A DNA stretch of 64,000 bases from contig JAQFVV010000003.1 of assembly GCA_028023455.1 (NCBI GenBank), positions 29,512,001 through 29,576,000 of the forward strand. The letters are read 5' to 3'. This document shows positions 1 to 64,000 of this stretch, one piece after another. The position numbers and the translations under genes were made by a program. Under the pieces are notes generated by a model. The model made no database searches, was not told the DNA's origin, and saw only the letters and a program-made list of their open reading frames with translations. The DNA comes from Epiperipatus broadwayi. Its lineage: Eukaryota; Animalia; Onychophora. Numbering within the stretch: position 1 is the stretch's first letter; every line of letters begins with the position of its first letter.

Positions 1-1659
1 TAGAGTAATGTATATTGAATTTAAAGGGGTGCTATAACCTACTAAACTATTTTATCAAAGGCAGATTTATATACTTGTCTATGAAAGTCCTCCTAATTTT
101 TCCATTTATTCTTTTTAAGGGCAAGATTAGCGAGTGGTTTCCAAATATTAAGAATTATCACATTAGGTTGACTTGTGAAGTTACTGGCCACTGTCATGTG
201 GAGTCCTTTAAAATTTTTTCTTTTTACTTTTCCTTTCTACCAAATATTCTTGTGTTTTCCCAAAAAATTTGTTTATTGGTGCATGCATGGCTTCTAATTT
301 AGACATCTATTTTTTTTTCCTTTTCTAATCATTACTTTGTATATGTCCTGCATGGTTTGGTAGTGGTAGAGTTTAAGGTGTTCACATTGATATCAGTTTT
401 GTCATTTCCAACAATCAATCTCCTATGAACTTCTGAGCATTAAAGCCATTTGATTTTTATTATTATTACTTTGCATTTTTTTTGTTCTTTGAAGTGATAG
501 CTAGTTTCATTAATATAAGTTTGTTCACATTAAACAGTATTTCACATTTCCAGCATTTCAAATTTATTATTTGTAGAGAGTAGGATTTCTCGCAGTGAAC
601 TATGGTTTTGGAAAACTGCAATGGTATTATATTAATTGCAGATTTTCTTTAGTTTGCTTAGTATAGTATAATGCTATGTCCAGGCATGAAATCTACCAAG
701 GTCCAAAATGGCTTCTGGTGGGAGATCATAAACTGGACAAGCACCACCATTAATTTTAACATGGTACTAGGTTAGTGAGAGAGCCCTAAATGATTTAATG
801 GAACACATATAGAGTATAAATACAATATCGGATATATATCACAGAACATTCTCGTTCAAATGTTACTCAGAATTATTTTCAAGCAGACTCCTTTTATCAG
901 AGTGAACTAATGGGCAATGATAAATGAAAAGTAAAATTGTATTTTCAAATTTTGTAAAATGATTCATTTTGAATCTGCTTGAAAATAATTCTGAATAATG
1001 TATTTGAACAAAAATGTTCTGTGATATGATTATAATTCTAAATGTTACATATTTAACCAATATTAAAGTTATTTACACTCTATTGAGATTAGTAATATTT
1101 GATATAAACACAACAGTAAATTATGAGAGCTTATCAAATTTAGGCATGTACGAATGCATTAAAACAAACCATAATCAATAATTACAATTAAACATCTCTA
1201 GCATAATTATTTTTACAATAAGCCATAATATATTTCTATATATATATTACATATCATAGCTGCAGACACTATCTATGGATATACATCAGTATCTCATTTG
1301 TTTTTAATTCGATTTTTTACTATTTAAGGTTTTCTTATTAATAGCTTCTTCAGAGTTTGTTCTATGTTGAACTTTTTTTATTATAAGTCACTGACTTTTA
1401 AACAAACTGTTTATTATGATCGGATGTATATGCTAAATATTTTCGATTGTGTGTGAGTTTTATGCAACCGGCAGTAAATCAGGGCTCTCATAAATAAATA
1501 AAATGTCTACTGCCTTTGACAACATAACCTGATTGGTTAGAGCTTCGTTTAAATTCAGTATTTATTGATGTGATGTATTGTGGCTTCTCCTTAAACGAAG
1601 TCAAGAATATCTCACCAATTATGCCCAGATAAACCTGTTAGCTACTTTATTTTCCATTC

Positions 1660-2030
1660 CCCACTCTAAATTTTCCCATATTCTGCTCCATCCCATTTCC
1701 ACAACATAATCTTTGTCAACTCTATAGCCTTTGCCTTTATATCTAAATCCCTCTTATCTTTTCCCAAACCCAGCATAAAAATCAATAATTCACTTTCTGT
1801 ATAATCATTTTTTTCATATTTATTCTTCCGTAACTTCATTATATGTACCCTTTCTGTTTTCAAGCATCTCAACAAATGCCTAATATTTTCTATTCCTTCC
1901 TTACATAATTTACAAAATAAATCACCCATATTTTTCCATTTATATGTATATTCTCTTGTAGCTAAAGATCCCGTTCGAGCCTTAAACAATAAACTACTTT
2001 CCTTACTATTATCATATATTAACTAATCTA
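1660..2030 (-). mobile_element. Non-LTR retrotransposon C-terminal fragment with CCHC finger
   Basis: YDNSKESSLLFKARTGSL...FCKLCKEGIENIRHLL (ORF 1666-1989), a typical post-RT zinc-finger region. Confidence 0.7.
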
Positions 2031-4141
2031 AAAGATACCAGTGCGACTCCTATGCTAATACTGACATCGATCAAGCCGAAGAAGAGATAATATCATTCGA
2101 AATGCGTTCTATACAACAGATGCATGTATTTGAAGATGTAAACAAAAAAAGTTTGATTTTTTTTCTATAAAACATTTAGTAATGAAATAAATGACAGAAA
2201 TAGTCCAATATAAAAGTAACTATGGGTAGCGTACTTTTAATCTATATCACAAATTAATAAACCGTGTTCGCCACAGCTTCTTTCTAAAATTAATAAATAA
2301 ACTTCATTATACTAAATGCGTAGTGAAATTTATTATACTATAAATTAAATTATTAAAAAAAGCATCTTTTTTTTAAAAAAAAAATTAAAAACAAAAAAAA
2401 AAAAAGAAATATTACTTACAAAATTTGGAATATAGCAGATAATTAATCACTATAAACTAATGGCGCGGCAATCAGTGTGTCTCCAAATTTTCTACCTCCG
2501 TTTATATATATTATACACTGTATATTGTATAATGTACTTTTCCATTAAATCCAATCAAAAAATAAAACAGTATATTGTACTAAATATCATAATTTTCCAT
2601 TTCTTTTTATTTATTTACTTAAAATTTTGTTTGATAAACTTTAATGCTGTTGTGTTTTTTTTTTTTTTCATATTAATGTATATAATTTTAAGCATTTATT
2701 CTTTTTAATAATTTTATAATGAGATTTATTTTGTAATAAAGATATTTGGGTGCACCGATATTTGATTGTACAAAAGATTTAGAAAAAAAGGAATATTAGA
2801 TTAAATAGAAATGAAAGTTAAAATCACTAACAAAATGAAATTAAACATTTCATTAGATAGTATGATATTTTTCAAAATATTTCATCAATCCTAATTACTC
2901 TTAGTGAGTCTATAAAATGTTCTGTTAAGAACCGTTTTCTGAAATGTTACTGGAATTAACAAACCAGAAAAATCAAGATTTTGGACATTGTATTTTTAAA
3001 AGTAAACTAGATAAGTGATTAAAATAAAGAAAACGCGGAATGAAAGAGAGATTGGGGGGGATATATGATTGTGTAAATAATAAAAACTAAAAATACTGAC
3101 TTTAGCAAAATAATGACGTAATTATCCGTTATTTTTTAAAGCCAATGCTCTTCCTGCTAAGTTTTCGTTCATGTAAAACAAAAGTTTGAATAATGACTTC
3201 ATATAGCTTTTCACACATATAACCTCAGGATTTTGTATTAGATTAAACATATTGTTATATTTATATAAAAGAGTGAGTAAAAAAGAAATGTTACAATATA
3301 ATTTGAAGTACCGGAAACTAGATAGTTGAAATTTTAAAAGGCACGTTGAATTTTAAAAGAACAAGAAAAGCACTCCTGAAGAAAATATAAGAATTTGGTG
3401 GAAAAGAATGACTTAAATGTATAGTAGGTGTTTGTATAAGTAAAAATAATTAATTGCGGGTTTGTTTGTTTTTTTAGTTTCGAAATGATTAAGAGAAAAT
3501 ATGAAAAGAAAATGAGCTAATTAAATTGGTAATTAACGAAATAAAAAGTTGAGGAAAAATAACTTAAATCAATGAGAAAATGATTAGACTGTATGAATAT
3601 TTTTTTTAAAAAACAACAACTAAATAAACATATAAATGCAGCATTTAATTAATGAGAAGATAAAAAATTAAGAAAGATATAAAGAATGGGGGGGGGGGAC
3701 AGAATTCCTCTGTTTTTACAAATGTTGCGGGCAAGTGTGTTTCCTCCGTCATCGGCCAGTTAGCAGAAAAGATATATAGCGGAGAACGGCACTGCAAGAC
3801 ATCGGGGAGGTACCGCTCCCAGGCACTAGTTGCCTGAAGTTTAATTAACTTCTTAGAACTGTACACAGATCGTCCTGATCTTTACTACCAAATGGTAAAA
3901 TAGAAACATATTGTTTGATTGTTATAAATGTATGAGATGTAACAATTAATAGTTGTCTCTAGTTAATGATCTATATTTCGTAAAAAAAAAAAAAGGCATT
4001 GGAGATTTCATTTTAAAATTGTGCAGTTTAGAGTTTTGTGTCATTGTGGACGTATTGTCTGTTTATGAAATCTATAAGGACTTAATTTTATCATATTAGG
4101 TTTAACTGAATCACACAGGCTTATTACATACCTGTGTTTAT

Positions 4142-4300
4142 ATATGTAATATATAGGGCTGGTTTAGCATGAAATACGTATATTGGTGATTATTTATCTT
4201 TTCAACATATATGTGTTCAAGTGTATCAGTGTTATGGGATAGTGTGGAGAGTGGTAAGTCGTATGAAAGTCTGTGCTTATATACCCTATATATTACATAT
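4142..4300. mobile_element. Small MITE-like element with 17 bp terminal inverted repeats
   Basis: atatgtaatatataggg (4142-4158) and ccctatatattacatat (4284-4300) are exact reverse complements. Confidence 0.55.
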
Positions 4301-4559
4301 TAGGTTTGTAAATTTATTGAATACTATTTTGCTGTGATTTTGTAATAGTTTGTTTTGCAAATACATAGCAATTATTTATTGTAAAAATTGATTATTGAGA
4401 ATACATTTAAAGGGAACGAAATACATGTGTATAAGTGTCTGCAGAAAGAAGTTTTTGTTAACTAAAAGGAAACCCTTTAAGGTCTTGAAGGAACTGAGCA
4501 GAGAAAATTTCTAATGTCCATTTCGTATATTTTTGTTGCTGCAGCTGGTTAAATTTCTG

Positions 4560-6930
4560 ATGTCTGTGGGAGTCTACTAAGTGCATCCACATGTGGAATA
4601 TATTTCCCTTCCATGTGAACTAATTTAAAATTATATGCATTAAGAAAGTTTATCCACCTTATAATTCTCAGAGATGCATGCATTGGTATTCCCCGAGTAC
4701 AATATTCCTAATAATGGTTTATGATCTATCTGTAAGATACATATTTATGAAACTTTTTTACTTCTGCTATTAAAGCCAACGTCGCTATCAATTTGCGCAT
4801 AGTTACTTTCTGTTTTTGACAGTATTCTTGATGCAAATGCGACTGGGAGCTCTTTCCTCGACCTATTTCTAAGCATATTAAGATGTTTTTTTTTCTTCTG
4901 ATCACAGTCTTGAGCCTCTACTATTAAATTTTTTAATCCCTCAAATGCTTATGCGTTGTTTTTTTCGAACTTATCTAATAACCTATATAGTGATTCAGCC
5001 ATTTCTGATTTACAATTAAAAAATTGTTCATAATACCTAAAAATCCTAGAAATATCTGTAATTCTTTTATTTTCTGGCTGTGGAATATTCTGTATTGGTT
5101 TACTTTATTTTTTATGGAAATACACCCTCATTTGTTGTTTTAAATCCCAGGAAATTTATTTTACTCCAAATATACACTTCATCTAAGCTTATACTAAGAC
5201 TTGTTTTATTAAATATTTCTAATAGTTTCCTAGTAGGTTTCATTAGTTGATCTAAATCTTTTTCTTATTATTATGAAATCATCAAAATATAGGAATGCTC
5301 ACTCAATTCCATTTGCCAACTGGTCTACCACTCTTTGAAATATTGTTGGGGTTGAAATTATTCCGAATGAGAATCTATTTACTTATATAATTCTTTGTGT
5401 GAAAAAGATATCAAGTGTTCAGCAGTTTCATAATCTGCAGGTAATTGTAGTATGCCTACCTGAGATCTATTTTTGAAAGAAATTTTTTCTTGATAATGTC
5501 AATAATATTTGATTAATACTTAGAGGGGTGTAGTTTTCAGGAATAATGCTTTATTAATAATACACCTATAGTCTGCACATAACCTAATATCATTTTTCTT
5601 TCTTACTGGCTCAATGGGAGTTACCTATTCATATGCCTGTGTATATTTTATTAGCTCTTCTTTCTCCAATTTTTCTAACTCTTGAATCACTTTTCCTTAT
5701 TGCAAAAGGAATCTCTCATTTTACATGCAATTGGTTTGATAGTATCATCTACATGTAACTTAATTGATGGCCCTTTAAATTTGCCTAAGCCTACTTTAAA
5801 GACCTCTGGGTAATCTCTTTTATAAATTCCAATGCCTGTGGCATTATTTACAATTTTGTTTATGTTTACTATATTATAACCCAGGGATTCAAGCCAGTTC
5901 CTACAAAGATTACTGTTATCCATTGTTACCAGAAATGTCAGTTGTGCTACATATGTTCTTTTTCTTGACATTTACCTTAGCTTGTCCTAACAAGTTTAAT
6001 GATTTCCCTTATCAAATTTTATTTATTGTCAGAATTAATTTTTTATTTTCTTATTCTTAGTTATCTCTTTCCAGCACTTATCTGAAACTAAATTTACTGC
6101 TAATCATGAATCTAGTTCTACTTTAACTAAAACACCATTAATTTTTATTATGTTCAAAAATACTGACTTTACTTTTTTATTTCTTATAGTATTTGCATTA
6201 AACTTATCCTTTTTAAAATCTTTATAATTCTTTTTTTGTTTCATTTTTATTAATTTCTTGAATAGCTTTATTTGTATTTGAGTCCTATGTAGATCTTTTC
6301 ACATTCCCAAGACCTTTTAATAGTCTGCATGCTGCTTTAATGTGACCCTGTTTTTTACAGTGAAAACAAATGCTCACTTTGAATTCACTTGTCCTTATTA
6401 TTATTGTTACATTGAAAATACCTATAATTTGTAAAGCCTTTATCCTTATCTTTTTTCCTACTGGTTGATGCTGCCTAGTGAATTTTACTTCCTAACTACT
6501 GTCAGCTAAAACTGATGATTGTTTGGATGTTTCATACCTTAGTTTCACCAAAACTACTGCTATGTCAAATATCTACCAATAGCCTTAAGCATAAGGTGTG
6601 GTTTGCCTCTTAATGCCTCACTTAAGAAAGTACCAAAATCAAATTTGTTTGCCTGATTTCTTAGTTCAGCTATATATTCTAATACAGTCTAATTGATTGT
6701 GTAAATAAAATTTGTATCTCAGCAAAAAAATATCTAGAATTTCTATAGCTTTCTCAAATGTTATGTCTGTTATTTCCATTGGGACTAACTCAACTATTAA
6801 AATTCTATATGTAATTATTCCACACAAACTGACAAATGTTGATAATTTTAATTCTGACTTAATTCCATTTACAATGATCAAAAATTTGAATCTCTTGGAT
6901 TGATTCAGATTAAATTTTTCTATCATTTAT
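4560..6930 (-). mobile_element. Old decayed Ty3/Gypsy element (Mag-like gag and pol remnants)
   Basis: gag-like ORF 6666-6926 (FVSLCGIITYRIL). CCHC knuckle CFHCKKQGHIKAAC near 6325-6375. RT start in ORF 5687-5971 (VFKVGLGKFKGPSIKLHVD). RNase H PVAFASRILSKTESNYAQID near 4790-4840 and HVDALSRLP near 4570-4595. Many stops. Confidence 0.85.
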
Positions 6931-7337
6931 TAGTCATTCTAATCCTTCCAAAAAAAATTACCATGACTTTCTTTCCTTCTGATTCATTTCTTGATTAAAC
7001 TGTTTCCTTAGTTTGGTCTATAGTTCTCTGGCTCTGATTTTGTCACTCCAGATCTATTGTTTTTATTGGCTCTTATGTCCTTTTTTCTTGTGACTGTGTT
7101 AACTGCTATATCTGTCTTTTTCCTTGACTGCTATGTCTGTTCTTTTTCTCAACTGTGCTAGTCTATTGTCTCCTGTGACTTAATATCTATAATAGAAACT
7201 CTCAATTATAATTTAACAGATAACTGGTATATCTGTCCTTTTCCTCGATTGCACCAGTCTATTGTGTTTTGTGATTTAATATCTATAATACAAACTCAAT
7301 TATAAATTAACATATTTATTATTCACAATTATATTAA

Positions 7338-7592
7338 TGTTACTAGAGGGATAAGTTCATGGTTCGGTTGTCACTCCTCAGGTTCTCACTCACACAACAG
7401 ATAATTATCAGGTTGTTTATCTATTCTGCCTGGAATACTTTAGTCTGGTGTTTTGCTTTATGTTCGGCTTGATGACCATATAATGGTCAGTCACTGCTAT
7501 ATGTTGTCTTGACTCTGTCCACTCCTACCCCACTTATATTGATGTCTTAACAACTGTGGTCAAGGTCAAACATTACCTGCAAAGTCATAACA
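7338..7592. repeat. Possible LTR (TGTTA...TAACA) near the old Gypsy
   Basis: 255 bp GC-elevated block bounded by perfect 5 bp inverted termini. No partner copy, TSD or PBS found. Confidence 0.35.
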
Positions 7593-8143
7593 TATATTTG
7601 TGCATATAATGTATAGATGTAATGCTATGTGTTACCTCACTCCTCTTCAGTATTGGAGATGGACTTGCCTAATCTTTGCAATGCAATATGTCATGTTGAA
7701 TGACTGTTTGACAGCAACATCTTTACACCTGGGCTGACTTCTGATCTGCTTATATGATTGTTATAGCTTGTATAACATAGCTAGAGTATTGCTATGTATC
7801 CATAGCATGTTATGTTCTGACATGTTAACTGCTACCTGCTATATGCCAATATACATGCTCTGCCTTGTCCCTCATATTTTTTATTACAAAATATGTATAC
7901 TCCTTGTACAGAAAGTCCCTCATTACTTGCTTTACATTATTAATTGCATTCCATTGTAGCCATTGATTTTTCTGTTGTCTGAATCCATTAACATTGGTTT
8001 CTCTCTTATTTCCATTTTATTAGGGTTATTAGTAAAATCTTACTTATATATAGCATTCCTTCATTCTTCTCTTTCACTTTCTTTGCATATCTTCATATAT
8101 ATATATATAATAAATAAAGTTTGATATCTGTATTCGTTTCACA

Positions 8144-8411
8144 ATATATGTAATATACAAATCAATATATATATATCAAAATACAGTACAATTTAATAAA
8201 TTATATTCTTTTAGAAGTACTTTCGACTATACACTTTGTAGTCTTTATCAACTATATAACATTGAATAATCAAAACGAGACAACCTTTATTCAATGTTAT
8301 ATAGTTGATAAAGACTACAAAGTGTATAGTCGAAAGTACTTCTAAAAGAATATAATTTATGTAAATTGTACTGTATTTTGATATATATATTGATTTGTAT
8401 ATTACATATAT
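8144..8411. repeat. Near-perfect palindrome, about 125 bp arms with a 17 nt loop
   Basis: Left arm ends attgaataa (8269) and right arm starts ttattcaat (8287). Arms differ at only a few positions. Embedded in (TA)n. Confidence 0.92.
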
Positions 8412-8533
8412 ATATATGTGTGTGTGTTGCTTATAACACTTCTTTCATATACACTTCAATGCAAACAAATTTTTTTAAAAACTTCTTTATTTTCCTTATA
8501 GTTTTGACTGTCCAGCAGTCTTCATCAGAGCTA

Positions 8534-9290
8534 CAATATTTGAATAATATAAATACATAACCATCATTTCATATATATATATATATATAAAATACATAAC
8601 CATCATTTCACACATATATAAAAATATACACATATATTCCCTTCACATATATACATATATAGATCTACATCGCCCCTAGACATATACATAAATTCCATAC
8701 CTATATCTATATATACATATTCAACTATATACATACATCTTTTAAACATACATGTATACACATACAGCCATAGACATATATATATATATATACAAATCCA
8801 CATCTACATTTATAAACACATATCCATATGTATACTCAACTTACATATTTATTACATATATATAAAAAATATACAAAATATATCCAATACACCTTTTTTT
8901 TTTAAAATTTACCTTTTAAAACTATTTTATTTTTACTTTTTTTAATTTTTTATTAAAAAATCTTTTTAAATATTTTGTTTATTAATACTATTTTATAATT
9001 TTCCTTTCATCATTCTTATTATCTATCTTGTTTAATTATTATCTAATATATATCTTTTTTACTTTAATCTCTAATTTTAATTTTTAAAAACTTTTATCTT
9101 TATATCACTAATTTATATTTTTCTTTAATACTACTACCTCTATGCTTCTTCTCTGCTTTAATTGAAATGACCTTTTTTTTTTAAAAATTTTCTATCTTGC
9201 TATTCCTTTAAAACAACTCCCTCTGTTATTAATTTTATAAAACTTATAATTCTATTTTAAACTTACAACTTTTATATTTATTAACAACAT
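8534..9290 (+). repeat. Left arm of a long diverged inverted repeat (partner about 24050-24781); a partial third copy starts near 9292
   Basis: caatatttgaataatataaatac...ataaccatcatttcaca, aaattccatac, ctcaacttacata, tatccaatacacc and ttcctttcatcatt...tatctatcttgtttaattattatctaata all recur in the reverse complement of 24050-24781. Confidence 0.85.
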
Positions 9291-9498
9291 TCGAAATACA
9301 TAACCATCATTTCACATATAAATATACATATGAATATCAAATATTCATATATCCCCTACATAGGATATAGCCTAGTTTAAATAGGAATGGGGGACTAAGA
9401 ACCATATGTTGGTAGGTTTAGTATTGGATTTATAGGGTTATTAGTAATTAAAAATAAGTGTATATATACATATGTATTATGTGTAGGTATGTACATAT

Positions 9499-12457
9499 TG
9501 TGCCGGTCAAAATCGTGTATTCATTCAACAAGACCAATAATCCAAGCAAAAGTACCTTGAATCCAACCATGCACAAGATACATATGTCAGGACAAGGATG
9601 AATCCTAACCTATTTGCCTAAACTATTGCCTCTCTGACTAATGGATAACGTTTGTGATGACACTAGCAGTGCTTGGTTTTATTCCGTCCCAGCTGGAGGT
9701 CATGGTTCACATAGAGACTCAAAATAATAAAGGTTTTATATGAAAAATTAATGATTTAATGGATTCTGACGATTGCAGAATGGTACAGATATGATTTGAT
9801 CGATTAGTAATGGTTTGAACCGTAATAATAATAATTCTTTATGGCAACATTACACAGAAGTGAATTTAAATCAAAGAAATATTTAAATAAGTAGAGTAAT
9901 TAACCTTAGAGATTGGGAGTGATGACAAACTAAGCTTATTTAAGATAACAATATTATAGGAATTTATTAAGGAATTTAGTACAAAATAAGTAGTCTTTGT
10001 TTATACAACTTGGTTATTTTCTTTAATTCGTTTTGATGCGGCTTTGACAAACAATGTAAAAGTTTGTTAATTGGTCGGCCAAAAACCAATCAGCAATAAA
10101 ATAAGATATTACAAATAAATCTGTTTATATATATATATTACAAAATATGAAAGATGGGCATTTAAAACACTATTACATTTAAAGTCATTTGTATATAATG
10201 AGTGTGGGAAGCAAAATAGTTCTTAAATAAATAATTGACAATTATACAGTCAGATTTAATTAATTAACGAAATTGTTTGTGAAGGACGTGCTATCATGGC
10301 AGAGAGCATTTCAGGATTGCTACATAAAGCTATAAAATGATGATGAGGGCAGTATGCTATTACAAATTACAACAAAAGAAATGAGGTCTGCTATAAACCT
10401 CTTGGTGACTGCTAAAGAAGTTCCTGATATGTACAGGGGATCAGAGAAATGTTAGCCCTCAAGCCAAAGCATGTCTCTAAATAATCATAATAATATTTTG
10501 ATGTGCATACACATCTTAATGGCAATGCTCGAAAAGATCTCTTGGTATGAACTATGTCTACTTTGAGGGAGTGTAAAAGGTTGGACTGGTCAGATTCCGA
10601 AGGTCCTAAGAGGTTGGTAGCAAAGCAAGAATAGCAATAATAAAGAAATGGTTGTAACTATAAATACACAATGCCTTAGACGTATATAGATAGATAGTGT
10701 ATCATTAATAAAATAATAAATCCTGATTAAAATCATTGACTCCCTGATATAATGGAAAGTCCCAGAAACGTTAGGTCATTAATGAATGAATAGTAAATTA
10801 TACTACAAAAAGAAAGGCAAGAATTAAAACTAAAATATAAAATTGTTTTCCCCACTCATCACGGAAGATTACAAAATAGGACTTGTCTTTAATTAACATA
10901 GACGGGCATTAAATATCAAACTAATAAATTGTAAATCATAATTTTAATATTTTCTGACAAATAAAATATATGTATGAAATATATATACTGATAAAATTCT
11001 ATGATAAATTTTACTTAATTGATTCACTAAAATTATTTATTCTTTCAGAAATAATTACAGGGCTATTTTAAATTGGAGGTAATAGTAAGATACTTTTAAA
11101 ATAATTTCAATCATTCAAATAAATATATATATGAGGTACAAAACTAAATGAGCTTTCTATTAATTAATTTACGGAAGGAAGTCTTCTTGTAATGATTTTT
11201 AAATTAAAAAAAATAACAGGAGGAGGATTTAAAGTTAATAGTTCATTAAATTTTGTAGTTGGCCATTTCAGTAAGTCGATTAATCTAAACAAACCGACAA
11301 AAAATTAATTTAATTTGCCGCATCAAAATAATGTAAGATTTTATAAGAATTGATATTTTAAATTGAATAAATTTAAAAGACGCATTTTAAACCAAGCCGT
11401 ATAAACATTACACAGATATAAAATATAAATTAATATAGATTTTGAAAACAAGTAAAATAAAATCAATGGCTTGCGGTGAATTGGACGTTACCTCAGAATC
11501 AATCAGTTAGTACAGGCAGTTAATACAGTCAGATCATTTCAGGCTTCCTCGACACAGACAGTCTCTGGCTAGATGTTTAAAGTGCTGGAAAGGCATGGAT
11601 GGGCTGGTGGAACAGACCTCTGAGAAGCAAACGACCGATCTTTTCACCCCGTCATTTCTTTAGGCACGATATATATATAAAGATTAATCACTTCTCTTCA
11701 GTAAACTCAATAATAATAATCATTATCAAATTTTCACTATTTATGTGTTCTGATCTTTATCTATAGGATTGAATCTACACTGACCTCCACCAATTGTAAT
11801 TTCTTTAAGCAGTTCTGTGAGGTTGGTGCCTTTGGAGGGAAATCTATAATCCTGAACATGCCCCAAGGGTTGATTTGCTAATTAAAAAACAACAACAAGC
11901 ATATTAAGTTTATCAGTCATTGTATTAACAAGCCTATTTAATTAAGGTTTAGATTAACAAAAATGCAACTTTTATTCAGAAAAATTTTAGGAATTTGGTA
12001 CAATGACTTTTAAACATATTTGACATAAACTTAAGTAGAAATTTACAAAATATTTCTTACAAATCTTACATTGTTTAAATAATTGATTCTCAAATGTACA
12101 TTGATTAAAAGATAAATATAAAATGTTACCAACTGATTTATTGAAGAAAAATGAACTTTAATAAAGAATTTGAAATATTTGTAACATTTTATAGATATCT
12201 AGGATTCAATTTAATTTAATAAAATAAACACAATATATAATTTTACAAATATTATAAATAAATAAACTATTATAAAAGGTTAGTTTTAATTATAAAATAA
12301 GATTAATGAAATATAAAAGATTATAATATTGATTAAAATATACTACCACCTATTATGAGATGGGTGTCAGTTAATAAAGATTGGGTTCAAACCCAGACTA
12401 GTGCTGATGACATTGGCACTAGGTGAAGCAGGAATATGTACTACATTTCCAGCTTCA
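9499..12457 (-). repeat. 3' LTR (2959 bp)
   Basis: Direct repeat of 19445-22169 plus 23714-23904, roughly 98-99% identical by eye. Preceded on the minus strand by purine-rich AAGATGAGGTA (possible PPT, about 12460-12470). Confidence 0.93.
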
Positions 12458-12847
12458 TATACCTCATCTTGGGGGAAAAAAAAAAAAAAAAACATTTTAC
12501 TTGGGTGTCCAGTGACAATAGAGGCTGACCAAGGGTTTGATGACCAAGGTTTATTATATTATTGGAATGGTAACTGTATCGAGTTCTGCAAGCCTTTAGT
12601 TTCTTCTAAATTTATTACTCTGCTGAAATTACAATTCTTAAACTATCATGTTATTAAACGATTTATTTTCTTAGCAATTCTTTCTTATCTTCCTCATTCT
12701 ACTAACTTTAGTCTTCTTACTTCATTTAGTTACTATTAGATAATAGTCCTTAGATAAGATTTATATATCAACAATCCAGCAACGTAATCAATATGTATTT
12801 CAATTATATGGGGTCATACACAAAGGGTCTCACATTTTGAAAATAAT

Positions 12848-15800
12848 TTAAACTTTCCCTGGATCTGGAGGTATTTCATAGTATGGTTTTAAATGTCGAG
12901 CATTAAATGTTCCTTTCACCACTCCATCCTTAGATAACAGGAAGGCATTGTTTCCACACTTTTGTTGAATGAGACATGGTCCTTTATATAGTGGGAAGAA
13001 CTTCCGGGATTCTCTATTGTTTACATTACTTGGTTTTGGGTCCCTCACCCAGACCAGGTCTATTTTAAAAGAATGTGGTTTAGTGTCTTTTCTCCTCTCT
13101 TGAAGCTTAGCCATTTGAGTCATTCATATTCTAGCCTTACCCTGGTCTCTTTTAGGATTTATATGTCTGTGATTGATTGGTACCCGGGTTTTGACTAGCA
13201 GGGGGCATAGTTTTCTGAAGTGGAGTCGTACTGGTGTAAACCCCGTAGATTCATTGATGGTATTAATATATTGAGTCACCTTTTTGTGGTGATTCACCCA
13301 ACCTCTGTGGTTATTGTGTATATATGTTCTGTAGAGACGGTTGATTTCTTTCATCACTCGCTCACAAGGGTTAGATTGGGGGTTTTGAATGGATGTTAGT
13401 GTGTGTTTGATGCCTTGCTTTTCAACCCATGCCTTCCATTCTTTGGAGGTGAAAGCAGATCCATGGTCTGATAAAATGGTCATAGGTTTTCCAACTTCAT
13501 GGTACTGTTTTTGCTGCAGGACTCGAATTGCATTTCATGAGTCGGCGCTCCATACTGGATAAGCACATACATATTTAAAAAATACATCATAAGTTACCAA
13601 GAGGTAATGGTAATGCTTAAATGCCAGTAGAGGCCCATAGTGATCAATTGCCAATAGTTCATTTGGTTTAGATGGAATAATGGGAGTAAGATTGCCAGCA
13701 TACAATTTGTATGGAGGTTTACTCCTAGCACAAATAGCACAATTCCTAAGCACCACCAACACATGAGTATATAGACCATCCCAGTAAAACTGCTGCCTTA
13801 GTGCCTCTTCAGTTTTCCTTGGGCCATAATGTCCTATCAAATTATGAATATGGTCTATTAAAGGGGTACATAGGTTGCTGGGTACCAGGATCTTCCATGG
13901 ATTATCATAATCTTTGGTTCGAATTTGCAGGATTCTATTTCTGATCCTATATCGACCAATAGGGACCTTGGGATAGTGGACTCGTGAAGATTGTGACTGG
14001 TGGAGGGCATCAATTATCCATTGGTAACTTGCTTCCTTAGCCTGCCAGTAAGGGAGCCTATCCAGTTCATTTTCTACCTCTGTTTGCTGCATTCAGCATT
14101 ACTGTAAGTGGTTGATCTCCCAGGGTTGGGTTTTCTGGGAGTGTCTCAATAGGATGGTGACTTAGGATATCAGCAACAAGATTTTCAGGCCCTGGGCAGT
14201 ATATTACTTTGTAGTTGAACTTTTGAAGGGATAAGCTCCAATGGATTAGCCGTTCATTGGTTAAATAGCTACGGTTGAGAAACTCTAAGCACTTGTGGTC
14301 TGTAATGATGATGAACTCTGATCCAAGCAAAATCTGCTTGAATTTATTGCAGGCCCAGAGAATCGCCAGTGTCTCTTGTTCCGTAACAGTATAATTTAGT
14401 TCTGCCCCTCGAAGGGTACGGCTGCAAAAACTGATTACTTGATGTTTACCACTTTTCCCCCATTTGGAATATGATGGCTCCTAATCCCTTCTTACTACTG
14501 TTTGTCTGGACATAGAAAGGATGTGTAAAATCAGGGTGGTGGAGAATGACCGTTTTTAAAATGTTTTCCTTAATACTTTCAAACTCTTCATCATGTTTAC
14601 TTGTCCAGATCCATCACTGGCCTTTCTTTAGAAGATTTATCAGATGGGGGTGTCTTGTGCAAATCCAGGGTAGAATTTGTGGTAATAATTGCACAACCCT
14701 AAGAATGACCGGACATGCTTTCGGGTGGTAGGCTTGGGAAATTTCTTGATGGCTTCCACCTTGTCCGGGTGTGTCTTAATACCCTGTCCATTTACAATGT
14801 GTCCCAGGAAGGATATCTCAGGGAGGGCAAAACAACTTTTTTCCAGGTTAACTGTAATATTCTTTTCAGCACACTCCTGGAAAAACTTCTTTAGACACCT
14901 TAGATGTTCTTCAATGTTTTGTGAGGCAATCACCACATCATGAACATAGCAAACAAGATGTATCTTAATTTCTTCTGATAAGACCATGTCAATGCATCTC
15001 AGCAATCCAGCTCCACTATTGATTAAGCCAAATGGAACTCTCCTGAACTGATGGGTCTGACCATTGTGTCTAAAGGCTGTATACTTCTGATCCCTTGGGT
15101 CTAGTGTCATTTGCCAGTAACTGGCCATAAGGTCCAATGTAGAAAACACAGCCTTGTTGCTAAGTTGAGTGAATATTTCTTGGACAGATGGTGGAACATC
15201 TCGATCAGGGATTGTAATGCTATTGAGCCTCCGGGCATCTAAACATAGTCGGATGGCACCGCTTTTCTTTTTGACTACCACCAAAGGGTTGTTATATGGT
15301 GATGGTCCCTTTTCTATAATTCCCCAATCCATCATCTGTTCTATTTGGTGGTTGACTTCCTCTTTGTATTGGAATGGGATCGGATATGTCTTCATTTGAA
15401 AATAGTTTTCTTCTTTGACTTTAATACGATGCACATAACCCTTAATTTCCCCCAGTGTATTGGAGAATACTTTCACATTGTTGGTGAGGATCTGGCGTAG
15501 TTGGTCTTGATCTTTTGGGGACATTAATGCTGATTCTTGAACCTTTTTTTTGATGAGCTCTAGGTCTGCTTCCTGAGCAATACACCCTACTCTCATGCAG
15601 GTATTACTATTCAGGCCTCTAAAAGGGATTTGTTCTTTCCTGAAAATCAGCTTGCACTGGGCATAATCTATTGTACACTGGTGTTGATATAAAAAATCTG
15701 AGCCTATCACAAGGTTATGAATCAACCCAGCTACAATCAAAAAGGTGTGTCCAACTGTGGTGGTGCTGAGGGTCATTTCTAGCCAAACTTGGTAATTTTC

Positions 15801-15990
15801 TGTTTTGGTTTTCTTTCCATTAGCAAGTGTTAATTGAACAGCCCGGGTGAGTAACCATAGGAGATGTTTTCCCTTTTCCAACTGGTCATACCATTGTTTT
15901 GATATTAGGGAAACTTGACTCCCTGAATCTAATAGGGCATGAGTAACCAGGTTTCTTATTTTGATGTGAATGGTGGGACATGGATCAATG
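12848..15990 (-). pseudogene. Gypsy pol (protease, RT, RNase H, integrase) with frameshifts and stops
   Basis: HALLDSGSQVSLI protease near 15930. RT in ORF 14640-15881 with catalytic YVDD altered to YVHD. RNase H ETLAILWAC...IITDHKCL. Integrase HHCC (HNLIGH...CAIC), LAIDHYGP / SDHGSAF / CERVMKEI, and a GPY/F-like tail, split across ORFs 14067-14330, 13535-14092, 13124-13483 and 12848-13123. Confidence 0.93.
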
Positions 15991-15999
15991 GGTGACCCT

Positions 16000-17450
16000 G
16001 ATAATGAGGTGTCTGCTTCATTGATGATAGTGGAGATGGGGTTTTCTTGTGACCCCTTTGTGTTCCTGAATCTTTTGTTGGGACATCATTGGGAGGAACA
16101 ACCTAACGAGGTCCCTGAAAGTTTTCCGATTGATCCTGGTATCTTCTTTTCAGCATGGTTTGGTTTTGGTCATAGTTTACTCGAGGTTGACTATTCCATC
16201 TCTGGGTTGCTATGGATTGAGTCCACAGGGGCTCCCCTTTCTTCACTCTTTCTTGGGGTTCTGTGTAAAAATTTCCGAGATCCATGGTAGTCAGCAAGTG
16301 TGCCATTTCATCTACATTCGTAATCCTGCTTATCACCATTGCTCGCTGAACTGGCTGGAGCATGTTGGATTGCACGGTCCGGATGATATGAGCTTCTGAA
16401 AATGGGAATGCGGTGAGAGATCTGAATTGCGCTACTTGACAGAGGAAAAACTGAGTGGTTGTTTCCCTCCCTCGATATTTTTCATGCGAGATTTGTTGAA
16501 GAATCTGATCTTGATGCTTCTCGCTCCAATAGCTAGTCAATAATGCTGCTTGGTATTCATCGAATGTTTGGGGTTTTTCATGCATCGACCCCCACCAATT
16601 CTTTGCTGGGCCCTGTAGATAATGATTAGCAATAGCAAGTTGATCTCCCTCACTTGCCTGGTAGAAATAGAATAGTTCTTTTAAACTATCCAGGTGGGCC
16701 TGAGGATTTTCTCCTGGATCTCCTTGGAATACCTTGACCCGGATGAATTTGGCCAGATTTGGCTGAATTCCAGGATCAATCCCTGCCCAGGGATATATTG
16801 GTGTGCTAGTTGGGTGATCATTATTTATTCATGCATCTATTGGGACCTCAATCTTTGTGGAGCCAGTTGGGGTTTTCCAGTTTTGATCCTTGAGGTAGTA
16901 TGGTAGTGTTTGTTCCGGATCCTTTTTAGGTCATGGAATGGGTTGAGTTTTCCCAGATCTGGGCCAGACATCTTTCTTTCACTTTCTAGGTTTTGAGTTT
17001 CCCATTGGTGTCGGGCTTGCCATTCCATTCCCTCATGGATGTTCCGCATATCTGTTTTGATTCTGACTTGTTCCTCTAGTAATTTGTTAATTGCAGATTC
17101 ACACTTTTCAATGCTTGTTTTGGTCTGTTCACACCCCTCATGCAGCTCTTTGATATCTTTTGCAGCTTGCATTTCTCTTTCTTTGATATCTATCTCTGTC
17201 CTTTGGGATAGTTCTTTCATTTGTTGTAGAGTTCTCTCTGCCATCATTCAGCTTGACTCCACATTAATTTGGATCCTCCTCATCATACTCTGGAGCATGG
17301 CATTAACATCTTCACTTTCCTTTTTTTCTATGCTGTTATCCATTTGGATTTTGAAAAGTTTGATAACAGTAATAATGCTGATCTTAGAATTCAAAGCTAT
17401 TTTACTGGAACTATGGCTCACTGAAACTTTAAGACAATCTTGAACAACTA
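16000..17450 (-). pseudogene. Gypsy gag (coiled-coil N-terminus plus retrotransposon gag domain), disrupted
   Basis: ORF 16837-17247 is coiled-coil rich and preceded by an in-frame TGA. ORF 16103-16585 (PQTFDEYQAALLTSYWSEKHQ) is gag-like and lies directly upstream of the protease. Confidence 0.8.
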
Positions 17451-19395
17451 GAATGTAAATGTATTTTGTATCTTGAAATTTATATAATCATTAATTCGAA
17501 CGTTTGCTTCCCTTACTCTGTCCACTCTTCACATCATGCTTTACTGACTGTGTCCTTTCTGATCTGCCATACTAAGTTTCTGTCTGTTTTAAGCTGGACA
17601 TTTAAATAATTGTTTCAACTTCAACAAAAAACTTGACTTTATCATGAGAATGACTGATTTGTTTTTGATTCTAGATGGTCACCCTTGATCACTCCTTGCC
17701 TCTGAAATGGACTAAAAAAGAATGATTATTTTCAAAAGTTAATACGTAATTTTGTTGTGATGAATATTATATTGCTTACAATTTTATTACATATTACACC
17801 AGTTATAAAATTCTTCACTCTCCAAATCTCATATATATAAAAAAAAAATTTGTTGCCAAGAATTAGCACGGTTCTTTATTTATTTATTAATTTATTTTTT
17901 TGAACTTGATAACAAATTTATAATGGTAATAGGTACTCTCTTCCCTACACCAGGGCACCAGTTATCAAGGTCAGCAATAATATAACACTTACAGCTAGCT
18001 CTAATATATAATAATAATAGAAAAACAGGTGTATATATATATGTACTTTTATCGATTGTTAACACAGTGTGCCCATATGAATAAACATTAAATACATCTT
18101 ATTACAACCTTTTACACATAAGGCTTATGGATGTAGTACATGGACTTTAAACATTTTTTAAACACATGAAAACACAAACAAATTCATGTGTGCATGTAAA
18201 ACCAGATACAAAAAAAAATCTACATATGGTTATAATATATGGGTTTCAAAAAAAAAACTTTTACAAAATATCTATATGGTTGAAATACCAGGTACCACAG
18301 CTAGCAAAACTTTTACACTTATAGTTATAATCTTTGCATTTAAAAAAAAAACTTTTCACACAACATTTTATGGTTGTAAAACACAGTCTTTGGTTTTGGT
18401 TTTTGACTCTCACATGAAATAAACTTTACATCACTTTATGATTATTTTACATAGTCTGAGTTTGGTATAAATCTATCATTAAGTGAAAACATTTTCCTAA
18501 ACTTAAGGGCACATACTATGGATTCAAACTCTGGTGAACTAAACCAACTTTTAAATATATTGTTCCAAATATATACAATTGTATCTATGAAATATCATTT
18601 GGGGATATGAATATTTTTTCAACTGTCAAATCCAGAAAAAAAATGTACATCTATATTGGGGGAAAAATTTTCAAGCTTTTATGAATTGAGATACAACACA
18701 ATTTTTCCACACATATGGGTTTCCAAGAAAATATATAGTAATGCATATAAAACTTTCAAACACATCTGTTCCTACACATCGCACATACACACCTATGTAC
18801 ATATATATATGCAGCACTACATATACAAATACATAAATTTTACACACACATACACTTCTATATACACTACACAATACTACATACTATTGGAAAAGAAAGA
18901 AAAAGAAAAAAAACTTTGGAGAAAAAGTTGAGAAAAAAAAATCCATACATCTAAAAGAAAACTCATAGTCTAGTTATTACATGTTTAAACTTTTATACAT
19001 TATAGCATTAAATCAAAAAAAATTTGCTCTCAATAATTTTTTTTAACTGAGTTCGAACCCTTCACTTCCAACATTTTTGCATTTGACTCACCACTGGTTA
19101 GCAAAATTTCTATTTATAAGGGCGCCAGCTGACACAGAGTGATAAATGATTTATGAATTATTTATACATTTTTCATATATGTCTCAAGAACACAAAACTT
19201 TATATATGACATTGAAGAAAAAATACATATGTACTATGGTTGTCGTACATGGGTTTTAACTTTAAACAATGAATTTTACACTTTGAACACATTATTTTAC
19301 ATATCAAACATAGAAAAAAAAATTATATAACAACTTTTTTTAAAGAATATATATATAAACAGAATTCAGTACTCAGGGTATGTGAGTGTTTACAA

Positions 19396-19417
19396 CGAAG
19401 CCCCACTTGGGAAGCCA
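19396..19417 (-). promoter_or_regulatory. Degenerate tRNA-Lys(CUU) primer-binding site
   Basis: Minus strand TGGCTTCCCAAGTGGGGCTTCG versus the tRNA-Lys(CUU) complement TGGCGCCCAACGTGGGGCTCG. It lies 27 nt from the LTR end rather than adjacent. Confidence 0.55.
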
Positions 19418-19444
19418 AGCCCGAGAAAAAAAAAACGCAGCCTC

Positions 19445-22400
19445 TGTGCCGGTCAAAATTGTGTATTCATTCAACAAGACCAATAATCCAAGCAAAAGTA
19501 CCTTGAATCCAACCATGCACAAGATACATATGTCAGGACAAGGATGAATCCTAACCTATTTGCCTAAACTATTGCCGCTCTGACTAATGGATAACGTTTG
19601 TGATGACACTAGCAGTGCTTGGTTTTATTCCGTCCCAGCTGGAGGTCATGGTTCACATAGAGACTCAAAATAATAAAGGTTTTATATGAAAAATTAATGA
19701 TTTAATGGATTCTGACAATTGCAGAATGGTACAGATATGATTTGATCGATTAGTGATGGTTTGAACCGTAATAATAATAATTCTTTATGGCAACATTACA
19801 CAGAAGTGAATTTAAATCAAAGAAATATTTAAACAAGTAGAGTAATTAACCTATGAGATTGGGAGTGATGACAAACTAAGCTTATTTAAGATAACAATAT
19901 TATAGGAATTTATTAAGGAATTTAGTACAAAATAAGTAGTCTTTGTTTATACAACTTGGTTATTTTCTTTAATTTGTTTTGATGCAGCTTTGACAACAAT
20001 GTAAAAGTTTGTTAATTGGTCGGCCAAAAACCAATCAGCAATAAAATAAGATCTTACAAATAAATCTGTTATATATATATTACAAAATATGAAAGATGGG
20101 CATTTAAAACACTATTACATTTAAAGTCATTTGTATATAATGAGTGTGGGAAGCAAAATAGTTCTTAAATAAATAGTTGACAATTATACAGTCAGATTTA
20201 ATTAATTAACGAAATTGTTTGTGAAGGACGTGCTATCATGGCAGAGAGCATTTCAGGATTGCTACATAAAGCTATAAAATGATGATGAGGGCAGTATGCT
20301 ATTACAAATTACAACAAAAGAAATGAGGTCTGCTATGAACCTCTGGGTGACTTTGCTAAAGAAGTTCCTGATATGTACAGGGGATCAGAGAAATGTTAGC
20401 CCTCCAGCCAAAGCATGTCTCTAAATAATCATAATAATATTTTGATGTGCATACACATCTTAATGGCAATGCTCGAAAAGATCCCTTGGTATGAACTATG
20501 TCTACTTTGAGGGAGTGTAAAAGGTTGGACTGGTCAGATTCCGAAGGTCCTAAGAGGTTGGTAGCAAAGCAAAAATAGCAATAATAAAGAAATGGTTGTA
20601 ACTATAAATACACAATGCCTTAGATGTATATAGATAGATAGTGTATCATTAATAAAATAATAAATCCTGATTAAAATCATTGGCTCCCTGATATAATGGA
20701 AAGTCCCAGAAACATTAGGTCATTAATGAATGAATAGTAAATTATATTACAAAAAGAAAGGCAAGAATTAAAACTAAAATATAAAATTGTTTTCCCCACT
20801 CATCATGGAAGATTACAAAATAGGACTTGTCTTTAATTAACATAGACGGGCATTAAATATCAAACTAATAAATTGTAAATCATAATTTTAATATTTTCTG
20901 ACAAATAAAATATATGTATGAAATATATATACTGATAAAATTCTATGATAAATTTTACTTAATTGATTCACTAAAATTATTTATTCTTTCAGAAATAATT
21001 ACAGGGCTATTTTAAATTGGAGGTAATAGTAAGATACTTTTAAAATAATTTCAATCATTCAAATAAATATATATATGAGGTACAAAACTAAATGAGCTTT
21101 CTATTAATTAATTTACGGAAGGAAGTCTTCTTGTAATGATTTTTAAATTAAAAAAAATAACAGGGGGAGGGCCATTTCAGTAAGTCGATTAATCTAAACA
21201 AACCGACAAAAAATTAATTTAATTTGCCGCATCAAAATAATGTAAGATTTTATAAGAATTGATATTTTTAATTGAATAAATTTAAAAGACACATTTTAAA
21301 CCAAGCCGTATAAACATTACAGATATAAAATATAAATTAATATAGATTTTGAAAACAAGTAAAATAAAATCAATGGCTTGCGGTGAATTGGACGTTACCT
21401 CTTAATCAATCAGTTAGTACAGGCAGTTAATACAGTCAGATCATTTCAGGCTTCCTCGACACAGACAGTCTCTGGCTAGATGTTTAAAGCGCTGGAAAGG
21501 CATGGATGGGCTGGTGGAACAGACCTCTGAGAAGCAAACGACCGATCTTTTCACCCCGTCATTTCTTTAGGCACGATATATATATAAAGATTAATCACTT
21601 CTCTTCAGTAAACTCAATAATAATAATCATTATCAAATTTTCACTATTTATGTGTTCTGATCTTTATCTATAGGATTGAATCTACACTGACCTCCACCAA
21701 TTGTAATTTCTTTAAGCAGTTCTGTGAGGTTGGTGATTTGGAGGGAAATCTATAATCCTACATGCCCCAAGGGTTGATTTACTAATTAAAAAACAACAAC
21801 AAGCATATTATGTTTATCAGTCATTGTATTAACAAGCCTATTTAATTAAGGTTTAGATTAACAAAAATGCAACTTTTATTCAGAAAAATTTTAGGAATTT
21901 GATACAATGACTTTTAAACATATTCGACATAAACTTAAGTAGAAATTTACAAAATATTTCTTACAAATCTTACATTGTTTAAATAATTGATTCTCAAATG
22001 TACATTGATTAAAAGATAAACATAAAATGTTACCAACTGATTTATTGAAGAAAATGAACTTTAATAAAGAATTTGAAATATCTGTAACATTTTATAGATA
22101 TCTAGGATTCAATTTAATTTAATAAAATAAACACAATATACAATTTTACAAATATTATAAATAAATAAATTTTTTTATATTTTTAATTTTCATCTCTTTT
22201 TCTTTTCCCCCTTTTTTCCCATAGTATACCTTTGGCAATTCATGTACCTACACTATTTGATTTATACATTAATTTTTAAATATTTTTTTAAAATTATAAT
22301 AGATTTAGTATAGTTGATACGCTGATATTTTTAAAATAATTATTATTTTTCTATGATCATATTTTGTAAATCTTCTTTTTTTAAAAAAAGTTTGGTCAAT

Positions 22401-23904
22401 TGATAATATATATTTTTTATTTTAAATTTGATTTATTATATATTATTATTTCAATTATTTTTCTCTATTTAATTTAATTGATATATTATGTTTTATTTAA
22501 AATTTTAATTTCACTTCCCTTTTTCCTGTATCTCAGTCCCCATGTTATCATATTTTTAATTTTTAAAATTATAGATTGTAAGGAGGTAAAATTATATTTT
22601 TCTGCGATTTTTTTTTGTAAATCCTTTCTTTTTTTTTTAAACTTACATAGTAATTTGGTTTACATTGCATTTTGATATCATGCTATATTTTTTTTATTTT
22701 ATTTGATTTGATTTTTTTTTGTTCAATTTTGTTTGGGGCATATTTATTTGTAATATGTGTTTTTTTTTTTTATTTTTTCCTTTTTTCCCTTATACTTTGC
22801 TTCAGTCCACTTGTTTATTATTTTTAAATATTTTTTAAAATATACATTTGTAGGTGATAGCCGCTGATATTTTAAAATCATTTATATTTTTCTAGATCGC
22901 ATATTTTTTTTATCTCATTTTTTAAAAAAGCTTAACATAGGGTAACTTTTGAGATTTCATGCAATATTGATTATCATGACTATATATTCGTTTTCGTTTA
23001 TTTTAAAGTATTTGATTTTTTTATTTTGTTTTCATTATTTCTGTTTAATTTTTGAAATATGCATTTTGATTAGACTATAAGTTTTTTATTTTAATATTTT
23101 ATTTCTTTCTTTCCCCTTTTTTCCTGTTCCTTTTTCGTCCCCATTTGATTTAAGCTATTTTTAAATTTTTTAAAATTACTATTTGTATGGGATGACGCTA
23201 TATTTTTAAATTATTTTTTTCAGACTTTTTATTTTGTAACTTTTTAAAAAAGCTTACATAGGGTAACTTTTGAGTTTGTTGCAATTTGATTCATGCTATA
23301 TATTGCGTTTTCTGGTTTATTTTAAAGTAATGTTTGATTTGATTATATATTATGGTTTTTTTTTCAAAGTGTTTTTTCAGTGGGGCATTTAGTTTTGTAA
23401 TATTGCAATGTTTGATTATGACTATATATAAAATTGTTTTGGTTTATTTTAAAGAGGGTTTATCTTATTTTTTCTGTGACGCTTCTACGGTTTTGTAATT
23501 GCAATGTTTGATTGACTATAATTGCGTTTTGGTTTATTTAAAGATTTTATTTCACTTTTTCTTTCCCGCCCTTTTTTTGGGGGCACCTTGGCTTTAGCTT
23601 CCGCCTTTTTAGTGTCCCTCCCCACCCCTTTTTGCGCTCGGTTCGTTTTGAAAATGGTGTTTCGTCGAGACTTTCCTCTGCCCGGTTTGGGGTTCCAATT
23701 CAAAGGCGCAACACTATTATAAAAGGTTAGTTTTAATTATAAAATAAGATTAATGAAATATAAAAGATTATAATATTGATTAAAATATACTACCACCTAT
23801 TATAAGATGGGTGTCAGTTAATAAAGATTGGGTTCAAACCCAGACTAGTGCTGATGACATTGGCACTAGGTGAAGCAGGAATATGTACTACATTTCCAGC
23901 TTCA
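19445..23904 (-). repeat. 5' LTR, interrupted by a 1544 bp insertion (22170-23713) and lacking about 40 bp present in the other LTR
   Basis: Identity with the left LTR stops after ataaataaa (22169) and resumes at ctattataaaagg (23714). The short deletion is near 21170 relative to 11225-11262. Confidence 0.92.
22170..23713. repeat. Insertion of about four diverged 300-320 bp tandem units plus a GC-richer end
   Basis: Shared blocks recur near 22175, 22495, 22765 and 23085 (tttttaaaatta...tag...gata.gctgatattt, aaaaaagcttacatagggtaacttttgag). No TSD seen. Confidence 0.7.
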
Positions 23905-24049
23905 ATATATCTATATATATATAGGGGAATATATTGAATATGAAAATAAAAATAAGTTTTGAAAATAATATTAGTTTTATAGCATTATTGTTATTGATTA
24001 ATAATAATAATAGCAATAAAAGAAAGTATAAGTTATAATATTGGATATA

Positions 24050-24781
24050 GATAAAGACTTGTAAATATTGTTAATAAATATAGGTTTTTGAAAAAATAGA
24101 GTCATAAGTTTTATAAAATTGGTAACAGAAGTTGTTATAAAGGAATAAAAAGATAGAAAAATTGAAAAAATAGTTACTTTAAAACAGCAGAAAATAAAGG
24201 TAATATTATTAAAGAGAAAAATATAAATTAGTGATAAGAAGGTAAAAACTGTAAAAAATTAAAATTATAGATATTTAAGTAAAAGAGATATTATGTATTA
24301 GATAATAATTAAACAAGATAGATAGTAAAAAATGATGAAAGGAAGATTATAAAATATAAATAATAAAAGGGTAATGCTTAAAAGAATTTTAAAAAAAATT
24401 TTTTTTTTTAATTTTTAAAAAAACTAACAGTAAAAAAAAAAGTAATATAAAAAATGGTGTATTGGATATGTTTTGTATATTTTATATATATGTAATTTAT
24501 ATGTAAGTTGAGTGGGTATTTATAAATATATATGTGGATTGGTATATGTATGTATATTGGGTGTATGTGTATTGGTGTGTATATATGTATGTTTAAAGGA
24601 TATATGTGTATATATTTGGATATTCATACATATATATAGATGTAAGTATGGAATTTTTTATTTATATATATATGTCTAGAGGTGATGGAAATATATATAT
24701 GTAGGGGATATTTGATATTCATGTGTATATTTATATGTGAAATGATGGTTATGTATTTGTATTTATATTATTCAAATATTG
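24050..24781 (-). repeat. Right arm of the inverted repeat with 8534-9290
   Basis: Reverse complement is collinear with the left arm. The outer end ttcaaatattg (24781) mirrors caatatttgaa (8534). Confidence 0.85.
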
Positions 24782-26092
24782 CCTTAGATATTTCATGTAT
24801 GATTAAAACTTATTCTTTAAATAAACCAACAATTATTGATCATGCCCAGGCTATCTATAAATATTGAACTCTTAATGAAGGTATGTATAAGATGTTGTGA
24901 TCTGTACCAACTAATGACTACAGGTTCAATACAAAATACTCATCTTAAAGCTAATTTGTCTTTTTCATACATCTTTATTCATATTTTTCAGGAATGTGTG
25001 ATGGAATAGAAGTTTGAAATATGTTTAAAAATAAATATGAAATTTTCAATAAAAATGTGTAAATGAAGTTAAATTAAAATGTGTTATATCTTACTCATTT
25101 GAAAAGTGAAGTGTTTTACAATTCATCCTTAATGAGAGAAACTGGTCTGACTTCTGTGCTAATGAGTAATGATAAGATAGGGCTAAGATGAACTGATAAA
25201 AACAGAAAACATTAAATTATATATGGCTTAATCTGTAACTCTATACCTATTTATATAATCAAAAATATAATACAAACTCTTAACATATCGGTATCTACAT
25301 ATTTCATAATTATACTATATTTCAAAATTTATTATCATTAGCAGCTATTTGTAAATTTATAGTATTTAAAAAAAAAGATAAAAAGCTAAATGTGAGTTTT
25401 ATGACTATACAAACCAATCTGTGCACTCACAAATATATCTACTTGCACTGTGTTTACACTGATTCTTTTATGTTTATTTGACATATTAAGATATAAATTC
25501 TTCTTTATGGAAGACTTGAACACCTTACTTGATTATAGTTCTTCATTACAATCTACTGATAGGAAAATCTGGAGAAAGCAGACAATAATGCATCATTTTA
25601 GAATGTCTTCGAGATCATTTATAATGTAAACAGTTCTGTGATGCCAATGAAAATTATGGTAAAGTTTATTGTAAAATATCTTTTTTAGGATGCATGTTAG
25701 TATTCATTCATTTCATCTGTTTAATCCAATGAAAATATCATCTTACAGTAGTAGACTCAATATCATCACTTCCAGAAAACTGAAGAACATACTAATTGTT
25801 CTTATGATCTTGCCATCATTTTTTTGGAATCTTAAAAAATATCCTTAAATGAAATTTTTCCAATGCTTTTATTATTACATGATTTATATCTCAAGTTGAG
25901 CAAAATAATAAGTTTATAAATATAATTTGATTGAGATAATTATACCAAATATGAAATACCTTTTCCTTTAATTTGATAAATGCAGCAGCACATGGTAATG
26001 TGATATAAAAGTTTTTTAAAACATTAATTACTAAATCAAAATATACTGCAATCAAAATATTTCCTAGATTATTCTTTTTTTCATATGTGAAA

Positions 26093-26158
26093 TGTATTGA
26101 TCAGGAAGCGAACCCAGGCCAGCTGCTTGGAAGGCACTAACCATTAGGCCACCAATGC
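26093..26158 (-). pseudogene. tRNA-Gly(UCC)-derived retrocopy or SINE head
   Basis: GCATTGGTGGCCTAATGGTTAGT-GCCTTCCAAGCAGCTGGCCTGGGTTCGCTTCCTGATCAATACA. TCC anticodon and A/B boxes present, about 6 nt missing between the D and anticodon arms, mismatched acceptor stem. Flanked by direct repeat ctagatta (26064-26071, 26164-26171). Confidence 0.8.
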
Positions 26159-28299
26159 ATTGACTAGATTACTCTTTGAATTGGAAAAAGTAACAATTAT
26201 CAAAATACTGTAAATCTACTTTTTTGCTTTTAATCAGTTCAATTTTTTAAAAAATACTAACAAATATATATCTTATTTGTATTGACACCACTTCATGAAG
26301 ACATATACAAACTTTTACAAAACCAGTCATTGGGAAATAAAACAAGATAAAAGCTAGTATACAATGGCCAAGTAATGCTAGTTTTCATTTCAATGCATTA
26401 CACTTATTACCATCAGAAATAATATTTACTCTCTTATCATTATTTAAAATCTTTATAATATTAATAGCTTTTGATGGGTGACTAATCAATCTCAAACATT
26501 TTTATTAAATGAATCAAATTTCATATTGCCTCATTGCACATTTGATATATTTGGCTGGACCAAAAAAAAAACTATTTTTATTACTGCATGATTTTCTAAA
26601 TCACATTGAATCATTGGAAATTGCTTGTTTATAACTAGAACATTTAGTAAGACTTTTGAAGTAGTTTTACTTTAAATATATTGGTGAAAATTTTAATCGT
26701 TATGCAAATAAATTCTAAGGTAAGCCCATTAGTATGTTTTTCAACTTGTTGGTTGCAATAATAAGTTTCTTCTAAAGAAACAACTTTGTTGGCTTGAACA
26801 AATGCACTACTTTGCGACGAACTTGACTATGGTTTTTATGGGAAACTCCAGTTACTTTATGAAAATATCTAAACATACTAAACAAGTGTAATAATGATAA
26901 CTCATTGGGAGGAAAGAATATAATAGAGAGCAGCAATAAAGCAAGATAGTTTTACAAAGGACAAAAAAATGATGCATAAGTGAGTGTTACAAGATCACAA
27001 ATAAATTTAATAAGCAGTTATATATATATTTTACCAATGGATTTCTAGTTATTAAATTCTATTTACAAGTAGGCGCTAATAAATAAATGACATTCTTTTT
27101 ACATAACCATATTTTTTTAAAAAAAATATTATTTCCTACTATTTTTTAAAATCTTTCAACACACTTTTTTTTTATTGACTGATAATTACTTCCTATTTTC
27201 AAAACTTCTGTATCATTTGTCTTTTTTACATTCAAGTTTTCTTGCAAATAAAATAAAAACATGATCTATAGTTGTAGGTAGCTAAATAAATGGACATTAT
27301 TAATTGGAAATCTAGGTTCACAATCAGAGAAAATTAGCATCCTCTACCTTAAGACACTAATTGCTACCTTGACTGATGACCTCAAAACCTCCTAGAAATG
27401 TGGGCCATAATCAAGTTTTATCTGTCATAATTTACAATTATTTTTACCTGCACAAAGATTTTTTAAATAAGAAATTTCAATGATAAATATTTATATAGTT
27501 GTGAAATGTAGAATGCATGTATATATTTAAATAATATTCAAGAAAAAAATCATTTTTTTTATGTATAGATTTAAAAAAATACTTATGTATGCGTATATAT
27601 ATATGTCTGTGTGTTCATATGTAGATTAAAAAATACTTATATATGCATATATGTGTATTCATATGTAACTAATGCAATACATTTGCTCATTATAGTTCTG
27701 AATACTATCAGACAGTTGAAACTATAAAAAAACAGCCATAAAATAAATTGATAATTTAAAAGTATAAAAAAAAAAGGTATATTATTACACATAAAAATAG
27801 TGAATGTTTAGTAGAATATCATAAAAGAAATTTGATAACATTATAGGAATTGGAAATAATTTGTACTTAAAAGTTTATTCCCTTTTTGTATTTAATTTAC
27901 ATTCAGATATCATTATTTATCTTTTGTTCTTTGAAGACTGTTAACAGACATTATTTACTGACTCTAATTGTCATGTGTGTTTGCTTCAATTCCAAATTCT
28001 CGTACTAACCATATATACCAAAAAAAAAGATATCAACATGTAGTATAACAATTTTCTGAGATTTATTATTCTTTATCTCAAACTGGATGAAAATCTTATG
28101 ACTATAATTTTAACAAACATTATTATGCAACTTCTCTAATTCATTAAAAAAAAAGTTAGACTAAAATGATTTGCATACAAATTTTATTCCTCCTAACTGT
28201 AATAAGTTATTGCTGAAAGCAAACAAAATACAAAAAAAGATTGACTAAAAGAAATTTGTAAAAAGATGATTTTTGTTTTTTCAATTCAGCACTTTTACA

Positions 28300-29166
28300 T
28301 TAAAAAAAAATCCAGTGACGTATTTTGTAATTTGAATGTTCAGCCTGTAAATAATGCATTAATTTTGTTGGCCTCATACATTCATTGAATACAATTTCTC
28401 TGCAAATAATGCATTGAGGGTCTGGGTAAATTTTCTTCGAGTCAGGCCAAGAAATTAAACCAAATTTTAAATAAACAGAATTGAATTGATGAATAACAGT
28501 ACATTTTTGTTTTGTCTTAAGCGAATCATTTTGTGAATAAATATCTTCATTAGCTTTCACAGTACCTATACTTGGTTTTTGAAAAAAGTCTGAAATAGTT
28601 TTTGATGATTTCTTGTTATTCATTTTTAAATGACTAAAATTTATCAAAAAAGTAACTATCAAGTATTTAATATATTTTAATTTCTTATCAGCTTAATATC
28701 TGATACGCTCTCTAATGGGGAACAGAATATTAAACTGATTTTTGGAATTAGGTGGAGAGTTAGGGGCTTGCTCCGCCTCCACCACGGGCTGACCTGGTAT
28801 TGCTGTACTTCCAAGAATGGCCCACTTCTCTTCCCAGAGAAAAATAAAATATATTTTAATTTATAATACACACCTATTATATAGTAATTCCTATCACTGC
28901 ATTTCCAATCAGCTGGTTACAGCAAACTACATAGTATATATGACTAACATGTTAGTTATTTTTGTGCATCTTTTGTTTCCGAGTTTATTTTCTATGAAAA
29001 AAGCAACAAACAAAAGAAAATCTGGGAACTGAATTAGAGATAAATTTAATAAAATTGGTCATAATTTAAAAATTGTAAAAAATATGTAATAAATATTAGA
29101 CCAAATTTATAAGCTTTTTGCAGACCACTAAAATTTTTCTGTGAACTACTTGATTGAGAAACATTG
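28300..29166 (-). mobile_element. hAT (Buster/Charlie-like) DNA transposon 5' fragment
   Basis: ORF 28300-28662 has YLKFG...PQCIICREIVFNECMRPTKLMHYLQAEH, the BED-finger N-terminus of Buster/ZBED5-type transposases. TIR-like CAATGTTTCTCAA starts at 29166 on the minus strand. The other end was not found. Confidence 0.75.
28682..28826 (+). pseudogene. U2: 5'-truncated U2 snRNA retrocopy
   Basis: TTCTTATCAGCTTAATATCTGATA...AAACTGATTTTTGGAA (Sm site)...GGGGCTTGCTCC...GACCTGGTATTGCTGTAC...GGCCCAC matches U2 from about nt 43 to its 3' end. 15 bp TSD aatatattttaattt at 28669-28683 and 28848-28862. Confidence 0.93.
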
Positions 29167-30479
29167 ATCTGACCAATAAAACTATGAATTTTTTTTTTTT
29201 GAACTACTGTTAATTTTTTTAAAATACTCTACAAATTGTATTTATTTTACATAAATGCAACAAAATTCAATAAAAATTTAATAATATATAATTATTGCTA
29301 ATGTTTTAATAATCTAAATAATAAAATATTTTTTGACAATAAAGGTATTTTCTTTTAATAGCTGCCATTATTTTAATATCAAAAATTGCAAGATTAGTTT
29401 AAAATTGAGCAAATAAATATTTTCAATTTATATTTAGTATTTGATAATTAATTGCATAATACATTGTCATTTTTTCTTTCAAAATAATTACAATAACTAA
29501 TATTTTGGTTGTTTAACATTTTTTGCTACAAGCAAAATAATGTTCTTAAAAGTGTTTGTTAATCGGATTGCTTGAATATATTTTATCTTAATGCACACAT
29601 TTTAAAATTTAATATTTTCATGTTGTTTGTTATACATAATTTTTGATTACTTATTGTACTGAATGTCACTGGCAATTTTTTGCTTTTATAATTATTAATG
29701 ATGAAAATTGCTTTACTTTCGATATGTCATAAATGAAAATAGACTGTCTAGCAAGGACACCGAGTGAAAATCAGATAAAATATATTAATCATATTTTAAT
29801 TCTATAATAAAAACAATATTGGATACTGTATAATGAATAAACTATACCATACATTTTTATTGGCAAAGTTGGTAATAAATGTCATAGCTTTACCAGTCAG
29901 TATCCTATGACATCATAAATGTTTCCAACTGGCCATTGTTTTAATTTTTTTTTAATGATATTGAATAAATTATAAATCCAAATTGCAGGTACAAATTGAT
30001 GATTATCATTATGGAAAATCTTCACATAAAGATCCATTGGTATATTTTAAATATTTAATTAATTTGGCATGTATTGTTTTCAATGTATTTTTATTTTTAA
30101 AATCTTTCTATCAACTAAAAGAATTTTCTTATTCTTAAGAAAATTTTTTATTTATTAGTAAATGGTGAATATTCTGTGCACAATGTACACACACATAAAC
30201 ATATATTGATACAACATATAGTATTTGTTAAAATAAATTATTTGCTTGTTGAATGCATGCTCTCATTTTATTTAAATGATCTAATTTTTCCCCTTGCTTT
30301 GCTTATTTTTTAAAGTTATCAGTTGGAAGAATTCTATGCTGTAATAAACCATTTTTTTCTGACTTATGAAATGATTATTTCATATTCCCCTAAGCAATAT
30401 ATATATACAAAAGTGTTTCCCTTCTTTTCAATAAAATTCAGATATTTCATTTAATCTTGATCTTTTTGTTAATATTCCT

Positions 30480-32010
30480 AAATGGTCAAAGGCTCTTTGC
30501 ACTGTAATTCTTTATTCCTCATTTTCACGAGATCCAGTTAGTTTGTCTTAGTCTCTCATTTTTGGATTGATTTTGGCATCCTTGGTGAATCCTCTTCTCT
30601 AGCTATTTCTATTCTCCCACCTATTATCTCTAAAATCTGGTCTATGACTATAGTAAAAAGTTTGCATAGTAACTGTCTATAGTTCATAACCGAGTAGTTT
30701 TTCAAATTTTCTCTGGAGATTCTTTAAATAAATTTGTCATTTATCTATGGTCATCAGCAGTTCAACCATTTTTTCAATACCTTAATTCTTTATATTTACA
30801 GCTGATGGCATGTTACAGCATATTGTTCAGATAATCAGCCCCTCTAATAATATAAAGACTAATTTTAGAGATCTCAGCTTTGAAATTTGTCATTCTTTGC
30901 TGTAAAAGCTATACAGAATTGCCTGGTCTAGATTATAAAAGTTTGAGGTTTAACCCAGAGTCAATGATACATCATGCTATGCAGATTTCACACCACTATT
31001 AATTTCTCTTCCCTCAATAATTAAAAATCTTTTAGATTTTCCAAATCCCATATCACTTTTAAATATTTTTATTTGGATACATTATCCTACTATATGGCAA
31101 TCATTCCCCCCCCCCCACAAGTACAAAATTCTTTCCTTTTGGTTTTCTTTATATTTCTCATGAAATCACTGCATATCATCATAATTCTGTTTCATTCTTT
31201 GATTAATTTCATTCAATCTAATTTCTGTAGGATGGTTGTCTCATCTCAATGTTTTTTATTTTGCTATTTCCTCCATTTCTCTCAATTTTTCCCTGTAACA
31301 TTTCCAGTACTAGGCAATTTTGCTGGTTTGACATTCCAAATCTCTTAAAAATAAACTATTTTTGTACAGATGTGGTTCCTTTTGTCTAGTTTTTTCAATT
31401 ACTATTTCCTCTTGATCATCAATGTTTCTTTAATTCTGCTTCATTACAATGTATATTCTATAATCTAATTTTATTTTGTAACGTTTCTAGAGTTTTGCAT
31501 GCTTCTCTATCCTCTTTGACCTATGTGATCTTTCTTCATGTTATCTACATGCATTCTCTGCACGTATTTTCTTTTGCAGTTGTCTGCATTTTCCCTATAC
31601 TCTTTTCCAAATTACTTTTAACTACTATAATGTTGTTCTTTATCTCTTTCACTTTACTCTTCACTAACTTTAATGATTATCAGATTACTTCCAGAGAAGC
31701 TACTTGCTTGTCTTTTTTTTAAGTATATTCTGAAATTCTCTTTAAATACTTTTATTGCTACATTTGGTTCTTTAAATATCACCTCTGAACTTTCTTCATC
31801 TCCCTTGTTCTAAATTTACATAATCTTACTCCATGCTTTCAGACTCAAGATTTTCCATTCACTTTTATTTCAATCATTCTATGTTGTGTGCTTTTTAATA
31901 ACTCTACTAAACAAAATTCCTTCTTAGACAGATTTCTAAATTTCACCGAACTCCATGCTTTTCTTTTTCACATGATCCATTTTCCTCTATGTATTATTTA
32001 AACTTATTCT
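30480..32010 (-). mobile_element. Decayed LINE (APE endonuclease to early RT)
   Basis: Residual RT motifs on the minus strand (NYRQLLCKLFTIVIDQ...EEDS...AFDH, resembling NYRxISLL...KxF...EEQxGF...KAFD) plus EN-like segments. Heavily interrupted. Confidence 0.6.
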
Positions 32011-34869
32011 TTTATACTTTCACACTTTTTTTCCATATGTTGCATTTGAGTGATTCATCCAACTAGTGTCCAATGATTGAGTTGTAATTAGATTATATAT
32101 ATTTAGAGTTAGTATCATCTTATTTTGTGAGGTCAGACTATAATATTCTCAGGTTTGATATAATCGGATGTAGATAATACCAAAATTAATTAAATCATAT
32201 CTTAAAGAATATTTTTTTAAATGAATCTCATATTGGCAATACCAAGAATTAAACAAAATATTATGTAATGGTCACTATATGAAGTAGCTATTGATACATG
32301 GACTTCCCATCAGATGATATTTCTAGGTTAGTACATTAAACCAATGTGATCTAAAAATATAATACTCATCTATTTACACAATAGTATAAAAGATAACCAA
32401 TAGATGTCCTAATCCTCAACAGCATCTTTCATCATTATGGATATATAGGTCAGAAAGAAACAACTCTTTTTTATGTATTTTGACAATCAAATCTCATTCT
32501 CCAAATACTTCACCACATAGACACAATATCAAATTCTAATACTAAATAAATTAAATATTTTACTAGCATGTAAGTTAAAATATAATTCCATAAGCATGAA
32601 GTTTAAGATACAATTCAATTATCTTGTTAACAAAATAAACTAATAAAATGAAAATGAGTGCTCCAAAACATTAATTCTAAACTTCATATTTTAATATAAA
32701 AGACAATATTAATAAATTATCCTTTTTTCTATATAACTATAATGATGAGCCTAATTTATACAATACATGAGAGTATTTCTTATTAGTCATTTTGTTTAAA
32801 TATCCCCATCTCCAATAAGAGCCATAAGGAAAGGTGAAAAATCATTCATGAAAAATATGAATTTCTGAATAGCTATGGATATATTTGAATATTTATTTGA
32901 TTAATAGATCATAATAGGATTTGTATAAATCCTAATGAAAATAAAAATTCTCTTAAAAATAAATAATAAAAAAACTTTTGATAGTTTAATTTATTCACAA
33001 ATTTCTTATATTTAAATATTCATCATACACAATAATTACTATTCCATAATAAAACTCAATTCAAGAACAACGTTGAAAAGCATATTTTCCCTCTATTTAT
33101 GTTTATATTGATTAAAAAAGCAATGAGATTGGAATCAAGGAAACACAGTTTTTCAACTCCTGCTTTATAATATCATTTTTGAATGTTTCACATTGACATG
33201 AAAGTGAAAAAAATATGATTTATTAAACAATTTATACACAAAGTTATGAATCATGCATGTCTGAATCATTAATAATAACATAATTCAATATCTATTTAAC
33301 AATTCAGTTGGCTACTTACATGGAGGTACAAATAATATATCCACATAAATCCCCAGCATCAAAATAATATAAATGGGCAGATGTGATTTGGACACTGGTA
33401 TAAACAAACAACAGTTCTTATCTTCTACTAACTTTGTTTGGTTCATTATCAATGTGCATGCATAAATAATTCTGGAAAAATAATTACATCAATACAAAAA
33501 TATATTTCTTTTGCAACATACAAATTGTATATCATTAATTTAAACCTTTGCAGGAATACGACATTCGCATATATAATCTCGACATACTAATATGTGACAA
33601 TCATTAATGGAATCCTTATTTTAAACCTTTAATAAATTAATGCATTCATATCGGACATTAAGTGATTCTATATGAAAATAAAGATACATGCATGCATATC
33701 TCAGCTTTAATATCTCTATAAACTACTGCTACTAAATTTTCTCATTCAAATTACTTATACATATATTTTGATAAAATGTCATAAGTCACAACAAACAAGT
33801 ATGAACTTAAAATAATTGTCAAACTCAGGTTTAGTCCTGCTGTTTACAAAAATTCATCCCATTATAAATTTATGTAAAAATATTATTATATCTTAAAATA
33901 TTACAAAATTCACCACTTCCTTTATATCTTAAAATAATTTAAATTTTACTTTTTCATTAACATAAAATTTTGCTGTATTTTCAATAAATATTAGTTTTAT
34001 CTAAAGCTAGTATCTAAAATATTAAGACATCTTAACATCTATAAATGTAATATCATTCAGTACTCTATATAAATTGTATAAACCATATCATAAATACATA
34101 AGAATAATATTAAAACATATACAAGATTTATTAGCCGAAAGTCATCCATCTTTATACAATTCCTATCAAAGTTTTTTAAAAAAATTTATGAATGACTCAA
34201 CTAGTTTTAAATTAGGAACAGGTTTGTAAATGAAGCTTCTTTGCAATTCATTTTCACTGTTATAATAGGTTTGTAAGTTTTGATGGTGGTGTCCTTTTTT
34301 TAAAAATTTCCATTAGTAAAATCTATAAGGTTTCTTTTTTGTTTTAAACAATTTTAATGCAATCACAGTAATATAAAATTTTCAAGAATTAAAGATTCCA
34401 TGGTCAGAATAGTGAAACAAAAGCATTTCAGATATTCTGTATGAAACTGGCTCATAGCTCAAGAATGCCCAAGACTGATTAGCCTGTCATTAGACTTTGA
34501 ACTGCCAACGGTTTTTTTAGATTTGTTAAGAAGTAATTTCCTATCTAATACAACTAAAGAGCATATATCAACTTTTTAAGTTCTAGCCAAATATACAACT
34601 GTTTTTTGAACAGAATATTAATTACTGATAATTTTGTAAAAAAAAAAAAGTCCATTATCAGTCATGTATTCTAGGAATTAATCCACCCAATGTAATGTTT
34701 GTGCTGTGCTATTTTTAATTTATTTAATGCTTTTATATCATTATTATTTAACTTTTCTCATCTGGGTAGCACTCAAATTTATGTTAGTAAATTGATGAAT
34801 AAAGCCTTCTAAGTCCAACTCTTGAAAAAATTTAATTCTATAAATTATTTTGTATTAAAAAAATATAAA

Positions 34870-35620
34870 TGTAATAGTTATATTGAAATATAAGTATAAT
34901 GTATATACTTAATCTAGATGTAATTGAAGGGGATTTGAACCCAGACTTTTAAGCTCCTTACACTCAATCCACTTTATCCAATATAACCGATATCCATGAC
35001 CAGACATGAAAAAGCTAAATGATCTCCAATATGCGGATCACCATCTTCCACACACATATATAATCAGTGCTTGATTTATATTAAGATAGTAAAATCTACA
35101 CACTTCAATCCTCTTCATTCTCCAATTCTTTAGCCATCTATATGGCTGAAAGTCTGATAATGGAATGCTCAAAGCCCTTGATGATGCTAATATTATAGTC
35201 ATATTCATACTGGCCTTAAGTAAATCTGACCCCTCATACATAGGACTTTGATGTCCATTCAAATACACAAGAGGGATGGGCAGAATATGTAATATTGAAA
35301 TACAAGTATATATTCTTAACCTAGATGTAATTAAAGGGAATTTGAACCCAGACTTTCAAGCTCCTTAAAGTCATCCATTCTATCTAATATAACTGATAAA
35401 CATGACTACATACATGTGAAAAAGATGATTTTCAATATACCTATTTCATGCTAAATTAGCACTCATCAGTTGGTCTAGATCATTTCCAACACATATATAT
35501 ATATATAATGTGTTCGGTTTGTATTAAGATAGCAAATCTACATAATGGACAGGCTTTAATGGATGGTAGAGAGCTTGACAGTCTGGGTTCAAATTCCCTT
35601 TAATTATATTTAATAGTTGT
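34870..35620. mobile_element. Three diverged copies of a tRNA-related SINE-like repeat (two on minus, one partial on plus)
   Basis: B-box GGTTCAAAT(T)CC at 34931-34941 (-), 35337-35348 (-) and 35586-35597 (+), each within a shared context agctt.aaagtctgggttcaaat.ccct.taatta. Confidence 0.65.
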
Positions 35621-37379
35621 ATACTATATAAATGTTTACTATCCTAATTTTGTAAAATTATATACAGTATAACAAATTTTTTTTATGGTAAATAAAATTA
35701 GTATATTACCATATTAAAACAAGGTTACAAGCAAGGTTGTATAATTTATTTCCAATTTACTTAGTAATAGTGAAAAAAGTATAATCAAATTACTTTTTAA
35801 CATTATCCTACCTAGACAAATAAAGACACTAACAAAAGGTAAGCATTTCTGCCAATCATCAATCAGTTCACATTCTCTCAATTGTCATCATTTTATTATT
35901 TATCCATTGTTTTACCATGGATTTCATATATAAACTTTTAATGTTAAATGTTTTCAAATATATTATTGTGCATATCCAGAATAAAAGAGATGACATTAAC
36001 TAAGTTTAACATCTATATCTGAATTAATAACTATCTCTAATCTAATAAACAACGGCATATATTTATTTAAAAAGATAGTAATTGTCATTATGATTGTAAA
36101 GGATCTGGAGTTCATATTAAAAAATTATTAATTTTTTTTTCTTTTTTTGATATATGAAAGTCAATTTTTTTGTTTGTTACTTTTGTAATAAAGTTCAAAG
36201 GATCAAGACTCCCTTAAAAATGATTTTTTTTTTTTTTTTAATTATCAATGTAAATCATTTAAAATATTTTAATGTTCATGTGTAAAAAATAAATAAATTG
36301 GAAACTGATATCATTTAATTACTATGGCCATTTAAATTGTGATTTTTAATACGAAATTCCTCTTATCAGTTATCCATAATTAAATAAATAAAAAAAATTA
36401 AATTTGTTTACTTCATAATATATATATCAATAGTTTGCGACTAGCAGCAAATTTCAATATTAAATTACTCAAACAATATAAACTAATATGTAAATATTTA
36501 AAGTTATAAATATGAAATAAAATATCAACATTGATATTTACATAAATATTTAAAATTAAGCATCACAATATTGCATACAATTTATCTTTATATATTAGTT
36601 TATGCACGAAGTGTTCTTTCAACAGATTTATTTATATACATCTAAAAATATATGATTGATTTATAAATTCTACAAACACATATAAAAGGTATCATTTATA
36701 TATATTGTTTGCATAGAGATGACTATAAAGAGGTGCTATTTATTTACTAAAACATCATAAAATATTAATGATTTAGTGACCATTTTTATTATATATTAAT
36801 GAAAAGAAAGTGCTTTGTAATAAGAACCAGTAAAAATACTCATTTCTCTTCTAGTGGTAATCTCAAACTACAAATATAAACATTTATTACAAAAAAAAAA
36901 AGGAATATGTATATATATTTAAAAAAAGGCTGTTAGAATATGTAATCACTAAAATGGAAAAATACTTCAGTAAATTTTATCTTGCAATTCAGTAGTACTT
37001 ACTTAGCAAGACTAGGAAAATTATAAATAGGATATAAATCATCTCTTGTTACAAAATATTTTTAATATGATGCCTTATTTATAAACACTTTCACTTACCT
37101 TTACAAGAAAACATTAAAATAAAAAGAAAAGACAACCATTTTTATAAAATTAATAAGATAAATTTGTACTTAATAAAAAATATATACATATTTGGATTAA
37201 ATGCTTGAAAATGAAAACTAAAAAAAGCTTGAAAATTAAATTCTTGTAGGAACAGAGAAATGAGCCTAAAATGGAATTCTTATACTACTTACATATGCTA
37301 AGCATGCTTTCGATATCATAATCATAGCAGTACATCTGCAGTGTAATATAAAGTATGTAAATAAGTAGGTTTACATCAC

Positions 37380-39060
37380 CCATTTTTTAGAGGGGAAGTA
37401 GCATTGTTGACGATATGCAAGACTTCTTTACTTTGCATCATTCTGTTCTAAACTTACCACATTGGTTTAATGTAGGATCAAAATTATTGTCAAGTTTGTT
37501 TTTATTATCTACAAATATGAATTTATGATCTTTATTCTTGGTGCTGGGCAACTCTTCTTGCCAAATTAACATGAGATTGTCCAAAATAAACCATTGCAAT
37601 TAGCATGATTGCAGGAATTCTTTTATAGAAAAATAAAACCAAGCAGTTTATTTTTAATATTGATATAAATATGGAATTATTAATTGTTTTAGAATAGGTG
37701 GGGTGTAGAGCTGATTCTGTGTGTCTGAGCAAAGGTTAAAGATATTAGGGGCTGAAATTGGTTTTGGTATAAAATCTGTTATTAATGAGCATCCTGTATT
37801 TACATCCAAAATGACATATAATTGTCAATATTAGATTTGCAATCTGAATCAAGTTTGCACAAACTAAAGTTTCTACATAGAAATGCTTTCAGATCTGCAA
37901 ATTTATGTGAATTAGTAGTTAAGAATTCTGGTCGTATTATAGTCTAACCTGGTTGGGTTTTATTATCATTTTCTAGTTTAGTTAATTGCTTTCCCTCTGA
38001 ATATATGTAGAGGAATTTTATTTTTTTGGAGGGCGGCTTCACGCTTGATGGTCCAGGTTAGTAAGGATTTTTGTGCTCGTTTTATATTATTGATTACAGG
38101 CTCGGGAGCACAGATAAAACGTCTATGTATCTCATGTATATAATCCCGGATGTGAATTGGAAATATTTTGGTATGACTTATTTTGACATTAACATGATGC
38201 TATATATACCGCTAGTAGACAGTCCCATCATCCAACCAATTTTCCATTGTGCAATAACATACATTAGAGAGGGTGATTATGTCTTCATTAATAATTAAGA
38301 CATTCGATAAAGTTGATACTCTTAAATAGTTATTAATTTTTATTAACAGATCGTTAATTATCTCAATTGTTTCCTACATATCGATTCATATAATTCCGTA
38401 ACATCTAATGATGCGAATCTATATTGTTTATTAATTATTGTATTTTTAATTTTGTGAATGCATTCAAAAGATGATTTAATTGTTAGCAAGCTATATTCAA
38501 GTTGGTCAATGAGTCAGTCGTTTATCATTTTTATAATAGTAGGCTCCTCTGAAATTGATTATTAACCTTGGAGGACAGTCAGTTTTTATTAATTTAGTGT
38601 TGGCAAACATTCTGGGGAGGGATTGCTGCAGATGGATAAATTTTTAAACATTCGCTTTTTATTGTAAAACTTCCTAAGGATTAGGAAGTAAAATTATCTT
38701 CGTTTTTTTTTAGGTGTAAATTCAACTTATCGATTTGTATATTTTGTGCAGGTACTCGTTTGTCTAATGATACTTATTTCTTTCTTTTATACAAATAATT
38801 TGGTTGTCTTGCACATAGCGTTTGGTAGCATTTATATCTTTTGTTCAGGTATTATTCTTTGCTTTGATTTGTGCCTAATCATTTGTGCAAATTTCCCAAT
38901 AAACCTATCACTATGCAGATTGTCTGAGAATTTTGTTTCAATGGCTGTAATGACTTCCATCATAAAGTCCTTCCAACTGTCGCTGCTGAACTGCGATCCA
39001 AATTCTAATATTGTCTTAACATTATCAGATGGAATGTTATCGACTTAGTTAACAATGCTG
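37380..39060 (-). mobile_element. Decayed Penelope-like element (RT plus GIY-YIG endonuclease)
   Basis: LEFGSQF...EVITAIE N-terminus near 38930-39010. GWMMGLSTSGIY...YMRYIDV RT core near 38110-38250. YKRIPAIMLIAMVYFGQSHVNLARRVAQH (ORF 37532-37732) matches the GIY-YIG pattern YxIPC..CxxxYIGQT..L..R..EH. Confidence 0.8.
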
Positions 39061-39279
39061 TAAATAATAGTGATCTATTTTTATTTGTTTTTTTTGCAAA
39101 GAATGTCAATTTTTCCATGTAACTGAAATTTAATTTTGAAGTTATAATGTTAAACATTAAAATAAAATTATCAAAAATAAAAATTTACTAATTAGTTTTA
39201 TATCAAGAATTTTATATAAATATAGCAACTTCATAAAAATATTATCTCTAAGAATCTTACCTAACTACTTTTGCTGTTG

Positions 39280-40180
39280 ATATAATGCCAATCTCATTTC
39301 AGCCTTTATCTATCAGATTTTCAATTAACGTAAGTGAAGGATTATTATTTCTATTACATTAATAACATATATTTTTTTCTACCTTTTCAATGCATCCACT
39401 GCCTTTACTAATAGTTTATCAATTCTATTTTTCCCTTATTGGTTCATTCTTTGTGATTCTTTTTTCAATCAAATTCATTTTTTCAACTATTATATATTAA
39501 ATCAAACTTAGTCTTTATAATTTTTTGCCCATCACTTTCTATTCATTCTTTTACTTTTGTTTCATGTTTTAAAGTCATTGTTAAATCTTAATCCAATGTT
39601 TCCCTTTCATTTATCATATCAGTACCTCCCCCCCCCCCCCATTTCTTTCTTTCATAATCTACTGTCTTTTATTGCAGCAGCCTTTAATATTTCCTTGAAT
39701 AATTTCATATTTATGTTAAATTATTTTCAGTATTTTCCTATTCAACCAATCTGAAAAACTGATTTGTAACATTCTTTTTCAATTTATCAATAGTCTATCT
39801 TTTTTAATCTCAAGCCAACTCCTTTTAAGATATAACCCCAACTCTACTGCCATTAAATTTTCATCAGAATCTTTTATCAGCTCCATGTAGTGCACATTTA
39901 TTCTTAATTCTGTTCCTAATCTTTGTATTAAAATATAATCTATTTCTATTATAAAGACCTTACCATATATAAATCTCAAGATTTTAAAACTATGTGTTCA
40001 TATTACTATTGTACTTTCTTTATAAAGTTTTACCTTTTATCTCTATCATTCTTTAATCTATAATCTCTTACTACTTAATCATCCTTTCTTTGTCTCGTCA
40101 GAACATTCCAATATCTCATTATACCACAAATTTGTATTCATTTTCAATTTCTTCATATATGATTTCATCTAACCACTGAT
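39280..40180 (-). mobile_element. Decayed LINE fragment (end of endonuclease plus linker)
   Basis: ORF 39779-39979 EIDYILIQ...DSDENLMAVEL resembles the APE C-terminal IDY...SDH motif. Confidence 0.55.
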
Positions 40181-40317
40181 TAAGTATCATTTTTTAACAA
40201 AAATTATTTACAAAACTATACTCACAACATATTAAGTCGATACACATACAAAAGTAGATTACAAAGAAATCAAGTCATATATCACATGACCTAATTTAAC
40301 AAGCTTGTATTACAAAT

Positions 40318-40420
40318 GTTATATATAGAGCTTGTAAATAAGCTCTTACAAGCTTTGCAGAATACCTGGGGATATTCTGCAAAGCTTGTTAAGAGCTTAT
40401 TTGTGAGCTCTATATATAAC
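40318..40420. repeat. 103 bp palindrome with 47-48 bp arms
   Basis: gttatatatagagcttgtaaataagctcttacaagctttgcagaata / tattctgcaaagcttgttaagagcttatttgtgagctctatatataac, with an 8 nt loop. Confidence 0.9.
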
Positions 40421-41990
40421 AAAAATAGATATCCATTTTATTGCGTAGTAATAAAAAAATGTTTGTCCCATAATTATTTTATTTTTTCCCTATTCAAAAT
40501 CAATTAGCTATGAATGAATTATTCCCTGTATTTAACAAGTTTAAAATACCTCTCAACTTTTCAAATTCAATAATAATTCTAGTTTTAAAATCAAAATAAC
40601 AGAATTTAGTATAAAGAAAACTGGCACTTTGAATCATAATATACACCCGGATATAAATTTTGTTAATTTTATCAAAACTATTAACAAACAAAAGGCAATT
40701 AAATGTGTAGTGTTAAGATTATATAATATTTAGGAAGTAAATTTATATGCACATAAAATTATTACTTTAGAATACAAGTACATGCACCTTTGCAAAAATT
40801 TTTTATTTCACCTAAATTTTTCAGAGATAATTTAAATATAATCCAATAATAGTTATACCATTTTCATATTAAAAAAGTTTTTTAATTTGGTGTTAAGATT
40901 CACTTACATTCTTTTGTTAGCACATATTTTATAATAAAAATTGCAATGACTTTATTATAATTAACAATATGTGATGGAACTTTATAAGATGAGTAATTGG
41001 GCAAGATAAAGCAAGATACATAGCGAGATTTTTTTTTTTAAAAAGCTATAATTTACAACAATAAAGTACATATGTAAATCAACATATGTTTACTATAGAT
41101 GTAGGAAATGTACAGGTAGTAAACTATTGTTATTGATTGTTTAGTTTTGGTTTCTTATGAGACAATGAATCATTGCTAACTCAGCACATACCTGTAGGTA
41201 TATTAAAAATATTTTCAATTCAGCTACGTAACTAATTAATTTATTTACAATTAGTCAAAAATTCTTTAACCAGTAACAATACATTAAATATATTTCTCAT
41301 GTTTGAGTAATCAGAAAATGTTGAATGATACTGCATAATAAATTCTTATTCAATGATTTGCATCCCAACCTAGATTCAGTTTACAGCTTTCATTAGTGAG
41401 AACCTTCAAATCTGGATCTAGTATACTTGAATTTTCAGCATCTAATGCATTTCTCTTCAACTACCATTTACTTTTTTTATTTTTTACTATCAAGCTATCT
41501 GCCGGAAATTCAAAAACACGATATCAGAACTACAGCAGGAGAAATAGATGACTTAAAAAATAAATAAATCTGTAGATAGAGATCATGTGATGTTTTGTTG
41601 ATGCTAATATCTCATATGGTTATAAGTTTTATTCTCAGTACCAAAACGTGTAATAAATATATCTAATGCATATATTGAAACTAGAAGTTGCCCATGTACA
41701 ATTTATTAATATAATACCCAGATCTTTTTGATAAATACATATTTTTATTCCTTTCTTACACTTATATTCAAATCAACAATATACCAAAATTCATGCAAAT
41801 ACAATATACACACCAATTTAAACATGCCAAAAAACCAATTCCATTCTTAGATATGATCAGCAAAATGATGAAGGTGACAAATGAAAATGGACAATAAAAA
41901 AAAAAAACATAAAAACATTTTATTATACAATCAAATTATAAATATTGTAGTAGTAAAAAAAAAAAATATGAAGATGGTCTTCCAATTCAA

Positions 41991-42000
41991 TTTATTTATT
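41991..42000 (-). terminator. Probable distal polyadenylation signal of SPS (AATAAATAAA)
   Basis: Overlapping AATAAA hexamers about 20 nt 3' of the SECIS on the minus strand. AATAAA is common in this AT-rich DNA, so position is the main support. Confidence 0.5.
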
Positions 42001-42021
42001 ATTTTTATCACAATAAGCCTA

Positions 42022-42120
42022 GTCCTGCAATTTTTTAATCAAATAAGACATCATCCAGATAGGTTCTGTTGTTTTCCAGAATTTTCCTGCTCCGGATTCA
42101 TAAATAAATAAAGCAGGAAC
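42022..42120 (-). promoter_or_regulatory. Type II SECIS element in the SPS 3' UTR
   Basis: Minus strand reads A-UGAA (42101-42097), helix II UCCGGAGCAGG, unpaired AAAA (42085-42082), mini-stem UUCUG/CAGAA, return strand CCUAUCUGGA, then UGAU (42053-42050). Outer helix UCCUGC/GCAGGA. Folded by eye. Confidence 0.85.
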
Positions 42121-42660
42121 CTTTCACATCATTGTAAATAACCAAGCATACTTCAAGTTAATATGACCAGATCATGGCAGCTGCTCAATTCTGCCATGCA
42201 GAGATCTATATTAACAGGTAGAATGAGTGCCTAAACATAAAAATATACATACACACACACATAATGAAAATGCAATGATTATCTGAATTAGACAATGTGA
42301 TAAAAAGTGATGAGCTGCAATTTTGTAATTACAATATCCAACTTATATTTCTCCCATAGCAAAGCACAATATCTACATTAAAATCTACTGCTGCAATCGT
42401 ATAAAAAATAGAGAATAAGAACATTTCATTTACACAAAATACACAAGATGAAAACTAAAAAAAATAATAAAAATAAAAGCAGCAGACAGAAAAAGAATTT
42501 CCAATGATTATGTGCAACTGGCTGACTTAAAAAGTTATCAAAAAAATAAAAGTCCTAGATTTAATTCATATATATATATATTTAACACCCTCCCCTCCCC
42601 CCTATTTCTTAATAATCCAAACAGATGTTTAATGAATATCTTTCCTGCCCAGATCAATAG

Positions 42661-42845
42661 CTACCACAGCTCTCCATCTCGTTCCTTGGCTGGCACCTCA
42701 ATGCAGCGCGGCTTATCAATAATACGTGCTGTGCGATTGCCTTTTTCCACAATGCCTATAATCCAAGCCTGGTAACCTTCTTGTTTCTCAATGTCTTTGC
42801 AGTAAGCTGCAGCCTGTTCTCTCGGTAAGCAGATCAGGAGGCCAC
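42661..42845 (-). CDS. SelD: Selenophosphate synthetase last coding exon ([60 protein letters not shown]-stop)
   Basis: Acceptor ttttttatttag at 42846-42847; G|GT completes ETSG-G; TAG stop at 42661-42663. Nearly identical, from memory, to the insect SPS1 C-terminus. Not in the ORF track. Confidence 0.97.
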
Positions 42846-43359
42846 CTAAATAAAAAAATAAAATTTTAAAACTTTACTGTATCTGCGTCTCTATATGTAT
42901 ATTTAAGACAAAACCGTTTTTCATAAGAAAAAAAAAAGATTTTTTTTCTTTCAGGTAGCCATGGTATCTGTCTAATCTTAGTTAAAAGTTAAAATAAGAA
43001 CAGAAAACTATTCAGATCCTGACAATTTGGCAAGCCTAGTAATATTATTTTCACCGTTTCTCTATGGTGGACTCTATACTTCGCAACAGGTTATTTAAAG
43101 ACTTTTTATACATAAAACGCACATGCAAAATATATTTTGGTGGTATTCCAATAAATTCAACAGATTAAATTTAATTATAAAAGCATTTAATTTTTATTAA
43201 AAATGCAATTTTAAAATTGTTATTGCATACAAATTTAATTATATAAATAATATTACTATAATTATGACTCAAAAATGCAATGAATATATTTAATATAGAA
43301 AAAGTGATACATTGGATAAGTTTTTGTTCAAAGAATGGTGGAAATAACAAGTAAATAGA

Positions 43360-43839
43360 ATCAGTAGCAAATTCTCTTTCTCCAGTTACACTATCTAGTA
43401 TAAGCTTGAATAATCAATAGATAAAAATACTTAATAAATTTCTATCCACTGCTATCCCATCCAATAACTCCAGATTACTTTCTAGCTTTTTGTTTTCATC
43501 AGTAAGAAACTTTAGATCTGCTGTACTGCATCTGGAATTTTTGAAATTAATGTGTCTTTCCTCCATCAGCCACCTGTTTTCTACCAACCCAAATTGAAAA
43601 ACATATGTTTTCAATGTAAGCCAACTAGTATGTATAGTTACATACATTTAAAACCAGTTCAGTATCTGGAAGATCCAAAAAATACTCTCAGACTCAAAGG
43701 TCCTCACTGAAAGTCAAAAGCTGAAAAAAAAATAGTTTGGAGATATTGGGTAGGACAGCACTATATAGGCATTTCTATTGATTACTCAAGCTTACACTAG
43801 ATGGCATAACTGAGAAAAAAATGAGAATTTGCTGCTGAT
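43360..43839. mobile_element. About 480 bp MITE-like element with diverged 80-90 bp terminal inverted repeats, in the last SPS intron
   Basis: atcagtagcaaattctc...atctagtataagcttgaataatcaataga mirrors tctattgattactcaagcttacactagat...gagaatttgctgctgat. Confidence 0.7.
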
Positions 43840-45563
43840 CGCCATTATGTATGCTAGGATGATGTGATGGTTTGTTGGTTCCAAGGCAACAGAATATTAT
43901 TAGAGTAAAAATAAAAATTGTCAATGGCAATGTCATTGCTTATCTCCTGTAATATATTTTATTGTAGGATTCAAATTATTAAAATACATACAGCATTAAT
44001 TGAATTTAAAATTACATTTCTTAAAAATAAAATCTATACATACACTAATACATATTATCTAAGAGCTGCTAATCCAAATAATGCAAAAAAATAATTTACA
44101 AAAAACGAATTATCAATAATTTTTATTAGTCATCCATCATACTAACAGGAGGGGGAGGGAGGAGGGGAAAAAAGAGGGCGGGAGAGAAGGAGAAAAGAGT
44201 GTGCATGAGGTGAAGTGAAAATTACATTATAGAAATATTATTCATTTTGAAGTAATTATGTTTTGCGAACAAAATAAAAGTGAAAATCAAAAGACAATTC
44301 TAGTATTAAATTAAACATTAAGATTGTTGGCAACATTATAAGAGATCTAGAATTAAATAAATAATATTTCTCAATTTGAAATACTCAAGATAGTTGAATT
44401 TAAAAACAACAATAAAAGAAGACTATATACATATTGTAGAAATTGTTTTTAAAAATATTAACACTTCAATTTTTAGAAAAGGCAAAATACTAGACTGATT
44501 AGACAATTATAATCTCTTCACTCCCAGATTGCGTTTAATGTAAACACTAGCTGAGTTAATGGATGACACTAAGTACTTATATTTTAGATAAAATGGCCAT
44601 GCTACCAGTATATAATAGATATGACAGGAATTAATATAACTTTGGTTCTGGTTAGTTTGCAAATGAATATCATTTTTTTAAAAGAAAAATGGCTAATCTA
44701 AAGCATCCTTTAAATTAACTGTTATTAGATATTATTATGTTTCTTTTAATTAGAGATTTTATTTTCCTTTCTTCTAAAGTTTCTACCAAATCATTATGAT
44801 GCAGTACTACTTTAAATTTGTCTCTGAACTCAAACTTTAGTCTTAGAATGATATCCAATCATTTTCTATACTATGCAGCTATTCTGTTGAATATTGTACA
44901 GAACTATTATATTGTAATTCATAATATAATATTACATATAATAATTATTTCACTGAATGCAATTCTTTTAATTCAGACAAAGCCAATTTCTTCATTATTT
45001 TGAAAACCAATCACAAATGATAAAGAATCTTAAAAATTCATAATAAAAAGAGAGGAAAAAAACTCCTTGATTTTTAGAAAATTTATAATGCATTTAGATT
45101 TTTTCTGGAAAGTTACACCAAAATAGTTTTACATAATTAGAATAAACTGATAGTATGGAAAACGATCTAATTTGCAACCTCAAAAAATATAGAATAATTA
45201 CTCAAACAAATAGTATATTTTTACTTTTTATTAGTAAGATATATATCAAGAGATGTAGATATACTATAAAGTTCATTAAGTACTTCTAGATCTGTACAAA
45301 AAAGTAATTGCAGTCTATAATTTGTGAAATCAAAATTTGTTTCTTTTTAAAAAACATTTGCACATGATGATAATCACATTGATTTTCTCTTCATTATATA
45401 CCATATAAAAAAATCTATGTGCTAAATATAAAAAAAATCTCCCTGATAAATTAAAAAACTTAAGGATAAGTAAAAAAAAAAATCCTTAATCCATTTATCA
45501 GTTTACTCAAAGTTTGATAAAAAGTTAACACTGATATGAAAATCTTTTATGATTTTCAATATA

Positions 45564-46476
45564 CACCTGGATCTCGTTTTATGCGGATTATTTTAATGCG
45601 ATTTTGAAGTTATGCGATTTATATTTCTTCTTAATATCTTTCATATTTCACTATATTTATTAGATATCAAAAAATTTAAGTTATTAATAACTTATTTTGA
45701 CTTGAAATACTTTTTTTTTCTTTCAAAAATATAACATTATATTAGCTATATTAGCAGCTAACGTGAATATGGCCTGAAGCTGTATTTAGAATATTAGCTT
45801 CTATGTAAATAACCTACTTATACTAATGAGTAAATAATAATAGATTTATATTTACAGATAAAAATATCGCAATAAATATTCAAAAATTTTAAACTTTTAA
45901 AACGTATTTTGTTAATTATAACAGAAATAAATAATTTTTTAGATTTTTAAAATAAATAATAACGAAGATTTTATAAACTGAAAATACTCTTTCCAATGGT
46001 AATCTATAATCTTTTTGTTTTGATTACGATCTCATTTTTTTAATATAGGAACAAAAAATCATTAACACAGCTCAAGACTAAAAGTGGCGCTAATTGTATG
46101 TCACACGACGAATCTGATTTCTTAACAGTTCACATCGAACGCATATTGTCAAATAGCCAAATAACCGCTAATGATTAAAATATGTATGAAAAAATGTAAA
46201 ATTAAATACTGTAGTTAATAAAAAAAGTAAAAAAAATTTGTCTTATATTATTTTTTTTTTCAAATATTTGAAATTTTTTATTAGTCATACTTTATTTCCT
46301 TATTTTTTTAATGCGAATTTTAAGTAATTTTTCCTTCTTGCTTTGCTTTTATGCGATTTCTGAAAATTACAACCCCTATCCCCATTTTTCAAGGTAAGTT
46401 AAGTCTATTTATGTGCGATTTCTTTTGTGCGCGATTTCTGAGGAATCTATCTACCGCATAAAATGAGACCCAGGTG
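45564..46476. mobile_element. Non-autonomous Tc1/mariner-pogo (Tigger-like) element
   Basis: TIRs CACCTGGATCTCGTTTTATGCGG / CCGCATAAAATGAGACCCAGGTG, TA duplication at 45562-45563 and 46477-46478, repeated atgcgatt subterminal motifs. Confidence 0.85.
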
Positions 46477-49331
46477 TAATTCGGATGAAGTAAAATTTTT
46501 AAAAGATTTATCTATTTGCTTCTTGAATTTATACATTTTTTTTGTTTAAAAAAAATCAAATGGTTAAAAGAAATTGAAAATTCATAATCGCAATAAAATT
46601 TAGTTTTTTAAACAGTTGTAATGATAGATTAAGTGTGAACACGAGAAGCACAATCTATTCAAATCCACACCTGTGATATCACTCATTTTTACAAATGCTT
46701 TTGTTTAATTAAAGATAGATATCAAAATTTTATTTTTAACAACAGGCAAATAATTTAAGTGTAATGGTTGAAGAATTTATTACAAAAATTTCAATTACAT
46801 TTTTAGGGTTTTAAAACTGCTTCATAAGTTTTCCAGTCAATTTCAGTTTAAAATTTCAAATCTTATCACAAAGATTGTTATTATTAAAAAAAAATAAGGG
46901 ATCAGAAAATCATTCACTTATTTTATAAAATACAAATTAACTAAAATTAATAGAAGTACTAAGGCATAAAGATGTATATAAGTGTATTAAAAAGTTTGGG
47001 TCATTTAAATAGAAATTTCAAAAATGTTACTAATTTTCAATTCAATGTATTCTTGTGAATCAATATAATTAAGACGCAACACGGATATCAAACTCTGAAA
47101 ATAAATTAAAAATCTTAATAAAGTAACTCTGAAAATAAAACAAATTTTGATAATTTTGTCAAAAACAATTTTAAATGAAATGATTAAGATATTTTTTAAA
47201 GCTGTCTTTTTTGTACTAATACAAAATGAAATATTTAATCAAAGTTGTTTAAGATATGAAAATATTAAAAGTATTGCAATTAATGTAATAATTTACGAAG
47301 GGGGTGGGGATCTAAACTAATATTCCTGCTCTTTATTTTAATCAAATAATTTTTTTTGCAAAATATGGCAACAAACTGTATTTCTTATTGATTACAAATG
47401 GCTATCAAAAGTAAATAAGTGTCTGCCCCTATTCTAAAAGAATCACTAATAAACAAAAACATAGGACTATTCAGAAGAATGAGTTTTAGTTGCAATTCTG
47501 ATCTTCATGAGTCATATTCATAATATTATGCCTATGCAAAATGCTGCTTTATTATAAATAAATTTACTTTCATTTGATATCTCTTTTATTGTTTAGTTAA
47601 AAGTCTTGATTTTCAGAAAATTTTTCAAATTTTTACTTTTAATTTTTTTATTTTGCACTATTTCTGCAGAAATTGTTAAATTTTTATTTTTTTTAAATGT
47701 CCCCTTTCATCCATCCTTCCAATTCCCCCATTTAATCTGAATATAAGTCATTCTACAAAGTTTTTAAACATTGTTCGTGATCAATCATATGATGCAGTAT
47801 TTATTTCTATTATACTGTAAACAATTCAGTCATTTTAGTGAAAATACTAGTGTTCATAATTTCTTCTTTACGATAGAATATATATAATATATTCTAATCA
47901 TCTTTGTGATTACTATTAATTGTACGATCTTGCTCTGAACTTCATTCTCATTATAATTTTATTTGAATAATCTTCAAATAAAATGTAGATAATTTTAAAT
48001 AAAATTCTTGTAAGTTTAAATACATATTCCCTCTAATCAATGTTTTAATATAAAGAAGTGCTTTAATACATGTATTTGTAATGGATCCTAAATGTGTGGA
48101 TTATATTTTATTTTTGTTTAATGTACTTAGATTTCCCATTTATCGATGTGTAAATATTTACATCAAATTTTCAAGCTAAATAAAAGTTACATGTACTGGT
48201 CCTTAATTTGTTGAAAAATGAGCCATGCTAGTATAATTAATAAAACAGATGATAATAATTACATGATAGTAATTAAAATAGTAATGAAAAGTGTACCTGT
48301 AATTCATTTCCTATTTAAAAGTTTTTTAAAATGTAAAACAATGACTTATTTATTATACATATTGGTTGTGATTTCTATTGTTTAAACATTGAGTATATAT
48401 AAACATATCATAATTAGTGGTAATTGTACAATGAGTATGGCTATTTTAAATCCAAGAATAAATAAATAAATAAATTGTGTACTGACTATACAAACTAATG
48501 CATAAAATATAAATACATCCATATACAACATATGTAGAATATTTGGTTATTTGATATCTTATGATATTACCATTTAACTTTCAGCAATCAACTTTTCTTC
48601 CTGAAAGAAATTAACAATTTGCCTAAGTGCATAATTCTCTCTATTGCATTCTATATTACTAATGAAAGCAATCAATATTGGAAAATTCTGACTTTTTAAC
48701 CTGGATTATCTTTTATAACAGGAGTGGAGAATATGTCAATCATGGTTCAAATGCTGCAACCAAACTGATAAAAGCCAATAATGTAAATCACATTTCTGTT
48801 CTGAAGACTATTCATTATGATCCATTCAAATAAAATCTGTAAAAGCACTATTATTGTAAAGCATTACATAGATATTCCACAATTATTGCTGCAATGCTTC
48901 TAGTATTTATAAATTGGATCAATAAATATATCTTGAGATATGTGGCACTTTCCTAAGACTATATATATTCTAAAATGTTTCAATAGTTTTGAAACTAAAA
49001 TCCATATAAATATCCCATTATCTTTTACATTTTTAGGATTACAAATAGCTGTTTTAATTATGAGATGATAAATGCAAACTCCGGAGCTAAAGTCTCCACG
49101 ATCTTAACTCACCTCTGTCTCTTCCGGTATTCAAATTTAAAATCTCGAGTATTAATCATTCATTTATTTTTTTAAAATCTGAATTATTATATCATTCAAA
49201 AGATGATCAAAGAATTCTCTCCATGTGCTCAAAATTAATCAATTTAATATTAATAGCATTATGATATAGTTTTACAGGTCTATATGGTACTTTCAACACA
49301 TCAAAAAGAAAAGACAGATGTATCAACTAAC

Positions 49332-49544
49332 CTGATGTTTCTGCAGAAAGCCCTTGAAGCAATCCAAACATTGTGCCACAAGCCTTAGCCACGGCGGCCA
49401 TCTTGGCAATGACTGGTAAGTTGTGGATGACAAATGACACTTCATTTTTCTGATTACGTGCAAGATTTTGTGCATGCCCAAGGAGCCCAAAACCTGTAAT
49501 GTCTGTGGCTCCATGAGCATTATATTTATGCATCAAACGGGCAG
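49332..49544 (-). CDS. SelD: Selenophosphate synthetase exon ([70 protein letters not shown])
   Basis: Acceptor ttttatctttcag at 49545-49546 and donor gttagt at 49331. 213 nt, phase 1 on both sides. Contains the [11 protein letters not shown] and ETSGG motifs of the SelD family. Confidence 0.97.
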
Positions 49545-50399
49545 CTGAAAGATAAAAAAAAAAATCATGAGTAAACACTATTTTTAGAAATTATACACTT
49601 AATCAATCTGGGTATTGTATTTTATTTAGATACTTATTTTTGATACTCCATATAAAATTAAATACATACAATTCTATATACATTTATTTATGATATCTTA
49701 CAATTCAATTATTGAAGTTAACACATCAAAGTCTATATTTTTTATATTTACTAGTATAGTTCATATATATATAGTAATATATAAAATTTTAAATACAAGT
49801 ATATTTTATATACCTGGAGTCTAGAGGCAATGTAGAGAATTTGAATACAGACCAATTGATGAGTGCTGGTTCAGCACAAAATACATATACTGGAGATCAT
49901 TTATCTTTTTCACACATATGTGATCATGTGTATCCATTGAATGAGATAGAGTGGATGTCTGAAAAGAGATTGGAAGTCTGTGCTCAAATCCCCATATTAC
50001 ATGTAAAGCTGCAGAAAGGAATTTGTTGTTAACTGAAAGGAAACCTTTTGATTCTTCTTGGAAGTCTTACAGGAACGGAGTAGGACAAATTCCTAATGTC
50101 CACTCCATACGTTCTTGTTGCAGCTGTTATTACTATGGGATAATTCATATAGTATATGAACATGGATGGGCTACTCACCAACATGCCTTAGTCAGCATGG
50201 TGAGTTTATTGGCTTTTTACCTCAGAGTTTAAAACCAAGAAACACCATGGTCTTTCTTCTTAGTTGCTTGATAGTTCTTAGCTGAAATATCAGTTGAGTT
50301 TTCTTGAAGGCATAATGAATTTATTTCGTCTAATATTTATTTAAAATCATGACAGACAAAAATAAATTATGGCACTTACTCTCAGAAAGTTGTAAAGTT

Positions 50400-52867
50400 G
50401 TCAGCCAAGGCAGCAGTAGATAGCCGAAGGCAGACGATGCTAAGAATCTCCTAATTGCAGACACAAACTACCATTTAATGCAGATCACTTTCAAATGAAG
50501 GAAGATTGCAAGAAATGGAAGAGCTGTCTCATATTAAATGGGACATTATTGGACTTTGTGAAGTTAGAAAAAAAAGTTTTAAGAGGCAATTGATTTAAAA
50601 AGTGGACATGTACTGTATTACAAGGAACAAACATTGGAAATACAAGTGGAGTAGGATTCAATATAAATAAAAAGTGGAAGAACAACATTGTAGAGATTGA
50701 TGATGTATCTGACAGAGTGGCAAGATTTATGCTCCAACAAGTTGTCATTGTGATGAAGTAGAGGAATTTTATACGGATATACAAAAAGCTTTTGATTAAA
50801 CTAAATATTTTAAAATTGTCACGGGAGACTTTAATGCTAGAATTGGTAAACAATTGAAAGATGAAAGTGCTGTAGATAAATTTGGTTACAGTGACAGAAA
50901 TGAGAGGACATAGACTTGTGGAGTTTGCAGAAAAAGAAAAACTTTATATTATGAATTCTTTTTTTGAGAAAAATGTTAAACATCGAATGAGGGTACAACA
51001 GAATTGGATTATATTTTGATTAACAGAAAATATGTATTTCAAGATTGTAATGTTCTTAATAAATTCAATGCAGGAGTTAATGCAAAACTAGAGAGACAAA
51101 AATTATTAAGAAAAACAATATACATAGTTGATATTCCTCATCTTCAGAAACATTCCAATGAATTTAGATTAAAACTTGCAAATCATTTACAAATATTAAC
51201 AGATTTTGAACATGATTCAGATTTGAATGAAATCAATAGAAAAATAACTCATACAATTTTAAAAACTACAATAAAGATAGCTAGTACAAAAAAGCAGCAA
51301 TTGGCCAATAAAATTTCTTCTGAGACAAAACAATTTATGAAGAAGGGAAAAAGCTCCAAGTAATGATGAAATTGTAATTGATATCTTAAAAGAAACAGGT
51401 AAAGAAATGAAAATTTTTTTAGCAAAATTAATATTGAGTGTCTAAATGATAAAGATGTATCAGATGATTGGAAGAATGCAGTATTAATATTAATATTTAG
51501 AAAGGGTGATAAAGAAGATAGTAGAAATTACAGACTTATCAGTCTTTTATCAGTTCTACACAAAATTTTTACCAAAATAATTACAACATGTCTATAGCAA
51601 ATTTTGGATTTTAACCAACCAAAAAAAAACATGCTGAATTTAAAAATGGTTTTAGTATATTGGATCATGTCCAAGTATTGAAAGAAATTATAGAAAGGAC
51701 CAATGAATATGAGTTGACATTATGTTTTGGATTTGTAGATTATGAAAAGGCATATGATTCTATAAGCATTTCTTCAGTGATTATAGCATGAGATTGTCAG
51801 AATATAAACCTCGGATATATTCTGACAAATATTTATAAAAATGCAGCAGCAACAATTAGATTACATAATGATACTAAAAAAATTAACATTGAGAATGATG
51901 TACAACAAGATGACTCTATATCTCCGAAACTTTTCATAATAGTTTGCAACAAGTATTTTGTGGATTAAAATGGGAAGCTATGAGAATAAAAAGTAAATGG
52001 AGATTATTTAAGTCATCTAGATTTTGCAGATGATGTAATTGTTTTTGTAAATAATGCTTTAGAGCTTCAGGGAATGTTGCAGGAGTTATCAGATGAAAGT
52101 AAAAAAATAGGATTAAAAATAAATGTTAAATAGAATAAAGTAAATTGAGTTTCTGAAAAGATGGAAATAAATATTGATATTGATGAGTTAATTCAATACA
52201 CTCTCTCATCACAAAATCTTATAAAATCACTTGAGTAAGTTCTTGCACTTCATGGTTTGAATCTTAGAAGTTAACAACAACAAATATCTTGGTCAAACTA
52301 TTACCACAAATGGAAACATAATGGATAAAATTAATTATAGAATTAAGCTTGGTTGGAATGCTTTTGGTAGAAAAAAATTAATATTAAATGGAAATATATG
52401 CCTATGTGCTTGAAAAGGAAGGTTTTTAATAAACGTGTTTTACCAGTTCTTACTTATGGATCTGAGACTTGGACAGTTAACTGAAGAGCAATATAGAGAC
52501 TTCAGACTACTCAACGAAGTATGGAGAGATGCATGTTAAAAATAACAAGAAGAGATCAAAAACAAAATACATGGTTGAGAGAAAAACAGGTATTATTGAC
52601 ATCATTGAAAGAATTGATAGAGTGAATTGGAGTTGGACTGGACATATTGCTAGAAGAGACGATAATGGATGGACAGTTGAAATCTTAAACTGGATTCCAA
52701 GAGATTGTGAACGACTTAAAAAAAAAGATCACACATGAGTGGATAAATGAAATAAGTATGCTGGAGTGATGTATAGAAGAAAGGCTAGAAGTCGGATAAG
52801 ATAGATTGAACTTTGAGAGACCTTCATCCTGCAGTGGATCAATAATGATTGAAAATGATGATGATGA
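50400..52867 (+). mobile_element. Near full-length decayed RTE-clade LINE, antisense within an SPS intron (5' UTR may extend to about 49810)
   Basis: EN HIKWDIIGLCEVRK near 50530, GDFNARIG near 50825, LDYILIN at 51004, RT KGDKEDSRNYRLISLLS near 51500, FVDYEKAYDSI, DFADDVIVF near 52025, PVLTYGSETW, WSWTGHIAR, and a 3' end ATCCTGCAGTGGAT...(TGA)n. Confidence 0.9.
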
Positions 52868-53785
52868 ATATATATAAAAGTTATAATTATTCTTTTACTA
52901 AAATCTCTAAATGTTACAAATATTTAAAACTACTGAAGTATAAATATTTATAGTTTTGCACCTTATACAAAAATTGGCTACTTAAATATGTTTGAATGTT
53001 ATTTGCATTGCTGGTTAGTAGTATTTAACTACATACATTCTTAATTATCTTTATATCCTAATTATTACACAGATTGTAACTAATTTAATATGCTATGCAG
53101 ATACAATAGACAAGCAAACAAATGAATGGATTGGGAGGAAAATGGGGGCAATGTAGTCATGCCATATTAGGATAAAGCAAATTTATTTTAACAATTTTGT
53201 ATCAATTTGAAGTTTATTTTATCATTGGACATGCAAGATTTCTATATTCATCGTGAGACAATTGGTTATTACCTATTTGGATAGAAAAAGAAAGATGTAC
53301 TAAATATATGGAATGGCTAAGATGGAAAAAAAAATGTCCGCTACGTATTTGATTATGATTTAAGTTTAATTTACACGTTCGTTTTACTCCATAGAAAGAG
53401 CAAATTCTCCTCTACTTTAAAATTTGAGAATGGAAAGAGGATTAGTGACATTTAATATACATTAAGATAAGTAATGAGAAAAGATATATTTTAAGTCTAT
53501 TACTTTATTTTTCCCCTATTCTACTGCTATCATCTATTTAAGGTTAAGTAATCAATATATACTAGATGGTAATGAAATTAAATCCATGTCCGCAAATTAT
53601 TTCTGGCTTATGACTTTTATTAATAAGAAACTTAAGTAATGCATCTAGTATCATTTGATTAATCAACCTTACAATAAATGGCAGCAAAGGAGTAGGAAAA
53701 AAAAAAGTCTGCTTATAAAGCATTGTGTAAATAGGGGATCAAATGAAATTTCTGCTAGAGCACTATATGATAATGTGTAGCAATA

Positions 53786-53876
53786 ATTCACCTCTTACAA
53801 ATCTCACTTCTCAAAAAATTTACTTTATTATTTAATAAGGTAAATTTTTTGAGAGGTGAGATTTGGGGGAGGGAAT
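53786..53876. repeat. Hairpin with a 33 bp core stem extendable to about 44 bp
   Basis: caaatctcacttctcaaaaaatttactttatta / taataaggtaaattttttgagaggtgagatttg. Confidence 0.8.
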
Positions 53877-54168
53877 AGGAATTTGAAAGATTTTTATGTG
53901 TATTAAATGTGTACAAATAGTAAAGTTATATATTTTCTGCTAGATGTTTTGAAGAACCTACACAGCATTTGGGGAAGGGGGTGTGTGAATTATAATATCT
54001 GCTAGATAATAAACTTATTAACTTCTTATTATTTTTTTATTTTAAACAACATTTACGAAAGAAAAAGATTTATCTTCAAACACAGCAAATTTATAAATAC
54101 AGTATTGTGAAAAGTATGAGATAAAATCAAAATTATTTATATAATTTTTGCATGTTGATTATATGTAT

Positions 54169-55018
54169 ATCATCATCATCATTGTCAACCATTATCAATC
54201 CACTACAGGATAAAGAACTCTCCAAGTTTAATCCATCTTCTCCGATCTCTAGCCCCTCTTCGCCACATTACACCTGCATACTTTCTTATTTTCATCCATG
54301 GTCTTTTACAATTTTTTATGAATCCAGTTTAAGATTTCAGTGTCCATCTATTATCATCTTTTCTAGAAATATGTCCAGCCCAACTCCAATCTTTTAATTC
54401 TTTTAATGATGTCAGTAACACCATTTGTTCTCTTATCCATATATTGTGTTTTTGATCTCTTTTTGTTACTCCTAACATGTATCTCTCCATACATCTTTGA
54501 GTAGTCTGAAGTCTCTGTATTGCTCTTCTATTAAGTATCCAAGTCTCAGATCCATAAGTAAGAACTGGTAAAACACATTTATTAACAACCTTCCTTTTCA
54601 AAAACATAGACATATTTCCTTTTAGTATTAAGCTATTTCTACCAAAAGCACTCCAATCAAGTTTAATTCTATGATTAATTTCATCCATTATGTTTCCATC
54701 TGTAGTAATAATCTGACTCTCCTAACTCATCATAATCAATCTTTATTTTCATCTTTTGGGAAAATTCATTGAACATTACTTTAGTCTTCTTAGTCCTATT
54801 TTCTTACTTTCATATGATAACTCTTGCAACATTCCCTAAAGCTCTGAAGCATTATTTGCAAAAACAACAATATTATCTGCAAAATCTAAATGACTTAAAT
54901 AATCTCCACTTACTTTTACTCCTTTAGTTTCCCATTTTAATCCACAAAATACTTCTTTCAGCACTGCTGTAAAAAGTTTTGGAGATAAGGAGACATATAT
55001 TAATTCTAATATTTTCAC
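54169..55018 (-). mobile_element. 5'-truncated copy of the same RTE family
   Basis: ORFs 54836-55018 (HLDFADNIVVF) and 54329-54688 (PVLTYGSETW, WSWAGHIS), ending in a (GAT)n tail at about 54169. Collinear with about 51900-52867. Confidence 0.9.
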
Positions 55019-55027
55019 GGATAAATG

Positions 55028-55149
55028 ATGATTTCATATTATTATTATTTTCGGGATATTCCGTATAGTAAAATAGCTGACGTTTCAGTACAATAACAAG
55101 TAGCTATTTTACTACACGGAATATCCCGAAAATAATAATATGAAATCAT
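55028..55149. repeat. Palindrome with about 48 bp arms and a 23 nt loop abutting the truncated 5' end of the RTE copy
   Basis: ttttcgggatattccgtatagtaaaatagct / agctattttactacacggaatatcccgaaaa. Confidence 0.88.
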
Positions 55150-56290
55150 ATATATATTAGTATCTATCTATTAATATCAACTTAATTTCATATTTTACTA
55201 ATTGAATATATTCAAAAGTAAAATTTTCTTATTTTCTGAGATTGGAAAATTTGTGAAAGAAAAAAAATTAAAAATAAAAGAAACCGATAGAAAAATTAAA
55301 TAAGCAAAATGAGTAATGTTGAAATGTTTAGCTGCATTACAGAAAAAAGAATAACAGAAAATGTTAGAAACGTTTGATGCTACAATACAAGGTTAATTGT
55401 AAAATAATAAAGCCTTTTTGAATATCATCTTCTAGGAATACTAGGCTATATATTTTCACAAAACAAATTCATATCTGATGGGTTTTTTTTTTTTAAATAT
55501 ATTTTCAGTGATAATTCTAAATCATAAAGATTTTTTAATACAATATATTTATTTTTTTTACTTTGAATAAATGTTGTAAATTACAATCTTGGAATTATTC
55601 ATAAAGTTAATGATTCTGAATTTAAAAAATAAAGGCTTAATGCCATGGTGAAATAAATCCTTCTTATTCATTAAAATTGAATGTATACAAAAATATTATT
55701 TCCCATGTTCACAATTCAAGTATTATTGATGACACGTGTAAACCTTTTCATAAAACATTAGATTATAGCAATTAAGAATAAAAAAATCTGTTTGTAGATG
55801 CCAATTATGAATGTGTAATAAATAATTATAAATATTGATGAATTATGTACACCTAAAATAAAAAATAATTTGGGCATTAAAAAAAAAAAAAATTCACTTT
55901 TATTTTTTTAAATAGCAAGTTGGATGTATTCCTTAAAAATGGTAAATTCAAATTTATAAAAAAATATGCAATTATACTAGTAAAAATGAAAAAATTAATT
56001 CAATACTCCAGCCAAAATGAGGTTGAACTTTATATTGTTTAAAAATAAAACTGATAGTCAGTGCCAATTAATAACATTTATCTAAGAATATTATGAACCA
56101 AATATAATTTCCTTTATTTAAACTGTTTATTAAACCTATAGTACAATTGCTTTGCATTTATCTTTTTTAAATATTTTATTAAATGCAGTAATCAATTGCA
56201 TGAAATGAAGCTAGCATTCTACTTTAAAGATGAATATAAAATAAAACATTTACAAAAGATAAAATTACATTATGTATAAAATACACACGT

Positions 56291-56375
56291 AAGTGTACCT
56301 GCTACTGAATCAGGCACTTATGAATTATTATTGAAAATACAAACATAAGCACTCTGATTCAGTAGCAGATCACTA
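56291..56375 (-). ncRNA. Candidate intronic pre-miRNA-like hairpin
   Basis: CUGCUACUGAAUCAG-A-GUGCUUAUG / CAUAAGUGC-CUGAUUCAGUAGCAG: 24 bp with one bulge and two G-U pairs, a 21 nt loop and a short lower stem. No match to a miRNA I recognise. Confidence 0.3.
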
Positions 56376-56540
56376 AAACTATTATTTGATAAAATGACTA
56401 TCAATAAATTTTTTTTTTTAAAAAGAAAATTTTATATATAATTTTTGAATAAACTTATAAAATCATAATTTTTTCTGAACACTGAGATGTACAGCATACA
56501 AAACATACTGAAATAATCAGAACATCCAACTTGAAAATAC

Positions 56541-56731
56541 CTGTTCTATTAAGCCTTGCCATGCTATTCATGGCCCTTTGATATGCCTTTTTGACATCAT
56601 CCTCACTCACGACTAGTTTAATGCGATTCCATTTTTCAGGAACATGCAACCATTGATAAGCATTGACGGCCACCTGAGTTCCCAGTGGCTTGGTCATTAC
56701 CAGAACATCCCCTGGCATGGCATTATCAGGA
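56541..56731 (-). CDS. SelD: Selenophosphate synthetase exon ([63 protein letters not shown])
   Basis: Acceptor ttttttag at 56732-56733 and donor gtattt at 56540. 191 nt, phase 2 in (AT|T = Ile), phase 1 out. Contains the SPS motif GDVLVLTKPLGTQ. Confidence 0.97.
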
Positions 56732-58399
56732 CTAAAAAAAAAACAAAGAAATTATCTATTACTTTTTAAAAATTTACAATTCCTATGTCATTTTTATACT
56801 AAAATATATATATTCAGAAGGGTGTATATATCTCCTCCTTTCATAATTGTTTTATTACTATTAATGTGTGTGTTATGTATCTAAAGAAATACGATGCACT
56901 TTATAAAAAAAAAAAAATTTAAGATATTTAAATAGTATAAATAAAGTATATTCTTAATTTAAAACCAAAAAAATGAATGAGCTAAAAGGAGATGAAGCCT
57001 TTTAGAAGGAAAAATTTGACTTAGAGATTTTTAAAGACCTTGATATGTGGAACAGTAAAACAGTGGGCATACACATAATTGATAAAGAAATTGGGATCCT
57101 TAAAACTATGATAGTGAATTTTTATCTCATTGATTTATTAATAGATTTAGATAAAAATATATTTAATTACAATTATCAAACCAATATTAAAAAAATTCCA
57201 AATTTCTCATTAAAGTCACGTTTGTTACAAAGGAATTTTTATCGAATTTTGTTCACTATTAAGTGTATATCATAATTGTTTGAAAAATTAATAAATTTCT
57301 TAATGATTCCTTAAAGATAATTCCACATTGCAGTCATTTGCAATTACAACATTTCATTATTTCACCTAAATGCTTTCAAAAATTCACTAGCATAGCTTGA
57401 CTTTCCTAATTTAATATTATATATTCTATTTCATCAATAACTTTCAAAAGCTTTTGTATGATTTATGTAGTAACACAGTTACAGACTGTGGAGCTCAAGA
57501 TCGTGGAATGTGAGCCCATATGTCACTTCGGTTAATCAAACTTCTTATGAACTTCTGAGCAATAAATGATTCATTATTTATTTATAATAACTTTCATTTC
57601 AAAAAGAATAAAAGATACAAAAATGCTAAATTAACAAATAATTGAATGAGAAATGAGCTAATATTACTTAGTAAATAATTTTTTTATCAATTTACAAAAA
57701 AAAAAAAAATATAAGGGAATCTTTTCATTTATTAATTCTTATGAATTAGCTGCAAAATGCAATGGCAAGATTCATCTCACATCATGTTGTAACATTAAGT
57801 CAATTTAAGTTCCATTGTAACACTAGTGTTTCCATATATTGTATTAGATTTTATTCCTACATGGCCAGTGATTAAAAAAACCCTCTAAACTGCAAATGCT
57901 GTTTTAAGAATTTTAGCACATATTGTTTATATTATGCTTAGAGGGAAAAGATTAGTTAATTTTTTGACAATTATTTCTACAGTTATTTTTTTTAATTATT
58001 AAAATATTTTCATTAATTTGAAACAGTATAATTACAAAAAGGAAATATATTAACATAAGTAATATATTCTACATCTTACTAATAAAATCAGAAAGATATT
58101 TCATTTCAAAAATTTTTTGCATAATAATTTTTAATAATAAATATGCAAAAAAATTGTTTTATTTTGCCACAAATTTTTTATTCAAACTGAACTTATATAT
58201 ATGAAAAATTAATGCTTAGAGTCTTGACTTAATTACATTTAATGGGCAAAAAAAAAATAATAGAAAAAATAAATTGTTTTTTTTTTAAAAAAAAAATACA
58301 GTATTATTAATTATAAAATTACTGACTTTAGTTTATTTTTTTAAACACTTATTTAAATTAGAAACTATTAATTAATGATCTATTCACATACTAAAATAT

Positions 58400-59052
58400 G
58401 AGATAGCTGTTTTTCCTAAGTTATATCCTTGAGTTTCACATCTATAATCTACAATCAAATTTACTGTCTAAATTTTTAACTCCTTTGTAACTAATTTTAT
58501 TTTTCAATAAGACTTCATTTATAATTCTCTGATTATTTTTAGTCTTTACTTTTTCATTTTGTGATAATGATTCAACATTTAGAAGCTTCTCACCTAAGCT
58601 TTTCTGTTCATTTATATACTTTATTTCTACTAAATCATCAGAACAATTTATCTCTACTTTTCATAGTTATTGTTTCTAAAGACATCTGTTCTGACACTTT
58701 ATAATTTTCTATTTTTGCTTCTTTAGTTTCTTTATTTTGATTATCCAATATGCTCATTTATTCTGATTTATCATTTTGAACTTATTATTCATTTCTTTTA
58801 ATTCTCTATTTTCTCTACTTTGAACTCAAATTTATTATTTATTTCTCCAAACTTATTATTTACATTTCTTAGTTCTCTTATTTCTCTACTTTGAACCTCA
58901 AATTTATTATTTATCTCTTCTCTTAGTTCTCTAATTTGAGTACCGATCTTATTTAGTTTTCTATTTTGAATCTTCTCTTCCATAATTTTCCTAAACATTA
59001 CCTGAATAACACCTTCAGATTCTGATAACACTTCAACACTATTGGTTTCCAT
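58400..59052 (-). other. Decayed coiled-coil ORF, probably a gag or ORF1 remnant
   Basis: ORF 58798-59052 with internal repeats (REIRELR, INNKFE), followed by stop-riddled A-rich coding-like sequence. No diagnostic domain. Confidence 0.35.
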
Positions 59053-59954
59053 ATTTGCTTATTATTATTATAGCAAAAATAATATCCTATCTTTAACCAA
59101 AATAAATTATAACAACTTTAAATTTATTTACTATTTCATATAATATATCCACCCATTCAGCCTTCCAGCTATTGATAAAATCTACAAAAAACAAAAACAA
59201 CAATATGGCCAACTATAAAACAGTATTAATGTAAACAAAATACAATATCATATTCTTCTGCACATATATGAGACTCAAATTTCTGTCTTTGATCGGCCCC
59301 AAGGTGGTTGTGCTATTTGTAATGAAATAAATATATTTATATCAAATGAAGTATGCCAATGCAATATGATAATGCTGCTCTCAATTTGTTAATTGCAGAG
59401 ATGTTGATTGGGTTTTAAACACAATATAGATTCAGTAAATTTTCAGTGATGCATGCAAAAGTGATATATATATATATTTCTTTTAAAAAAGCTTAGACTA
59501 AAAAGTGTTAACGATCCATTAAAAATAGAAATAAAAACAAATCTTGATTTCTCTTAATTGTAAATGTTTCCTTTTTTAAAAAAATATATAAAATTTCATT
59601 TTCTTATAATTTTAAAACAGTTGTTTTTTTTAAAATACTTCATAAATAAAACAATATTGTAAATGATCTTTAATGTGTGCAATTATCTTTTCAAATATTA
59701 AGCAGACTGCGATGTAGTAATCAAACCATATTGATTTCTATCCATATTCCTTCCAAGGAGAAGTTAGTTATTTCAAATATTCTTTTGTCTTATTAGCATA
59801 ATGAAATCTGTCTAGATAATGTCTTCAAGATTTTCCAATAAAATTTTAATTTGACCTGCATGTCATTTCTGATTGGTTTTCTAATAAATAGCTCTAATTC
59901 TGACTATTTACACTTATTTATCTAATGCACTTTTCCAAAACCATTCACATCTAT

Positions 59955-60465
59955 TCAGTAAAACTGAAGATTTGCATTCCTCCTCTTAACCTAACAACTA
60001 AATAAAGAATAGATTCTTTTTAAATGTTAGTCTGACAGAGTACATCCATCTTTCAATTGCCTACTAGAAAAAATCAAAGATGGGTCTGGTGAAATACTAT
60101 TCTTATCTTGGATCTTTGCTTTAACATTTTCAATTATATCACTAGACTCAACTTCTAATGTTATTCTTTTGTCAATGAGTGTTTTTACAAATATTTGCAT
60201 TTCTTCAATTAATCTCGGAATCAAATGAAGAAAAGATTCTTTTTAAATATAATAGTCTGAGAATGAGGCCATCTTCCAATAGCTTTCCAGCAAAAATTAA
60301 ACAATGATCAGATGGAAGAATACCTTCTTTACCTTTTCAAGTGTCATTTGATAGGTTCAACTTCTAATATGATTATTTTCCAGTTAATATTTTTATAAAT
60401 ATTTACATTCTGCCTCTGAGACTCAAGACTAAATGAAGAATAGATTCTTTTTGAATATCTGTCTA
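59955..60465 (-). pseudogene. Processed polyubiquitin pseudogene (tail of one unit, two decayed units, start of a fourth)
   Basis: Head-to-tail units start at ATG 60408, 60200 and 59977: [33 protein letters not shown]...TLSD*NI*KESILYLVVRLRGG-MQIF. Stops and deletions throughout. Confidence 0.93.
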
Positions 60466-61959
60466 CGCTTTATAAAAATAAATATTATTTACATACGTTA
60501 CTGCAATTTATAACATCTAAAAAACTACTGCATAGTAAATCATAAGATTTCACGCTGTGTTTGTAATTTAGACTCGGTGAGTTAAATGTGAAGATATTTA
60601 AAGCTTCACACTTTCAAACCTAAATGCTTCAGACTAGCTTAAATATATAGAAAGACAAGTAGAGAAGAGAGTTGACCGCCCTTTTCTTGTAAAATTCTTT
60701 GTCATATATTATGGTTTGATCACTATTCAGACAGCCATCATAACATCTGATTGGCTGTCAGATAAGTATTATAATAAGTGTAAGAGGTTTGCAGCCTTTC
60801 AATTTAATTTCAATTAGACAATGTATGTCAATCTTCCAATTGCTTGCTAGCAAATCAAATGTTGTTGATCCAGGAAAATTCCTTCTTCATTACGTAAGTA
60901 ATTAGGCAAGATTAACATCATAATTTTTAATTGTGTACTATTAAAGAAATGCAAAGTTATACTGAGATTACCATACTTCCTATACAGAAAAAACAAAATC
61001 CATCAATGAATTAACTAAAAAAAAGAAAGATATCAAGGATATACAAAAAAGTAATAAAAATATTGATCAATATTTTTTATACAATCTATAAAAAAAAAAA
61101 ATTTAAAATAGAAATTATAATATCTCAACCAATGATTTATGACTTTTTTGAAAAATGTACCTTCAGGATTATTATATGTAGCAATATTTATTTCTCCAAA
61201 GCACTCCTTCCTCCCTTTTTTTTTTTTTTGGAAGTCAACACATCAGATAACAATATAGTCAATAAAAATTTTATGGTAAAGTGATTTGTACATGCATTTC
61301 AAACGTAAGATGGAGTTCAAATACTATAAACTTGGAATTTTCTGTGCAAATTAATAATTATATTTTTTAATACTACTAGCCTAAATAAAGCTAGTCATAC
61401 AATATTAGTAAATAAATGGGTATATAACAATTTTTTGCTAGAAGATGAAAAAGTTACAAACAGAGTCAGTTAAATGATTACTTATGTGTTAACCATAAAA
61501 AAAAAAAACCCATGAGATTAGAATGAGATGCAACTTTTACACCAAATAAAGAATTTCACATACCTACAAATATTAGAAACCATGATCTATTTTTTATCTT
61601 TCATGTAATCAATACTGGCTGATTACAGTATAAATCTTTTTGGTATTATTACAACAATCATCAGTAAATGATTTTCCAAATTAGAAAATATACCCGTTTG
61701 ATATATAAGTTACAATTATTATGACAAATTAATTTCATGATCAAAGCGAGAAGCTCATTGTTCAAACTTAGTCTGTATTCATTATGTAACGAGTTTTATA
61801 TCAGAACAACTGGCTCTTCATTTAGTGACTTAGCCGGTGATCATTATGCAGTTCGTATTTTAACTGGCAGCAATCCTTTGTTATTCTCCATCTGACTGGA
61901 CCATTTATTTTTTAACTTTGAATTAATATTTAATTAGCATGCCTGAGGATAGGCTCTTC

Positions 61960-62600
61960 AACCAGTGGCCTAAGTCGCCCCCCAAGTGTCCCCGAAGAGC
62001 TTTTCCAGCGTTAACAAGCGATCCCTGAACATAGTCCTTCGAATACATTTTTTACATATATCCAATGGTTCCTTACTTCCTTGCTTAAAAACAAAATAAT
62101 TTCTAGTTAACCACATGGCATAAAGCAGGAACAGTCCCATTCTAATCGTAGCAAAAACACCACTTGTTATAGCGTCTTTGATTCTTAGAATTTTCATGTT
62201 AGCCGGCAGTATTCTGGTTATATTTTGACTAGCAGGACTCAAAAATGGGCAAGCAGTAAAAATATGTCCAATAGTTTCATCCGCTATTTTACACAAGCTA
62301 CATAGTGGTTCTATTTTAGAGAAATTTCTATAATTTACCAAAAAATGATTCGTTGGCAAGGCTTTCAAGTTAAGTTTTATGATAACTTTGTTTGGCTAAG
62401 ATGTTGTGCTTTTGGTTGCATTCTTTTATAACATCTATCAGTTTTAATAAGCAGAAACTTCTTAACACAACTGTTTTATTCTCCTATCTTTAGTAATTAT
62501 AATCACTATTTATGACACTCAACCTTGAAATAATATGCAGTTTAGCAATTTTGGATATTTCATTTAAATAGTTATTGAAAATTTGATTCCTTTTAAATTC
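61960..62600 (-). mobile_element. L1/Tx1-type non-LTR 3' fragment (zf-RVT region)
   Basis: ORF 61970-62368: KALPTN...PLCSLCKIADETIGHIFTACPF. Confidence 0.75.
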
Positions 62601-62789
62601 AGATGAGTCTATTATCTCTTTTAAATTCTCTATCTATAAAAGAATATCACATTGATATGTGATTTCAATTGTGTTCCATTATGTCAAAAATATGGTACCA
62701 CAGGAGTTCTCTCATTATATTGTCCATACCCTATATATATACACAAAGATATATATCAATTCAGATACAATCCTATATTAATAACTTAC

Positions 62790-62902
62790 ATGATAAATTC
62801 ATTAGACTGACAGACTGTTGAAGCTACGCCTCCAATAGTCAACCAAGGATTGAGAACAGTCTGTCCACCGGTAACGGATGTACCGGCTTCCTGGGCACAG
62901 TC
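62790..62902 (-). CDS. SelD: Selenophosphate synthetase, first exon visible in window ([37 protein letters not shown])
   Basis: Acceptor tttgtttttctag at 62903-62904 and donor gtaagt at 62789. 113 nt = 37 codons + AT. Translation matches the SPS motif AGTxVTGGQ(T/S)VxNPWxxIGGVAS. The ORF track shows a different frame here. Confidence 0.96.
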
Positions 62903-63590
62903 CTAGAAAAACAAAGAGTAAAAAATTATTAAAATAATTAATTATAAATATCAACTGAAAAATAATAATAGTAGTAAGTAAAAAATCTGCAACACACATA
63001 AATAACTGCATGCATTTCATCCCTGATTATATGGTTTAGCATGGTAGAATTTCAGGTTCAAAAATTAAGATTCCTGGATTGAATTTCAGTAAAAAAAAAA
63101 ACCTCAACCCACTTTAATTGTTGCATTAGAAATCACATAATCTCACAAACAATTATTGCAAAATTTAACAAATAAAAAACTACTAGAAATTAAAATTCTG
63201 TGATTAATTAAATAAAAAAAAAAAAAAAGAATAAGTGTTTAGAAATTAATAAATAATCTTGCACTTTGCATAACCACTTTTCAAAAAAAATAAGTTGATT
63301 TTTATATATATTATACAAAATGAAATCAAAATTTCATAGTTAAAAAAAAAAAGTTTAACTTATTAATTTGTTAAAACATACTTTTATAAACACAATTTTT
63401 CTATCCAAATTTCATAATTCTAAATATATAAAAAAATTAAACAAAAAAAACTTCCTTAGAGATTCTACTGAGTTGAGCATTTTATTTTATCTTGAATTCA
63501 ATTTCTAACATGTATTTATTAATCAAATTCAATAATAGTTACCATTTTTTGCATAGAAATTTATCACTTGCAGGCTTCTTGGTGGTTCTG

Positions 63591-63609
63591 CAGCGTCACC
63601 TGGCGGCCA
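63591..63609 (-). promoter_or_regulatory. CTCF-like motif in an SPS intron
   Basis: TGGCCGCCAGGTGACGCTG versus consensus TGGCCACCAGGGGGCGCTA, in an isolated GC-rich patch. Confidence 0.35.
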
Positions 63610-64000
63610 CAGTATGCACACTACCTTTTTTTAATTAACTTATAGTTAGGTTTTTAGAAAATTCTACAAGATAATTCACTAGCAACAACAAAATATGGGA
63701 ATGATTTTGAAAAATCGTTTTATCTACTCATGTTGTCTTATATATTTCAATTCTAAAAAAAAGGAAGATAATAATTAGAAAATCATTTTAAAAATGTTTG
63801 CAATGGTGAAACTGAGAAGAAAAATTTAAATATTCGATATACTATGAAAATGATTTATTTAATAGCAAACACATGTTTGATCAAGTAAAAAATAGTGAGT
63901 CTAAATATGTACTTCCTTGATGTAATGTTTTTTTTTTCATTTCCATGAAATTAGTGTACTGTTGCTAAGCTGATTTGATTATTTTATAGTATCATTTGTA

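Follow-up and report, generated by a model that had tools for sequence, protein, structure and literature searches.

A type II SECIS element in the transcribed 3' untranslated region of a probable selenocysteine-type selenophosphate synthetase gene

The locus described here raises the following question: is its selenophosphate synthetase (SPS) gene an SPS1-like gene that unexpectedly carries a SECIS element, as a preliminary description of this DNA proposed, or is it the ordinary selenocysteine (Sec) form of the gene? According to Mariotti et al. 2015 (PMC4561486), the SPS of the metazoan ancestor was an SPS2 that contained Sec and had a SECIS. In their account, vertebrates, tunicates, annelids and insects are the only groups in which a duplication, independent in each case, gave rise to SPS1, and the SPS1 of insects lost the SECIS; the SPS1-UGA genes, which are known only in insects, are defined by the absence of this element (PMC4561486). 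The production of Sec and non-Sec isoforms from one ancestral metazoan SPS gene is a speculation of the same authors (PMC4561486). The genome paper on the centipede Strigamia reported a myriapod with SPS2 and the full Sec machinery, and described the selenoproteomes of non-insect arthropods as rich (PMC4244043). Using the sequence of the whole analyzed stretch of 64 kb (hereafter, the window), public RNA data and comparisons to orthologous genes, we conclude that the window very probably contains the 3' part of a Sec-type SPS gene, i.e., an orthologue of SPS2 (SEPHS2, SelD), with a type II SECIS in the 3' untranslated region (3'UTR).

The upstream exons of the gene were found by tblastn with full-length SPS proteins. 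Four exons on the minus strand (Table 1), with AG/GT borders and compatible phases, form a continuous C-terminal part of 233 amino acids, and the last of these exons encodes the last 61 SPS residues. The three introns within the window measure 6.1, 7.0 and 6.5 kb. The Pfam domain AIRS_C was matched in two of the exons, and the encoded protein is 85-89% identical to named arthropod SPS proteins; thus, the homology to SelD/SPS, a family with AIRS and AIRS_C domains, is clear, and the gene had been assigned correctly in the preliminary description. The active-site motif G-x-GCK was not found anywhere in the 64-kb window, and therefore the N-terminal 150-190 residues of the protein are encoded beyond coordinate 64000. 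No tRNA gene was found in the window.

The window is very AT-rich (27.7% GC) and contains several mobile-element sequences. The body of a Ty3/gypsy-type LTR retrotransposon with long open frames occupies 12848-17247 (minus strand); its parts include an RVT_1 reverse transcriptase (14640-15881), an integrase zinc-binding domain (13535-14092), and other integrase-like and gag-like ORFs. The SPS introns are filled with pieces of non-LTR retrotransposons, marked by RT-like ORFs and a zf-RVT match, at 61970-62368 (minus strand) and 51000-55000, and one such fragment lies approximately 420 nt 3' of exon 62902-62790, in the following intron. Also within an SPS intron, a 65-aa ORF at 60027-60224 (minus strand) matches the ubiquitin family (Pfam E 1.5e-10) and is clearly degenerate; it is probably a fragment of a ubiquitin retro-pseudogene.

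Table 1. Coordinates of the SPS gene parts and of the SECIS hairpin in the window
Feature	Coordinates	Strand	Observations
SPS coding exon, first within the window	62790..62902	minus	DCAQEAGTS...NEFI; AG acceptor and GT donor; tblastn with SPS homologues, frame
SPS coding exon	56541..56731	minus	Protein end ...ARLNRT; tblastn, AG/GT borders, frame
SPS coding exon, AIRS_C domain	49332..49544	minus	Protein end ...SAETS; 3' end joined to 42845 in RNA contigs of 4 species
Last coding exon	42661..42845	minus	AG acceptor; ...ERDGELW; TAG stop 42663-42661; covered by RNA contigs
3'UTR, at least 1.0 kb in run X1	41624..42660	minus	RNA contigs X1 41624-42581, X10 41955-42847
Complete SECIS stem-loop including helix I	42021..42121	minus	Unconstrained MFE -27.6 kcal/mol, z -2.55
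SECIS core and upper part	42050..42101	minus	Best SECIS-pattern match in 128 kb, -14.3 kcal/mol; shape kept in 4 relatives

Public RNA runs of 10 related organisms contain the stretch, and contigs of four of these were compared over 41300-43300. The last exon and the UTR are covered by contigs in all four species, and the intron segment 42908-43100 in none of them. In all four species, contigs leave the window sequence at 42845-42847, and the next 30 letters map uniquely to 49334-49363, i.e., to the end of the third exon; therefore, the transcripts are spliced. A 1345-nt contig of run X10 is unbroken over 41955-42847, placing the coding sequence and the SECIS on one molecule. The 1235-nt coding contig of run X1 reaches 1019 nt upstream of exon 4, and its length implies that no less than 500 nt of the coding sequence in the mRNA come from exons beyond the window, sufficient for an SPS of full length. 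The preliminary description had made its reading depend on the presence of the hairpin in the mRNA, and these spliced contigs place the SECIS inside the 3'UTR of the mature message.

Two details of that description were accurate in one part and had to be revised in the other. The SECIS does follow the stop codon within the 3'UTR, but it starts 559 nt 3' of the stop, not about 540 nt. It is indeed close to AATAAA (the proximal pair, at 42000-41991), but the RNA contigs extend past this pair to approximately 41624 (X1); further copies of AATAAA are located at 41924, 41749, 41707 and 41633. Upstream polyadenylation that would skip the SECIS was considered and rejected: ATTAAA is found at +28 and +96, but contigs of X9 and X10 run through these sites, and read depths show no consistent drop. 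Neither the contigs nor the list of hexamers gave any sign of transcripts that end before the SECIS. It should be noted that at 41902, 42184, 42566 and 42581 several contigs of X1, X4 and X9 terminate at low-complexity tracts, their last letters being Illumina adapter sequence; these ends are artefacts of library or assembly, not transcript ends.

The hairpin at 42121-42021 is a well-formed, textbook type II SECIS, whose activity in recoding we infer. The 5' core consists of the conserved A followed by UGA at 42101-42098 (A-UGA-A, extending to 42097), and the 3' core is UGAU at 42053-42050; the AUGA of the 5' strand and the GA of the 3' strand can form the tandem G.A quartet. The 11-nt 5' strand of helix II (42096-42086) is matched with 42063-42054 in six base pairs, a 2x1 internal loop and three base pairs, i.e., nine pairs in total plus the internal loop. 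Above it are the unpaired AAAA at 42085-42082 and the mini-stem (helix III) of five base pairs, 42081-42077 with 42068-42064, which closes a loop of 8 nt. Helix I, in the unconstrained minimum free energy (MFE) structure, is closed by pairing of 42121-42113 with 42028-42021, plus A/U pairs.

A plain unconstrained fold of 42015-42125 reproduces exactly the SECIS shape (-27.6 kcal/mol, z = -2.55). For the 106-nt slice 42040-42145 (minus strand), the MFE structure is a different, competing hairpin that joins 42117-42110 to the 5' strand of SECIS helix II; once helix I is included (111 nt), the SECIS shape prevails over this competitor. The predicted competing folds could possibly act as a conformational switch. 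An outer AUGA at 42132 was tried as the SECIS core and rejected, since helix II does not pair there, as judged by inspection and by the scan described below. The Rfam covariance models of SECIS produced no match at E<=10 in a cmscan of 41500-43000 and of the 121-nt slice 42010-42130, which counts as a negative outcome for the element, although we take it to reflect the low sensitivity of these models rather than to be evidence against the hairpin.

The frequency of such structures expected by chance was estimated with our own scanner of the SECIS pattern, which required A or G followed by UGA, a spacing of 9-12 nt, AA or CC, a 3' GA and four closing pairs, and scored the sites by the energy of the upper stem. 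The SECIS site was ranked at the top on both strands of the 64-kb window (128 kb), with -14.3 kcal/mol compared to -8.9 kcal/mol for the runner-up. When the whole window was shuffled 400 times with its dinucleotide composition preserved, only four sites reached -14.3 kcal/mol. This corresponds to a chance rate of approximately 0.08 such sites per Mb of strand, i.e., approximately 8e-5 per 1-kb UTR. An origin of the hairpin from a repeat was rejected, there being no second copy in the window. The motifs, the helices, the unconstrained fold and the top rank in the scan thus bear out the type II SECIS that had been proposed after the stop codon.

No differences are listed for the last exon in the four related species, and the divergence in the UTR is approximately 2%. 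Four substitutions are located in or beside the SECIS in these relatives, and AUGA, GA, AAAA and the fold remain intact in all of them. The change at 42093 (minus-strand G>A) converts a G.U pair of helix II to A-U; the change at 42089 is within the internal loop; the change at 42053 (U>C, in X10) affects the free fourth position of the quartet; and the change at 42049 is outside the core. A double compensatory change in the SECIS was not found among the four close relatives. The relatives being this close, conservation of the hairpin carries little weight.

More distant orthologues are informative for the active-site codon. In the millipede (L006), the codon at G*GCK is TGA, and a strong type II SECIS follows the stop at a distance of 574 nt. 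SECIS-like hairpins were located at +787 in the crab (L009), whose active site also has a TGA, and at +246 in the scorpion locus (L005). The sequence LKG*GCKVPQ is encoded by five invertebrate transcripts (L001-L004 and L007). Altogether, a TGA was present in every orthologous gene or transcript whose active-site exon was readable. In the preliminary description, automated annotation was expected to cut genes of this kind, and this was observed: the scorpion, millipede, crab, amphipod and octopus models, 315-327 aa in length, begin at a Met past the UGA, and such post-UGA models are often named 'inactive selenide, water dikinase-like'. Two side observations concern the transcripts. The Logan transcripts L001-L003 of P0199 combine LKG*GCKVPQ with a glutamine-rich N-terminal extension, and the 576 nt of 3'UTR that they contain include no SECIS-like site; either the contig ends before the SECIS, or these transcripts are of a UGA type that has no SECIS and occurs in taxa other than the named insects. 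In L004, the sole SECIS-like site in the 3'UTR of the UGA-containing SPS transcript (1648-1690) has a GUGA core, not AUGA.

The type of the SPS can be addressed by comparison of the 233 amino acids to those of other animals. The identity is 89% to the lobster, 87% to the millipede, 86% to the scorpion and 82-85% to molluscs, and it is 85% to the SPS1 of both Drosophila and Aedes. In the maximum-likelihood tree, the SPS of the window branches near the root of the protostomes, where the order is not resolved, and is part of neither the insect SPS1 clade (95/96) nor the wider arthropod clade (92/93) nor the lophotrochozoan clade (98/89), the placement itself being weak. All three intron positions are identical to those of the scorpion SPS gene, which is only a hint. 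The absence of a SECIS, by which insect SPS1 is recognized, does not apply to this gene, since a well-formed SECIS is present in its mRNA. The view of the locus as an SPS1-like gene that unexpectedly has a SECIS was not sustained: the lobster, millipede and scorpion proteins are at 86-89% identity, compared to 85% for Drosophila SPS1, and the tree, with its weak placement, has the gene outside the insect SPS1 clade. The C-terminal GELW, which had been regarded as a mark of insect SPS1, also lost this meaning: dipteran and beetle SPS1 end in ...VPAKD/E without GELW, whereas the GELW tail is present in molluscs, an annelid, crustaceans, the scorpion, the millipede, a springtail, Hemiptera and Hymenoptera.

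An SPS protein or transcript of the same species was sought by protein searches (an Elysia query, P0008; an SPS profile; a C-terminal profile) and by an exhaustive exon search, and none of these yielded a sequence more than 89% identical across all 233 aa. Among short fragments, the best one (P0092, 94%) was rejected as a genomic piece of another taxon; it does not contain the 172/173 intron.

Several other explanations of these observations have to be weighed. The window could come from the genome of an insect or another hexapod, in which SPS2 persisted as a slow-evolving copy or SPS never split into SPS1 and SPS2. This is quite unlikely. A sister-group relationship of the window sequence to insect SPS1 cannot be rejected with the AU test (p = 0.18), and across the 233 aa no column separates insect from non-insect proteins; however, the free tree puts it outside both the insect SPS1 clade and the wider arthropod clade, and it shares every intron position in the window with the scorpion gene. 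Moreover, even in an insect, a Sec-type SPS2 with a SECIS would be an already described arrangement (PMC4561486). If SPS had never split in a hexapod, the date of the insect SPS duplication would move. Slightly less probable still, in our assessment, is a single SPS gene that gives rise to Sec and non-Sec isoforms, by read-through of the UGA or by regulated inclusion of the SECIS, or a hexapod SPS1-type gene with a working SECIS; the latter, if true, would re-date the insect SPS duplication.

The remaining explanations concern the hairpin. That the active-site codon was converted to Cys or another sense codon, with the hairpin left as a recent fossil SECIS that has no role in recoding, is highly improbable, given that five species retain every core motif and each of the three helices and that the readable orthologues uniformly have TGA, even though the codon itself lies outside the window and the sampled close relatives are too alike to reveal purifying selection on the hairpin. 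We assign the lowest probability, a very small one, to a chance structure in an AT-rich UTR, combined with a gene of the SPS1-UGA type that is read through without Sec. The lack of a match to the Rfam models and the existence of a competing fold would be compatible with this explanation, but the chance rate given above is very low for a UTR of this size, the site is the single best one in 128 kb, and its distance from the stop (559 nt) is nearly that of the millipede SPS2 SECIS (574 nt). In addition, the SPS1-UGA genes have no SECIS by definition and are found in insects only (PMC4561486).

The closest known system is the ancestral-type SPS2 of the millipede Chamberlinius hualienensis (L006), the crab Petrolisthes (L009) and the centipede Strigamia. 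The gene shares with non-insect arthropod SPS an identity of 86-89% over the last 233 aa (lobster, millipede, scorpion) and the GELW C-terminus, and it shares with the ancestral-type SPS2 a type II SECIS that has AUGA, AAAA and a helix II strand of 11 nt, at 559 nt from the stop here and at 574 nt in the millipede. Conversely, its introns (6-7 kb) are much longer than those of these relatives, and the sequences of the SECIS helices are not alignable, so that the architecture alone is shared. Compared to Drosophila SelD and the insect SPS1-Arg proteins, the gene is 85% identical over 227 aa and belongs to the same AIRS/AIRS_C fold family; however, SPS1-Arg has GRGCK and no SECIS (PMC4561486), whereas the gene of the window has a SECIS and in the tree falls outside the insect SPS1 clade, and the SPS1-Arg of Diptera and Coleoptera ends in ...VPAKD/E in place of GELW. 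The hymenopteran and paraneopteran SPS1-UGA genes, which undergo non-Sec read-through with an HRE hairpin, are similar in the GELW tail, in the identity (88% to Cotesia) and probably in an in-frame UGA, but differ by definition in being SECIS-less (PMC4561486). The HRE and the GGG-UGY hexanucleotide belong to an exon that here lies beyond the window. Finally, Ciona SPS-ae is a single gene with Sec and Gly isoforms that are produced from alternative 5' exons; the likeness to it may be that of a single SECIS-bearing gene descended from the ancestral SPS2 (PMC4561486), whereas there is no evidence here of alternative 5' exons or isoforms, the window holding the 3' part of the gene alone.

By analogy with this gene family, the active-site codon of the gene itself would be UGA, and the hairpin would be active. 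The kink-turn core of the SECIS (AUGA/UGAU) would bind SBP2, which would recruit eEFSec and Sec-tRNA, and an in-frame UGA within the active-site exon, which lies upstream, would be decoded as selenocysteine, not as a stop. The resulting enzyme is expected to make selenophosphate, which is itself required for the synthesis of Sec.

The combination of an SPS gene with a SECIS, which had been presented as unusual, is the known ancestral state of metazoan SPS2, a slow-evolving gene of the Sec type (PMC4561486), with the millipede and crab orthologues having both a TGA and a SECIS-like hairpin. The SECIS-bearing SPS gene described here is therefore the ordinary ancestral arrangement, already described, in one more species. 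Its practical value is in annotation: invertebrate models of Sec-type SPS2 are routinely cut at the UGA, and this long-intron gene is likely to be mis-modelled as well. The published picture of SPS evolution is unchanged, and the gene fits the ancestral state described in 2015 (PMC4561486). An intact, transcribed SECIS in an SPS gene is a good marker of the use of selenocysteine by the organism.
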